From an uncultured bacterium (GTDB lineage Bacteria; Krumholzibacteriota; Krumholzibacteriia; JACNKJ01), in NCBI GenBank assembly GCA_963695095.1, contig CAVOFT010000001.1, positions 2,560,001-2,624,000 on the forward strand: a stretch of 64,000 bases of DNA, read 5' to 3'. Positions 1-64,000 of this stretch are shown piece by piece. A program made the position numbers and the translations under genes. The notes under the pieces are model-generated. The model ran no database searches. It was not told the DNA's origin and saw only the letters and a program-made list of their open reading frames with translations. Numbering within the stretch: position 1 is the stretch's first letter; the number at the start of each line of letters is the position of its first letter.

Positions 1-2000
1 CTCGCGACCAGCGCGGCTGTCCGCTACAGCGAGGATCAGGGCGCCACCTGGCAGGTCCCCGCCGGCCTGCCCGCCTCGCTGCTGAGCGCGCTGCGCGTGC
101 AGCGCGATCCGGCCGACCCGGACCGCGTCTACCTGCTCATCAACTCGCAGGGCCTCTTCGTCGAGCTGTACCGCTCCGACGACGCCGGGCGCAGCTACAC
201 GCTCGTCAACCACACCGGGGGCAGCGTGGCCGACTTCTGGGTGGATCGCACGGGCGGCGGCGATCTCTACCTGATGATTCGCGACAGGCTCTACCGCAGC
301 ACGAACCTGGGCGCCACCTGGACGCCCCTGGGCAGCCTGCCGAGCGTGCCGAGCAAGGTCATCCTGGCCGGCTCGGAGGCGGGAGCGCCCACCTTCTACC
401 TCGCCGCGCGCCTGGCGGGCAACTGGGAGCTCTGGCGGAGCCCGGACGGCGGGGCGAGCTGGGCCTACCGCGCCGAGCTCGACGACTGGTGGGAGACGCT
501 GAACTGCTCGATCACGGACCCGAACCTCGTGGTCTACGCCGGCGTCGAGGCCTGGCGCAGCACGAACGGCGGCGGCAGCTTCACGCGGGTCAACGGCTGG
601 GGCGAGTACTACAGCGATCCCCTGCACAAGCTGCACGCGGACAACCCGGGCCTGGAAGTGATCTGGGTGCCGGGCGCGGGCGAGCGCTGGTTCCCCTGCA
701 CGGACGGCGGCATCTACCGCAGCGACGACGGGATGCTCACGGTCAGCAATCTCTCGCTGACGGGACTCGGCGTCAGCCAGTACTACGACGTCCTCACCAG
801 CGCGAACAATCCCTACCGCATCGCCGCCGGCAGCCAGGATCAGGGCTACCAGCGCGCGGACGGCCGGCGCGATCCGCTGGTGGGCTTCGAGCAGCTCATC
901 AGCGGCGACTACGGCCACCTCACCTCGGGCAACGGCGAGCACGACATCGTCTTCTCCGTCTACCCGGGCTTCACGCTGGTCCAGCAGGGCGAGCTGGTGC
1001 ACATCCTGCACTACCTGGATTTCCCCGCCGGCGCCGAATCACCTCTGGCTGCCGCCCATCGTCGCCGATCCGGAAAACCTGCAGGCCTATTACTTCTGCG
1101 GCCAGTACCTCTATCGCGGCCTGTGGTCGGGCGGCGACAACGTCAGCTATACGCAGCACGCCCAGGACTTCACGGCCTACGGCGGCAACTACCTGAGCGC
1201 CTTCGCCATCTCGCCGCTCGATCTCGATCGCCGACTCGCCGTCACGAACACGGGCGAGATCTGGTACAGCCACGACCATGGCGCGAGCTGGCAGCACTCG
1301 GCGGCCCAGGGCCCGGGCGGCCACTACTTCCACGGCACGGCCCTGGCCTGCTCGCCGCTGGCGGCCGGGCGGGCCTGGCTGGGCGGCAGCGGCTACAGCG
1401 GACCGGCCGTCTACCGCACGGAGGACGGCGGCCTGAGCTGGACGCCGCTGGCCGACGGCCTGCCCGCCACGCTCGTCTACATGCTCGCCGTCGAGAGCCC
1501 GGCCAGCGAGACGCTCTACGCCGCCACCGAGGCCGGACCCTACCTGCTGCCCGCCGGCAGCAGCACCTGGCAGTACATCGGCGGCGGCGCCCCGCTCACT
1601 CTCTTCTGGAGCGTGGAGGCGGTGCCGGCCATCGGCGTCATGCGCTTCGGCACCTACGGCCGCGGCATCTGGGACTTCGATACGAGCACGGTGACCGCCG
1701 TGGCCGAGGCTGCGCCCGCGGCGGGCTTCGAGCTGACGAGCTACCCCAATCCCTTCAATCCGCAGACCAGCCTGCGCTTCAGCCTGGCCGCGCCGGGCCG
1801 CGCGCGCCTGGTGATCGTCGGCGCCGCGGGCCGCGTGCTGCGCCACCTGCTGGACGCGGAGCTGTCCCGCCGGCGTGCAGGAATTGCGCTGGGACGGCAG
1901 GAGCGACAGCGGGCGCGCGCTGCCCAGCGGCGTCTACTTCGCCCGCCTTGAGAGCAGCGATGGCCGGGTCGAGAGCCGGCGGCTGACCTTGCTCCGCTAG
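1..2000 (+). CDS. Secreted BNR/Asp-box beta-propeller protein (VPS10/sortilin-like) with C-terminal FlgD-Ig/T9SS-like domain; 5'-partial, two apparent frameshifts (~1040, ~1870)
   Basis: Repeated SxDxGxxW Asp-boxes (YSEDQGATW, RSTNLGATW, RSPDGGASW); GTYGRGIW end of propeller; YPNPFNP...WDG...SGVYF...RLTLLR* tail ending at TAG 1998-2000, assembled across three frames. Confidence 0.8.
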
Positions 2001-2013
2001 TCGGGCCCGGGGC

Positions 2014-3421
2014 TCAGTCCAGCCGGAAGCGCTCGCCGAAGGCGGGCACCTGCACGTCGGGCGCGCCCTTCTCGCGCAGGGCGACGGCCAGGGCCTCCGA
2101 CTGCCTCTCCTCGCCGTGGACGAGGAAGATGCGCCCCGGCTTCTCGCGCATGCCCTCGTAGAAGCGCAGCAGGTCGAGGCGGTCCGCGTGGGCGCTGTAG
2201 GCGTGCAGGGCGCGCGACCTCGGCCGCCACCTCGTACTCCTCGCCCAGGATGCGCACCCGCTTGGCGCCCTCCTCGAGCCGGCGACCCAGCGTGTGCCCC
2301 GCCTGGAAGCCGACGATGAGCACGGTGTTGCGCGCATCGCCGACGCTGTTGGCGAGGTGGTGGAGCACGCGGCCCGCTTCGCACATGCCCGAGGCGGAGA
2401 TGATCACGCAGGGCCCGCGGTGGAAGTTCAGGCGCTTGGATTCCTCGACGCTCTCGACGTAGCGCATGCGCGAGAAGCCGAAGGGATCCCCGCCCGCCGC
2501 GAGCATGGCCCAGGTCTCGGCGTCGAAGCACTCCTCGTGGGCGGCGAAGACGTGGCTGGCCCTGGCGGTCAGCGGGCTGTCGATGTAGACGGGCAGATCG
2601 GGGATCTCCCCCGCCGTGATCAGGCGGTGCAGCTCGTAGATGATCTCCTGGCTGCGGCCCACGCTGAAGGCGGGGATGATCACCTTGCCGCCGCGCGCGG
2701 CCGTGCGGCCGACGATCTCGCCCAGCTTCTCCTCGGCGCCGCGGATGTCGGCGTGGAAGCGGTCGCCGTAGGTGCTCTCCATGATCAGCACGTCGGCGGC
2801 TTCCGGCTGCTCCGGATCCTTGAGAATGGGCAGGTAGCGCCGGCCCAGATCGCCCGAGAAGGTGAGGCGCAGGCGCTGGCCGCCGCCGCGGTCGATCACC
2901 ACCTCGATGAAGGCGCTGCCCAGGATGTGCCCCGCGTCGCGGAAGGTGGCCGTCACCCCGGGGCGCACGGCGAAGGACTGCCGGTAGCGCTGGGGCTCGA
3001 GCAGCTTGAGCGTGCGCTCGACGTCGGCGAGATTGTAGAGCGGCTCGACGGGCTCCTCCCCCCGCTTGCGCCGCCGGTTCAGCCACTCGGCGTCGCGCTC
3101 CTGGATGTGGGCGCTGTCCTTGAGCATCACGGCGAGCAGATCGGCCGTGGCCCGCGTGCAGTGGATCTTGCCCCTGAAGCCGTGCTTGACGAGGCTGGGC
3201 AGGTTGCCGCCGTGGTCCATGTGGGCATGGCTGAGCAGGACGGCATTGACCGCCGAGGCCTTGAAGGGCAGCTCCCGATTCTGCCGATTCGCCTCGGCGC
3301 GCTTGCCCTGCACGAGGCCGCAGTCCATGAGGATCTGCTCGGCCCCCAGGCCGAGCAGATGCCGGCTGCCGGTCACGTCCCGCGCCGCGCCCCAGAAGCT
3401 GATGTCGATTTCGCCGATCAT
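2014..3421 (-). CDS. MBL-fold metallo-hydrolase, beta-CASP RNA-processing family; frameshift near 2215
   Basis: SHAHMDHGG motif, DAGHILGSA, MESTYGDR, SASGMCEAGR; C-terminal YSAHAD and FLVHGE lie in the 2014..2337 frame; GGAGG RBS before ATG 3421. Confidence 0.9.
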
Positions 3422-3502
3422 GCCGCCTCCCCGATCTTGGTCCACGAAAGCGTGAACTCTAGCACAGGCGGCCGGCAGCGCCCAGGCAGGAGTGCCGGCA
3501 AT

Positions 3503-3537
3503 GGGAAGGGGCCGGCAGTCCTGGCTGCCGGCCCCCC
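3503..3537 (-). terminator. GC hairpin, probable terminator after the DUF4397 gene
   Basis: GGGGCCGGCAG..CTGCCGGCCCC inverted repeat ~40 nt past the stop codon. Confidence 0.5.
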
Positions 3538-3574
3538 ATCACCACAAACGCCCAGTACTGGCGAACGCGTCTGC

Positions 3575-4981
3575 CTAGTCCGGCAAGACGGAGACCGCCG
3601 ACCAGGCTGCGGGCGCGGTATCGACCAGTACCAGGCGGAAGCTCTCGCCCTGGTTCATCAGCGAGCCCAGGGCCACGGCGAGCAGGCGCTGACCCGAGGT
3701 CGGCGCCACGCTGAAGGAGGCGACAGGATTCGTGTCGCCCGCCGCGGCGACGCCCAGCACGATGGCTCCCGCCGGCAGGGCCAGCCCCTCGGCGGCGGAA
3801 CGCTCACCGAAGCTCAGGCCCTCGAGGCCGGGCACCGGCGTGAAGGTGCCGCCGCTCACGGTGCCGAGATCCACCGCCGGCGCATCGGGCGATGCATGCA
3901 GCGCGGCCAGGAGCACGGCGCCCCCACCCGAGAAGGCCTCCGCCAGGGGTAGCAGGGTGAAGGCCTCCTGTCCGCTGCCGGGGGCGAGGAAGCCCGAGGC
4001 GACGACCAGGTAGCGCTCACCGGCGGCGAGCGACGGGGTCGCCTGGCTGGTGACGATGTTCGCATCGCCGGCCGCGCTGAAGTCGAGCGTGTAGCTGGCC
4101 GGCGGCAGCTGCAGCGGCCCGGCCAGTTCGGCGAACTCGAGATCCTCGATCAGGCGCGCGCCACCGGACCAGATGTCCACCGGCGGCGCATCGGGAGAGC
4201 CGTGCAGCGCATAGACCAGCGGGTTCTGGCGGATGAAGCCGATGCTCCCGGTCGGACCGACGGCGAGTAGGCCGAAGCCGTCCTCGCTGCGGGCCAGCTC
4301 GCTCAGCAGACCGGTGGCGATGATGAAGACCTCGGTGCCGCTGGCCAGCGCCGGCGTGGTGAAGGCCGTCACGCGGGCCAGCGGATTGCCGGCCCAGATG
4401 CCGACCTGCAGCGCGGTGCCGGAGGGCAGGGCGACGCCGGCCGCGCCGGTGTCGTCGCCGAAGCCGAAGTCCATCACCTCGGGGCTGCCGTCGTTGGCGA
4501 TGTCCAGGGCGACGGCCGGTGCGTCGGCGCCGCCGTGCACGATGCGCACCCGGGCCTCGCCGGCCGCGGCGGCCGCGAAGCCCTCGACCAGGGGCAGGAT
4601 GCGGAAGGCCTCGTCGCTGCCGTTAGGCGTGAGCAGGCCGAGCGCCACGGCGGTGATCACCGCGCCGTCGTCCACGCTCAGGTCGCCGGTCTCATGGGCG
4701 ATCGGGCTGCTGGGCGCGCTGCCTGCGGCGCGCAGCTGGATGTTGTAGGTGCCGGCGCTCAGGTCCAGGTAGGCGCTGGTCTCGCCGTAGCCGAGGTCCT
4801 CGATGAGGGGAGCGGCGACGCCTTCGGCATAGATGTCCACCGCGGGCGCATCCGGCGAGGCGTGCACGACGCGGAGCATGGCGCCTTCGCCCATGTCCAC
4901 GCTGCTGGGGCTGTCGTCCTCGCTGCAGCCCGCCAGGGCCACGAGCAGGAGAGGGATCAGGAAGAGGGTACGACGCTTCAT
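3575..4981 (-). CDS. DUF4397 repeat-domain lipoprotein
   Basis: Lipobox LAGC; four repeats of the (V/L)H(A/G)[12 protein letters not shown] motif. Confidence 0.85.
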
Positions 4982-5009
4982 TGGATTTCCTCCGTCTGTT
5001 TTCTTGGCG

Positions 5010-5550
5010 TTAGGGCAGCAGGACGCTGTCGATGACGTGGATGACGCCGTTGCTGGCGGCGATGTCGGTCTGGATCACCTTGGCATCGCCCACCGTGACG
5101 CCCTGCTTGCTGGCGTCGGATGGCGAGGGTGCTGCCGTCGACGGTCTTGGCGCTCTTGAGGGTGATGACCTCGGCAGCCATCACGGAGCCCGCCACGACG
5201 TGGTTCAGCAGGATCGCGCGCAGGGCCTCGGGATCCTCGAGCAGGGCCTCGACGGTGCCTGCGGGCAGCTTGGCGAAGGCCTCATCCGTGGGCGCGAAAA
5301 CGGTGAAGGGACCCTTCCCGCTCAGGGTCGCGCTGAGACCGGCGGCCTCGACGGCCGCACCCAGGGTGCTGAAGCCGCCCGCCTGGGCGACCTCGAGCAG
5401 GTTCGGCAGCTCGGCGGCCTTGGCGTCGGCAACATGGGCGCCGCTGCTCGCCCCGCCGGCGCCGCAGCTGCCGCAGTGCGCCTTCGCGTCGGGAGCGCCC
5501 ATCAGCGCGAGAGCGAGGCTGCCCAGCCCGATGAGAATGTGCTTGGTCAT
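5010..5550 (-). CDS. Secreted fasciclin (FAS1) domain protein; frameshift near 5120
   Basis: [14 protein letters not shown]1 motif; C-terminal [18 protein letters not shown] in a shifted frame (TAA 5010-5012); signal peptide followed by HCGSC. Confidence 0.88.
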
Positions 5551-5618
5551 TGCTGTCCTCCGTCCTTTGTGGTCGCGGATCCGGCCGGCGGTCGCCAGGC
5601 CCTGCTTGTTTCCGCTTC

Positions 5619-5684
5619 GTACAGGACAGAATGTAGACAAATGTCCAAGCTATGTCAAGATTAATTCTGTACAAACATCATACA
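5619..5684 (-). promoter_or_regulatory. Sigma70 promoter of the fasciclin operon overlapped by CarH-type operator repeats
   Basis: Minus strand TTGACA(5658-5653)-N17-TACATT(5635-5630); TnnACA/GACA elements at 11-bp spacing on both strands. Confidence 0.75.
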
Positions 5685-5737
5685 ATGATCCGGCGGGCCC
5701 TCCAGGCGGGCCCAACCGTTGCCAAGGGTCTGGAAAA

Positions 5738-6703
5738 TCAGGACTTGAGGCGAAGGGAGCGGCTGAACTCGGCCAGGCTGGGCACCAGGATGGCCCCGAT
5801 GGAGGCCAGGAACTCGCCCTGATCGGCCGCGGCGGCACCGCCCGCGAAGAGCTGGACGCCCTCGCCGAGCAGTTCACGCAGCCATCGCAACTCCTTCTGC
5901 ATGAAGGCAATGTCGTCGATGACCGTGAGCCCGATCGCCACTGCCTGGGCCTGCCGCTGGCGAGCGGCGGCGGCGATCTCCTCCGCGGGCAGACTGGGCC
6001 CGAGGTAGGCTACCTCCCAACCCGCATCGGCCGCCGTCGCGCAGGCCAGCAGTGTGCCCAGCTCGTGGCGGTGGCCGCTGAGCGTCGCCGCCACGAGGCG
6101 CGGCGCCGTCTCGGACAGGGGCGGACGCTGCTGCAGGGCATGGACGAAGGACTGCACGACGGCCGTTGCCAGGTGCTCGTGGACCACGCGCAGGCTCCCC
6201 TCGTGCCAGCGCTGGCCGATGAGCACCATGAGGGGGGCGAGGAAGTCCTCGCGCAGCAGGGCCGGATTGAGCTCGACCGCCGCCTCGCCGAGCACCGTGC
6301 GCAGGGCCCGGGGGTCCAGATCCGCCACGGCCGCGAGGGCGCGGGCGAGCAGGGCGGCATGCTGCTCGCGCTGGGCCTGGGTGCGAACTCCCGCCGTCGC
6401 GGGCGCCGGCGCGCGCTCCCCGACCAGGCGGCCCGCGATGTCCTCCTGACCGAGGCGCTGGAGGGCCTGCAGCGGCAGGCCCGCCACCTCGCTGATGCGC
6501 CGCCCGCCCTCCGTGAGCTGCTTGAGCAGGCGCAAGCGCTCGATGTCCAGGTCCGAGTAGAGGCGCCGCCCGGTGGGACTGCGGTCGGGGGTCACCGCCC
6601 CGTAGCGCCGCTCCCAGGCCCGCAGCAGTTCGGCGCTCAGGCGCGTGCGCTGCCTGACCACGGCGATCGGATGTCGGGCCTCGCTCGGATCCATCGACCT
6701 CAC
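5738..6703 (-). CDS. carH: MerR-family, B12-binding transcriptional regulator (CarH/LitR-type photoreceptor)
   Basis: N-terminal MerR HTH (LRAWERRYG...RRLYS); W-x9-EH motif (WHEGSLRVVHEH); HRHELG and YLGPSLP cobalamin-binding motifs. Confidence 0.85.
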   Translation of the reverse strand: MRSMDPSEARHPIAVVRQRTRLSAELLRAWERRYGAVTPDRSPTGRRLYSDLDIERLRLLKQLTEGGRRISEVAGLPLQALQRLGQEDIAGRLVGERAPAPATAGVRTQAQREQHAALLARALAAVADLDPRALRTVLGEAAVELNPALLREDFLAPLMVLIGQRWHEGSLRVVHEHLATAVVQSFVHALQQRPPLSETAPRLVAATLSGHRHELGTLLACATAADAGWEVAYLGPSLPAEEIAAAARQRQAQAVAIGLTVIDDIAFMQKELRWLRELLGEGVQLFAGGAAAADQGEFLASIGAILVPSLAEFSRSLRLKS

Positions 6704-6740
6704 CGCCTGCTCGCCGCTCTCCCTCCGACGGAGGAGCGGC

Positions 6741-6780
6741 TTTGTCCTGCCACAGTACAGGACAAACTTCCCCGGGTCAA
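6741..6780 (-). promoter_or_regulatory. Promoter of the carH-like gene with a palindrome over the -10
   Basis: TTGACC(6780-6775)-N17-TACTGT(6757-6752); inverted repeat TTTGTCCTG-N8-CAGGACAAA at 6741-6766. Confidence 0.6.
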
Positions 6781-6799
6781 GACGGGAGCGGCGGACGAC

Positions 6800-8833
6800 T
6801 CAGCTGCGCAGGCCCAGGCGCAGGCCGAGTTGCAGGCTGCGGCCGGGCTCGACGAGCCCCGTCTGCGACTCGACCACGCTGTCGAGGGCATTGTCCAGAC
6901 GCAGCCGCAGCTCGAGGGCTTCCAGGGCGCCTCTGCCCAGGTAGCGCCGCCAGGCGGCGAGCAGGGCCAGGCGCGCCTGGGCGGGCAGGCTGCGGAGGCC
7001 GTCGGCCGCATCGCTGGCGTCGGCGCTCTGGCGCGGGCCCAGCAGCGCGGCCTCGGCGGCGAAGCGCAGGTCGCGCGGCGCCGACCAGGCCAGGGAGAGC
7101 CCGCCGATGCAGTCGGGCCGGTCTTCGAGCGGGCCCGTCCACTCACCGGCGATCCGCCGGCGCGCGGCCAGCTGCAGCCAATGCGCGGAGAGGGCGAGGC
7201 CCGCCCCGACGTCGAGCGTCAGCTCGCCCTCGGCGCCGAGGCTGCGCAGAGCGTCCAGATTGACGCGCTGGAAGGTCCCCGCCTCGCCGTCGACGACGAT
7301 GCGCTCGATGGCGCCGTCCAGGCGCGCGGCGAAGAGCGACAGATCGAAGGTGAGGCGGTCGCCCCTGCGGCGGTAGGCGAGTTCCGCCAGCGTCTGCGCC
7401 TCGGCGGCCAGGCCCGGGTTGGGCACGAACTGCCCGAGGGCGCCCGAATAGAGCTCGCGCAGGGCGGGAAAGCGGCTGCGCCGGGAAAGGGCCAGCTCCA
7501 GCGACTGATCCGCGCCGAGCGCGCGCTGGAGGGCGAGCAGCCAGTCCCAGGCGCTGTCGGGCCCACGGGCGGGCTTGTCGCCGCTCGCCGGCGTCGCGGC
7601 GTGCAGCCAGGCCGCGCCCGCGCGCAGGGTCCAGGCGGGCAGGGGCGAGATCTCGAGCTCGAGGGTCTCGGCGAGGCGGCGCTGGCTGAAGCGTTGCCAG
7701 GGACCGCCGACGAGGAGCTGCTCATCGTGGCGCGCATCGCGCAGTTCGCTGACCAGGCTGAGGCGCCCGGCGGCGAGCCGGCGCTGGATCAGCAGACGCA
7801 GGTGCAGGCTGCGGTCCTCGTTCAGCTCGCGGTCCACGCCCGGCGCCAGTGCCGGCCCGCTGTAGGACGCATCGTCGTAGGTCCGGATCTCGGTGTCCGC
7901 CTGATCGAGGCCGGCCCCCAGCCCCAGGCGCCAGCGGCCCGCCGCGCCCAGCGGCTGGTCCAGGCCCAGCCCGGCCTGCAGGCGGCGGCTGTCCGGGTAA
8001 CGCCAGAAGCGCGCCTGGCTGCGGTAGGTCTCCGGCGGCACTCCCTTCTCGGTGTGACTCGCGCCGAGCTGGAGGGAGAGCCGGCCCTCGCGCGGCAGTC
8101 CACGCCCGAGCGTGAAGAAGGCGCTCTCCCGCGCGAGGTCGCTATTCAGGCGCCGGCGGCCGCTGCCCGCGTTGAAGTCGCCGGGAGCGGCCGCGGGGCG
8201 CAGCCAGCCGTCGTGGCCGACGCGAGCGAGGCTCGCGAGCAGACCCCAGTCGCCCAGTCGGCGGCCGTGCAGCAGGGCCGCGCGGCGGTAGCCCGCCTCG
8301 CCGGCGCCGAGATCCAGCTGGCTCTCGCCACCGCTTGCGGGCGCGGCCCGCGAGTGCAGCTCGAGGCTGCCCGCCAGCGCTCCCGGGCCCTGCAGGAGAC
8401 TGCGCACGCCGCGGCGGAGGCGCAGGGCGCCCAGGGCCTCGGCCGGCTGCAGCGAAAGGTCGCTGCGCTCGTCCCAGGCGAGATTGAGGGGCATGCCGTC
8501 CAGGCTCACGAGCAGGTGCCGCTCGGAGGCGCCGCGCAGCATGAACTGCGATTCGCCGCGCGAGTTCAGGCCCAGGCGCAGGGCGGGCAGGCGCGGCGCG
8601 AGGGCCGCCAGGTCCGGCGAGCTCGACTCGCGCAGGGGCAAGCCGCTGAGCCGGGTCTCCGCCGGCCCCGGCCGCGGCGCCGGTGCAGCGGCCGTCACCA
8701 CGACCGGGGGCAGCTGGAAGCGCGGCAGGCTGTCGGCGGATTCCTGGCCCTGGGCCGCGTGCGGGGGCAGGAGGCCGCAGAGCGTTACGAGGAGGGCGGT
8801 GAAAGCCAGGGCGCGCCCTCGGCAGCGGAACAT
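6800..8833 (-). CDS. TonB-dependent outer-membrane receptor
   Basis: Signal peptide; PVVVTA TonB-box-like segment; plug motif (MLRGAS..LLVSLDGMPL); RFPALRELY, NPGLAAE, LDNALD...PGRS barrel motifs. Confidence 0.85.
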   Translation of the reverse strand: MFRCRGRALAFTALLVTLCGLLPPHAAQGQESADSLPRFQLPPVVVTAAAPAPRPGPAETRLSGLPLRESSSPDLAALAPRLPALRLGLNSRGESQFMLRGASERHLLVSLDGMPLNLAWDERSDLSLQPAEALGALRLRRGVRSLLQGPGALAGSLELHSRAAPASGGESQLDLGAGEAGYRRAALLHGRRLGDWGLLASLARVGHDGWLRPAAAPGDFNAGSGRRRLNSDLARESAFFTLGRGLPREGRLSLQLGASHTEKGVPPETYRSQARFWRYPDSRRLQAGLGLDQPLGAAGRWRLGLGAGLDQADTEIRTYDDASYSGPALAPGVDRELNEDRSLHLRLLIQRRLAAGRLSLVSELRDARHDEQLLVGGPWQRFSQRRLAETLELEISPLPAWTLRAGAAWLHAATPASGDKPARGPDSAWDWLLALQRALGADQSLELALSRRSRFPALRELYSGALGQFVPNPGLAAEAQTLAELAYRRRGDRLTFDLSLFAARLDGAIERIVVDGEAGTFQRVNLDALRSLGAEGELTLDVGAGLALSAHWLQLAARRRIAGEWTGPLEDRPDCIGGLSLAWSAPRDLRFAAEAALLGPRQSADASDAADGLRSLPAQARLALLAAWRRYLGRGALEALELRLRLDNALDSVVESQTGLVEPGRSLQLGLRLGLRS

Positions 8834-8904
8834 GGGGATCCTCCAGTGCGGCGAGCGGAGCGAGGCTAGCACCCGCGCTCCATCGCCACCACTGGAAACC
8901 GGGC

Positions 8905-9096
8905 TCAGGCGCGGCGGCAGACCGTGCGGCGCAGGATCGTGTCCATCAAGCACCACTTCGTGAAGGCGCTCTGGATCAGATTCGCGCCCACGAAGGTGGT
9001 GAACAGGAGCCACCAGGGACTGACCCAGTAGGCCAGGGCCAGGCTGATCAGGATGAAGCTGCCGGCGATGGCGCGGATCATCGATTCGAGACTCAC
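8905..9096 (-). CDS. DUF2892 / YgaP-like small membrane protein
   Basis: IRAIAGSFILISL...FVGANLIQSAFTKWC signature; GGAGG RBS before GTG 9096. Confidence 0.85.
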   Translation of the reverse strand: MSLESMIRAIAGSFILISLALAYWVSPWWLLFTTFVGANLIQSAFTKWCLMDTILRRTVCRRA

Positions 9097-9107
9097 GGCG
9101 GTACCTC

Positions 9108-10385
9108 CTAGAAGCTGTAGCGCAGGCGCAGGTAGACGTTGCTGTTGCCGGCGAACTGGCCGAACTGGGTCCAGGGATCCTCGCCGTCCAGCAGGCTGGC
9201 CCCCACCGTTACCTTGACGGCCTCGGTGACCGCATAGGCCAGGCTGGGCCGCAGGTGAAGATCGGCGTCGGTCCAGCTGACGTAGCCGAAGACGGAGAAC
9301 ACGAGCTTCTGATCGAGCGCGAGCTTGGTGAGCCGCGCCGTCAGGTACTGGCGCAGCGCATCGACGCTCGGCGCATCCGCCGGCAGGCCTGCGCGGTAGC
9401 GCGCATGCTCCTCCATCGCGATGCCGTACCACTGCCCGCCCAGGGTCCAGTCGCCGCCCAGCGCCTTCTCGATGCCGCCGATCAGGCGCCACTCCGAGTT
9501 GGGCAGGAAGGGGTCGCTTCCCGCGCGGTCGTCGAGCGAGCCGTAGTAGGCGCCCTCGACGTTGACGAGCAGCGATCCCAGGGGGCCGCGCAGGCTGGCC
9601 CCGCCGGAAACCAGGCGCGGGTAGATGAGCGTCGGCGGGTCGAGAAGGGCTTCGCCGAAGTCGATGCCCTGGGGCGTCGGCCAGAAGCCCTTGTAGCCGT
9701 AGAGCCCCCACTCGTAGCCGCCCCGGGCGCCGAAGAGGCGGGCGAAGGCCTCGCCGGCGGCTGGGGAGCCCCCGGGCGCCCGCACCGGCAGCAGGCCGTC
9801 GCCGGCCGCCCTCGACCCCGTGAACGGATTGTAGCCCGCGAGCCGCTCGCCGTCGGGCAGGGTATCCGGGGTGAAGCGCGGCGAGAGCGCCAGCTCGGCG
9901 GTGACGCTGCCGAGGTAGGCGGTCAAGCGCAGGAGATCCTGAGGCGGCTTGAGGTAGGCGTTGTCGAGCCCGGTGAAGAAGGCCTGCCAGTCCTTCGCGA
10001 AGAGATCGTTGGCGAAGACCAGGTCGCCCGTGCCCCAGGTGGCCACCTGGCGGCCGGCCTTGAGGTCCAGCCAGTCGCTCAGGCGCAGCTTGAGGTAGGC
10101 CTCGCGCAGGTCGACCTGGCTGCGCTCTGCGGCGACGGCATCGCTGAGCAGGTCCACGCGCAGGAAGACGTCGGCGGCGCCCAGGCCGTCCTGCAGGGTG
10201 AGCTGACCGCGCAGCTCGCTCCGGGGATAGGCCCGCTCGGCCAGGCCCAGGCCGCCGTCGAGCGCGGCGTTCTCCTCGATGCGGACCGCCCAGGCCCCCT
10301 CGACGAAGCCTCCGAGCAGGGGCTGGGCGGCGGCGGCGCCGGCCAGCCCCGCGAGGAGGGCGAGGATGAGACTCAGTGTGCGCAT
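9108..10385 (-). CDS. Outer-membrane beta-barrel protein (DUF1302-like)
   Basis: Signal peptide; LREAY and GRQVATWG motifs; C-terminal YLRLRYSF. Confidence 0.7.
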   Translation of the reverse strand: MRTLSLILALLAGLAGAAAAQPLLGGFVEGAWAVRIEENAALDGGLGLAERAYPRSELRGQLTLQDGLGAADVFLRVDLLSDAVAAERSQVDLREAYLKLRLSDWLDLKAGRQVATWGTGDLVFANDLFAKDWQAFFTGLDNAYLKPPQDLLRLTAYLGSVTAELALSPRFTPDTLPDGERLAGYNPFTGSRAAGDGLLPVRAPGGSPAAGEAFARLFGARGGYEWGLYGYKGFWPTPQGIDFGEALLDPPTLIYPRLVSGGASLRGPLGSLLVNVEGAYYGSLDDRAGSDPFLPNSEWRLIGGIEKALGGDWTLGGQWYGIAMEEHARYRAGLPADAPSVDALRQYLTARLTKLALDQKLVFSVFGYVSWTDADLHLRPSLAYAVTEAVKVTVGASLLDGEDPWTQFGQFAGNSNVYLRLRYSF

Positions 10386-10388
10386 GAT

Positions 10389-11186
10389 TTACCTCGTGTA
10401 GTCCCGGGGCGGATTCTTCAGCAGGCGCTCCGTGAAGTCGGCCGGCGGCAGGCTGGCGGTGTAGCTGATCTCGGTGAAGCGAATCGTCGTCTGCTTGCCG
10501 CGCTTGACGTCCTGCATCGTGCGCAGGGTGGCGGTGGGAAAGCCGTCGATCGTCTCGATCTCGCTCGCCGTGAAGACGCGCAGCAGGGCGCCCTTGGCGT
10601 AGTACTCCTCCTTGAGGGGCAGCCGGCTCGTCGTGCAGATCCAGGTGAGCTTCTCGTCCCAGTCGGCGCTGCCGGCGGCCCTGGGCGTGCTCTTGATCTT
10701 CCAGGTCGGGCGCTCGGCCAGCAGCTCTTCGCCTTGCAGCGTGTGGCTGTCCAGCACCGGCAGGCGGCCCGAGACGTCCTCGTAGGTGAAGTCCGAGCCC
10801 ATGAAGCTGCTCGTGCGGTCGTCGGCCGCGATGCGCTTGACGAGGTCCAGCGCGGGCATGTAGAGCCAGCGGTCGTCGTTGCCGTCGGCGTGCTTGTGGA
10901 CGAGGAAGCCGGTCCTGCTCACGTCGGCGGGCTTGACGAAGTAGGTGTAGTAGTTCTGGTCGCCCATGTCGGCGACGTCCGCCCGCAGCATCCAGAACTC
11001 GCGCTCGCGCGTGCGCCCCTGCTTGTCGGTGAGCGTCATCAGCACCTTGGCGTGCCCGCCGTCGCCCGCGTAGTAGTAGGCGGCATGGGCGGCATTCATC
11101 AGCGTGGCGGCGTCCTCCGCCGCTGCAGCGCCCACAGCTGGCGCGAGCAGGGCGAGGGCCGCCAGCAGGATCCTGTGTACTTTCAT
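10389..11186 (-). CDS. Outer-membrane lipoprotein-sorting protein (LolA-like)
   Basis: PADVSRTGFL, DDRWLYMPALDLVKRI and SFMGSDFTYED motifs; signal peptide from ATG 11186. Confidence 0.85.
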   Translation of the reverse strand: MKVHRILLAALALLAPAVGAAAAEDAATLMNAAHAAYYYAGDGGHAKVLMTLTDKQGRTREREFWMLRADVADMGDQNYYTYFVKPADVSRTGFLVHKHADGNDDRWLYMPALDLVKRIAADDRTSSFMGSDFTYEDVSGRLPVLDSHTLQGEELLAERPTWKIKSTPRAAGSADWDEKLTWICTTSRLPLKEEYYAKGALLRVFTASEIETIDGFPTATLRTMQDVKRGKQTTIRFTEISYTASLPPADFTERLLKNPPRDYTR

Positions 11187-13555
11187 CAGTTCGCCTCCTT
11201 GGCAAGTTCGGTGGCTGGGGAAGACGCCCAGGTGGCCGCGCGGGCCCCCCAGGGCTTGAACGCGTGTTCGCCGCGCAGGCGCAGGAGCGCGGGCAGCAGC
11301 AGGAAGGTCGCGCTGCCCGACAGCGCCATGATGGCGAGGAAGAACAGGCCCACGGTGACGTAGGGCACCAGGGCGGCGAAGAGCAGGGGCACGAAGCCGA
11401 AGGCGATCACCACGACGTTGCGGCCGATGGCCCGGGCCGGCTCCTGGAAGAGCTCGGCGAGCGTGGCGGCCAGGCTCCCCTGGCGGCGATAGAGCTCCTG
11501 CCCGCGCTTGAGGAAGTGAATCGCGAAGTCCACCGAGAGACCCAGCGTCAGCGAGCTGAGCACGGCGATGGGCATGTCGTAGGCCTTGCCGCTCCAGCCG
11601 ACGACGCCGTAGACCATGGCGATCGTCACCGTGAGCGGCAGCATGGAGATGAGGCCCAGGTAGACCGAGCGCAGCAGGACGATCATCATCACGAGGACGA
11701 CGGCGAAGGAGCCGAGCAGCGCCTTCAGCATGCCGCCGACCATCTTCTCCTGCCAGATGACGTTGATGTAGGTGAGCCCCGCCCAGTCGAAGGCCAGGCC
11801 CGCCGGCGCCGGGTTGGCGGCCATGAAGGCCGCGGCCTCGTCCAGCATGGCGATCACGGCGCGGTTGTCGCCGTCCTTGAGCTGGATCCAGAGCACGGCC
11901 TTGTCCCCCGCCGGCGTGATGAACTTGTAGAGATCGTCCGGATCGCCGCCGGCGACTTCGTAGAGGAAGAGCTCCTGGCCGATCTCGTCGGCGCTCGCGG
12001 GCAGGGCGTGCCGCGTCGAGTCGCCGTCGCTGAGCTCGAAGCGCACCTTCTTGACGATGTCGGTGATCCCCGTCGTCGCTCCCACCTGCGGCAGGGTCGC
12101 GAGGCGAAGCTGCAGGCCCTCCATGTAGCGGAGGATCTCGGGTGTCTTCACGCTGCCGGTCTCGGCCTCCGTCGCGTCGAACTCGAGGTAGGCCATGTAG
12201 GTGCCGGCGAGCTTCGCGCCCAGCTCCCGCTCGGCGACGCGGATCGGATGCGAGGGCTTGAACCACTTGGTCGGGTTGTCGTTGACGACGATGCGGCTGA
12301 CGCCGAGGGCGCTGATCGCCAGCAGCAGCACCGTGACGCCCAGCACGGGCCCGCGCCTGCCGACCGCCCAGCGCCCGAGCGCAGGCAGCGCGCGGCCCAG
12401 AGGCCCGTGGCTTTCGTCCTGGCGCCCGAAGGTGGCGAGCGTGCGCTGCGAAAGCAGCACCGCATAGGCCGGATTGAAGGTGACCGAGAGCAGCCAGGCG
12501 ACGGCGACGCCGGTGGCCACGAAGGCGCCGAAGACCTGCACCGGCGGGATCGCCGCGCTCATCAGGGAGCCGAAGCCCACCACGGTCGTCGCGCTGGTGA
12601 AGATCATCGGCTTGTAGAGCTCGTCCATCGTCTCCGCGATCGCCTGGCGCTGCGAGCCCGATTCCTGGTAGCGCTCGTGGAACTCGGAGAGGATGTGAAT
12701 GGAGTTGAGCACGGCGATCGGCAGCAGGAAGATGGGGATCATCGAGCTCATGATGTGCACCGGGAAGCCGAAGGCGATCAGCGCGCCCATCGTGATCGTC
12801 ACGGTCATCAGGGCGATGATCATGGGCGCCGCTACGACGCGGGCCTTGCGGAAGAAGACCAGCATGAGCAGGAAGATGAGCAGGCCGGCCAGCGGCGCCG
12901 AGACGCCCATCTGCTTGAACATCTCCTTGCCGAAGGTGTCCTGCGCCACCGGCAGCCCGGTGATGTGCCAGTCGCCGAAGCCGCCGATGCGCGCCAGCTC
13001 CGCCCGGATCGCGGCGCCCACCGCGTGGGCCTGCTGCTTCTCGACGAGGGGCACGTAGATCGCCACCACGCTGCCGTCGGCGGCGGCCAGCTTGCCGCGG
13101 AGCATCGGATTGGCGCCGATCTTGGCCGCGACGCTCGGCTGCTCGGCCCAGCCCAGGCGGTCGTCGGTGAGCCCGCCGACGACGAGGGACCCGTCCGGCG
13201 TGCGATAGATGTCGTCCACCGTCGAGGGGGCCAGGACATCGTCGGCGACGACGCCCGGCATCGCCTCGATGCTGGCCACCAGCTCGGCCAGCCGCGCCGT
13301 GAAGGCCGGTTCAAGCAGATCCGCTCGCCCGGTGAAGCCGAGCACGAGGTAGTCGGAGAGGCCGAACTCCGCCTTGATGCGCGAATGGATGACGCGCACG
13401 GGCTCGTCGGCCGTGAGCATGTTCTCGGGATCGGTGTCGATGATGGCGCGCGGAATGAACGCCGCCATCACCACCGTGATCAGGATCGCCAGGCCGATCA
13501 CCCAGCGGGGGTGCTCGATGGCGAAGTTGACCAGTGCGTGCTTGGATCTGGGCAT
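11186..13555 (-). CDS. MMPL/RND-family transporter
   Basis: Two 6-TM repeats with periplasmic loops; LGLSVDFAIH motif. Confidence 0.88.
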   Translation of the reverse strand: MPRSKHALVNFAIEHPRWVIGLAILITVVMAAFIPRAIIDTDPENMLTADEPVRVIHSRIKAEFGLSDYLVLGFTGRADLLEPAFTARLAELVASIEAMPGVVADDVLAPSTVDDIYRTPDGSLVVGGLTDDRLGWAEQPSVAAKIGANPMLRGKLAAADGSVVAIYVPLVEKQQAHAVGAAIRAELARIGGFGDWHITGLPVAQDTFGKEMFKQMGVSAPLAGLLIFLLMLVFFRKARVVAAPMIIALMTVTITMGALIAFGFPVHIMSSMIPIFLLPIAVLNSIHILSEFHERYQESGSQRQAIAETMDELYKPMIFTSATTVVGFGSLMSAAIPPVQVFGAFVATGVAVAWLLSVTFNPAYAVLLSQRTLATFGRQDESHGPLGRALPALGRWAVGRRGPVLGVTVLLLAISALGVSRIVVNDNPTKWFKPSHPIRVAERELGAKLAGTYMAYLEFDATEAETGSVKTPEILRYMEGLQLRLATLPQVGATTGITDIVKKVRFELSDGDSTRHALPASADEIGQELFLYEVAGGDPDDLYKFITPAGDKAVLWIQLKDGDNRAVIAMLDEAAAFMAANPAPAGLAFDWAGLTYINVIWQEKMVGGMLKALLGSFAVVLVMMIVLLRSVYLGLISMLPLTVTIAMVYGVVGWSGKAYDMPIAVLSSLTLGLSVDFAIHFLKRGQELYRRQGSLAATLAELFQEPARAIGRNVVVIAFGFVPLLFAALVPYVTVGLFFLAIMALSGSATFLLLPALLRLRGEHAFKPWGARAATWASSPATELAKEAN

Positions 13556-13600
13556 GCCTTCCTCTCGTGTCGTTGGGGCAGCTGGGGGTGACGGGAGTCG

Positions 13601-14293
13601 CTAGTGAACGGGCGGCGGCGCCGCTTCCAGGGCGAAGCCCCGGGCCTGCCATTCGCGGGGGCCCTCCGTCAGGCGGCGCGCCGCCAGGCCCCGCTCCGCC
13701 AGGGCGCGCACGGCCTCGTCCGCCATGATGCAGAAGGGACCGCGACAGTAGGCGACCAGCTCGCGGTCCCGCGGCAGCTCCGCGAGGCGGTCGACGAGCT
13801 CGGCCAGCGGCATGGAGAGGGCGCCCGGCAGGTGCCCGCCGCGGTACTCCGCGGCGGAGCGGACGTCGATGAGGCACACGCTGCCGCTGGCGAGCCGGCG
13901 CGCCAGGTCGTCGGCGGCGATCGCCTCCGGCCCTTGCCCGGGATCGTGCTGGGCGCGCAGCAGCTCGCGCACCTCGGCCAGGCGTCCGATCGCCAGCTCG
14001 CGGAAGCCGTACCAGAAGGTCGCCACGGCGGGATCGGCGAGGTGGTAGCGCGCATGCAGGCCGTCCCGGGTGAACTCGACGAGACGGCATTCCTTGAGCA
14101 CCCGCAGATGCTGCGAGACGTTCGAGGGGCTCAGCCCCGTCTCCTGGGCCAGTTCATCCACGCTGCGCTCGGCCTGGCAGAGCAGGTCCAGGAGCTCCAG
14201 CCGCCGCGGGCTGGCCAGGGCCCGGCCGAGGAGGCCGAGCTGCTCGAAGAGCCTGTCCTTGTAGCTGGTCAGGGCCTGGAAATCGGGGTGCAT
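13601..14293 (-). CDS. ArsR/SmtB regulator fused to a rhodanese domain
   Basis: ALASPRRLELL...NVSQHLRVL HTH; IDVR..EY..GHLPGA and YCRGPFC rhodanese motifs. Confidence 0.92.
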   Translation of the reverse strand: MHPDFQALTSYKDRLFEQLGLLGRALASPRRLELLDLLCQAERSVDELAQETGLSPSNVSQHLRVLKECRLVEFTRDGLHARYHLADPAVATFWYGFRELAIGRLAEVRELLRAQHDPGQGPEAIAADDLARRLASGSVCLIDVRSAAEYRGGHLPGALSMPLAELVDRLAELPRDRELVAYCRGPFCIMADEAVRALAERGLAARRLTEGPREWQARGFALEAAPPPVH

Positions 14294-14450
14294 GCGGGCT
14301 CCTGTCTTAGTATTTTAGCAACTACGCATATAGTAACAAAATCAGGCACCTCGGCAAGGAAAAACTAGCGGAAATGCTAGAAAACCTTAAGTGCCTGCAA
14401 TATAGATGTTTAGCTGCAAGGGAAGATCCGCGCTGCCCTCGCCGGGGCCC

Positions 14451-17400
14451 TCAGCCCCGGCGAAGCGGACTCAGGAGCGTCCCGAAGCCGCGCCGGAGGC
14501 GGGCCTTCGCGGGATCGATGGTCGAGTAGATCACGGGCACGACGACGAGCGTGAGGAAGGTGGCGACCGTCAGGCCCCAGATCACGGCCACGCCCATCGG
14601 CCCCCACCACTGGCTGGACTCGCCGCCCAGCACCACGGCGTGGCGGAAGTCGCCCTGCACCATGCCCTCGAAGTCGACGGAGAAGCCCGTGGTCAGCGGG
14701 ATGAGCCCGAGCACCGTGGTCACCGCCGTGAGCACCACGGGCCGGAAGCGCGTCATGCCCGCTTCGACGATGGCCTCGATGCGCTCCTTGCCCTCGGCGC
14801 GCAGCTTGAGCGTGTAGTCGAGCAGGACGATGGCGTTGTTGACGACGACGCCCGCCAGGGAAATCACGCCCACCCCGGTCATGATGATGCCGAAGGGCAT
14901 GCGGTGGATCAGCAACCCGGAGAAGACGCCGATCAGCGAGAGCACCACGCTGGACATGATCACGAAGGGCACCGTGATCGAGGTGAACTGGGCGATCAGC
15001 ACGAGCATGATCAGCATGAGCACGATCGGAAAGCTCTGCTTGAAGAGGAAGGTGTTGGACTCCTCCTGGTCCTCGCTCTCCCCGGTGAAGTCGATGTGAT
15101 AGCCGGGCGGCAGCGGGAAGCCTGTCAGCCGCGCCTGCACCTGCGCCAGCAGGGCATTGCCGTTGGCGCCTTCGGCGACGTCGGCGGAGACGGTCACCAC
15201 GCGGCGCGAGTCGATGCGCGTGATCGCGCCGAACCCCGTCGCGTAGCGCAGCGTGGCGAAGCTGCCGAGCGGCACGTGCCGCCCCTCGTAGAAGAGCGTC
15301 AAGCTCTCGAGATCCTCGACGTTCTCCCGCGCCGGCTCGGCGAGCCGCACGACGATGTCGTACTCGTCCTCGCCCACGCGGTACTCGCCCACTTCCTCGC
15401 CGTGGATGGCCGTGCGCAGATGGCTGGCCAGATCGATGGTGCGCAGGCCCAGCCGCGCGGCCTGCTCGGGATCCGGCGTCACGCGCAGCTCGGGCCGGCC
15501 GCGGTCGTAGTCGCTCTCCAGATCGACGAGCCCGGGCAGATCGCGGATGCGCTCGGCCACCAGGCTGGCCAGCTCGCCGAGGGCGGCGAAGTCGTCGCCG
15601 GAGATCTCGATGTTCACCGGTTTGCCGGTGGGCGGCCCCTCCTCCATCTTGTCGATGGTGAGCTCGGCGCCGGTGAAGCCGGCGAGGCGATCGCGCAGGG
15701 CAGCCACGCTCTCGCGAGAGGAGTGCTCGCGCTCCTCCTTCTCGACGAACTCCATGCTGACCGTGGCGAGGTTGCCGCCGCTGCCGCCGCTGCCGAAGCC
15801 CTCCCCGCCCGTCGTGCCGACATCCGTCCAGTGGGCGACGAGGTCGGGCAGCTCGCTCACGGGACCCTCCAGCTGCCGCGCGTAGGCATCGCTCTGCTCG
15901 ATGCGAGTGCCGCTGGGCGATTCGATGCGGACATAGGCGAAGGTGGGATCGGTGTCGGGGAAGAGCTCCACGCCGGCGTTGAAGCGACCGAACACCATCA
16001 GCACCAGGACGAGCAGCACCCCCATGCCGATGCCGGTGCGCCAGGGCCTGGCCAGCGCCCAGCGCAGGGTGGGCTCGTAGCTGCGCAGGCCGAAGGCCAT
16101 CAGCCGGTCGCCCAGGCGATCGTGGCCCGGGCGGCGGGCCGCGGGCACCTTCATCAAGGTGGAGCAGAGCACGGGGTTGATGACCAGGGCGACGAAGAGC
16201 GAGGACAGCAGGGCGACGATCACCGTGATCGGCAGGTACTTCATGAACTCGCCCATGATGCCCGGCCAGAAGATGAGCGGCCCGAAGGCGCAAACGGTGG
16301 TCAGCGTCGAGGCGATCACCGGCGCCGCCACCTGCTGCGTGGCCGCCAGCGCCGCCTCCTGGCGGCCCATGCCCATCGCCCGGTGCCGGTAGATGTTCTC
16401 CACGACGACGATGGCGTTGTCCACCAGCATGCCGAGCGCCAGGATGAGCGAGAAGAGCACCACCATGTTCAGCGTGATGCCCAGCGCGTGCAGGACCATG
16501 AAGGTGATCAGCATGGAGAAGGGAATCGCCGAACCGACGAAGAAGGCGTTCGTCCAGCCCAGGAACAGGAAGAGCACGGCCACGACGAGGATGAGGCCGC
16601 TGAGGATGTTGTTCTCCAGCTCCTTCACCATGTCGCGGATGTAGACGGACTGGTCGCCCGTCACGGTCAGCTGGGTGCCCGCGGGCAGCGTGTGGCGCGC
16701 GGACTCGACGAGGGCGTGGATCTCGTCGGCGATGCGGATGATGTTCTCGCCGCTGCGCTTCGTGATCGAGAGGCTCACGGACTCGACGCCGTTCAGGCGT
16801 GAGTAGGTCTTGCGCTCGGCGATGGCCAGTTCGACCGTGGCCACCTGGCCCAGACTCACCGGCGCGTCCACGCCGGCGTTGACGAGGACGCGCGGGATCT
16901 CCTCCACGCTGGCGAACTCGCCCGGCACGCGCACCTGGTAGTCGTAGGTGCCCAGGCCCAGCTCACCGCCGGGGATGTTCACGTTCTCGAAGCGCAGGGC
17001 GTCCATCACGTCCGCCAGCGCCAGGCCGTAGTAGCGCAGGCGCTCCGGATCGACGTCCACGCGCACTTCCTGCTGGACGGCGCCGTTGAGCGTCACGCCG
17101 AGCACGCCGTCGACGCGCTCGATCTCCTCCTGCAGGTCCTCCGCCACGTTCTTGAGCCGCACCGGATCGTAGCTCGCCGACAGCAGGATCTGCATGATCG
17201 GCCAGTCGCTGGAGCTGATCTCCTGGATCACGAGATCGTCGCGCACGTCCTCGGGCAGCTCGGGCTTGGCCATCTCCACGGCGTCGCGCACCTTCTGGAG
17301 CGCGTCGCTCATCTCGACATCCGTGGAGAACTCGAGCGAGATCTGGGCCGCGCCCTCCAGCGAGCTGCTGATCATCTCCACCATGTCGGGAATGCCCTTG

Positions 17401-17612
17401 AGCTGCTGCTCCAGCTTGCGCGTGACGAGCTGCTCGACGTCGGCGGGGCTCGCGCCCAGGTAGGGCGCGGCCACCAGGACGAAGGGGATCTTGACGTCGG
17501 GAGAGGCTTCCCGCGGCATGCCGATGTAGGAAGCGGCGCCGATGACGACGATGATCACCATCAGCGTGAACACGGTCAGCGCGTTGCGGACCGACAGCTC
17601 GGTGATCGTCAT
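14451..17612 (-). CDS. RND efflux permease (AcrB/CzcA family)
   Basis: GMLVDNAIVVVENI, GVVVNNAIVL and RFRPVVLT motifs; ATG overlaps the MFP stop (ATGA). Confidence 0.93.
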   Translation of the reverse strand: MTITELSVRNALTVFTLMVIIVVIGAASYIGMPREASPDVKIPFVLVAAPYLGASPADVEQLVTRKLEQQLKGIPDMVEMISSSLEGAAQISLEFSTDVEMSDALQKVRDAVEMAKPELPEDVRDDLVIQEISSSDWPIMQILLSASYDPVRLKNVAEDLQEEIERVDGVLGVTLNGAVQQEVRVDVDPERLRYYGLALADVMDALRFENVNIPGGELGLGTYDYQVRVPGEFASVEEIPRVLVNAGVDAPVSLGQVATVELAIAERKTYSRLNGVESVSLSITKRSGENIIRIADEIHALVESARHTLPAGTQLTVTGDQSVYIRDMVKELENNILSGLILVVAVLFLFLGWTNAFFVGSAIPFSMLITFMVLHALGITLNMVVLFSLILALGMLVDNAIVVVENIYRHRAMGMGRQEAALAATQQVAAPVIASTLTTVCAFGPLIFWPGIMGEFMKYLPITVIVALLSSLFVALVINPVLCSTLMKVPAARRPGHDRLGDRLMAFGLRSYEPTLRWALARPWRTGIGMGVLLVLVLMVFGRFNAGVELFPDTDPTFAYVRIESPSGTRIEQSDAYARQLEGPVSELPDLVAHWTDVGTTGGEGFGSGGSGGNLATVSMEFVEKEEREHSSRESVAALRDRLAGFTGAELTIDKMEEGPPTGKPVNIEISGDDFAALGELASLVAERIRDLPGLVDLESDYDRGRPELRVTPDPEQAARLGLRTIDLASHLRTAIHGEEVGEYRVGEDEYDIVVRLAEPARENVEDLESLTLFYEGRHVPLGSFATLRYATGFGAITRIDSRRVVTVSADVAEGANGNALLAQVQARLTGFPLPPGYHIDFTGESEDQEESNTFLFKQSFPIVLMLIMLVLIAQFTSITVPFVIMSSVVLSLIGVFSGLLIHRMPFGIIMTGVGVISLAGVVVNNAIVLLDYTLKLRAEGKERIEAIVEAGMTRFRPVVLTAVTTVLGLIPLTTGFSVDFEGMVQGDFRHAVVLGGESSQWWGPMGVAVIWGLTVATFLTLVVVPVIYSTIDPAKARLRRGFGTLLSPLRRG

Positions 17613-18754
17613 CGGGCGCCGCCCTCCGCCGCCTGGGCGCCGAAGGCCTTGGGATCGCCGGGCAGGCTGCCGTCGGGCGCCGTCGCCGTCTCGGTGACGG
17701 CCACCGGGCCGCCGGCCACCAGATCGCGCTGCCCGCGCACGACCAGCTGCTCGCCCGCGGCGAGACCGGCCGTGACCGCCACCATCAGGCCCTGGTCGGC
17801 GCCGAGCGCAATCGCCCGCTCCATGGCCCGACCGCCCTCCACCACGAAGACCGCCGGGCCCCCGCCGCGCTCGAGCACCGCGTCGCGCGGGATGGAGATC
17901 ACGTTCTCGTGCTGCGCCGTGAGCAGGCGCGCCCGTCCGAGCACGCCCGGCCGCAGCGCCAGCTCCGGATTGTCGACGTGGATCTCCACCGGGAATTCGC
18001 CCGTGAGCGGATCGGCCTCGACGCCCACCCAGTGCACGCGGCCCTCGCTGCGGGGCCCCTCGACGCCGAAGTCCACCGTTGCGGGGGCGCCCACCTTCAC
18101 CAGGTGCACGTCGCGCTGGCCGGCGGCGCACTCGAGCTTGAGCACGCGCGGATCGATCAGCCGCGCCACCGGCATGCCCGGGGTGATCAGCTGGCCCGGC
18201 TCGACGAAGCGATCGCTGACGACGCCCGCGAAGGGCGCGCTGATCAGGGCGCGCTCGTGGCGCAGCGCGGCCGCGGCGAGCGCGGCCTCGGCCTGGCGGA
18301 GCTGGGTGCGGGTCGCCTCGACCTCGATCTCGCTGATCGACGCGCTGGCGAGCAGGGACTCCTGGCGAGCCGCGTCGAAGGCCGCCAGGTCGCGGGCCGC
18401 CCGGGCCGACTCCAGCTCGGCGGCGAGCAGGCGGCGGTCCAGGGCGATGATCGTCTCGCCGGCCGCGATGCGGCTGCCCTTGTCGCGGCGGATGGCCTCG
18501 ACCCGCCCGCCCTCTTCGGCGCTGATCACCGTGCCGCGCAGCGGCGCTGCCCGCCCGTTCAGCTCGAGGTACTCGGCGAGCACGGTGGGCTCGAGCTCGA
18601 GCACGCGGACATTGCGCGGCTTCTCGGCCGCCTGGCCCTCCGCGTCGGCGCCGGCGCCGCCGCAGCCCGCGGCCAGGGCCAGCATGAGGGCAGGCGCAAG
18701 GAAGGCGAGGATCGGCCGGAACACCGGCCGCAACAGCGGATGCATGCGGATCAC
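17609..18754 (-). CDS. RND periplasmic adaptor (membrane fusion protein)
   Basis: Lipobox LAAGC; ISAPFAGVV and LRPG motifs. Confidence 0.9.
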   Translation of the reverse strand: MIRMHPLLRPVFRPILAFLAPALMLALAAGCGGAGADAEGQAAEKPRNVRVLELEPTVLAEYLELNGRAAPLRGTVISAEEGGRVEAIRRDKGSRIAAGETIIALDRRLLAAELESARAARDLAAFDAARQESLLASASISEIEVEATRTQLRQAEAALAAAALRHERALISAPFAGVVSDRFVEPGQLITPGMPVARLIDPRVLKLECAAGQRDVHLVKVGAPATVDFGVEGPRSEGRVHWVGVEADPLTGEFPVEIHVDNPELALRPGVLGRARLLTAQHENVISIPRDAVLERGGGPAVFVVEGGRAMERAIALGADQGLMVAVTAGLAAGEQLVVRGQRDLVAGGPVAVTETATAPDGSLPGDPKAFGAQAAEGGAR

Positions 18755-20221
18755 CTCCGGGGAGCCGCGCCAGCGGCGAGGACATCGGCGAGCGGGGTCC
18801 GGGGATCGTGGCCGAGCTGCCGCTTGAGCGAGGCGGTCAAGGTGAGCACGTCGACGCGCGCCTGGATGCCGTTCTGGCGGGCCAGGCGGCGCTGGGTCTG
18901 GGCGTCGAGCAGGCTCAGGTAGTCGGCCTTGCCCAGCGCGTAGCGCTGCTGGGTCTGGGCCAGGACCTCGGCGGCGGCGTCCTCGTTGAGCGCCGCCGCC
19001 GCCAGGTTGCTGCGCGCCGCCTGCAGGGCGCCCAGGCTCGCGGCCAGCTCCTGCTCGGCCTGCCGCAGCGCTTCACGGTACTCGTAGCTCGTGCGGCGGA
19101 TGGCGGCCTCCGTCTCCTTCACCTTCCCGCGGGTGAGCAGGCCGTCGAAGAGCGGCAGCGTCAGGGTCAGCCCCGCGCTCCAGGTGTCGTGCCCCTCGTC
19201 GCCGAGCTCGCCCAGCTCACGGGCCACGTAGCCATAGGAGGCGTTGGCGGAGAGGTAGGGCCGGTGCTCGGACTTCTGCGCGCCCCGGTTCTTGCGCAGG
19301 ATGGTCTCGAGGAGGGCCAGCTGGCGCAGGTCGCCGCGCGCGGCGAGCCCGGCGGCAGGCAGAGCCGCCGGCAAGGGCGCGAGCTCCGGTTCGCCGACCG
19401 GCAACACCGCGAGTGGCGCCAGGGGCTCGCGGCCCATGGCGACGTTGAGGGCGGAGCCGGCGTTGCGCAGACCCTGCTCCGCCGAGAGGCGGGCCGGGCG
19501 CAAGTTGGCCAGGGCGACGGCCGCCCGCAGGGTGTCCAGCGGCGTCGCCATGCCGAGGCTGAGCCGGCGCCGGCTGATGGCGAGGAACTCCTCCTTGGCC
19601 GCGAGGTCCGCGTCCAGGGCGGCCAGCTGCTCGGACTGGGCGACCACGGAAAAGTAGGCGGCCAGACACGCCCTCGACGGTGCGCAGCTCGAGGTCGCGC
19701 AGGGCCGCCTCCTGGCGCTCGATGCCCAGGCCGGCGGCACCGATCGCGTTGAACACGCGGCCCGGGTTCAGCTCCCAGCGCCCGTTGAGGCCCGCGCGCC
19801 ACCAGGTCTGGGCGGCGATGTCCTCGGGCGCCGGAATGAAGCTGAGGCCGCCGAAGAGGCTGTCCAGCGCAGCATTCTCGCCACCGCCGAAGGTCTGGTC
19901 GAGCGCGAAGCTCGGATCGCGGCCCCGCGTCCAGGTGCCGGTGATGTCGAGGCTGGGCAGGCCGGTGGCCCGCGCCTGGGCCATCAGCCCGTCCAGCTCG
20001 CGGCGCCGCTCGCGCTCGGCCTGCAGGGCGCCACTGCCCGCCAGGGCTTCGTCGATGCAGCGCGCGAGGCTCCAGCTCTCGCCGGCGCCCGGCAGGACGG
20101 GGATGGCCTCCCCGGCCGCGGCGGCAACGAGACCAACCAGCAGCAGCGCGCCGAGCGGAGCGGCCAGGAGAAGATTGCGCAGGACGCGGCGCGGGCCTTG
20201 GCCTAGACTGCGACTGTTCAT
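18751..20221 (-). CDS. TolC-family outer-membrane efflux protein; frameshift near 19670
   Basis: N-half in the 19217..20221 frame, C-half (LTLPLFDG, YALGKADYLSLLDAQ) in the 18751..19740 frame; first gene of a TolC-MFP-RND operon. Confidence 0.85.
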
Positions 20222-20340
20222 CGTACTCCGGATCGGCGGGCGAGGTGGTCACGGGGCGGTGCCGGAGTGTACGGCATCTGGGTCGAGGGTTTCAAATAAA
20301 GGCGCCCGCCCGCCGGCGCCAGTCCCCGCGAGGAGATTTC

Positions 20341-22413
20341 GTGCCCGAGCGCCGCCCGGTCCAGGCCGCGATCAGCGCCTGCCCCCGCAACTGCTACAGC
20401 ACTTGCGGCCTCACCCTGCGCATCGACAGCGGAACGGGCCGGCTGCGGGCGGTCGAGTCCCTGGCCGCCAACCGCGCCACGGCCGAGGGACCCTGCCTCA
20501 AGGGCCTGGCCTACGTCGAGCGCATCCACTCGCCGGACCGCCTGCTCAGCCCCCTGCGCCGCCTGGCCGGCGGGGGATTCGCGCCCATCACCTGGCCGGA
20601 GGCGCTGGACGAACTCAGCGCGCGCCTGGCCGCCGCCCGCGATCGACTGGGCCCGCAGAGCATCCTCTACTATGCGGCCAGCGGCACGAAGGGCCTCCTG
20701 AACGGCGCCGGCCTCGCCTTCTGGCGGCTCTTCGGCGGCGCCACCACCACCTATGGCGACCTCTGCTGGATGCCGGGGCTGGAGGCCGGCCGGCTCACCC
20801 TGGGCGCCAACACCCACAACGCGCCCTGGGATCTGGTCAATGCCCGGCTCATCGTGCTCTGGGGCAAGAACGCCGCCGAGACGAACGTCCACCAGATGGG
20901 CTTCATCGCCACGGCCCGCGAGCGGGGGGCCGAGCTGGTGGTCATCGACCCGCGGCGCACGGAGACCGCCGAGCGGGCGGACCTCTTCCTCCGGCCGCGG
21001 CCGGGCACGGACGGCGCCCTCGCGCTCGCCCTCGCGCATCGCCTCATCGAGCGCGACGCCGTGGACCGGGACTTCATCGCCGCTCACGTGCTCGGCTTCG
21101 AGGCCTTCGCCGCCCGCGCCGCCCTCTGGCCCGTGGAGCGCGCGGCCGCGGTCTGCGCGCTGCCCGCCGCCCAGATCGAGGCCCTGGCCGAGCGCTTCGC
21201 CGCGCGGCGCCCGGCCACCCTGATCGCGGGCTTCGGCCTGCAGCGCTATGCCCACAGCGGCCAGGCGATGCGGGCCCTCATCGCCCTGCCGGCGATCACG
21301 GGCAATCTCGGCCTGCCGGGCGGCGGCTGGCAGTTCGCGAACCTGCAGAGCAGCGTCTTCGGCGTCAAGGATCCGGAGGCCTCCTACCCGCCGCCCGGCG
21401 GCGAGGACGGCCCCCTGCGCGTCAGCGTGGCCACCGCCCGGCTGGGCGCCGACATGCTCGCCCAGCGGGACCCGCCGCTCGCCGTGGCCTGGGTGGAGCG
21501 GGGCAATCCGCTGAACCAGAACCCGGACACGAACGCGGTGCGGGCCGCCTTCCGCGCCCTGGACTTCCGCGTCGTCGTGGACGAGGTGCTCACCGACACG
21601 GCGCGCGAGGCCGATCTCGTGCTGCCGGCCAAGAGCTTCCTCGAGCAGGCGGACCTGATCGGCGCCTACTGGCACCCCTACATCCAGTACCGGCCCCGGC
21701 TGCTCGAGCCGCCGGGCGAGGTGAAGCCCGAGACCTGGATCTACCGGGCCCTGGCCGAACGGCTCGGCCTGCCGCAGGCCGAGGTCGACGCCGCCATCCC
21801 CGCCGAGGCCGACATCGACGCCTGGCTGGAGCGCCGGCTCGCGCCCTTCCCCGGCCTCACGCTGGCGGCGCTCAAGGCCGGGCCCCAGCTCTCGCCCGAC
21901 TTCGCGGAGGTGGCCTTCGCCGACCGCCGCTTCCCCACGCCCTCCGGCCGGGTCGAGCTCTACTCCGAGGAGGCCGCGCGGCGCTGGGGGGTGGATCCCC
22001 TGCCCGACCATGTCGAGGGCCCCGAATGCGCCGCCCAGGCGCCCGCGGCCGCGCGCTATCCGCTCCTGCTGATGACGCCCAACAGCAAGAACCGCATCCA
22101 CTCGCAGTTCGGCAATCTCGCCTTGATCCGCGCCCTCGATCCGGCGCCGCGCCTGCATCTGCATCCCGCCGACGCGGCGGCGCGGGGCATCGCCGAGGGC
22201 GACCGCGCGCGCGTCTTCAACGCGCGGGGCGAGCTGGCGCTGCCGGCCCATCTCGATCCGCGCCTGCTCGCCGGCACCGTGCTCTCGCACAACGGCTGGT
22301 GGCAGTCCGAGGGCGGCGGCGTGAACCTGCTCTCCGCCGGCCGCGAGACGGACCTCGGCCACGGCGCCGCCTTCCACGAGAATCGCGTCGAGGTCGAGAA
22401 GGTGCGGACGTGA
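20341..22413 (+). CDS. Molybdopterin-dependent oxidoreductase catalytic subunit (DMSO reductase superfamily)
   Basis: CPRNCYSTC...CLKG Fe-S motif; VIDPRRTETA, TDTAREADLVLPA, IHSQF, LHPADA motifs; AGGAG RBS before GTG 20341; no Tat signal seen. Confidence 0.9.
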   Translation: MPERRPVQAAISACPRNCYSTCGLTLRIDSGTGRLRAVESLAANRATAEGPCLKGLAYVERIHSPDRLLSPLRRLAGGGFAPITWPEALDELSARLAAARDRLGPQSILYYAASGTKGLLNGAGLAFWRLFGGATTTYGDLCWMPGLEAGRLTLGANTHNAPWDLVNARLIVLWGKNAAETNVHQMGFIATARERGAELVVIDPRRTETAERADLFLRPRPGTDGALALALAHRLIERDAVDRDFIAAHVLGFEAFAARAALWPVERAAAVCALPAAQIEALAERFAARRPATLIAGFGLQRYAHSGQAMRALIALPAITGNLGLPGGGWQFANLQSSVFGVKDPEASYPPPGGEDGPLRVSVATARLGADMLAQRDPPLAVAWVERGNPLNQNPDTNAVRAAFRALDFRVVVDEVLTDTAREADLVLPAKSFLEQADLIGAYWHPYIQYRPRLLEPPGEVKPETWIYRALAERLGLPQAEVDAAIPAEADIDAWLERRLAPFPGLTLAALKAGPQLSPDFAEVAFADRRFPTPSGRVELYSEEAARRWGVDPLPDHVEGPECAAQAPAAARYPLLLMTPNSKNRIHSQFGNLALIRALDPAPRLHLHPADAAARGIAEGDRARVFNARGELALPAHLDPRLLAGTVLSHNGWWQSEGGGVNLLSAGRETDLGHGAAFHENRVEVEKVRT

Positions 22414-23793
22414 ACGCGAGCGCGCGGCCACCGGCTGCCGCCGATACCGGCTTTCGCCTCGACCTCAATCGCTGCACGGGCTGCCAGGCCTGCGTGCTCG
22501 CCTGCATCATCGAGAACGAGCTGCCGGTGGACGGCGCCTGGCGCCGGGTCGAGGACTTCAACCCGGCCGGCCTCCCCCACGCGCCGAGCTTCCACCTCTC
22601 GCTGGCCTGCAGCCACTGCGAGGAGTCGCCCTGCGCCACGGCCTGCCCGACGAACGCCTATCGCCGCGACGCGGCCACCGGCGCGCTGCTGATCAATGCC
22701 GAGGCCTGCATCGGCTGCCGCTACTGCAGCTGGGCCTGCCCCTTCGATGCGCCGCGCTTCGACGCGCGCTCGCGCACGATGGGCAAGTGCACGCTCTGCG
22801 CCCCGCGCCTGGCCGAGGGCCGGCGCCCGGCCTGCGTGGAGTGCTGCCCGACCGGGGCGCTGGGCGCCGGGTCCCGGGTCGAGATCGCGGCCGGAGGCGC
22901 CGTGGCCGCGCTCGCCGGCTTCCCGCCCTCGGCGGCGGAGCCCCGCCTGCGCCTCGTCCCCCTCTTGCCAGGCGCGATGGGCCCGGCCGGCGATCTCGAA
23001 GCGCCCCCCGGCGGTCCCTTCGCGGCGCCGCCAGGCCCGCCCGAGGACGGCGGCCGCCGCCTGCGCCTGCGCGACGAGTGGCCGTTGCTCCTCTTCACCT
23101 GGGCGGCGCCCTTCCTGGTGGCCCTGAAGCTGGACACCCTGCCTTCCTGCCGGCTGGACCGCCCCTGGCCCATCCTCCTCGGCGGCCTCCTGGCGATGGG
23201 CCTGAGCGCGGCCCATCTGGGCCGGCCCCTGCGCGCCTGGCGGGCGCTGGCCGGCATCCGGCACTCCTGGCTCAGCCGCGAGATCGCCGCCTTCGCGCTC
23301 TTCGTCGCGCTGGCCGGCGCCCTGCCGCTGGCCTTCCTCCCCGAGGCGCCTTTCGCCTTCGGCCTGGCGGCGGGCCTGGCGGGCCTGGCCGCGCTCTACG
23401 CGATGGATCGCCTCTACGAGGTGGCGCTGCCGCGCCGCGGCCTGGCTCGGGCTGCACGGAGCGGAGGCCCTGCTCACGACGCTCCTGTACGCCGTCGCGC
23501 TCCGCGAATGGCGCTGGGCCCTGCTCGGGATGCTCGGGTTCAAGCTGCTGCTCTGGCTGGCGCGCCGGCCCGGGGAGGCGCGGCCCTTCGCGCCGCTCGC
23601 GCTCCTGCGGCCGCTCGCCGGCATCGCCGCGCCCGCGGCGATCCTGCTCGCGGGCGCGTCGCCGCGGGCGGCCGCCGTGCTGGCGCTCGTGGCCGCCGGC
23701 GAGTTGCTCGATCGGGCCGACTTCTACCGCAGCCTGCGCCTGCCCTCGCCGCGGCGCGAACTCGATCGCGCGCTGGCGGCGATCCAGCGCTAG
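22410..23793 (+). CDS. 4Fe-4S dicluster protein fused to a DmsC-like membrane anchor; frameshift near 23445
   Basis: CTGCQAC, CSHCEESPC...CP, CIGCRYCSWACP, KCTLC; then EWPLLLFT, HLGRPLRAW, SWLSRE; the end lies in the 23530..23793 frame. Confidence 0.85.
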
Positions 23794-23824
23794 GGCGAGC
23801 GCCAGGCGGAGCGGACGCGGCGCC

Positions 23825-25276
23825 CTACTCGCCGCGCAGGGCCTCGACGGCATCCACGCGGGCGGCGCGCGCGGCCGGCAGCAGGCCGGCGAGCAGGCTG
23901 ACGAGGAGGCCGAAGGCCAGCGCGCCGCCGACCAGCCAGAGCGGCGTGGCGAAGAGCTCCATCGCGGGCAGCCCTTGCCTGACCATCACGAGCTTGGCCA
24001 CGGCGGAGGCCGCGCGCGCCACCAGCCAGCCGAGCAGCACGCCGCCGAGGCCGCCGGCCAGTCCCATCAGCGCCGACTCGGCGAGGAAGAGCCCGCGGAT
24101 CTCGCGCTCGTCGGCGCCCAGGGCCTTGAGCACGCCGATCTCGCGCCGCCTTTCGCTGATGGCCATCAGCAGCGTGTTGACGATGCCCAGGGCCGCCGTG
24201 GCGAGGGCCACGAGCCCGATGGCCGCCAGGCCGAGATCGAAGAGCACGAAGGCGCGGCGGATCTCGTCGAGCTGCTCGGCGAAGCTGAAGACGCGATAGC
24301 CCAGGGCGCGCAGGCTGTCGCGCAGCGCCGGGTAGGAGGCCGTGGGTTCGAGGTCGATCGTGACCTGGGGGTAGCTGCTTGCGCTCGTCGGCCCCTCGGC
24401 GAAGAGGCTGCCGTCCTGCAGCGCGCCGAGGAGGGCCACCGGATCGGCCGGCGGCCCGGCGGCGCTGAGTCGCTGGGCGTCCGCGGGGCTGAGGATCAGC
24501 GGCTTCACGTGGAGGCGGCCGGCGCGCGGCTCCTCGATTACACCTCGAACGATGAGGGTGTCCCGCAGAACGCGGCCCTCCATGTAGCCGCCGAGGAAGC
24601 GGCCGGCGGCCTCCCCCAGCTCGCGGCGCAGCAAGCGCCGGCGGGCGCCGGCATCGCGCAGGCTGTCCGGGGGCATGCGCGCAGCGAGATCGGCCAGGCC
24701 CGCTGCCGCCGGCAAGAGCGCGCGGGCGAGGCCGCTGTCCAGGCTGGCGACGGCGAGGCTCACGAAGAGGCTGTCGCCCACGAGGCCGGCCGCCTCGTTC
24801 AGGGGAATGCCCAGCGCCGCGAGCGCCGCATCCGTGACGAGGACTTCGCCGGGAGCGCCGCGGAGGCGCTCGCCCGCGCGCAGCTGGGAGAAGAGCCTGG
24901 TTTCGAGCGCGGCGGCGGTGAGGGCCTGGGCCTCGAGCGTGAAGCGCTTGCCGCCCCGCTCGAGTTCGAGGCTCAGCGCGTCGAGGGGATAGGCGAGCCT
25001 CACGCCGGGCAGGGCCGCCAGGCGAGCGACGGCCGCCGCGTCCAGGGGCGGCGCCTGCAGGCTGTCGCCGGCGGCACTGGGCGTCACCTGCACCGTGTTG
25101 AGAAGGCCCAGGCGCTCGGCCTGGCCGGCGATCAGGCGGTGGTTGCCGGCGCCGAAGGAGACCATCGCCACCATGGCGCCCACGGCGATGACGACGCCGG
25201 CCACGGTGAGCCCGGCGCGCAGCTTGAGGCGGTGCAGGTTGCCCGCGGCCATGCCCAGCGCATCGCGGAGGGTCAT
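23825..25276 (-). CDS. ABC transporter permease (MacB/FtsX family)
   Basis: [14 protein letters not shown] and [15 protein letters not shown] motifs. Confidence 0.9.
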
Positions 25277-25982
25277 GGCGCCGCACCCGGCGCCGGCGTC
25301 CAGCTCTCGGCCACGCGGCCGTAGTCCAGGCGCAGGATGCGCTCGCGCCAGGCGCTCGGCCAGTGCCGCGATCGTGCGTGACGAGCACCAGCGCCTGCCC
25401 GCCCGCCGCCAGTTCGCCGAGCAAGCGGGCGAGCTGCTCGCTGTTGTCGCGGTCCAGGTTGCCCGTGGGCTCGTCCGCGAAGAGGATCTCCGGCCGCTTG
25501 ACGAGGGCCCGCGCCACGGCCACGCGCTGCTGTTCGCCGCCCGAGAGGTCGGCCGGCCGGTGATCGAGCCGGTCGCCCAGGCCCAGGCGCTCGAGCATGG
25601 CCCCCGCCGCCGCTCGCCGCGCCCGCGGCGTCTCGCGGCGCCAGAGCAGGGCGAGCGCCACGTTCTCGAGGGCCGTGTACTGGGGCAGCAGGTTGAAGGA
25701 CTGGAAGATCATCCCCACGCGCTCGGCGCGGTAGGCGGCCAGCTCGCCGCGCGAGAGCCCGTCCAGGCGGCGACCCTCGAGGAGGATCTCGCCGCCGCTG
25801 GGCGTGTCGAGCCCCGCGAGCAGGTTGAGCAGGGTGGACTTGCCCGAGCCCGAGGCGCCGAGCACGGCGAGGAACTCGCCGCGGCCGAGAGCCAGGCTGA
25901 CGCCGTCCAGGGCGCGCACGGTCTGCGGACCGCGCCGGTAGTGGCGGGCGAGATCGCGGGTGGCGAGCAGGGCGGCGCTCAT
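25273..25982 (-). CDS. ABC transporter ATP-binding protein (LolD/MacB-like); apparent frameshift near 25365
   Basis: [30 protein letters not shown]. Confidence 0.9.
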
Positions 25983-26164
25983 CGGCTCGGCGTCTCCCCT
26001 TCGGGGGGCGGCGCGGGCTTGTCGCCGCGGCGCTCGGCCACCGCCCGCTGCAGGAGGAACTCGATCTGGGCATTGACGCTGCGCAGCTCGTCGCCGGCCC
26101 AGCGCTGGAGCTCCTCCCACAGCGGCTCGGGGATGCGCAAGAGGAAGTTCTTGCGGGTGGCCAC
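25979..26164 (-). CDS. Arc-like ribbon-helix-helix DNA-binding protein
   Basis: RKNFLLRI...LQRWAGDELRSVNAQIEFLL, the family typically found after SPFH genes. Confidence 0.85.
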   Translation of the reverse strand: MATRKNFLLRIPEPLWEELQRWAGDELRSVNAQIEFLLQRAVAERRGDKPAPPPEGETPSR

Positions 26165-26171
26165 GGCGCTC

Positions 26172-27050
26172 CTAGCGGTACAGGGTGCCGGCGTTGATCA
26201 CGGGCGAAGCCGCGCTCTCGCTGCAGAGCACCACCAGCAGGTTGCTCACCATGGTGGCCTTGCGCTCCTCGTCCAGCTCGACGATGTGCCGCGCGCTGAG
26301 CCGCTCCAGGGCCATCTGGACCATGCTCACGGCGCCCTCGACGATCTGGCTGCGCGCCGCCACGATGGCCGTCGCCTGCTGGCGGCGCAGCATGGCCTCG
26401 GCGATCTCCGGCGCATAGGCGAGGTGGCTGATGCGCGCCTCGATCACCTTGATTCCCGCGCGGCTGAAGCGCTCGCTGAGCTCGCGCTCCAGCACCTCGG
26501 AGACCTCGTCCTTGCCGCCGCGCAGGGTGAGCCCCTGGTCGTCGTCCTCGTTGAAGGTGTCGTAGGGATAGGCGCCCGCCATGTGCCGCACTGCGGCCTC
26601 GCTCTGCACGACCACGTAGTGATCGTAGTCGTCCACCTCGAAGCAGGCCTTGAAGGTGTCGGCCACCTGCCAGACCACGACGGCGGCGATCTCGATGGGA
26701 TTGCCGCCGGCGTCGTTCACCTTGATGCGCTCGCCGTTGAGGTTGCGGGCGCGCAGGGTGATCTTGCGCTTGCTGAAGAAGGGGTTGGCCCAGAAGAAGC
26801 CGTTCCTCTTGACCGTGCCCTTGTAGGTGCCGAAGAGCACGAGCACGCGGGCGTCGTTGGGGTTGACGACGAAGAAGCCGACCATGGTCAGCAGGGCCAG
26901 GATCAGGAGCGGAAAGAAGAAGACGAGCGGCAGCGGGTGATGCGCGCTGATGGCGTTCACCAGGCTCCAGGCCGCCGCGCCGAGGAGCGCGAACAGGACG
27001 ATCAGCATGGGATACCCGGAAAGGGCGCCCCGGGAACGTTCGACGGTCAT
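26172..27050 (-). CDS. SPFH/band 7 domain membrane protein
   Basis: [38 protein letters not shown]...INAGTLY. Confidence 0.92.
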
Positions 27051-27097
27051 CGATGCCTCCTGGCTGGGGTGGCTCGGCGCGCTTGATCGACCGAGAC

Positions 27098-27132
27098 GAT
27101 AGCAGTATGATATCACTTCGATATGATGTCAA
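27098..27132 (-). promoter_or_regulatory. Sigma70 promoter of the SPFH-Arc operon with TGATATCA-like operator boxes
   Basis: TTGACA(27132-27127)-N17-CATACT(27109-27104); boxes TGATGTCA, TGATATCA and GATAGCA overlap it. Confidence 0.7.
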
Positions 27133-27164
27133 GCCCCCAGAAGCGGCGGCAGGCGCTGGGCGAT

Positions 27165-27981
27165 CTAGCGGGGATCGGCCGGCGGCTCGAACTCGACGGC
27201 GTAGAGGGTGGGCCAGAGCTTGCCCGTGAGGAAGAAGCGCTCGCCGGCCGCGTCGTAGGCGATGCCGTTGAGCACGGCGCCCGGCGCGATTCCGGGCGGC
27301 CGCAGGGCGCGGCAGTCGATCCAGGCCTCCACCCGCCCGGTTGCCGGGTCGATGCGGGCGATGCGACTGGTCGGCAGCACGTTGGCGTAGAGCATCCCGC
27401 CGGCGAACTCCAGCTCGTTCAGCATGCCGACGGGCGCGGCGCCGTCGCGCACCTCCAGCCGGCCGCGCTCGGCGAAGGTCTCGGGGTCGAGCCAGCGCAG
27501 GGTGGCGCTGCCGTCGCTCATGGCCAGGCGGTCCCCGGCCGCATCGTAGGCCAGCCCCCAGCCCTCGCCGGGGTAGCCGAAGCTGTCCACCTGCTCCAGG
27601 CTGGCGCGCTCGTAGACGAAGCCGATGTTCGAGGTCCAGGTGAGCTGCGACGAGGCGGTCGCCCCCGCCCTCGTCCGCGGGAAGGAGGGCCAGGCCCTCG
27701 CCGAAATAGGCCTCGTCCAGGGCCAGCCCGTCCAGGACGGCGCCCGTGGCCAGCTCCACCCGGCGGAGCGAGGAGCGGCCATTGAGCCCCGTGCTTTCGT
27801 AGAGCTCGCCCTCGGCATACACGAGGCCCTGCGTAAAGGCCGCCGGGTCATGGGGATAGCTGGCCAGCACCCGGGGCGTCCAGACCGCGGCCCCCGCACC
27901 CTCCAGCGCTTCCTCGGAGCAGGAAATGCCGGGCAGGGCGAGGAGGAGGGCGAGCAGGCGCAGCTGGCGGCTGAGGTCCAT
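27165..27981 (-). CDS. Glutaminyl-peptide cyclotransferase (lipoprotein); frameshift near 27650
   Basis: YPHDPAAFTQGL, ESTGLNG, FGEGL, QLTW, EGWGL, LNELE, VLNGIAYD, TGKLWP. Confidence 0.92.
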
Positions 27982-28358
27982 CGGCGCTGAGTTCCTCCGG
28001 TTCCGCCGGCCGCCCGGGGGCTCGCCTGGCGATTGCCCGATTACTATAGAGCCTTCGCCCGTCCAGGGCCAGCCCCACCGGCTCCCGGCCGGGGCGGCGC
28101 GGGGGCGGAGGATCCATCCAGATTTCCCTAGATTGCAGGCAGAAGTGGATGATATACTCTGTTTCAAGGCTCATCATCGAGGATTGAATCACCTTGACGA
28201 GCCGCTGCGGTCGCGCGATGCGGCGGTGGCATTCCCGGGGATCAGGAGTGACCGGGAGGGCAGGGCGGGACGAGAGCGATGGCGCCGGATGTCCCCTTGC
28301 TCGGATGGGCGCTCCCCCTCTAGCTGACTCACAACGGCATCACATCCAGGAGGATTCC

Positions 28359-28916
28359 ATGAGACTCGCTACTTTGATCATCGTCGGTTTGCTGCTCATC
28401 GCCACGAGCGCGCTGGCTGAGAAGGCTCCCTACGATTACGGCACCGACAACGGCCTCGTCGAGCGCCAGGGCGGCGACACCGTCGCCACCGCCACGGCGA
28501 TCACGGTGCTGCCCTTCTCGGGCGCCGGCACCACCGTTGGCTACACCAACAACTACGACGCCGTTTGCCCCTACACCGGCTCCACGTCGCCCGACGTCGT
28601 GTACTCGCTGGTGCCCTGCATGGACGGCGCCCTGGACATCACCCTCTGCGCGGGCTCGCTGTATGACACCAAGCTGTACGTCCTGGACGCGGCCCTGACC
28701 GTCATCGCCTGCAACGACGACCTCTGCCCGGGCTATGTCTCCGAGCTGACGGCCGCCAACGGCGAAGCGGTTCCCGTGACCGCCGGCGCGACCTACTACA
28801 TCGTGGTCGATGGCTACTTCGGTGCCAGCGGCAGCTACACGATCGACGTCACCGGCATGGACTGCACGACGGCTGTCGAGCAGAACAGCTTCAGCACCGT
28901 CAAGAGCCTGTTCTAG
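28359..28916 (+). CDS. Secreted Cys-containing beta-sandwich (PPC-like) protein with C-terminal SFSTVKSLF tail
   Basis: Signal peptide; CPYTGSTSPDVVY, YDTKLYV, ACNDD, YYIVVDG; AGGAGG RBS. Confidence 0.75.
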   Translation: MRLATLIIVGLLLIATSALAEKAPYDYGTDNGLVERQGGDTVATATAITVLPFSGAGTTVGYTNNYDAVCPYTGSTSPDVVYSLVPCMDGALDITLCAGSLYDTKLYVLDAALTVIACNDDLCPGYVSELTAANGEAVPVTAGATYYIVVDGYFGASGSYTIDVTGMDCTTAVEQNSFSTVKSLF

Positions 28917-28944
28917 GCCCAGCGACGCTGCAAGGTCTCCGGTT

Positions 28945-28972
28945 ACCCCGCCTCCTCGGAGGCGGGGTTTTC
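28945..28972 (+). terminator. Intrinsic terminator
   Basis: ACCCCGCCTC-ctcg-GAGGCGGGGT followed by T-rich tail, between convergent genes. Confidence 0.8.
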
Positions 28973-28995
28973 CTTTGTCCCGGATCGCCCCGCGG

Positions 28996-30161
28996 CTAGC
29001 TGCGCAGGGCCTCGGCGATCACGCGGCGGGCGGCGCTGCGGGCGGGAAACCAGCCGCCGACGAGGCCCAGCAGCGAGCGCGGCCAGCATTCCCGTCATCA
29101 GGATGCCGGGCGTGATCCGGAAGCGGAAGGCCACCTCGCTGAAGCTCGACCAGTTGGTGGTGCCGGTCGAGACGCCGTGGATGGGCAGGGCGAGCAGGCA
29201 GCCCAGCAGGCCGCCGACGAGCGCGATCAGCACCGACTCGAAGACGAAGCTGGCCATGACCTGCCGCGGCTGGAAGCCCAGCGCGAGCAGGGTGCCGATC
29301 TCGCGCGCGCGGGCGCCGACGGCGGCGTACATGGTGTTCAGGGCGCCGAAGATGGCGCCGGAGGCCATCACGACGACGAGGAAGTAGCCGAGCCCGCGCA
29401 GGAGCTGTGCGAGTTGCTGGGATTGGGCGGCGTAGAACTCGGACTCCCGCCGCAGATCCACGCGCAGCCGGGGGTCGGCCTCCAGGCGCTGCTTGACGGC
29501 GGCGAAGCGGCTGGGGTCGGCCATGCGCAAGGTGACCGAGGAGTAGCCGTCGCGGTCGAAGACCGGCATCAGCAGCTCCGCGTCACCCCAGATCTCGGAC
29601 TCGAAGGCGCTGCCCGCTGCCGCGAAGACGCCCACCACCCGCCAGTCGCGCGAGCCCAGGCGCAGGCTCTCCCCCAGCCCCGCGCCGCGGAAGCGCGCCG
29701 CGGCCCCGATGCCGACCACCACCTCGTCCAGTCCCGGCGCGAAGAAGCGCCCGGCCACCAGGCGCAGCTCCGGCCTGCAGCGCCAGCACGCGCGGCTCGA
29801 CGCCGCGCACGGTGACGTTGGTGGTCGTCGCGCCGCCGCGCCGGGCGAGGGTCGTGAGCACCACGGTCTCGGCGCTGGCCAGCGGCCGGCCGTCGCCGAG
29901 CCGCGCCACCGCTTCATCGGCAAGCAGAATGCGCGCCGCGTCGCGCTCGATGCCCGACTCGATCTCGCTGGTCGCCCCCGTGCGCAGGACATGCAAGTTG
30001 TCCGGACGGCCGGTGCCGACCAGGGTCTGCTGGAAACCGTTGGCGAGGGCGAGGGTCAGCACGAGCACGGCGACGACGAGGGCGATGCCGCCGGCCGTCA
30101 TCAGCGTGGCGGCCTTGCGCACGCGCAGGTTGCGCAGGTTATAGGCCAGAGGGATCGCCAT
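28996..30161 (-). CDS. ABC transporter permease; apparent frameshifts near 29775 and 29075
   Basis: MAIPLAYNLRNL, FESEIWGD, RAREIGTLLALGF, FPARSAAR..IAEALRS* across frames. Confidence 0.85.
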
Positions 30162-30177
30162 GCCCGCTCCTTTCGCC

Positions 30178-31326
30178 TCAGCCCGCATGCCGCAGGGCGT
30201 CGGTGATGCGCAGGCGCGCCGCGTTGAGGGCGGGGATGGCGCCGCTGATGAGGCCGAGGAAGGCGGCGATCCCCAGCGCTCGCGCCATCGTGCCTCCAGT
30301 GACGACGAAGCGCGGGAAGAAGCCGCCGGCCGTGAAGTCGCTGGCCGCGAAGACGAGGCGCGCGAGCCCGGCCCCCAGCACGCCGCCCGTGAGGCCCAGC
30401 AGCATCGACTCGGCGAGCACGAGGCCGAGCACCGTGCGATCCGTGAAGCCGATCGCCTTGAGGATGGCGATCTCCCGCGTCCGCTCGCGCGCGGCCATCA
30501 TCATCGTGTTCATCGAGACGAGCAGGATGGCGATGACGATGGCAGTGCCGATCGCGTAGATCACCATGCGGATGTTGCCGAGCATGGTGATGAAGCCGAG
30601 CTGGAAGGCCTTCTCGGTCTCGGTCTTGGTCTCCGCCGGGCTGTTGGCGAAGCTGAGGTCGATGGCTTGCCCCACCTCGCCGGCCCGCTCCGGATCGTCG
30701 ATGAGCACCGTATAGACTCCGACCAGTCCGGGATTGCCCATGCGCTCGTTCAGGTAGTCCCAGGAAAACAGCATCCAGTTTGTGTCCAGGTCCGGCGAGG
30801 TGCTGCGCGCGATGCCGCGCACGGTGAAGTCCCAGCGCCCGGGGAAGATGGTGCCGCGCAGCGTGATCTGCTGGCCGACGGCGAAACCGAAGCGCTCGGC
30901 CAGCTTGGCGCCGACGATGCAGGCCGTGCGCTCGCGCTCGAGCACGTCCCGCGCCTCGGGCGGCGACACGGCGTACTCGGGGTACATCGGCATGTAGCTG
31001 CGGGGATCGACGGCGAACTGGGCGAAGAAGTTGCGCTCGTCGACATAGACGCCGCCGAACCAGTTCGACCAGGTCACGGCGCGGACGCCCGGCACCTGCG
31101 TCAAGCGATCGCGGTAGGCGAGCGGCAGCGGAAAGATCAGCGAGGTGCTCCGCCGCACGATGAGGCGCGTGGCGCCGGCGCTCTGCAGCGAGGCGTCGAA
31201 GGAGGTGAGCACCGTGCGCAGGGTGGCGAAGAGGAAGAGCGAGACCACGATCGACAGCACGGTGAGCACCGTGCGCCGCTTGCTGCGCAGGAGGCTGCGC
31301 AGCACGAAGGGCAGGAAGCGCATCAT
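30178..31326 (-). CDS. ABC transporter permease (FtsX family)
   Basis: [20 protein letters not shown]. Confidence 0.9.
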
Positions 31327-31339
31327 GGCGAATCGCCCA

Positions 31340-32089
31340 TCAGCCGCGCGGCTCCGCGCGACGAACGGACTCGACCAGCACGCCCTTGTCCAGGTGCAGG
31401 ATGCGATCGGCGCGCTCGGCGGCGCGCGGGTCGTGGGTGACCATGACGATGGTCATCCCCGATTCCAGGTGCAGGCGCTGGAGCAGCGAGAGCACGGCCT
31501 CGGCGCTCACGGCGTCGAGGTCGCCGGTGGGCTCGTCGGCGACGAGCAGGGTGGGGTCGGTGATGATCGCCCGCGCGATCGCCACGCGCTGCTCCTGGCC
31601 GCCCGAGAGCTGGCGCGGGTAGTGGTCGACGCGGTCGGAAAGGCCCACCACCGCCAGCGCGGCCAGCACGTGCTCGCGGCGGCGCCGGCGATCGAGCCCC
31701 GTGAGCAGGAGCGGCAGCTCCACGTTCTGGAAGGCGGTGAGCACCGGGATCAGGTTGTAGGACTGGAAGATGAAGCCCACGTGGCGCGCGCGGTAGGCGG
31801 CCAGCTCCGCGCCCGTGAGCGCGCCCAGCTCGATGCCGGTCACCTCGACGCTGCCCGCCGTCGGCACATCGATGCCGCTGATCAGATTGAGGATCGTCGA
31901 CTTGCCCGAGCCCGAGGGGCCCATCAGGGCGAGGAACTCGCCGCGCGCAATGTCCAGATCGAGAGCGGCCAGTACCGGCACCTCGAACTCGTCGCGCCGG
32001 TAGACCTTGGTCACGCCGGCGAGGCGGATGATCGGCCCCTCGCCCGGCGCCGCGGGGCCCAGGCCGCTATCCAGTCCTTGCTCGCTCAT
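31340..32089 (-). CDS. ABC transporter ATP-binding protein
   Basis: [26 protein letters not shown]. Confidence 0.93.
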
Positions 32090-32098
32090 GGCGGCGCC

Positions 32099-33361
32099 TC
32101 AGTCCTGCGCCACGCGCACGCGCTGGCCGTTGCGGGGCGCGCGCAGGCCGGCCAGCAGCACCTGATCGCCCTCGCTCAGCCCGGCGAGCACGGCCACCTC
32201 GTCGCCCGCGGTTTCGCCGAGGGTGACGACATTGGCGAGCAGCCGCCCCTCGCGCAGCACCCAGACGATCTGCTCGCCGTCCCGCTCGCGCAGCGCGGCC
32301 TGCGGCACGCGCAGGGTCTTCGGGATGACGCGGATGCCGCCGGCTACCTCGCGCTCGAGGAAGGTGACCTTGGCGCCGAGATCGGGGCGGATGCGCGCAT
32401 CGGTCTCGGCGAAGGCCACGCGCACCGGGATGGTGGCGCGATCGCGGTCCGCCGAGGGATAGATGGTGCGGATCGCCGCCGGGAAGTGCACTTCCGGATG
32501 CGCGTCGAGCACGACGTCGGCGGGGCCGCCCACCGCGAGCCGGGCAATGTAGGACTCGTTCACATCCACGCCCACTTCGAGCGTGCCGAGGTCGGCGATG
32601 GTGACCACGGCGCCGGCGCGGGCCGTGCTGCTCGTCATGATGGGGCCGACGATCTCGCCGATCTCGGCGTCCTTGCGCAGCACGACGCCGGCGAAGGGCG
32701 CGGTGATCTTCGTCTTGTCCAGCTCGAGGCGGGCCACCTCGCGGCCGGCCTCGGCCACGCGCAGGGCCGCCGCGGCGGCGGCGCGCTCGGCGCGGGCCAG
32801 GGTGGCTGCGGTCTCGGCGGCCTCGGCCTCTTCGGCGCTCTCCGCCCGCTGCGCGAGCAGGGCGCTGCGCCGCTCGGCGCGCCGGACGGCCTCGGTCTCC
32901 TTCGCCGCGGCCTGATCGAGACGGGCGCGGGCCAGGCCCACGTTCGCCTCGGCCTGGAGGAGGAGCACGCGCTGGTCGTCGTCGATGAGACGGGCCACCA
33001 CCTGGCCCGCCTCCACCCGATCGCCCTCCTCGACGAAGACCTCGGCCAGGCGGCCGGTCGCGCGCGCGGCCACGGAGGCCGCGTGGCGGGCCTCGACGTA
33101 GCCGTTGGCCGTGAGCAGGGCGCCCCCCGCCTCGGCCGGCGTGCCGCCGCCGGCGCGGGCCGTGGCCACCCGCACTTCGGCCGGGCGCAGGAGGAAGGAC
33201 AGCGCGACGGCGAGCAGGACGAGGCCGCCGAGGACGAAGGGCCAGCGCGGACGCCGGCGGCGGGCGCGACGGCGCTCGGCCTCGGGAATGCGCAGGCGCG
33301 CGAGATCGGCGCCGCGCGCGCTCGCGGAGGACGGACTCTCGGGACCGCGAGCGTCGCTCAT
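32099..33361 (-). CDS. Efflux periplasmic adaptor (MacA-like)
   Basis: Single N-terminal TM helix; LTANGYV, ITAPFAGVV, DVNESYI. Confidence 0.88.
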   Translation of the reverse strand: MSDARGPESPSSASARGADLARLRIPEAERRRARRRRPRWPFVLGGLVLLAVALSFLLRPAEVRVATARAGGGTPAEAGGALLTANGYVEARHAASVAARATGRLAEVFVEEGDRVEAGQVVARLIDDDQRVLLLQAEANVGLARARLDQAAAKETEAVRRAERRSALLAQRAESAEEAEAAETAATLARAERAAAAAALRVAEAGREVARLELDKTKITAPFAGVVLRKDAEIGEIVGPIMTSSTARAGAVVTIADLGTLEVGVDVNESYIARLAVGGPADVVLDAHPEVHFPAAIRTIYPSADRDRATIPVRVAFAETDARIRPDLGAKVTFLEREVAGGIRVIPKTLRVPQAALRERDGEQIVWVLREGRLLANVVTLGETAGDEVAVLAGLSEGDQVLLAGLRAPRNGQRVRVAQD

Positions 33362-33410
33362 GGTGGCGCATCTCCCTGGGCGGGCGGGGGGAGCCGTGAG
33401 GATAATGAAA

Positions 33411-33441
33411 CGCCCCTGCGGGAATCAAGCCCGCAGGGGCG
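33411..33441 (-). terminator. Terminator hairpin after tmRNA
   Basis: CGCCCCTGCGGG-N7-CCCGCAGGGGCG followed by TTT on the minus strand. Confidence 0.75.
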
Positions 33442-33453
33442 TCGCTACCGGTC

Positions 33454-33816
33454 GGTGGAGGCGGCGGGAATCGAACCCGCGTCCGAAGAAACGTCCACCA
33501 GTGCATCTACATGCTTAGTCCACAGCTTTGTTTCTCGCCGCGCGCGAGGACGGCGGACGATCCGTCGCGCAGCCAGTCCGGTGTTTCTCGCCCCCTGTCT
33601 CCGGACGCGACAGGAAACCAGCCAGCGGATTATGATACCCGACCCCCACTCCCGCGGCGCAGGTGGGGCGGGCAGGTCACCTAACTAAGTTAGGCGGCCA
33701 GGGCCAAGTTATCGTTGGCAATTGTGTTTTCTCGATCTTGGTAACGGGGCTGAATCGAGAAGTCCCCGGCATGCAGCTCCAGCTTCTTGGATCCCCGTCG
33801 AAACCTGGTCGCCCCC
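33454..33816 (-). ncRNA. ssrA: tmRNA; tag peptide (A)ANDNLALAA* at 33719-33690
   Basis: 5' GGGGGCGACCAGGTTTCGAC; 3' GACGCGGGTTCGATTCCCGCCGCCTCCACC; tag ORF GCC AAC GAT AAC TTG GCC CTG GCC GCC TAA. Confidence 0.95.
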
Positions 33817-33836
33817 GGTTCCTGGATCACCCCCTC

Positions 33837-33865
33837 AATCTAGCCGCGCTTTGGCCCCCTGTCAA
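33837..33865 (-). promoter_or_regulatory. Sigma70 promoter of ssrA
   Basis: TTGACA-N17-TAGATT, about 20 nt before the tmRNA 5' end. Confidence 0.8.
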
Positions 33866-33874
33866 CGCGGGGGC

Positions 33875-36800
33875 TCATTTGAGCAAGACCAACTTCTCGC
33901 TGGCGGTGAAATCCCCCGCCACCATGCGGACGAAATAGACACCGCTGGCCACGCGGGCGCCGGCATCGTCGGTGCCGTTCCAGACCACCTCGTGCTCGGC
34001 GGCCGGCAGCGGCATGTCCACCAGCGTGCGCACGCGGCGGCCGGCGAGGTCGTAGACCACCAGGCGCACCTGCTCCGGCGTGGCGATCGCGAAGTGCAGG
34101 GTGGTCTTCGGGTTAAAGGGGTTCGGGTAGGCGCCGGCAAGTGCGGTGTGCGCGGGCACCGCGTCCGCACCGTCTGGCAAGTAGTTGGGATCGAAGCCGC
34201 AGAGGTAGGCCAGCACATCGCCCACCAGGCGGCGCGGGTAGTCGTAGCCGTCGCCGAGACCAAAGCCCGCGTTCCGGACGTCCTCGTAGTTGAAGGGGTT
34301 GAAGAGCGTCCGGTTGGTGAAGCCAAGGGCGCTGGTGGCGAGGCCGTCGCCATCGGGATCCATGTTGTAGATGCCCGCCTTGGCCTCGCTGCCGCCGGTG
34401 ACCGCCCAGGCGAAGGCCTCCACCGCGAGCGGGTTGGCCGGGTTCGGCTTCACGAGATCGAGGTTCTCGATCGTGGGGCAGCCCGCGGCCACCTCGACGT
34501 AGGGCGTCCGGCCACCGATCGCCAGCGCCGGATGCGTGGCGTAGACGCGCGGCACCTTGATGCCGGTCAGGTCGTCGTAGTAGGTGCCGCTGAGGATGCG
34601 CCAGGCTCCCAGGGTCTCCCGGAGGAAGCTCGGCTCGTCCTCGAGGTCGGTCGCGACCTCGTTGCCCATCACCCAGAGCGCGGTGTTGTGGGCGCTGTTC
34701 GCGAGCCAGTCGTCCAGCAGGACATCGTCGAAGGCGATGTCGTCCGGCAACCCGTTCTGGATCGTGTAGGTGGGCAGGTCGCCGCTGTCCCAGACGATCA
34801 TCTCGTACTGGTCGATGTCGCCGATCTCGGCGCGGCCGCCGAGGCCGTTGTGCAGGCCCGAGCTCGGCGCCTGCGTGGTGTAGACGTCATAGTCCGCGAA
34901 GCCGTTGTAGGCGAAGGCCTCGCGCCAGGGGGCGATCAGGCTGCCGCTGCCCGCATCGGGGTGGCTGGCGTCGTCCACGAAGAGCAGCGTGGCGCCGGCC
35001 GTGGGCAAGCAGCGGAGGATGTAGGTAGCTGCGCAGCAGCGGGTCCGCGCTCTCGGCCCAGAGCGGCTGCGTGTGCCGGCCGCCCGCCGCCGAGTGGGCA
35101 CGGTAGTAGAACTCGATGATGTCCCCCGGCTCGAAGTAGTCGTCCGCGAAGTCGAAGGCGAACTGCGCCCGGCTCGCAGACGCCCTGCTCGCGCGCCGTG
35201 TCGGCGATGGCCACGTTCCAGGTCTCGCCGTTCAGCACCGCGGTGCCGATCCAGGGCGACCAGATGCCGTCGCTGGCGTCGGGGTCGCCCATCGCCGGGT
35301 CGGTGGAGCCCGCGTGCGGCCCGGCCGTCACGCGGGCGTGCAGGTAGAGGCTCGGCCGCACTTCGCCCGGCACGCCGGCGAGATCGGGCGCGATGCCGCC
35401 CTCGGCGTCCATGTTGAGGTCGATCTTGGTCGAGTCGCCGATCACGAGCGTCGTGCTGGTCGTCGGCTGCACGTCGATGGCGCTGTCGATGCGCACCTTG
35501 CCGCTGGCCTCGGGGAAGTTGTCCTGGAAGCGGCGGAAGACGTCCACGTTCCAGGCGACTGAGGTGTTGCCGTTGACGATCATCGCCGAGATCGTGTCGA
35601 AGTAGGGTGCCGGCGTGTGGGGCTCCTCCCCCCCGAAACACCACGCCTCGCACATGTCGATTGCGGTGAAGGCGATGGAGAGTCCCTGCACGTTGCCGCC
35701 GTGCGCCGCTGTCGCCATGCGCAGCGTGTAGTCGAGGAAGGAGTCGCGCCAATCGTCTTCACCGTAGTAGACGGTGTTGTTGTTAACCCAGGAGCTGAGA
35801 CAGGGCGTGCCCTCGACCTGTGCGGCGACGTGCAGCATGTAGAAGACCAAGGTGCTGATCGGCAGGTCGCAGTAGACCATGGCGCGCACGAGGAACGTGC
35901 TGTTCCCGTCAAGCGCGTCGTCGACACTCTGCCCCACCGGATCCCCCAGACCGTGCGCCCGCTCGAAGAGCGGGCTCTGGATGCCGTTGTCGAAGTAGGG
36001 CGGGCCGTAGGGCGTCACGGGGATCGGGTAGTCGGGGTTCGTCGTGTACAGATCGAAGAAGGCCCAGGCGTAGGTGGAGTTGATGATGCAGGGGTCCTCG
36101 GCGAAGAGGTTCTTGTACAGGGCGCCGTAGATGCCGGCGCCTTCCGGATAGGTCGCCGCCAGCGCGGGGAAGTCGGCCTCGACGCCGCTCTCGAAGTCCC
36201 AGGCGACGTCCGGCGCGCCCTCGTAGTCGACGACGAGGTTGTCGATCCACACCGCGCCGATGTCCGTGAGGAAGGAGCCGTCCTCGTCCGACCAGCCGCC
36301 GTCCGACTTGAAGGCGAAGATCAGCTCGTCGACGGCGCCGAAGGCGATGGGACCGTAGTGGATGACGGTGCGCTCGCCGTTCGAGTGATGTTGTAGGCCG
36401 ACTCGATCGGATCGGCGTCGCCGGTGCTTCGCGTAGAGCGTGAAGTAGTCGTAGTCGTCTGCCCTCGAAGTCGCCGATGTAGTCGAACTCCATCGTGCCG
36501 CCGTGGCCGCGGCCGGAACCGTGAGCACCAGCCACTGGCTCCAGTCGGTGCCGTAGCCGTTGGAGTTGAACCAGCCGCAGGCGTTCTCGCGTCCGCACCA
36601 CCAGGCGTAGTCGTTGCCGGCCGTGGGGCCGCCATCGGCGAAGTCATCCACCGACGAGAAGTCCGTGCCGTGCCCGTTGCTCAGGGTGAGCGCCTGCAGG
36701 TGCCAGTAGGTGCCGAGCTGGGCGGTGGCGTCGTAGGTGGTCCAGCCGGCCGTGGTCGGGCCGCCGGCGCCGTTGTCGAAGGTGTAGCCGCGCGCGTTGG

Positions 36801-37008
36801 TGCCCGTCATGCCCCAGGCGCCGGGTCCCGAGGCGGCAAAGAGGAAGAGCGTGTCCGCCCGCGGCGTTGCCGTGCTCACGGGATCCGGCACCGGCGCGAA
36901 GGCGTCGATCATCGGGCGTTCCGCCTGCCCGACCTCTCGCGCCAACCCGAAACCCGCTGTGAGGGTCGCCAGTGCGACAAGCAGAGTCGTCAGGATCCTG
37001 CGCTTCAC
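33875..37008 (-). CDS. Large (~1040 aa) secreted Cys/Asp-rich protein with FlgD-Ig C-terminal domain, paralogue B; several frameshifts
   Basis: Signal peptide from GTG 37008; WWCG..GYG..W, FKSDGGWSDEDG, FQDNFPEASG, YPNPFNP...SEKLVLLK*; colinear with 37111..40222. Confidence 0.75.
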
Positions 37009-37110
37009 GATTCCCCCCTCGGCATCCCCGCCGCACCCAGCGCTCGCGGGTGGTATGTTCGGACCTGTCGCGCGCGTCCGCACCTGCGAGAGTGCTCGCG
37101 CCCGAGCGCC

Positions 37111-40100
37111 TTACTTGAGCATGACCAACTTTTCACTCGCGCGGAAGTCTCCCGCCACCAGACGCGCGAAGTAGACGCCGCTGGCCACGCGGAGGCCGGC
37201 GTCGTCGGTGCCGTCCCAGACCGCTTCGTGCTCGGCCGCCGACAGCGGCATGTCCACCAGCGTGCGCACGCGGCGGCCGGCGAGGTCGTAGACCACCAGG
37301 CGCACCTGAGCCGGCGCGGCCAGCGCGAAGTGCAGGGTTGTCTTCGGGTTGAAGGGATTCGGCGCCGCTCCCGCGAACGCAAAGCGCGCGGGCACCGTGT
37401 CCGCGGCGTCCGGGCTCGCATTGGGCTCGAAGCCGCAGAGCGCCGAAAGCACGTCGCCCACCATCCGCCGCGCATAGTCATAGCCATTGCCAAGGCCGAA
37501 GCCCGCGTCCCAGACCTCGGCATAGCTGAACGGATTGAAGAGCGTGCGGTTCGTCCAGCCGCCGGGACTGGTGGCCAGGCCATTGCCATCCGGATCCTGG
37601 TTGTAGATGCCCGCCTTGGCCTGACTGCCGCCAGTCGCTGCCCAGGCGAAAGCCTCCACCGCGAGCGGGTTGGCCGAGTTCAGCACGACCAGGTCCAGGT
37701 TCTCGATCGACGGGCAGCCCGCGTCCACGGTGAAGTAGGGATCGAGGCCGCCGATCTCCAGGGCGGGGTGCGTCGCGTACACCCTGCGGCATCTTGACGC
37801 CGGTCAGGTCGTCGTAGTAGGTGCCGTTGAGGATGCGCACAGCCCCGAGGGCCTCGTTCAGGAAGCTGGGCTCGTCCGCCAGGTCGGTGGCCACCTCGTT
37901 GCCCATCACCCAGAGGCAGGTGTTGTGGGCGCTGTTCGCAAGCCAGTCGTCCAGCAGGACATCGTCGAAGGCGATGTCGTCCGGCAGCGCGTTCTGGATC
38001 GTGTAGGTGGGCAGGTCGCCGCTGTCCCAGATGATCAGCTCGTACTGGTCGATGTCGCCGATCTCGGCGCGCCCGCCGAGCCCGTTGTGCAGGCCCGAGC
38101 TGGGCGCCTGCGTCGCGTAGATGTCGAAGTCCGTATAACCGTTGTAGGTGAAGGCCTCCTGCCACCAGGGCAAGGTGGTGTTGGCGTCGTCGCAGAAGAG
38201 CATCGTCACCCCGGCCGTGGGCAAGCAGCGCAGGAGGTAGTGCTCGCGCAGCAGCGGGTCCGCGCTCGCAGCCCACAGCGGCCGCGTCGAGACGGTGCCC
38301 AGGGCAGAGATCGCCCGGTAGTAGAACTCCAGGACGTCCCCGGGCTCGAAGTAGTCGTCCGCGAAGTCGAAGGCCCAGGAACCGGGGCTCGGCGTGCCCT
38401 GGTAGCGGGCCGTGTCGGCGATGGCCACATTCCAGGTCTCGCCGTTCACCACCGCCGTGCCGATGTGCGGCGACCAGATGCCGTCGCTGGCGTCGGGATC
38501 ACCCATGGCTGGATCCGTGGAGCCCGCATGCGGGCCGGCCACCACCCGCGCGAGCAGGTAGACGCTGGCCCGCCGCTCGCCGGGCACGCTGACGAGGTCG
38601 GGCTGGATGCCGCCCTCGCCGTTCATGTTCAGGTCGACCCGGGTCGAGTCGCCGATGACGAGCGTGGTGCTGTTGGTGGGCTCGACGTCGATGGCGCTGT
38701 CGATGCGCACCTTGCCGGAGGCCTCGGGGAAGTTGTCCTGGAAGCGGCGGAACTGGTCGATGTTCCAGGCGATCGAGGAGCTGTTCACCAGCATCATGGA
38801 GATCATGTCGAAGTAGGGCGCCGGCGTGTGGTAGGTGCCGTCGCCGTAGGTGTTGCACCAGACGGCGCACTGATCGACCACGCCCAGCCGCACGCCGACA
38901 CCGGTGACGTTGCCGCCCCCGGCCGACATGTTGAGCCGGAGTGTGTAATCGAGAAACCAGTCCTGCCAGCCGTCCTCCCCGTAGAAGAGCGTGTTGTTCG
39001 TGTACCACTGCCCGTAGCAGGGCTGGCCCTCCACCTGCGCAGCCACGTGCAGCTCGTAGAAGACCAGCGTATTCAAAGGCAGGTCGCGATAGACCATGTA
39101 GCGCACGAGGAATTGCGAGTTGGCATCGTGGGCCTCATCCACGCTGAGGCCCACGGGATCGCCGAGCGCGTGCGCACTTCTCGCAGCACCGGACTCAGGA
39201 TGCCGTTGTCGAAGTAGGGCGGGCCGTAGGGCGTCACCGGAATCGGGTACTCGGGGTTGGTCGTGTTGAGATCGAAGAAGGCCCAGGCGTAGGTGGAGTT
39301 GACGATGCACTGATCCTCGGCATACAGGTTCGCGTAGAGCGCGCCGTACATGCCGGCGCCGGGCGCGAAGCTGGCCGCCAGCTCCGGGTAGTTGGCCTCC
39401 ACGCCGTCCTCGAAGTCCCAGGCCACATCCGGCGCACCCGTGTAGTCGATCTCGACGTTGTCCAGCCACACCGCGCCGATGTCCGAGGTGTAGGAGCCGT
39501 CCTCGTCCGACCAGCCGCCGTCGGAGCGGAACTCGAAGATCAGCTCGTCGACGGCGCCGAAGGCGATCGGGCCGTAGTGGCGCACGAGCTGCTCGCCCTC
39601 GACGTTGTTGCTCAACAGCTCGACGGGCTCGTCGCCGCCGGTCTTGGCGTAGAGGGTGAAGGTGTCGTAGCTGTCGCCCTCGAAATCGCCGATGTAGTCG
39701 AACTCGAGCGCGCCCGCCGTAGCCGCCGCGGGCACGGTGAGCACCAGCCACTGGTCCCAGCTATTGCCATAGCCGGTGGGATTCGTCCAGCCACAGGCTT
39801 CCTCGCGGCCGCACCACCAGGCGTAGTCGTTGCCTGCCGTGGGCCCGCCATCGGCGAAGTCATCCGGCGCTGGAGAAGTCCGTGGGATGCCCATCGCTCA
39901 GGGTGAGCGCCTGCAGGTGCCAGTAGGCGGCGTTGTCCGCGGTGCCATCGTAGGGCGTCCAGCCGGCCGGGGCCGAGCCCCCGTTGCCGTCATCGAAGGT
40001 GTAGCCGCGTTCGTTGGTGCCCGGCATGCCCCAGGCGCCGGGGCCCGAGGCGGCGAAGAGAAAGAGCGTGTCGGCCCGCAGCGCCGACGTCGTCACAGTA

Positions 40101-40222
40101 GTGGGCGGCGGGGCGCTGGCGGCGAAGTCCGGACGCGCGTCGGTAAGGACCTCGCGGGCCAAAGCGGCGACGGCGATCAGGACGAGCAGGGAGAACGCAA
40201 GGGTCAGGGAGAGCGTGCGCAT
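37111..40222 (-). CDS. Large (~1035 aa) secreted protein with FlgD-Ig C-terminal domain, paralogue A; frameshifts near 39870, 39180 and 37785
   Basis: Signal peptide MRTLSLTLAF; same motif series as paralogue B; ends APNPFNP...SEKLVMLK*. Confidence 0.75.
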
Positions 40223-40368
40223 CGTCTTACCCCCCAATCAGGCAGCAGAGGTTCCGAGACGGATCGGCCGAGCGAAGCCGATCCTGTCCGCCGCCGGCCC
40301 CCCGGCGATAGGGGGCCTGGAGCGCCGGCACGGACTCGTGTGGGGCAAGCTACTCAACTATAGCTGCT

Positions 40369-42157
40369 TCAGGACTGCCTGTCCACCAGGCGCTCCCAGC
40401 GGAGGTAGAGCGCCGCCAGCTCGGCCCCGAGCGCCTCGAGCCGGGCGCGATCCTGGGCCACTTGAGCGCCGGCCCGCTGGTAGTGGGCAGGATCGGCGAG
40501 CCGCGCGTGCAGGTCCCCCTGCTCGGCCTCCAGGCTCTCGATGCGCCCGGGCAGCGCCTCCAGCTCCCGCTCCTCGCCCCAGCTCAGGCGCTTCGCGGGC
40601 GCGGGGCGCGCTTGCTCTCGCGGGCGGCTGGCGGCCGCCTTGGCGCGCGCGGGCGCCGAGCGCCGGGTGCGGGCCCAGTCCGAGTAGCCCCCCACCGTCT
40701 CGGCCACCGCGCCCGCTCCCTCCAGCACCAGCGTGCTGGTGGTGACGTTGTCCAGGAACTCGCGGTCGTGGCTCACGAGCAGCAGCGTGCCCGGCCAGGC
40801 GACGAGCTGCTCCTCGAGCAGCTCGACCGTCTCCAGGTCCAGGTCGTTGGTGGGCTCGTCGAGCACCAGCAGGTTGGCCGGACGCGCCAGGAGCCGGGCC
40901 AGGAGCAGGCGGTTGCGCTCGCCGCCGGAGAGACGGCTGAGCGGCGAACGCAGCTGCTCCGGGGCGAAGAGGAACTGCTGGAGATAGCGAGGTCACGTGC
41001 ACGCTGCGGCCGCCGACCGTCAGCATCTCGCCGCCCTCGGTCACGTTGTCCTGCACGCTGCGGGCTTCATCCAGCTGGTTGCGCTGCTGGTCGAAGTAGG
41101 CCACCTGGAGGCCCGCGCCCAGCTCCACCGTGCCGCCCTGCGGGGCCAGCTCGCCCAGGATGAGGCGGAGCAGGGTGGTCTTGCCCGAGCCGTTCGGGCC
41201 CAGGATGCCCACCTTGTCGCCGCGCGTGATCACCGTGCTGAAGCCGCGCAGGATCACCTGCTCGCCCCAGGCGAAGTCCACGCCGCGGGCGCGCAGGACC
41301 AGGCGGCCCGAGCGCTCGGCATTCTGCAAGCCCAGCTGCGCGCCGCCGGTTCGCTCGCGGCGGGCCTGGCGTTCAGCCCGCAAGCGCTCCAGCGCCCGCA
41401 CGCGCCCCTCGTTGCGCGTGCGCCGGGCGCGGATGCCCTGGCGCAGCCAGACCTCCTCGGCCGCCAGCTTGCGGTCGAACTCGGCGTTCTGCGCCAGCTC
41501 GACCGCGGAGAGCGCCTCGCGGCGCTCGAGATAGGCGGCGTAGTCGCAGGCCCAGCTGCGCAGGCGCCCGCGATCCAGCTCCAGGATGCGCCCGGCCAGA
41601 GCGCGCAGGAAGGCGCGGTCGTGGGTGACGAAGAAGAGCGCGCCCGGGAAGCGCCGCAGCTCGCCTTCGAGCCAGGCGATGGCGTCGATGTCCAGGTGGT
41701 TGGTGGGCTCGTCGAGGAGGAGCAGGTCCGGCGCCACCACCAGGGCGCGGGCGAGCAGGGCCCGCCGCTTGCCGCCGGTGGAGAGCGTGGCCAGGTCGGC
41801 GTCACCGTCCAGACCGGCCCGCGTGAGGGCCTGCTCCACCAGGTGGGCCTGTTCGGGTCCGGCCGGCGGCAGGCCGGCCGCGGCGAAGCCCGCGGCCACC
41901 GTCTCGCGCACGCCGCCGGCGAGCGGCTCCGGCAGCTCCTGGGGCAAGAGGGCCACGCGCAGGCCCGGGGCGCGGGCGATCTCGCCGGCGTCGGGGGCCA
42001 GCGCGCCCTGGAGGAGGCGAAGCAGGGTGGTCTTGCCGGCGCCGTTGCGCCCCAGCAGGCAGATGCGCTCGCCGCGCTCGATCTGCAGCTGGACGCCGTC
42101 AAGGAGGAGCGGCCCGCCCAGGGCGAGGGAGACGTGCTTGAGGTCGACGAGGGCCAT
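40369..42157 (-). CDS. uup: ABC-F ATPase (Uup-like); frameshift near 40990
   Basis: Two Walker A motifs (GRNGAGKTT, GPNGSGKTT); LDEPTNHLD and LDEPTNDLD; ARRTRNEGRVRAL linker; C-terminal KRLSW.E.REL..LP..IE coiled coil. Confidence 0.85.
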
Positions 42158-42277
42158 GGCGGCAGAAGGTAGAGCAGCGCGCCGGACGGGGCAAGCGACC
42201 CCTCGGGTGGAATGTAGCCGGCACCGCAGTCCAGCCGCTTGCGGACGCTGCGCTCGCGGCACTCGCCAATGCAGCCC

Positions 42278-43540
42278 TCAACGAAGCAGGAGCAGCTTCT
42301 GGTTCGCCTGCAGGCCCGCACCCTCCAGCCGCGCGAGGTAGAGCCCCGTTGGCTGCGCGCGGCCGCTGTCATCCTCGCCGCGCCAGATCAGCTCGTGGTG
42401 CCCTGCGCCGCGGGCCTCGTCGAGCAAGGTCGCGACGCGCCGCCCCGCCGCATCGTGGATGCTCAAGCGCACCCACGCGCCCTCGACGAGCGTGAAGCTC
42501 AGCGTGCTGGCCGGATTGGCCGGATTCGGCCAGGGCGCTTCCAGCCGCAGCCTTGCCGCCGCGAGCGACGGGGCCGCCACCGCGTTCGGCAGGCCAATGA
42601 ACAGGTGCACCAGGCCCTGGTTCGAGCCGACGAGCAGATCCTGGCGGCCATCCCCGTCCCAGTCCCAGGCGAAGGGGCGGGACCGGCCCTGGTCGCCGAG
42701 GTCGATGGGCTGGCTGAGGCTCTCGCAGTGCCCGCCCGCGCCGAAGGCCGGCGCCGCGTGGCTGCCGAGATTGCGATAGAAGTACAGCTCGCCTTCGGAG
42801 TTGCCGCAGATGAGATCCTTGGCGCCGTCGCCGTCGAAATCGGCCACGGAGGGACTCGAATAGCCCAGCGGCACGACGAGCTGGCCGTCGCCGTCCGCGA
42901 TGTAGAGCGTGTGCCGGAAGTCCGGCGGCAGGCCGCCGCCCTCGTTGTAGTAGAGGCGCAGCTTGCCGTCGATGGAGCCCACGAGCAGGTCGAAGCGGCC
43001 GTCCTCGTTCCAGTCCACGATGCAGGGGGTTGCCCGGCCACCCACCGAGATGTCGAACTTGCCTCCGGACGGCCCCACCTGCACGCGGGCGCCGGTGTCG
43101 AAGAGCGGCGCCTCGGCCGTGCCCACGTTGAGGTGGATGTAGACGAAGCCGTCGCTCGTGCCCAGGATCAGATCGGGGAGTTCATCGTCGTTCCACCGCG
43201 CGACGCGCGGCGCCAGGCCCAGGCATCAGCCGCCGGGGTAGTTCAGTTCCCCGGCCGTGGTCTGGAGAAAGCTGAAGTCGCCGAAGCTCGGCGGTCCCGC
43301 CAGACCCTCATTGAGGTAGAGGCGCACCTTGCCGGGGATGAGCCCGCTCCCCTCGCCGACGAGCAGGTCGACGAAGCCGTCGCCATCGAGATCCGCGAGG
43401 CAGGGCACCGAGTGACCGTCGACGATGAGCGTCTCGCCGTGGGCGGGCAGGTCCTGCTCGGCAGCAAACTGGATGAAAGCCGCTGCGGGAGCGGCTGCCA
43501 CCAGGACTGCCAGCGTCAGGAGTGCACGAACTCCAATCAT
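42278..43540 (-). CDS. Secreted FG-GAP/VCBS repeat protein with FlgD-Ig tail; in-frame TGA at 43228-43226 (candidate selenocysteine, U105)
   Basis: ORFs 43226..43540 and 42278..43126 are in the same frame, separated only by TGA; read-through gives YPGG-U-CLGLAPRVARWNDDELPDLILG, completing repeat 2; 420 aa in total. Confidence 0.8.
43195..43228 (-). promoter_or_regulatory. Candidate bacterial SECIS element
   Basis: UGA, then 14 nt, then stem GCCGCGC / loop GUC / GCGCGGU; loop begins 21 nt after the UGA. Confidence 0.5.
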
Positions 43541-43696
43541 TCCTCAGCCTCCTTTCGCCGATCCGCCGATCGACCGACCGAGTATAGCATCTGACGAATG
43601 GCTGAGGCTTCCCCAGGTTCAGAAATGTGCTAGACTGCCTGGCGGGGATGGCGGACCGGCGCTTGCAGCCCCGGGTCCGCCGCGGAGGGGAAGCCG

Positions 43697-45667
43697 ATGC
43701 GCGAGAGGCTGCTGCTTGGTCTGCTCTGGCTGGTCGCCGCGACGGCGGCCCTCGCCCAGGCCCCGCTCCCCTCTGCCCTGCTCGACGCGCCGCTGGCCCG
43801 CCTCGGCCATGCCGACAGGGCCAGCCTGCGCGAATTCCTGGGCCCCGATTCGACCCTCGTCCTGATTCTCTGGAACACGGACTGTCCCGATTGTCTCGAG
43901 AATGTCGCCGAGGCCGGAGCCCTCGCGGCCACGCTCCCCTCGCTCCGCGTGCTCGGGGTGATGGACGACGCCGATCCCTGGGATGCGCTGGCTTTCGCCG
44001 AAGCGCGCGGCCTCGACTTCCCGAACCTCCACGATCCCGGCGGGCTCTTCGCCACCGCCCTCGGCACCGAGGGCAGCAGCTTCTCCTTCGCCCTGCTGGA
44101 TGGCGCTGGCGGCCTGCTCGCGCTCGCCGTCGACAAGCAGCCCGATGCGGCCGCCGCCCTTCGCGCCGCGCTGGCCGCCCTGCCCGCTGCGGCGCCGGTC
44201 GGAACCGCGCCCAGACCGGGCGAAGCTGCGGCGCAGGCGCCCGCGGCCGCACACTTCCCGCTCGTGAGCGGCAGCGGGCAACTCCGTCTCGCCGCCCTGG
44301 CCGTGGGCCTCGAGGACCGCCTTGGCGAGGGCCCCTGCCCTGGCGAGCCCGCGCTCTGCGCCTGCAGCCTGGGCGGCGCCTACGGAGAGGACCTGCGGCC
44401 GCTGGCCGATGTCCTCTTCCGGCTGCGCTACGAGCTCGTCGCCCAGCTCTCGCCCCGCCTGCGCGCCGGCGCCTTCCTGCGCCTCAGCAACGAGCCCGTC
44501 GCGCTGCTCGCCCAGGGCCCCGAGTACCTCTCGAGCGAGCGCGGCAGCGCCTTCGCGGAGTATGCGACCGGCGCCTGGTCGGCGCGCCTGGGCTGGACGG
44601 CCCTGCACTTCAGTCCGCTCACCCTCCAGCGCTGGGACTTCGCGGACAATCCGCCCGTCGCCGGCACCGGCGGGGCCGGCGGCTGCGGCGCTTGCGGCGC
44701 CACCAGCCACGCCCTGGCGCTCGAGGCCCTGGACGAGCTGGGCCCCGAGCTCACGGTCGAGGGCCTGCGCCTGCAGGGCTCACCGCGTCCCTGGCTGAGC
44801 GCCACCCTCGCCTATGCCCGCCCGCGCCGCGCGCAGGCCTTCGACGCCAATGCCGATCCACCCTTCGCCTATCGCCAGGATCTGCTCGCGGGCCGGCTCG
44901 CGCTGCGGCCCCCGCTGGGCCGCGGCCGGCGCGCGACGCTCGCGCTCCACTACGTCGCCGCCAACGAGGACGGCGGCTCCGCGCGCTGGCCGCTCTACGC
45001 GGGCGACGCGCGCAGCTTCGTCCGCCATGGCGAGGTCTACGGCGCGCTGCTCACCGCCCCCTTGCCCGGCGGCCTCGAACTCGAGCAGGAGGCCACGCGC
45101 AGCACGACGCGCGTGGACCGCATCGACGCTCGCGGCGAGGCCGTCGAGGACTGGGCCTATCGCGGCGAGCTGAGGGCCGCGCTGCCGGGCTCGCTGCATC
45201 TCGCCGCCGCCCGGCTGCGTCTGGGCCCGGACTATGGCGGCGAGTACCGCGCGCTCTCCTACCTGCCCAACACGGAGGGCTGGCGCTTCGCCGCCGGCAT
45301 GCGCAGAGAACGCTGGGGACTGGCCCTCTTTCACAAGCGGCTGACGCGCTGCGAAGGGCCCGAGCTGGGCACGAGCCTGGCCGAAGCGCGCAGCAGCGGG
45401 GTTCTGCTCAGCCTCGTCCCCGGGGCCGGCAGCGGACTCGAGCTGGGCGGCACCTGGATTCGCGAGCGGCTCGAAGGCGCAGCCCTCATCGGCGACTGCC
45501 GCTGCGCGCGCGATTGCGACAAGCGCATCCTCACGCTGGCCGGGCATCACGGCCTGGGCCCGCGCACCCGGCTCAGCCTCGAGCTGAGCCGGATCGACAG
45601 CGAGGACGGCAGGGGCGGCGAGGCCGAGTCCGATCTGGCCCGCCTCCTGCTCTCGACGGCGTTCTGA
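43697..45667 (+). CDS. Secreted thioredoxin-like (TlpA/redoxin) domain fused to a probable outer-membrane beta-barrel with Cys clusters
   Basis: Signal peptide; LWNTDCPDC...FPNLHDPG; Ala/Pro linker; amphipathic strands, HFSPLTL motif, terminal Phe. Confidence 0.65.
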   Translation: MRERLLLGLLWLVAATAALAQAPLPSALLDAPLARLGHADRASLREFLGPDSTLVLILWNTDCPDCLENVAEAGALAATLPSLRVLGVMDDADPWDALAFAEARGLDFPNLHDPGGLFATALGTEGSSFSFALLDGAGGLLALAVDKQPDAAAALRAALAALPAAAPVGTAPRPGEAAAQAPAAAHFPLVSGSGQLRLAALAVGLEDRLGEGPCPGEPALCACSLGGAYGEDLRPLADVLFRLRYELVAQLSPRLRAGAFLRLSNEPVALLAQGPEYLSSERGSAFAEYATGAWSARLGWTALHFSPLTLQRWDFADNPPVAGTGGAGGCGACGATSHALALEALDELGPELTVEGLRLQGSPRPWLSATLAYARPRRAQAFDANADPPFAYRQDLLAGRLALRPPLGRGRRATLALHYVAANEDGGSARWPLYAGDARSFVRHGEVYGALLTAPLPGGLELEQEATRSTTRVDRIDARGEAVEDWAYRGELRAALPGSLHLAAARLRLGPDYGGEYRALSYLPNTEGWRFAAGMRRERWGLALFHKRLTRCEGPELGTSLAEARSSGVLLSLVPGAGSGLELGGTWIRERLEGAALIGDCRCARDCDKRILTLAGHHGLGPRTRLSLELSRIDSEDGRGGEAESDLARLLLSTAF

Positions 45668-45707
45668 GCGCGGCCTGCCCACCGGCCGGCTGCGCCTGGA
45701 CAGGGAG

Positions 45708-46280
45708 GTGAAGGCGATGACAGCGCGCATCGGCATGGCGGTCCTGGCCTTGGCCCTCGCGGCGAGTCCGCTTGGCGCCGATCAGGATCCCAGCGACCCG
45801 CAGCTCATCAGGATCGAAGGCGAGACCTTCGTGGCCAGCCACAACACCGGTGGCTTCAACATCGGGGTGGCCTTCTGCGGGAGTGCCAGCGGCTACTACG
45901 TGGCCGACGGCATCGATCAGCCCGGCGAGTGGATCGAGCTGGCCCTGACGCTCCCCGCGAACACGATCTACACGGCGCGCCTGGCGGTGCAGGGCTGGCC
46001 GGGCGAATTCAACATCCTGCAGCTCGAGTTCCTCCCCGCCGCGGGCGCTGGTTCACGCTCGAGCACGGAGTTCCGATTCACGGGCATCGGGGTGGGCTGC
46101 GATGTGCCCTACCTCTGGGTCGCGGGCGAGCTGCCGCTCTGCGCGAGCGCCGGCAGTTACCGGGCGCGCATCAGCCTGACGAGCGGCACGCTCGCGCGCA
46201 TCGACCTGCTGGAACTGAGCTACGAGAACACGCCGACGGCCGCGCACTCCTGGAGTCGCATCAAGTCGCTCTATCCCTAG
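45708..46280 (+). CDS. Small secreted beta-sandwich (CBM-like) protein with SWSRIKSLYP tail
   Basis: Signal peptide; IRIEGE..., GIDQPGEWIE jelly-roll pattern; start may be ATG 45717. Confidence 0.65.
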   Translation: MKAMTARIGMAVLALALAASPLGADQDPSDPQLIRIEGETFVASHNTGGFNIGVAFCGSASGYYVADGIDQPGEWIELALTLPANTIYTARLAVQGWPGEFNILQLEFLPAAGAGSRSSTEFRFTGIGVGCDVPYLWVAGELPLCASAGSYRARISLTSGTLARIDLLELSYENTPTAAHSWSRIKSLYP

Positions 46281-46319
46281 TGGATGAGCCCTCGGCCGCG
46301 CGGGCCCGGCCGCACGGCA

Positions 46320-48383
46320 TCAGGCGACCGGCAGCGCCTGCAGCAGCAGCACGCTGCGATCGCCCACGCGATAGCTGCCGCCCGGCAGCGCGGGCGCGGC
46401 GGCCGGCAGGCGCAGGTCCTCGCCGGGCGCGAGGCTGGTGTCGAGCACGCGGTGCCAGGCGCGCCCGGGCGGCGGCGGCGGCAGCTCGAAGTCCAGCGGC
46501 TCCGTCCAGGCGTTCAGGCACAGGTGCACCCACTCGCCCTCGCCGGGCCGGCTCAGCGTGCAGGCCAGGCTCGAGGAGCTGGCGGTCCAGTCCGGCGTGC
46601 CCAGCTTGACCCCGTGCCACTGCAGCAGCGTGCCGCCGGCGCCGTCCTCGCGCCAGAAGCGCTCGTCCTTGAAGATGGCCAGGGCGCGGATGTAGGCGGC
46701 GAGATCGCGGACGAAGCCGTGCAGGGCGCAGCGGGCCGCCAGGGGCGACCAGTCCAGCCAGGCCAGCGCGTTGTCCTGGCAGTAGACGTTGTTGTTGCCC
46801 TGCTGGCTGCGGCCCAGCTCGTCGCCCATCGAAAGCATCGGCGCGCCCTGGGCGATGAGCAGCAGGGCCAGGAAGTTGCGCTGCTGCCGCGCGCGCAGGG
46901 CGAGCAGGCGCGCGTCGTCGGTCGGTCCCTCGACGCCGTAGTTGGCGCTGTAGTTGTCGTCCGAGCCGTCGCGGTTGTCCTCGCCGTTCGCCTCGTTGTG
47001 CTTCTGGGCGTAGCTGACCAGATCGGCCAGCGTGAAGCCGTCGTGGCAGGTGACGAAGTTGATGCTGCGGTTGGCCTCCAGCGCCGGGTTCGCGTAGAGG
47101 TCCGGGCTGCCGGCCAGGCGCAGGGCGACCGCGGGCACCAGCCCCTCATCCCCGCGCAGGAAGCGGCGCAGGTCGTCGCGGAAGGGGCCGTTCCACTCGG
47201 CGAAGCGCTCGCCGGTGAAGGAGCCCACCTGGTAGAGGCCCGCCGCGTCCCAGGCCTCGGCGATCAGCTTGCTGCCGGCCAGCACCGGGTCCGAGTCGAT
47301 GGACCACAGGATGGGCGCGTTCTCGCGCGGCTTGCCCTTGCCGTCGCGGCTGAGCACCGAGGCGAGGTCGAAGCGGAAGCCGTCCACGTGCATCTCGGCC
47401 ACCCAGTAGCGCAGGCAGTCGAGGATGAGATGCCGCATCACCGAGTGGTTGGCGTTGACCGTGTTGCCGCAGCCCGTGAAGTTCGCGTAGCGCGAGGGCT
47501 CCTCGCCCGCGATGTAGTAGGCGCCGTTGTCCAGCCCCTTGAAGGAGAGCGTGGGGCCGCGCTCGTCGCCCTCGGCCGTGTGGTTGAAGACGACATCGAG
47601 GATCACCTCGATACCGGCCCTGTGCAGGGCCTTGACCATGTCGCGAAACTCGTCCACCGGTCCCAGCGGGTCGCGCCGCGAGCTGTAGGGACCGTGCGGG
47701 GCGAAGAAGGCCAGCGGACTGTAGCCCCAGTAGTTCACCCTCCCCAGCGGCGCGTCCAGAGGATCGAAGTGCTGGACGGGCAGGAGCTCCACCGCCGTGA
47801 CCCCGAGGTCCACGAGGTAGGGGATCTTCTCGATGAGGCCGGCATAGCTGCCGCGCAGGGCGGGCGCCAGGCCCGAGCTCTCGTGGCGCGTGAAGCCCCC
47901 CACGTGCAGCTCGTAGATGAGCGTCTCGCCATAGGGCCGGCACAGCGGCCGGTCGCCCTCCCAGTCGTAGTCCCGCGTGTCCACCACCACCGAGCGCAGC
48001 GCCTGGGCGCAGTTGTCGCCGGGGCGGATGGCGGCCACGCGGTCGTAGGCGGCGCCCATCACGACGGCGCGGGCATAGGGGTCCAGCAGCAGCTTCTCGC
48101 CGTCGAAGCGCAGTCCCCGCGAGGGCGCGAAGGGCCCGTGCGCCCGCCAGCCGTAGACCTGCCCCGCGCCCAGGCCCTTGACCAGCACGTGCCAGTAGTC
48201 GGCGGTGCGGTGGCGGCGGGCGTCCAGCCTGATCACGCGCGCGGGGGCCGGATCCTCGGGGCCGGCAAAGAGGATCAGCTCCAGGCACTGGGCATGCCGG
48301 GAGTAGATCGCGAAGTTGACGCCGCCCGCCTGCAGGCTCGCGCCGAGGGGATGGCTGATGCCGGGATGGATGTCGCTGAGCAC
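46320..48383 (-). CDS. glgX: Glycogen debranching enzyme (isoamylase, GH13)
   Basis: NYWGY, LDVVFNHTAEG, VDGFRFDLAS, LIAEAWD, INFVTCHDGFTL, GNNNVYCQDN. Confidence 0.96.
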   Translation of the reverse strand: MLSDIHPGISHPLGASLQAGGVNFAIYSRHAQCLELILFAGPEDPAPARVIRLDARRHRTADYWHVLVKGLGAGQVYGWRAHGPFAPSRGLRFDGEKLLLDPYARAVVMGAAYDRVAAIRPGDNCAQALRSVVVDTRDYDWEGDRPLCRPYGETLIYELHVGGFTRHESSGLAPALRGSYAGLIEKIPYLVDLGVTAVELLPVQHFDPLDAPLGRVNYWGYSPLAFFAPHGPYSSRRDPLGPVDEFRDMVKALHRAGIEVILDVVFNHTAEGDERGPTLSFKGLDNGAYYIAGEEPSRYANFTGCGNTVNANHSVMRHLILDCLRYWVAEMHVDGFRFDLASVLSRDGKGKPRENAPILWSIDSDPVLAGSKLIAEAWDAAGLYQVGSFTGERFAEWNGPFRDDLRRFLRGDEGLVPAVALRLAGSPDLYANPALEANRSINFVTCHDGFTLADLVSYAQKHNEANGEDNRDGSDDNYSANYGVEGPTDDARLLALRARQQRNFLALLLIAQGAPMLSMGDELGRSQQGNNNVYCQDNALAWLDWSPLAARCALHGFVRDLAAYIRALAIFKDERFWREDGAGGTLLQWHGVKLGTPDWTASSSSLACTLSRPGEGEWVHLCLNAWTEPLDFELPPPPPGRAWHRVLDTSLAPGEDLRLPAAAPALPGGSYRVGDRSVLLLQALPVA

Positions 48384-48472
48384 GCCGCCTCCACCGTGTC
48401 GACTCGAGGCGGGAGCCTAGCAGGTAGCGGCGAGCTTGGCGAGCCCGATGGCGCCCGGCGCGGCAGCTCGGC

Positions 48473-49117
48473 TCAGGGGACGCGCTCCACGGCGCAGCGA
48501 GCGCGGGCCTGGCGGCTGCCGAGGCCGGCCATGCGGCGCAGGAGGCGCTCGGAGCCGCCGCGCAGTCCGCCCAGCAATCCCGGCGCGCCGCGCGCATCGC
48601 CGCCGGCCAGCCACTGCTCCAGCTCGCGCAGCTCGGCCGCCGTCAGCGGCTCCAGGCGCGCCTCGATCTCCAGCTCGACGGCGACACCGGCGGGCAGGCC
48701 GGCGGGCAGCAGCAAGGTCTGCGCGCGCGGCTTGCCGAGTTCGGCGGCCAGCGCCCCGGCATCGGCGCACTGCGCCAGCCGGCGGCCGCGCGCGTCGAAG
48801 AGCGTGTAGCGCGCCTCGAGCACGTCGTAGAAGAGACGCTGGCGCAGGACGCCGTTCGCCACTTCGCGGTCCCACCAGCCCTGCCGCCGCTCGAACAGGC
48901 GCCAGCGCAGCAGGAGCGCCGCGGGCAGTCCGGCGTCGAGGCTCTCCTGCAAGTCCGCGTCGACGAAACCCGCGAGCGCCACCTCGACCTCGAGGGCGGC
49001 GCCCGCCAGCCGCGCCGGCCCGAGTTGCAGGGTCGGCTCGCCGACCGCGGGCCGGGCCCCGCCCAGGGCGAGGCCCGCCACCACGAGAACGAGCGCCCAT
49101 CCTCCCCGGCGCGGCAT
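48473..49117 (-). CDS. DUF4390-like exported protein
   Basis: Signal peptide; LQESLDAGLP...WWDR...LFYDVL pattern; NtrYX-like neighbourhood. Confidence 0.65.
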   Translation of the reverse strand: MPRRGGWALVLVVAGLALGGARPAVGEPTLQLGPARLAGAALEVEVALAGFVDADLQESLDAGLPAALLLRWRLFERRQGWWDREVANGVLRQRLFYDVLEARYTLFDARGRRLAQCADAGALAAELGKPRAQTLLLPAGLPAGVAVELEIEARLEPLTAAELRELEQWLAGGDARGAPGLLGGLRGGSERLLRRMAGLGSRQARARCAVERVP

Positions 49118-50745
49118 CAGAAGGCCCGCTCCAGGCGCAGTTCCAGCACGGTCTGGTCGCTGCCGTCCAGGGTGCGCATCAGGTTCAGGCGCAGGCCGGC
49201 GTCGTCGCTGCCCAGGCCGATGCCGGCGCTGTCCTTGAGATCGGCGGCGGCCATCTCGGCGTCCCGGTCCGCCCAGGCCATGCCGGCGTCGTAGAGGCCG
49301 TAGATGTCGAGCTCGTCAAAGATGCCCAGGCGGTACTCGAGGTTGGCCAGCAGCATCCGCTCGCCGCCGTAGGCAGCCTGGAGGCCGGAGGGGTCCGCGA
49401 CCAGCAGCGACTGGTAATCGTAGCCGCGCACGCTGCCGAAGCCGCCGAGGAGGAAGCGCCGCTGCAGGGGCAGGGCGCCGCGCAGGTTGCTGGCGCCCTT
49501 CACGCGCAGGTCCAGGTGCTGCGCCTCGCCCAGGGGCAGGCGGCTGCGCAGCATTGCTTCTGCGAGGGAATAGTCGAAGTCGCCGCCGAGGACGTCCTCG
49601 CCCGCCCGCTCCCAGGCCAGGGCGATGTGATTGAGCGGCGTGCCCAGGCGCAGGCTCCCGTAGACGCTGCGCAGGGTGCCCTCGTCGATGGGCAGGTTCG
49701 TGCGGAAGCGGCCGCTGTGAAAGGACCAGGTGGCCGTGTTGCGCATGTAGGCGTGGTCCTCGCTGCGCAAGCCCGCCTCCACCCGCAGCCAGTCGGGCGC
49801 CAGGGCGACGAGGCTGAAGGCCGCGCCCTCGCGACGATAGTAGTCGCGGTAGTCCTCGCGGAAGAAGACGGCGGCGAGCGAGTTCTCGGTGTCGCCGACA
49901 CCCGTGCGCGGCGCGTAGGCGGTGCCGCCCAGGCCCTCGAACTTGAGCCAGAGGCGCTGCCCCGGCACCAGCGGCTGAAGCAGCGTCAGGCCCAGGCTCC
50001 AGCGCTCGCTCTCGAAACCATAGGCGACGAGCCCCTGCGCGGAGGGCTCGAAGTCGGCCTCGGCCACGTGCTCGGGTCGCAGGCCGAGCAGGAGGCCGTC
50101 CACGCGCTGGTAGTCGATGGTGAGATCCTCGCCATCCTCGCGGTGGCCCAGCTCCGCGCGCAGGCGCCGCCAGGTGGCCTTCTCCCGGCGCCAGTGGCCG
50201 CGCTCGAGATCGCCGGTGACGAGCACCGAGACCCAGCCGCCGTCATCCAGACGCTGGGCCTGCGTGTTGGCGGGGTCGATGGCCTCCCACTCGCCCTCCT
50301 CGTCCCTGACGATGAAGCGGTAGTGGTGCCGGCCGGGCGCAAGCTCGAGGCTCAGGGTCCAGCACCGCTCCTCGGGCAGGTAGTCCATGGGCAGGCGGTC
50401 CCAGTCCAGCCAGTCGCCGGTGAGCGCCACCGCGCGATAGCCCTCGTCGGCGTAGCGGAAGCGCAGGCGGCCGTCTTCATCGGGCGCCCAGAGCCCCTCG
50501 CTCTCGTCATCGTCCGGCCAGTCCGCGTCGGCGGTCTCGGCAGAGCGCCCCTCGCGCGACCAGGCGCGCTCCCAGGCCTCGTCCCAGTCGTCCTTGACCG
50601 TGAGCCACCAGCTGGGAGCCGTGTCGGGCTCTCGGTCGAGGGTGCTCAGCGCGGCGGCCGGCAGCGGCGGGGCGAGCAAGAGGCAGAGCAGCCCGGCCAG
50701 GGAAAGGCGACGGGCCAGCGGGCGGGGATTCGGCTTCGTCTTCAT
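49117..50745 (-). CDS. Glycogen-binding (CBM48/AMPK-beta-like) domain fused to an Omp85/BamA-TamA-type barrel
   Basis: VALTGDWLDW...WTLSLELAPGRHHYRFIV...DPAN; then YQRVDG, LGGFGSVRGY, terminal LERAF. Confidence 0.75.
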   Translation of the reverse strand: MKTKPNPRPLARRLSLAGLLCLLLAPPLPAAALSTLDREPDTAPSWWLTVKDDWDEAWERAWSREGRSAETADADWPDDDESEGLWAPDEDGRLRFRYADEGYRAVALTGDWLDWDRLPMDYLPEERCWTLSLELAPGRHHYRFIVRDEEGEWEAIDPANTQAQRLDDGGWVSVLVTGDLERGHWRREKATWRRLRAELGHREDGEDLTIDYQRVDGLLLGLRPEHVAEADFEPSAQGLVAYGFESERWSLGLTLLQPLVPGQRLWLKFEGLGGTAYAPRTGVGDTENSLAAVFFREDYRDYYRREGAAFSLVALAPDWLRVEAGLRSEDHAYMRNTATWSFHSGRFRTNLPIDEGTLRSVYGSLRLGTPLNHIALAWERAGEDVLGGDFDYSLAEAMLRSRLPLGEAQHLDLRVKGASNLRGALPLQRRFLLGGFGSVRGYDYQSLLVADPSGLQAAYGGERMLLANLEYRLGIFDELDIYGLYDAGMAWADRDAEMAAADLKDSAGIGLGSDDAGLRLNLMRTLDGSDQTVLELRLERAF

Positions 50746-50783
50746 GGCGACACTCCGTAGGCGAGGGCTCTGCCCCGCCTACC

Positions 50784-50798
50784 GCAAGCGGCGCGCCC
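50784..50798 (-). promoter_or_regulatory. Putative sigma54 -24/-12 promoter
   Basis: Minus strand GGGCGCGCCGCTTGC (GG-N10-GC with TTGC), ~40 nt upstream of ATG 50745. Confidence 0.55.
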
Positions 50799-50896
50799 GC
50801 CCGCGCCGGCGCGCCATCGCTTCCCTTTCCCTCCATTCGACAAGACTTTAGCTCCACCACTTCGAGATACTTCCAGCCGACTTAGCCCGCGCGGCG

Positions 50897-50933
50897 TGTC
50901 GCCCGCACATGCCGGCGTTGTGCCGGACACAAC
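50897..50933. promoter_or_regulatory. Paired enhancer-binding-protein-like sites
   Basis: Two TGT-N7-ACA boxes (50897-50909, 50919-50931) 22 bp apart; the second is the palindrome GTTGTG-N5-CACAAC. Confidence 0.5.
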
Positions 50934-50945
50934 GGGCCGGGCCCC

Positions 50946-52287
<1,342 letters not shown>

Positions 52288-52295
<8 letters not shown>

Positions 52296-53745
52296 GCTCG
52301 CCTCCTCTGTCGCCGGCGGCTCGGGGCACCGCGGCCGGCAGGGCAAGGGACAGCCGCGCGCCGCCCTGCGGCCGGTTGGTCGCATCGAGGCGTCCCCCGT
52401 GATCCTCGGCGATGCGGCGCGCGATGGCCAGGCCGAGCCCGGTGCCCGCGGCCTTGCTCGTGGTGTAGGGCTCGAAGACCGCCTCGGGATCGCCGGCGAA
52501 GCCCGGGCCCTCGTCCTCGACGTCGAGACGGTGCCAGCCGGCCTCGGCCTGGTAGCGCAGGGTGAGCGCGCCGGCCTCCCCCATGGCCTCGGCCGCGTTC
52601 TTGATCAGGTTGGCCAGCAGCTGGCGGAGCTGGCCGGGATCGGCAGTCAGCGGCAGGGTCTCCGGCCAGCCCTCCCAGGAGACCCGGTAGCGCTCGGCCG
52701 GCAGGTAGAGCTCGAGCACCCCGGCCAGGAGCTCGCGCAGCTCCAGGGGCTCGGGCTCCGGCGCCGGCAGTCGCGCGAAGAGCGAGAACTCGTCGGCGAG
52801 CCGCTGCAAGTTGGCCGCCTCTTCGAGCACGGCGGCGGTGCTCTCGCGCACGGCCGGATCTTCGCTGCGGCGCTCGATGCGGTGCATGGCCAGCGTGATC
52901 GGGGTCAGCGGATTCTTGATCTCATGGGCGAGGCGCCGGGCGATGCCCTGCCAGGCGGCCAGGCGCTCCGCGCGCAGACGGCGCTGGCGGCTGTCGGCGA
53001 GCTGGGCGCCCATGCGATTGAAGGCGCTGACCAGCTCCCCCAGCTCGTCGCGCGCGGCGACCTCGACGCGATGCTCGAGATCGCCGGCGGCGATGCGCTC
53101 GGTGCCCCGCACGAGTTCCGCCAGCGGCGCGGCCAGTTGCCGGGCCAGGGCGCGCGAGCACCAGAGCGAGAGCAGCACGAGCACGAGGCCGAGCAGGAGC
53201 AGGCTGAGCAGGGTCTCGCTGCGCAGCAGCGACTGGTAGGCGCCTGCGAGCTGGCGCTGGCGCCGGCTGCCCTCGACCACCGTGCCCAGGGCGGCGTCGA
53301 GCAGGGAGTCGAGCGGAACGGCCACGAGCAGCGCACCCGTCGGCCCGCCGGCCGCCACGAGCACGCTGCGGCCGCCAAGCTGCTCGACCTCCACCTCGCC
53401 CGGCGGGGGCAGTTCGGCGAGCCCCGCGAGCAGGGCGAGCAGGGAATCGGGGCCGGCAGCGGCGGCGCCGTCCCGCTGACGCCAGGCGAAGTCCGCACCG
53501 GCGGCGGTCGGGTCCTGCCCGGCCGCCTGCTCGGCGGCCAGGACGTCGGCGCGCGCGAGCACGGCGGCCTTCTCCTGTTCGAGGGCGCCGCGCGCGAGCG
53601 CGAGCGAGCTTTCCATGGCCGCGCTGAGGCCGGGGCTCTCCAGATAGGCGAGCAGGCGCTGGCTCATGCGCCAGTTCAGCGCGAGCAGCGCGAGGGCGGG
53701 CAGAAGCGAGAAGAGCAGAAAAAGCAGGAACAGGCGGCGCTGCAC
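52288..53745 (-). CDS. HAMP-domain sensor histidine kinase (NtrY-like)
   Basis: AWQGIARRLAHEIKNPLTPI, NLIKNA, DEGPG, GTGLGL. Confidence 0.93.
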
Positions 53746-53883
53746 GCGGACCCCCCAGGCGCGGCGGCGCGCGCCGCGGCGGCGAGCAGCCTAGCACAGG
53801 AATCGGCGGGCTGCCAGAGCGGGACTTGACGCCGCCGGGCGCGCGCAGCACATTGGCAGTTTCCCCCCACCCCCGAGATCGGC

Positions 53884-55698
53884 ATGAACATCCGCAACAT
53901 CGCCATCATCGCGCACGTCGATCACGGCAAGACCACGCTCGTCGACCAGGTGCTGCGGCAGTGCCACGTCTTTCGCGAGGGTCAGCAGGTGGCCGAGCGC
54001 CTGCTCGACTCGGGCGACCTCGAGCGCGAGCGGGGCATCACCATCCGCTCCAAGAACATCGCGGTCAACTACGGCGATCTGCGCATCAACATCATCGACA
54101 CGCCGGGCCACTCGGATTTCGGCGGCGAGGTGGAGCGAGTGCTCAAGATGGCGGACGGGGTGCTGCTGCTGGTGGACGCCTTCGAGGGCCCGATGCCCCA
54201 GACCCGCTTCGTGCTGCAGAAGGCGCTGGAGCTGCGCCTGCAGCCGATCGTCGTCATCAACAAGGTGGACCGGCCCAACGCCCGGCCGCTGGAGGTGCAC
54301 GACGAGGTGCTCGAGCTCTTCATCGAGCTGAACGCCACCGAAGCCCAGCTCGACTTTCCCGCCATCTACGCGGCCGGCCGCGATGGCTGGGCCGTGCTCG
54401 AGCTCGACGATGCCCGCCGCGATCTCACGCCCCTGCTCGACATGATCGCCGCCGAGATTCCGGCGCCGCCCACGGTGGCGGGGCCGGTGCAGATGCTGGT
54501 CACGGCCCTCGACCACAGCGACTACGTCGGCCGCATCGGCATCGGCCGCATCTTCCGCGGCGCCATGGTGGCCGACAAGCCGCTGGCCGTGATCAAGCGG
54601 GACGGCAGCTCGCGCAGCGCCATGGTCAAGGAGCTCTACGTGTTCGACGGCCTCGGCCGCCGGCGCGTCGAGAAGGTCGAGTGCGGGGACATCTGCGCCG
54701 TCGTCGGCCTGCCCGACGTGGAGATCGGCGACACCCTCGCCGATCCCGAGCACAAGGAGCCGCTGCCGCTGATCGCCGTCGACGAGCCGACGCTGACGAT
54801 GAGCTTCCAGGTCAACACGAGTCCCGGCTACGGCCAGGAGGGCCGCTACGCCAGCAGCCGACAGCTGCGCGAGCGGCTCTACAAGGAGACCGAGCGGGAC
54901 ATGGCCCTGCGCGTGGAGGACACGCCGAGTCCCGACACCTTCCGCGTGGCGGGCCGGGGCATCCTCCACCTGTCCATTCTCATGGAGAACATGCGCCGCG
55001 AGGGCTTCGAGTTCATGGTCGGCCAGCCGCGCGTGATCTACAAGGAGATCAACGGGCGCAAGGCCGAGCCGGTGGAGGTGCTCACGGTGGACGTGGCGGC
55101 CGAGCACGCCGGCACCGTGATCGAGTACCTGGGCACGCGCCGGGCCGAGATGGTGAGCATGGATCAGCGCGAGGGCCGCAGCCTGCTCGAGTTCCACGTG
55201 CCCAGCCGCGGCCTGATCGGCTTCCGCAGCCGCATGCTCAAGGCGACCTCCGGGGAGATCGTCCTCAATCACCGCTTCTTCCAGTACGAGTACTTCAAGG
55301 GGTCCATCCCGCAGCGCTCGACCGGGAGCATCATCTCCCAGAGCGCCGGTCAGGCGGAGGCCTACGCCCTCGACGCTCTGCAGGATCGCGGGCGCTTCTT
55401 CGTCGATCCGGGCGAACGGCTCTACATCGGCCAGATCGTCGGCGAATCGGTCAAGGAAGGCGACCTGCTGGTGAACGCGCAGAAATCGAAGAAGCTGACG
55501 AACATGCGCGCGGCCGCCTCGGACCGCAACCTCAAGGTGGCTCCCGCCGTGAAGCTGAGCCTCGAGGAGTGCCTCGAGTACCTGAACGCGGACGAACTGG
55601 TGGAGATCACGCCGCGCAGCATCCGGATGCGCAAGACGCTGCTGGACGAGAACGACCGCCGGCGCGCCTTCAAGGTCGCGACGGCCGACGAGGCCTAG
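53884..55698 (+). CDS. typA: Translational GTPase TypA/BipA
   Basis: [56 protein letters not shown]. Confidence 0.97.
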
Positions 55699-56876
55699 AT
55701 CACCACGTCGGGCACTTCCATCAGCCCGCGCTGGAAGGCGGAGCGGAAGGCCGCCACCACGGTGGGATCGAAATCGCTGCCCGCCCCCTTCTCGATGATC
55801 GCCTTCGCCTCATAGGGCGACATCGCCTTGCGGTAGGGACGGTCGCTGGTCAGCGAGTCGTAGACGTCCGCCACCGCGATGATGCGCGCCTCCAGCGGAA
55901 TCTCGGTTTCCTTCGTCGGCCGGTAGCCCGAGCCGTCGAAGCGATCGTGATGGGCGAGGATGATCGGGATCACCCGCTGCAGCGAGCCGCCCACCGGGCG
56001 CAGCATGTCCACGCCGCGCGCGAGGTGCGTCTTCATCTCTTCGTACTCGCCCACCGTCAGCTTGCTGGCCTTGTAGAGCAGATCCCGGCTCAGCTCCAGC
56101 TTGCCGATGTCGTGCAGGAGCGCGGCGGCGCGCAGGTCCTCGATGCGATCGTTGTTCAAGCCCATCAGGGTGGCGATCTTGGCCGCGTAGACCGAGACCC
56201 GGTAGCAGTGGTTCTCGGTGAACTTGTCCTTGGCGATGAACTGCCTGAGGATGAGGAGCAGGCCCTGGTAGGTCTCGCGCAGCTCGGCGATGCGCGCGGC
56301 GTGCTTCTCGTGCAGGGTGCCCATCGCGTAGGCCGTGAGCACGAGGATGCCGCCCCAGGAAACAAGCTGCAGGAACTCGGCGCTGACGGCCAGCGAGGAG
56401 GGCGTCTCGGCGAAGAGCTGCGGGTTGAGATGGGCCATCAGGCCGACCAGGAAGGCGCTGGCAAAGGCCGTCAGCACCGCGTGCCGGCGGCCGAAGTGAT
56501 AGGCCGAGAAGAGCGTGGGCAGCGTGTACAGACCCAGCATCATCTGCTGCGCCGTGAGCAGGTAGTTGATCGCGCCAGCCAGGCCGAGCAGGGTGAGCAG
56601 GATCCAGAGCTCCTTGTTCACCTGCTCCAGACCGCGGCGCAGGCTGCGCCGCCGGTTGCGCTGGCGCCGATCCGCATCGAGCTGGGCGTCTCCCGCATCC
56701 AGCTCGGGCCTGGGCAGGACGAAATCGAGGTCCGGGGCCGTCGCGGGCTCGGCGAGTTCATCCACGGCGGCGCGGATTTCCAGGTCGACACTGGCGCCAT
56801 CCCGCGCGAGCACGCCGACGGCGCTGTCGCTCGGGCCTTCGCGCTCGGAGCCCTGCTTCCGGCTCGGATCGGACAT
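55695..56876 (-). CDS. Membrane-anchored HD-GYP domain phosphohydrolase
   Basis: Four TM segments; LLHDIGK, HHDRFDGSGY, ADVYDSLTSDRPYR. Confidence 0.88.
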   Translation of the reverse strand: MSDPSRKQGSEREGPSDSAVGVLARDGASVDLEIRAAVDELAEPATAPDLDFVLPRPELDAGDAQLDADRRQRNRRRSLRRGLEQVNKELWILLTLLGLAGAINYLLTAQQMMLGLYTLPTLFSAYHFGRRHAVLTAFASAFLVGLMAHLNPQLFAETPSSLAVSAEFLQLVSWGGILVLTAYAMGTLHEKHAARIAELRETYQGLLLILRQFIAKDKFTENHCYRVSVYAAKIATLMGLNNDRIEDLRAAALLHDIGKLELSRDLLYKASKLTVGEYEEMKTHLARGVDMLRPVGGSLQRVIPIILAHHDRFDGSGYRPTKETEIPLEARIIAVADVYDSLTSDRPYRKAMSPYEAKAIIEKGAGSDFDPTVVAAFRSAFQRGLMEVPDVVI

Positions 56877-57196
56877 GCGAATCCTCCTGGCTCCGGCGGC
56901 CAGAGGCGCCGCCCTACAGAAGAGGATTTCGGCTCTAAGGGCCCCCGGCTTGAGAGGGATCTCATTGATCTTACTTATGATATAGAGGCTTCTGGTCCGA
57001 AATCGGGCTTTGCTCGGGTCGCCACGCGGGTCCTCGGGAGGTGGATGCTGCGGAGAATCCGGAAGCGCCGGGCCGGCGGCGGCTCGCGGCGTCTACTCGG
57101 CGAGGGCTTGCCTGCGACCCCACCTGCCGTTACCATCGGGCCGAACGCGCGGGACGCGCCGCGCCCATCCGCCAGCCGCAACCCGGGAAGGGCCCG

Positions 57197-57565
57197 ATGA
57201 GCAACCGACCGCTGATTCGCTACACGAGCACCCGCATCGAGAGCAGCCAGGCGGGCATCTACTCCCTGAGCGGCAAGCTGACCGGCGACCGCGACAGCTA
57301 TGCGCTGCTCGAGGCGGTCACCGAGGCTGTGGATTCCGGACTGCGCCACGTGGTGCTGGATCTCAGCGCCCTCGAGTTCAGCAACAGCAGCGGCCTGGGC
57401 ATCTTCGCCTCGATCTACAATCTCGTGCACGGCAAGGGGGGCATGCTCGTCATCGTCGGCGCCGGCGATCGCGTGCGCATGGCGATGGAGATCATCCGCC
57501 TGTGGGATCTCGTCGCCCATGCCAAGAACGCGGAGGAAGCGCTGCTGCTCCTGCCGGACGCCTAG
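57197..57565 (+). CDS. STAS-domain anti-sigma-factor antagonist
   Basis: VVLDLSALEFSNSSGLG. Confidence 0.85.
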   Translation: MSNRPLIRYTSTRIESSQAGIYSLSGKLTGDRDSYALLEAVTEAVDSGLRHVVLDLSALEFSNSSGLGIFASIYNLVHGKGGMLVIVGAGDRVRMAMEIIRLWDLVAHAKNAEEALLLLPDA

Positions 57566-57608
57566 CCGCCCGCCCGGCGGCCCTCAGGCGCTCGCGGCGG
57601 GAACGAAG

Positions 57609-57636
57609 AAGGCGGCCCCGCCGGGGGCCGCCTTTT
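57609..57636. terminator. Bidirectional terminator
   Basis: AAGGCGGCCCC-gccg-GGGGCCGCCTTTT between convergent genes. Confidence 0.8.
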
Positions 57637-57662
57637 CAATACCGACCGGATCGGACGCTCAT

Positions 57663-58352
57663 CTAGTAGAGCGACTTCACCTTGCTGAAGGAGCTCTCCT
57701 CCACGCCGGTGGTCTGCCACACCAGGGTGATGTCGTCCCAGTAGACCGTGGTGCCGCCGTTGCTGAACAGGTCCAGGCAGGCGATGTTGAGCACGCCCGT
57801 GCCGTCGTTGTTCACGCCGGAGGTCCAGGCCTTGTTCAGGAACACGGCCCCGTTGTAGGAGACCTCCATGTCGTCGCTGTCGAGGTCGATGGTCACCAGG
57901 AGCTCGGCCCACTGATCCGTGACCGTCGTGGCGAAGACGTTGTCGAACTGGCTCTCCAGGAGGCCGCCCGCGAAGTTGAGCTGCAGGGCCCAGTGGTTCG
58001 TGGTGCCGCCGTGGTCGTAGGCGTCGAGCAGGATGAAGTACTGCTCGCCCGTGGACCCGCTGGGAATGTAGAGCCAGGCCGAGATCGTGACGATGCCCGA
58101 AGTGTAGATGCTGAACTGCTGGATGACGTCGCTCGTCGGCAGAATGCTCACCGAATTCGGCGCGCTTAGCGAGTAGTCGCCGCTGACGATGGCATCCGTG
58201 GCGCCGCCGCCCCAGCCTTCCCAACCACCCTGCCCGATCAGTCCGCTGCCTGTCCCATAGGTGTCGAAATCGTCGGACCAATTCGCACTGGCAGTCGTAG
58301 CGAAAAGGCTCAGGGCGAGGAGCATGAGAACAAAGTTCGCGATGCGATTCAT
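57663..58352 (-). CDS. Secreted concanavalin/LamG-like protein with SFSKVKSLY tail
   Basis: Signal peptide; WSDDFDTY..G...GQGGWEGW...YWDDI pattern; AAGGAGG RBS. Confidence 0.7.
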   Translation of the reverse strand: MNRIANFVLMLLALSLFATTASANWSDDFDTYGTGSGLIGQGGWEGWGGGATDAIVSGDYSLSAPNSVSILPTSDVIQQFSIYTSGIVTISAWLYIPSGSTGEQYFILLDAYDHGGTTNHWALQLNFAGGLLESQFDNVFATTVTDQWAELLVTIDLDSDDMEVSYNGAVFLNKAWTSGVNNDGTGVLNIACLDLFSNGGTTVYWDDITLVWQTTGVEESSFSKVKSLY

Positions 58353-58418
58353 GGTCCCCTCCTTGAGGATTGTGCGGGCCAAGGATAGCACAGGAATGGA
58401 CCGGAAGCCACGCCGAAG

Positions 58419-59183
58419 CTAGGCGAAATAGCTGCGCCAGAGGACGCGGGCGAGGGTGGCGGCCACCACGGCAAGAAAGAAGAGACGCACGAAGCGCACG
58501 CCGCGCCGGATGACCAGCCGTGAGCCCAGGGTAGCGCCGAGCAGCTGGCCGGCGCCCATCGCCAAACCCGGTAGTAGCAGCACCTTGCCGCCGATCGTGA
58601 AGGCGACGAGGGCGACGGCGTTGCTGGTGAAGTTCATCACCTTGGTGTGGGCGGTGGCGCGGCGCAGGTCCAGGCCGGCGAGCGCGACGAAGGCGATGGC
58701 CCAGAAGGAGCCGGTGCCCGGGCCGAAGAAGCCGTCCCAAAAGCCGATGCCGAGGCCGCAGAGGGCGTAGAAGCCGAGCTTCGGCAGTCGCGCCTGGCGG
58801 GCTCCCTCCCCCACCCGCGGTGACACCAGCAGGTAGATGAAGACGGCCACGAGCAGGGCGGGCAGCGCGCGCTCGAGGAAGCTGCTCGGCAGGCGCTGGA
58901 TCACGGTGGTGCCGATGGCGGCCCCCGCGGCCGTGAAGGCAATGCCGGGCAGGGTCTCGCGCAGGCGGACGAGGCCGCTCGCGCGGTAGTGCAGCAGGGC
59001 CGTGAGGCTGCCGAAGCTGGACTGCAGCTTGTTCGTGCCGAGGGCCAGCGGCGCCGGCAGGCCGGCCGCGAGCAGGGCGGGAATGGTGATGATGCCGCCG
59101 CCGCCGGCAATGGAATCGACGAAGCCGGCGAGGAAGCCCGCGGCGGCGAGGAGGAGGTAGGTCGTGGTGCTCAGCGGGTCCAT
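58419..59183 (-). CDS. TauE/SafE (TSUP) family permease, YfcA-like
   Basis: AGFVDSIAGGGG, ALGTNKLQ, GFWDGFFGPGTG. Confidence 0.92.
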   Translation of the reverse strand: MDPLSTTTYLLLAAAGFLAGFVDSIAGGGGIITIPALLAAGLPAPLALGTNKLQSSFGSLTALLHYRASGLVRLRETLPGIAFTAAGAAIGTTVIQRLPSSFLERALPALLVAVFIYLLVSPRVGEGARQARLPKLGFYALCGLGIGFWDGFFGPGTGSFWAIAFVALAGLDLRRATAHTKVMNFTSNAVALVAFTIGGKVLLLPGLAMGAGQLLGATLGSRLVIRRGVRFVRLFFLAVVAATLARVLWRSYFA

Positions 59184-59391
59184 GCGCGTCGCGGCCGCCG
59201 GTCGGGGTTCGGCGCCGGCAGGGCGCGCGGCAGTGTAGCGGGTTCGGGCGGGAATGCCAGGGATTCCCGGACCTCGGGGCTCGCTTCTCTTGGCTGCGCG
59301 AGGGACAGCCCGTCGGGCGGCCGCCAGTCAGCTCTTGGGGAGGGGCTCAACGTCCGCGAGCCTCCCGGGGCGTCTGTCCCGAATGAGGGAG

Positions 59392-60564
59392 CTATGCTTC
59401 TCCTGTGAGGGGACCGGCTCTGGAACGGAGGACTCGGGCCAGGCTCGGCGGTGATGCCCCCTCGAAGGACTGCGATTCGAGCCAGAGCGGGGCACCGGCC
59501 GGGAGGCCGAGGTAGAGGGCACTGGCCACTCCCAGGCTGCGATCCGGGCGATAGTCCCAGGAGCGATCCGCCGCGATCTCCACCAGGGCCCCCGCCGCAC
59601 CCAAGCGCTCGAGCCAGTTCTCCAGGTGCCGCTCAGTGGCCAGGTGGTCCCGCTTGGCCGCGTTGCACTTGCGGTGCGCGAGGACGAGGTTGCTCAGTCC
59701 GTTGTCCGGATAGCGCGCCCAGGGAATGAAGTGGTCCACCTCGGCGCTGTCTTCCCCGCGAATCCGGCGCTTGCAGTAGAAGCACTGCCCCCGCTGCAGC
59801 CCGCGCAGGGGTTCCCGAACCGGCGCCAGGGAGATGCGATCGGCGCCGAAGAGGAAGTCCTCGAGCCGGGAGTCCTCCAGCCTGTTCAGGCGCGCGACCA
59901 TGGCCGCCCACCGCCGATGGATCAGGGGACGGAGGAGTCCGTTCAGCAGCACGAGATCCTCGCTCGCGCCTGCATGCAAGAGCAGCCGGTTGTCGAAGTT
60001 GCTGGCAAGGCCGGCCTGATAGTCGCGCACCTCGCGGCGGAATCCGCGGCCCTGGCCGCCTTCGGTGTCGGCGCGCTGCCAGCCGATCCGGTACAGGAAA
60101 TCGTGATCGCGCCCCGCGTAGAACTGCAGCCTGGCGAGCGGCATCTCGATGAGCTTCCACTCGATCGCCTTGACCATGCCCTCGAATGGACCTCTTGCAG
60201 CATTGCGGGCCCGGACCAGCGGCGCGGAGGGATCGGGAGCGTGACGGCCGCGAAACTGCTGGATGCGCCTGACGATCTCGGCCTGCGAGCCCGCGTGGCT
60301 GGCATTCTGCTTCAGGACCCGACTCGGGCGCCGATCGCCGAAGGGCGCGGTGTGCGGCCAGTAGAGTTCGACCACCTTCTCGGCAAGCTGCCGGGTCGTG
60401 ATCGAGGTCACCGGCATGCCGTTCGTCGCCGTGCCTTCCATGCAGAGGTCCAGCAGCGCGAGCAGGACGGCGTACTTGTAGGTGGCGGTGAAGGTGCCCT
60501 CTTCCAGGATCGCCAGGACCTGTTCGGCGCGGCGGATCGTCCGGCTCGTGGACTCCGCGATCAT
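59392..60564 (-). CDS. HNH endonuclease domain protein
   Basis: N-terminal ATYKYAVLLAL; CFYC...VDHFIPW...NLVLAHRKCNAAKRD. Confidence 0.88.
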   Translation of the reverse strand: MIAESTSRTIRRAEQVLAILEEGTFTATYKYAVLLALLDLCMEGTATNGMPVTSITTRQLAEKVVELYWPHTAPFGDRRPSRVLKQNASHAGSQAEIVRRIQQFRGRHAPDPSAPLVRARNAARGPFEGMVKAIEWKLIEMPLARLQFYAGRDHDFLYRIGWQRADTEGGQGRGFRREVRDYQAGLASNFDNRLLLHAGASEDLVLLNGLLRPLIHRRWAAMVARLNRLEDSRLEDFLFGADRISLAPVREPLRGLQRGQCFYCKRRIRGEDSAEVDHFIPWARYPDNGLSNLVLAHRKCNAAKRDHLATERHLENWLERLGAAGALVEIAADRSWDYRPDRSLGVASALYLGLPAGAPLWLESQSFEGASPPSLARVLRSRAGPLTGEA

Positions 60565-60953
60565 CTCCGATCGTCCCAGTAACGGGCGCGGTCGGGAAAG
60601 ATGAGCCGGATGCCGCCGCGCGGGTCTTCCTGGTCCCCCGCTTGTCGCGGGATGACGTGCAGGTGGAAGTGCATCACCGTCTGGCCGGCGGCGGCGCCGT
60701 CGTTGAAGCCGACGTTGTAGCCGGCGGGGGCGGACTCCGCGTCGAGCGCGGAGCGCACGGCGTCGAGAAGGCGTAGCAGATCCGTGCGCTCCTCGCCGGT
60801 CAGGTCCGCGAAGCCGGCGACGTGGCGCCGAGGAACGATCAGCGTGTGACCAGGCGCCACCGGATAGGCGTCGCGAAACGCGCGCATGCTTGCGCTGATG
60901 GACGAACAGGCGCTATCCGGGAGTCCGCAGAAGGGGCAGTCCTCGAATGTCAA
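60561..60953 (-). CDS. HIT family nucleotide hydrolase
   Basis: CPFC, DAYPVAPGHTLIVP, AGQTVMHFHLHVIPR. Confidence 0.92.
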   Translation of the reverse strand: MTFEDCPFCGLPDSACSSISASMRAFRDAYPVAPGHTLIVPRRHVAGFADLTGEERTDLLRLLDAVRSALDAESAPAGYNVGFNDGAAAGQTVMHFHLHVIPRQAGDQEDPRGGIRLIFPDRARYWDDRR

Positions 60954-61120
60954 CGGCTCTCTCCCTTGCCCAGGAGCCGGGCGATTGGCCCGGCGCCTGG
61001 CCCCCTGAGCCAGGCCAGCAGTGCCTGCGCAGCACTCAGGCTCTCCTGCAGCACTGGCTCGAGTTCCTCGGCCCTGTCCCGACTTCTGTGGAAAAGCAAG
61101 ATGGCGTAGTCTCCGGGTGA
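60950..61120 (-). pseudogene. 3' remnant of a gene translationally coupled to HIT
   Basis: Short open helical segment whose TGA overlaps the HIT TTG start; no credible start upstream; IS remnant just beyond. Confidence 0.4.
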
Positions 61121-61223
61121 TTTACCACCCAGCGCCGGACGGCGCAAAGTCCCGGAGGACTACGCCATGTCGAACGATAGCACACACGCCGATGTCGTTG
61201 CATTCCCACGTGATCTGACCGGG

Positions 61224-61460
61224 TGGAGTTGACCCGGTTTCCCGGACACTTCGCTACACTGGTAGCGAAAGGAGTCCGCGATGCCACGGTCCCGTCCTCA
61301 CTACCCTCCTGAGTTCAAGCATGAACTGGTGGAGCTAGCTCGATCCGGCCGCGCGATCGCCAGCTTGGCCCGCGAGTTAGGACCCCATGTCCAGACGACC
61401 GCGGCTTGGGTCAAGCAGGCTGACATGGATGAAGGCGGCCGCTCAGACAGCCTCACCCTC
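61224..61460 (+). mobile_element. IS3-family remnant (left IR plus truncated OrfA)
   Basis: IR-like TGGAGTTGACCCGGTTTCCCGGACAC; OrfA-like YPPEFK.E.VEL.RSGR....LARELG...WVKQAD from 61281; no OrfB seen. Confidence 0.75.
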
Positions 61461-61809
61461 GTGACGGCGGAACCAGGCCGATTACCCGATACGGATGCTC
61501 TGCTGTGCGCAGGGTGTCTCCCCCAGCGGCTATCACGGAGTCAGTGCTGGGAATCAAGTCGCCGGTGGGCTTTGGGGCAATGAGCCTATGGCGAGGGATC
61601 TAGACGGAGGTCTTTTCCGTCAGGCGGGACGGATAAACTCCAAGGGGTAGTACGTTTAAAGGATTTGGTGACAAGAGCTTGGCCCTAGGTGCGAACATCC
61701 ATACGTCGTTAAACTCGAGCATTGACACGGCACCAATAGCGAGCGATTATACAGCAGCAAGAGCGAGCATCCATCCGAAGGGCAGGAGCCGAAACAGGCT
61801 GGCAGCGCG

Positions 61810-63331
61810 ATGACGAAAGACCAAGCAAAGCTAGCCGATGCCCTGAGCGCCCTGCGCGATCTCCAGCAGGGGGGGCGCAGCGTTTTCCGCTCCAGCGAGT
61901 TCTCGCGATTGCACCGAGAGCGCCTCGTCAGGCAGGGATACTTGCGCAGCATCATGCGTGGCTGGCTGCTCTCGACCAGCCCAGGCACCAGCGCGGGCGA
62001 CAGCACGCCCTGGTTCGCGTCGTTCTGGGAATTCATCGCTGCGTACTGCGAGGATCGATTCGGCGCGGCCTGGCATCTGGCCCCCGAACCCTCACTGCTC
62101 CTTCATCTGGAGGACTGGACGATCCCGCGCCAGTTGCTCGTCCACAGCCACGAGGGCGGGAAACAATCCCATCGATCTGCCTTTCGAGAGCTCTCTACTG
62201 GCCATCAAGCCGAAGCGCCAGACGCGTGATGATGAGCTGGTTCAGCGGAGCGGCCTGCGTCTACTGAGGGTGGAAGCCACGCTCGCCCGCCTGCCCGAAT
62301 CCCACTTCGCGATCCGCCCGCGCGAGATTCAGGCGGCGCTGGCAACCTTGGTGAACGTTCCCCGTCTCCTGCAGACCTTGCTGGAAAGCAGCCAGCCCGT
62401 CGTTGCCGGACGCCTGGCTGGAGCTTTGAGGCAACTCGACCGCGGTGATGCCGCCGACGAGATCGTCAAGACCATGCGGGCCGCGGGCCACGATACCCGC
62501 GAGACGAGACCGTTTGCGGAAGTCCGGCAGTTCACGGCTGCGAGAGTCGGCACCTCGCCGCTTGTGACGAGGGTGAATGCTCTGTGGACAGAGCTGCGCG
62601 AACCCGTGTTGCGCAACTTCCCCACTCCGCCGGGCCGCCCCCGAGATATCGACGCCTATCTTGCCCACGTTGATGAGAGCTACACTGCGGACGCTTACCA
62701 TTCGCTTTCGATCGAGGGCTACCGCGTTAGCGAGGAGCTGATCGAGAAGGTTCGCGCGGGACACTGGGATGCTGATGGCGCCGACAGGGACAGCCGCGAT
62801 GCGATGGCCGCCAAGGGCTACGCGCAAGCTTTCGCCGCAGTGCGCGCTTCGGTGGAGAAGATCCTGCGAGGAGAGAGCGCCGGGGCGGTCGCAGAGGCTG
62901 ACCACCGAACCTGGTACCGCGAACTGTTTGCGCCGTCTGTCACGGCCGGTCTCCTCGAATCCCGCGACCTGGCCGGCTATCGCCGTGAGCCGGTTTTCAT
63001 TCGCGCGTCACGTCATGTTCCGCCGCGCGCCGAGACGCTGCCTGAAGTGATGCCTGCCCTCTTCGACCTGCTGGAGACTGAGGCCGAGCCCGCTGTGTCG
63101 GCAGTGCTGGGCCACTGGCTCTTTGGCTTCATCCACCCCTACCGCGATGGCAACGGCCGCATGGCCCGCTTCCTGATGAATGCCATGTTCGCGGCGGGGG
63201 GATACCCATGGACAGTCATCCGTGTCGAGGACCGCAACGAATACATGGCGGCCCTGGACGCCGCCAGCGTCGGTCGCGACATCGTGCCCTTCGCGAAGTT
63301 CCTTGGGGCGCGCGTGCTAGGTGGCGGCTAG
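61810..63331 (+). CDS. Fic-domain protein with N-terminal extension; frameshift near 62160
   Basis: HPYRDGNGRMAR Fic motif; DAYHSLSIEGY; N-terminal part in the 61810..62229 frame. Confidence 0.9.
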
Positions 63332-63530
63332 CCCCCTGTTCCCGCCGCTGCGCTCTTCACTGAGAGCTGGACCGCACTAGAATGGACAGGACTACCGGGC
63401 GCAGCCGGCGACCGCCGCGTACTACTCCGCTCCTGCCTCAGCAGAGCCCAGCAGTGGCACCGGACGCGAGAATCGAAAACACGAAGGGCTCGCCTCTCGG
63501 CAAGCCCTTCATTTTGTCGTATCTTCCAGG

Positions 63531-63603
63531 TACGCCAGCAGGGACTTGAACCCCGAACCACCTGATTAAGAGTCAGATGCTCTACCAGTTGAGCTACTGG
63601 CGC
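63531..63603 (-). tRNA. tRNA-Lys (anticodon CTT)
   Basis: GCGCCAG TAGCTCAACTGGTAGAGCA TCTGA CTCTTAA TCAGG TGGTT CGGGG TTCAAGT CCCTG CTGGCGT A; CCA not fully encoded. Confidence 0.96.
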
Positions 63604-63614
63604 GAAACGCGTGC

Positions 63615-63643
63615 AGGGTAGTCTGCCCACCCTCCGCTGTCAA
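63615..63643 (-). promoter_or_regulatory. Sigma70 promoter of tRNA-Lys
   Basis: TTGACA-N17-TACCCT. Confidence 0.7.
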
Positions 63644-63719
63644 GCCCGCACGGCGCTTGGACTTGCGCGATGACCCGCCCCCGGGGGCGGGTCGTCGGCC
63701 CGGCCGCGCGGCGCCTGCC

Positions 63720-64000
63720 CTAGAAGGGCAGATCGTCCTCGTCGTCGCCGCTGTAGGCGCCGCCGGCATCGTCGCCGCTGGCGCCGGCCGCGGCCGCGTT
63801 CGTCTTCTCCTTGCCGCGGCCCTGCGGGCGGTCCTGGTTGTGGTCGTCCCCGTCGCTCTCCTGGGAGCCGCCCCAGTCGCCGCTACCGGCGCCCTCGCCG
63901 GCCCGGCCCAGCATGACCATCTGGTTCACGCGCACCTCGGTCATGTAGCGCTTCTGGCCGCTCTCCTTGTCCTCCCAGTCGCGGGTCTGCAGGCTGCCCT
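63720..64000 (-). CDS. ssb: Single-stranded DNA-binding protein, C-terminal part (5'-partial)
   Basis: GSLQTRDWEDKESGQKRYMTEV, Gly-rich linker, acidic DDEDDLPF tail. Confidence 0.93.
   Translation of the reverse strand, partial: GSLQTRDWEDKESGQKRYMTEVRVNQMVMLGRAGEGAGSGDWGGSQESDGDDHNQDRPQGRGKEKTNAAAAGASGDDAGGAYSGDDEDDLPF

Follow-up and report, generated by a model that had tools for sequence, protein, structure and literature searches.

An in-frame TGA probably read as selenocysteine in a predicted exported FG-GAP propeller protein of an uncultured bacterium

We propose that the internal TGA of the gene at 42278..43540 is read as selenocysteine (Sec) and that this is a real selenoprotein gene, a reading drawn from sequence comparison to which we assign a probability of about 0.96. 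The gene lies in the window, i.e., the whole 64-kb stretch of DNA analysed here, and its features are collected in Table 1. According to the first-pass annotation, two open reading frames on the minus strand, 43540-43226 (104 amino acids) and 43126-42278 (282 amino acids), are a single frame split by a TGA alone. Inspection of the frame agreed with this; only one TGA (43228-43226) and 33 sense codons lie between the two, and read-through yields a product of 420 amino acids with G-G-U-C-L-G at residues 103-108. The Cys codon directly after the TGA and the hairpin with its loop 21 nt downstream, a GUC loop on an 8-bp stem, were likewise found as described. The TGA had also been called the only clean in-frame stop. 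A codon-usage scan of the window returned three in-frame stops between coding-like stretches, two of them at gene junctions with a start codon within a few codons, and the TGA at 43228-43226 was the only one in mid-gene. No match to a sigma-70 promoter or a terminator was found within 42100-46400. Of five sequencing runs, none contained half of the sequence words of the locus, and no contig from four of them bridged the TGA, so that these runs do not bear on the codon.

Table 1. Positions in the window of the propeller gene, its parts and the neighbouring genes
Feature	Position	Strand	Details
Putative selenoprotein gene, predicted exported FG-GAP propeller, whole gene	42278..43540	-	420 codons plus terminal TGA
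Predicted signal peptide, about residues 1-21	43478..43540	-	Hydrophobic helix ending A-A-A; read by eye
Predicted five-bladed beta-propeller, FG-GAP/VCBS repeats with DxxxDG loops	42590..43474	-	Pfam, structure model and fold search
In-frame TGA, codon 105, inferred selenocysteine	43226..43228	-	Homologue comparison and hairpin
Cys106, invariant Cys of the propeller family	43223..43225	-	TGA instead in 11/94 loci
Candidate bSECIS hairpin within the coding sequence	43194..43212	-	8-bp stem, GUC loop 21 nt after TGA
C-terminal FlgD-Ig domain	42281..42550	-	Pfam PF13860 FlgD_ig, residues 349-405
Predicted exported redoxin domain (C-P-D-C) plus DUF6029-like domain	43697..45667	+	Pfam AhpC-TSA/Redoxin; atlas 0.95 to DUF6029 cluster
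Predicted exported CBM6/35-like protein, 190 residues	45708..46280	+	Cys131 (46098-46100) is TGA in most homologues

The read-through protein matched FG-GAP_3 (PF13517) of Pfam in four stretches with 76.8 bits against a cut-off of 26.9 (E 1.9e-21). The leader forms a helix over residues 2-15 in the predicted structure, and most TGA homologues whose N-terminus is complete have a similar one. This Pfam score, the propeller model and the leader peptide support the exported beta-propeller proposed in the first-pass annotation. Two further matches were rejected as products of shared FG-GAP repeats, namely TcdB_toxin_midN of Pfam (E 0.008, below cut-off) and FusH of NCBIfam (37.9 bits against 999). 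FlgD-Ig tails occur in many paralogous copies in the window's genome, and T9SS-type names appear on homologues; the tail is probably an export or surface-sorting tail. The C-terminal tails of the propeller domain vary among homologues, between FlgD-Ig, PEP-CTERM-like and dockerin-like tails (labels that we take partly from general knowledge) and none. Two large exported proteins with FlgD-Ig tails, paralogues of each other encoded in tandem, lie at 33875-40237 (-) of the window; each is broken over several frames, probably by assembly indels. An ABC-F (Uup-like) ATPase gene, frameshifted near 40990, lies downstream of the propeller gene at 40358-42154 (-), and an ABC-F gene is likewise downstream of a propeller gene with TGA followed by Cys in genome G001.

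Homologues were compared at columns 105 and 106, the positions of the TGA and of the following Cys. The 164 loci, taken from genomes and metagenomes, gave 106 distinct contexts after filtering; 12 of these were discarded as other blades or as lacking the motif, and 94 were kept, window included. The loci fell into three classes: TGA followed by Cys (UC, 26 loci), TGA replacing the invariant Cys (xU, 11 loci) and Cys only (xC, 57 loci). All 37 stops at the two columns across the 94 loci were TGA, without a TAA or TAG, and the same TGA-bearing genes ended in TGA in just 15 of 35 cases. Homologues with a protein identity as low as about 27-35% still kept the TGA. The 61 related genomes gave 17 full-length matches, of which 12 carry exactly one TGA. 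When 208 genomes of the phylum were searched, 29 had a match, and the 30 loci obtained comprised 6 UC (none new), 12 xU (7 new) and 12 xC (8 new); one TGA locus of this search, L218, escaped the class pattern. The source names of the Cys forms include Phycisphaerae, Sedimentisphaerales and Ca. Eisenbacteria. Cys-only propeller paralogues were also seen about 8 kb from selA (G004:C16:80257-81492 and G009:C4:78011-80582) and 31 kb from it in G005. A profile search of 1.84 billion representatives was dominated by long FG-GAP repeat proteins, and its best 150 held no convincing family motif and two loose pattern matches.

The non-Sec homologues of the xU forms clearly carry Cys at column 106, and this Cys was present in all 89 database proteins spanning the site, after Gly in 85 (among 121 proteins listed, 31 of which begin downstream of the TGA column at gene-caller starts). 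The first-pass annotation had expected TGA or Cys at the column of the TGA itself, and most non-TGA homologues departed from this: Gly occupied column 105 in 54 of 57 xC loci and in those 85 database proteins, and Cys in none of the 57 or the 89. A search with distant UC members gave Cys at column 105 in 2 of 120 proteins (P0325 with Cys-Cys and P0284 with Cys-Asn), and at least two of the 120 have lost both residues. Gly at this position had been named beforehand as a sign against Sec; taken at face value the sign is there, and we consider it overridden by the other evidence. The proposed vicinal Sec-Cys pair stood in so far as U-C was found in 26 of 94 loci. As a trait of the family it did not stand, as the loop of 31 of 57 xC loci holds one Cys only, and the pair is therefore not essential to the family; the other 26 have a second Cys within the loop, mostly at -5 or +3. 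The Sec of the window would thus be an extra chalcogen beside the invariant Cys, which is the next residue, and in the 11 xU loci Sec takes the place of the invariant Cys itself. Other pair geometries were seen in xU variants, i.e., C-G-U in L045 (G007) and U-P-C in L050 (G006) and L113. On a quick unrooted tree built with the two columns masked, UC required 4 changes and lay on most deep branches, and xU required 9 changes for 11 rows and was scattered.

We then considered the hairpin. The bSECIS consensus given in PMC13188914 has a loop of 3-9 nt, G within its first two positions, at a distance of 16-37 nt from the UGA, and a stem of 4-16 bp with -7.5 kcal/mol or better. The window hairpin has an energy of -13.4 kcal/mol, spans 13-32 nt downstream of the UGA and fits this consensus in our own scan (not bSECISearch), which answers the suggestion to score it with a bSECIS model. 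It did not differ significantly from dinucleotide shuffles in any of four folds (z +1.28, +1.55, -0.73 and +1.28), and against synonymous shuffles p was 0.027. The caveat that hairpins form by chance proved justified: among 4000 random genomic TGA triplets, 16% had a model-type hairpin at -7.5 kcal/mol or below and 2.2% at -13.4 kcal/mol or below. Comparison across the family was more informative. A strict hairpin at -7.5 kcal/mol or below was found in 14 of 37 TGA loci versus 2 of 57 Cys-only loci, and the hairpin beat synonymous shuffles (p<=0.05) in 14/26 UC, 2/11 xU and 0/57 xC loci; a relaxed call was unspecific, passing 23 of the 57 Cys-only loci. The three core pairs were Watson-Crick in 26/26 UC, 4/11 xU and 1/57 xC loci, and were present in one of the eight new xC loci of the phylum search. 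Among 25 distinct rows, one stem pair was A-U 14 times and G-C 11 times, a compensatory pattern in which the wobble base of the Pro111 codon varies together with a Val/Ala exchange at residue 114. The covariation score was 0.357, compared with 0.150 or less in slid registers, and was reached by none of 500 shuffles; the structure was derived from the same sequences that were tested and kin are not independent, with two phylogenetically independent pairs supported, too few for an independent-pairs test. Several xU genes have the loop shifted by one codon along with the TGA, and the spacing between the two is again 20-21 nt. Judged from these alignments, the hairpin is confined to TGA forms and covaries, and it is this comparative test, not the window alone, that carries weight.

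The window's genome (3.64 Mb, 2 contigs, 93.5% complete) encodes selA, selB and selD, all over the curated NCBIfam cut-offs, and a tRNA-Sec (selC) at 71.9 bits; all four genes that the first-pass annotation had advised looking for are thus present, and selD itself carries one TGA. All 61 related genomes have selA, and because every relative has it, this set cannot confine the TGA forms to Sec users. Both selA and tRNA-Sec are also present in the genomes that carry the distant TGA loci L012 and L010. In the window's genome, TGA terminates 309 of 645 long ORFs, and the propeller gene as well, and the tRNA-Sec was the sole tRNA found with a TCA anticodon; codes in which TGA means Gly or Trp therefore do not apply. 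A genome-wide scan for in-frame stops with a hairpin at -7.5 kcal/mol or below gave 8/23 for TGA, 5/51 for TAG and 0/8 for TAA. Outside the propeller gene, strong hairpins accompanied in-frame TGAs of this genome (G000) at C1:2731343 (-), 1611446 (-), 1064804 (+), 3606819 (+) and 422777 (-); these include a peroxiredoxin-like TxxU and a thioredoxin-like UxxC.

The AlphaFold model had a pLDDT of 91.6 for the whole chain and a pTM of 0.91 for the repeat part. The best fold match of the repeat part was 3nqh, a GH43-type five-bladed propeller (Z 18.3, rmsd 3.3, 245 aligned, 10% identity), and the fold matches were 7-13% identical; no catalytic homologue is known. A Foldseek search of the whole model gave low TM-scores only, up to 0.37, to integrins and the BBSome, and the closest solved sequences were integrin alpha-4, ITFG2 and CRTAC1. 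In the model, the TGA maps to the loop that joins blade 1 to the inner strand of blade 2. A thioredoxin-fold oxidoreductase of the UxxC/CxxU type was ruled out by the all-beta propeller model and the U-C motif. Beyond the repeat framework, the best-kept residues in the alignment were C106, G108, P111 and Arg at 227/288, position 227 being Tyr in the window's genus. The Asp residues of the DxxxDG loops were near-invariant; FG-GAP DxxxDG loops bind calcium, and in propellers the loops leading into the inner strands form the pocket-bearing face. We infer from the model that U105-C106 is part of a loop insertion directly ahead of this inner strand of blade 2 and, by propeller topology, lies on the face opposite the Ca-type DxxxDG loops; judged from secondary structure, the conserved Arg would occupy the corresponding loops of blades 4 and 5. 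In the alignment of the propeller family, no His/Met cluster was conserved, nor was any acidic residue in the loops that precede the inner strands.

Termination at this TGA, through nonsense mutation of a Gly codon, a sequencing error in an error-prone assembly or a programmed split into two proteins, or its reading as Gly or Trp, would account for several observations. Gly is usual at the column and GGA becomes TGA by one change, several genes in the window are frameshifted, and a second protein was called after the TGA in 31 of the 121 proteins listed. However, the same TGA recurs in 26 loci from many assemblies and down to 27% identity, TAA and TAG never occur at the column, and GGA makes up 5 of the 57 codons found there in the Cys forms. 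In addition, the codon after the Cys is not a conserved start, and a true stop would leave a single blade, as the TGA precedes the inner strand of blade 2. Gly or Trp is opposed by the ordinary use of TGA as a stop and by the lone TCA tRNA noted above. We regard this whole group of explanations as highly improbable and retain insertion of Sec.

The gene divergent from the propeller gene starts 157 bases upstream of it and encodes a redoxin-barrel protein of 656 residues. Its DUF6029-like domain is probably an outer-membrane barrel, and a second CxxC lies in a Gly-rich loop of the barrel part. The redoxin-barrel gene was found in 14 of 61 relatives, nearly always adjoining the gene for the CBM-like protein, whose likeness to CBM domains (atlas 0.83-0.84) serves as a lead only. 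In the CBM-like family, TGA stood at the Cys131 column in 14 of 17 contexts, and a hairpin at -7.5 kcal/mol or below was present in 10 of 14 TGA contexts versus 0 of 3 Cys forms. A TGA paralogue is encoded in the window's genome at C1:1235238-1235777 (-). On this comparison, the CBM-like protein of the window is the Cys form of a second uncatalogued Sec/Cys family. Its gene adjoins the barrel gene in 11 of the 12 genomes having it; G011 carries two tandem copies, one with Cys and one with TGA, and the homologue L176 (G052:C20) has two TGAs and ends at the second, shortly before the usual C-terminal motif.

Of 7 related genomes that have a UC propeller gene, 6 have it beside the barrel and CBM-like genes; it adjoins the pair in G000, G002, G004, G009, G010, G011 and the metagenome locus L092, divergently in six cases and convergently in G002. 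G001 has two UC copies without these neighbours, and in G006 and G007 the barrel gene is on other contigs. The linkage may be inherited synteny, because all linked genomes belong to one family. Across 89 loci of the wider propeller family, no neighbour was conserved and no metal-resistance or transport gene recurred. The UC clade of L161, L150, L151, L153 and L155 has a signal peptide and no C-terminal tail, and its members are probably soluble or periplasmic.

Taken together, the comparative evidence suggests that SelB-tRNA(Sec) would read UGA105 by means of the hairpin 13-32 nt downstream. The domain evidence suggests that the 420-residue product would be exported and fold as a five-bladed FG-GAP propeller, and its Ig-like tail may sort it to the cell surface, a location predicted from the tail. 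There the site would display a reactive selenol/thiol that could cycle between a reduced state and a selenenylsulfide or mixed disulfide, with an extracellular substrate or partner as the target of U105-C106 and the neighbouring redoxin-barrel protein as the likeliest reductant. We hold this complete account, a Sec-read exported propeller with a surface redox site, to be somewhat better than an even bet. Once Sec is granted, redox-type chemistry at the U-C site appears moderately probable. That the neighbouring redoxin-barrel protein serves the propeller is a tentative assignment, held at less than even odds. More tentative still is an extracellular selenium/thiol relay in which the outer-membrane redoxin-barrel protein would pass electrons to the U-C propeller and the CBM-like G-x-G-U protein, two surface clients from uncatalogued selenoprotein families.

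Two other uses of an inserted Sec were weighed against redox cycling. The U-C loop might bind a soft metal or metalloid (Cu, Ag, Hg or As) or carry persulfide-type sulfur or selenium at the cell surface, and hand its cargo to the neighbouring barrel protein without thiol-disulfide catalysis. CU/UC dipeptides do occur in the metal-related selenoproteins SaoL, SaoC, HgcA, MbdU and CopZ-like GxUC described in the part of PMC13188914 covered, the barrel part of the neighbour offers its second CxxC, and one reactive residue is enough in many propeller members. The lack of a recurring metal-resistance or transport gene beside the 89 loci and of a conserved His/Met cluster in the alignment nevertheless makes binding or carriage unlikely in our judgement. 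Sec might also be structural, in which case the ligand-binding loop of an adhesin- or lectin-like propeller would be stiffened by a vicinal Se-S ring or by bonding to a partner chain; most FG-GAP propellers are binding modules, as are the closest solved proteins named above, and the anchors on the domain vary. However, a vicinal ring is impossible in single-Cys members. The scatter of TGA at the invariant Cys across the tree suggests a chemically active residue that has been exchanged repeatedly. We consider a structural role clearly improbable and prefer redox cycling.

Sec reading of this TGA would give the bacterial selenoproteome a beta-propeller scaffold and a cell-surface location, the latter predicted from the tail. 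The family sits in databases as cut fragments, and it escapes the usual search for Sec/Cys pairs because its commonest form aligns Sec with Gly; this alignment suggests that more selenoprotein families are hidden likewise. The natural U-C, G-U, G-C and C-C variants of one loop are a ready test of what Sec gains over Cys. Together with the second Sec family, the redoxin-barrel neighbour points to a redox pathway of the envelope in uncultured bacteria, one open to reconstruction in a laboratory strain. If the relay is true, propellers would be a new scaffold for extracellular selenium chemistry, on which Sec shifts between adjacent positions with the SECIS moving along.

Finally, we compared the propeller with known systems. 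It has the DxxxDG repeat framework in common with FG-GAP/VCBS proteins (PF13517 and PF01839; integrin alpha, ITFG2 and CRTAC1) but five blades instead of seven, and its blade 2 holds a conserved (U/G)-(C/U)-x-G-x-x-P insertion; the papers searched describe no Sec in such proteins. The overall fold is like that of the five-bladed GH43/GH62/GH32-fold propellers (3nqh; Z up to 18.3), whereas identity is 7-13% and the residues conserved in the loops before the inner strands are Arg and Cys/Sec, not acidic ones. The fold shared with glycoside hydrolases is no evidence of function. No selenoprotein model of NCBIfam 20.0 matched the propeller, the redoxin-barrel protein or the CBM-like protein. As regards published catalogues, the 119 prokaryotic selenoprotein families in Table 1 of PMC13188914, in the part covered, include no beta-propeller or FG-GAP/VCBS entry, and these two results are in line with the first-pass view that the protein belongs to no classical selenoenzyme family. 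No propeller or FG-GAP match was present in the deep-Sep paper (PMC12013277; text and four supplements) or in the BSepDB paper (PMC13326102) with one supplement, the online database being outside the comparison, and no FG-GAP or propeller selenoprotein in the portions covered of PMC13745706 and bioRxiv 10.1101/2022.07.06.499078. A literature search for selenoproteins with FG-GAP, VCBS, beta-propeller or Krumholzibacteri found no description of the family. The family is thus absent from the catalogues compared, as far as these sources were covered, with the families of Haft and Tolstoy 2025 compared only through the listing in PMC13188914.

The propeller is like the bacterial selenoproteins with a coding-region bSECIS treated in the portion of PMC13188914 covered in its UGA, its 3-nt loop with G first, the presence of selA/B/C/D and, at column 106, the exchange of Sec and Cys. 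It differs from them in that Sec occurs at either of two adjacent columns and the window form aligns mostly with Gly. With the CU/UC selenoproteins SaoL, SaoC, HgcA, MbdU and CopZ-like GxUC it shares adjacent Sec and Cys and truncation by gene callers (PMC13188914, same portion). The CU/UC dipeptides and an exported CU protein are described in the part of bioRxiv 10.1101/2022.07.06.499078 covered, where some such proteins are exported (SaoC has a signal peptide) and Sec genes are clustered, as here; the propeller fold and its neighbours are unrelated to theirs. What would be new relative to these systems, as far as the catalogues were covered, is the beta-propeller scaffold, Sec at two adjacent columns and the link to a second uncatalogued Sec family.
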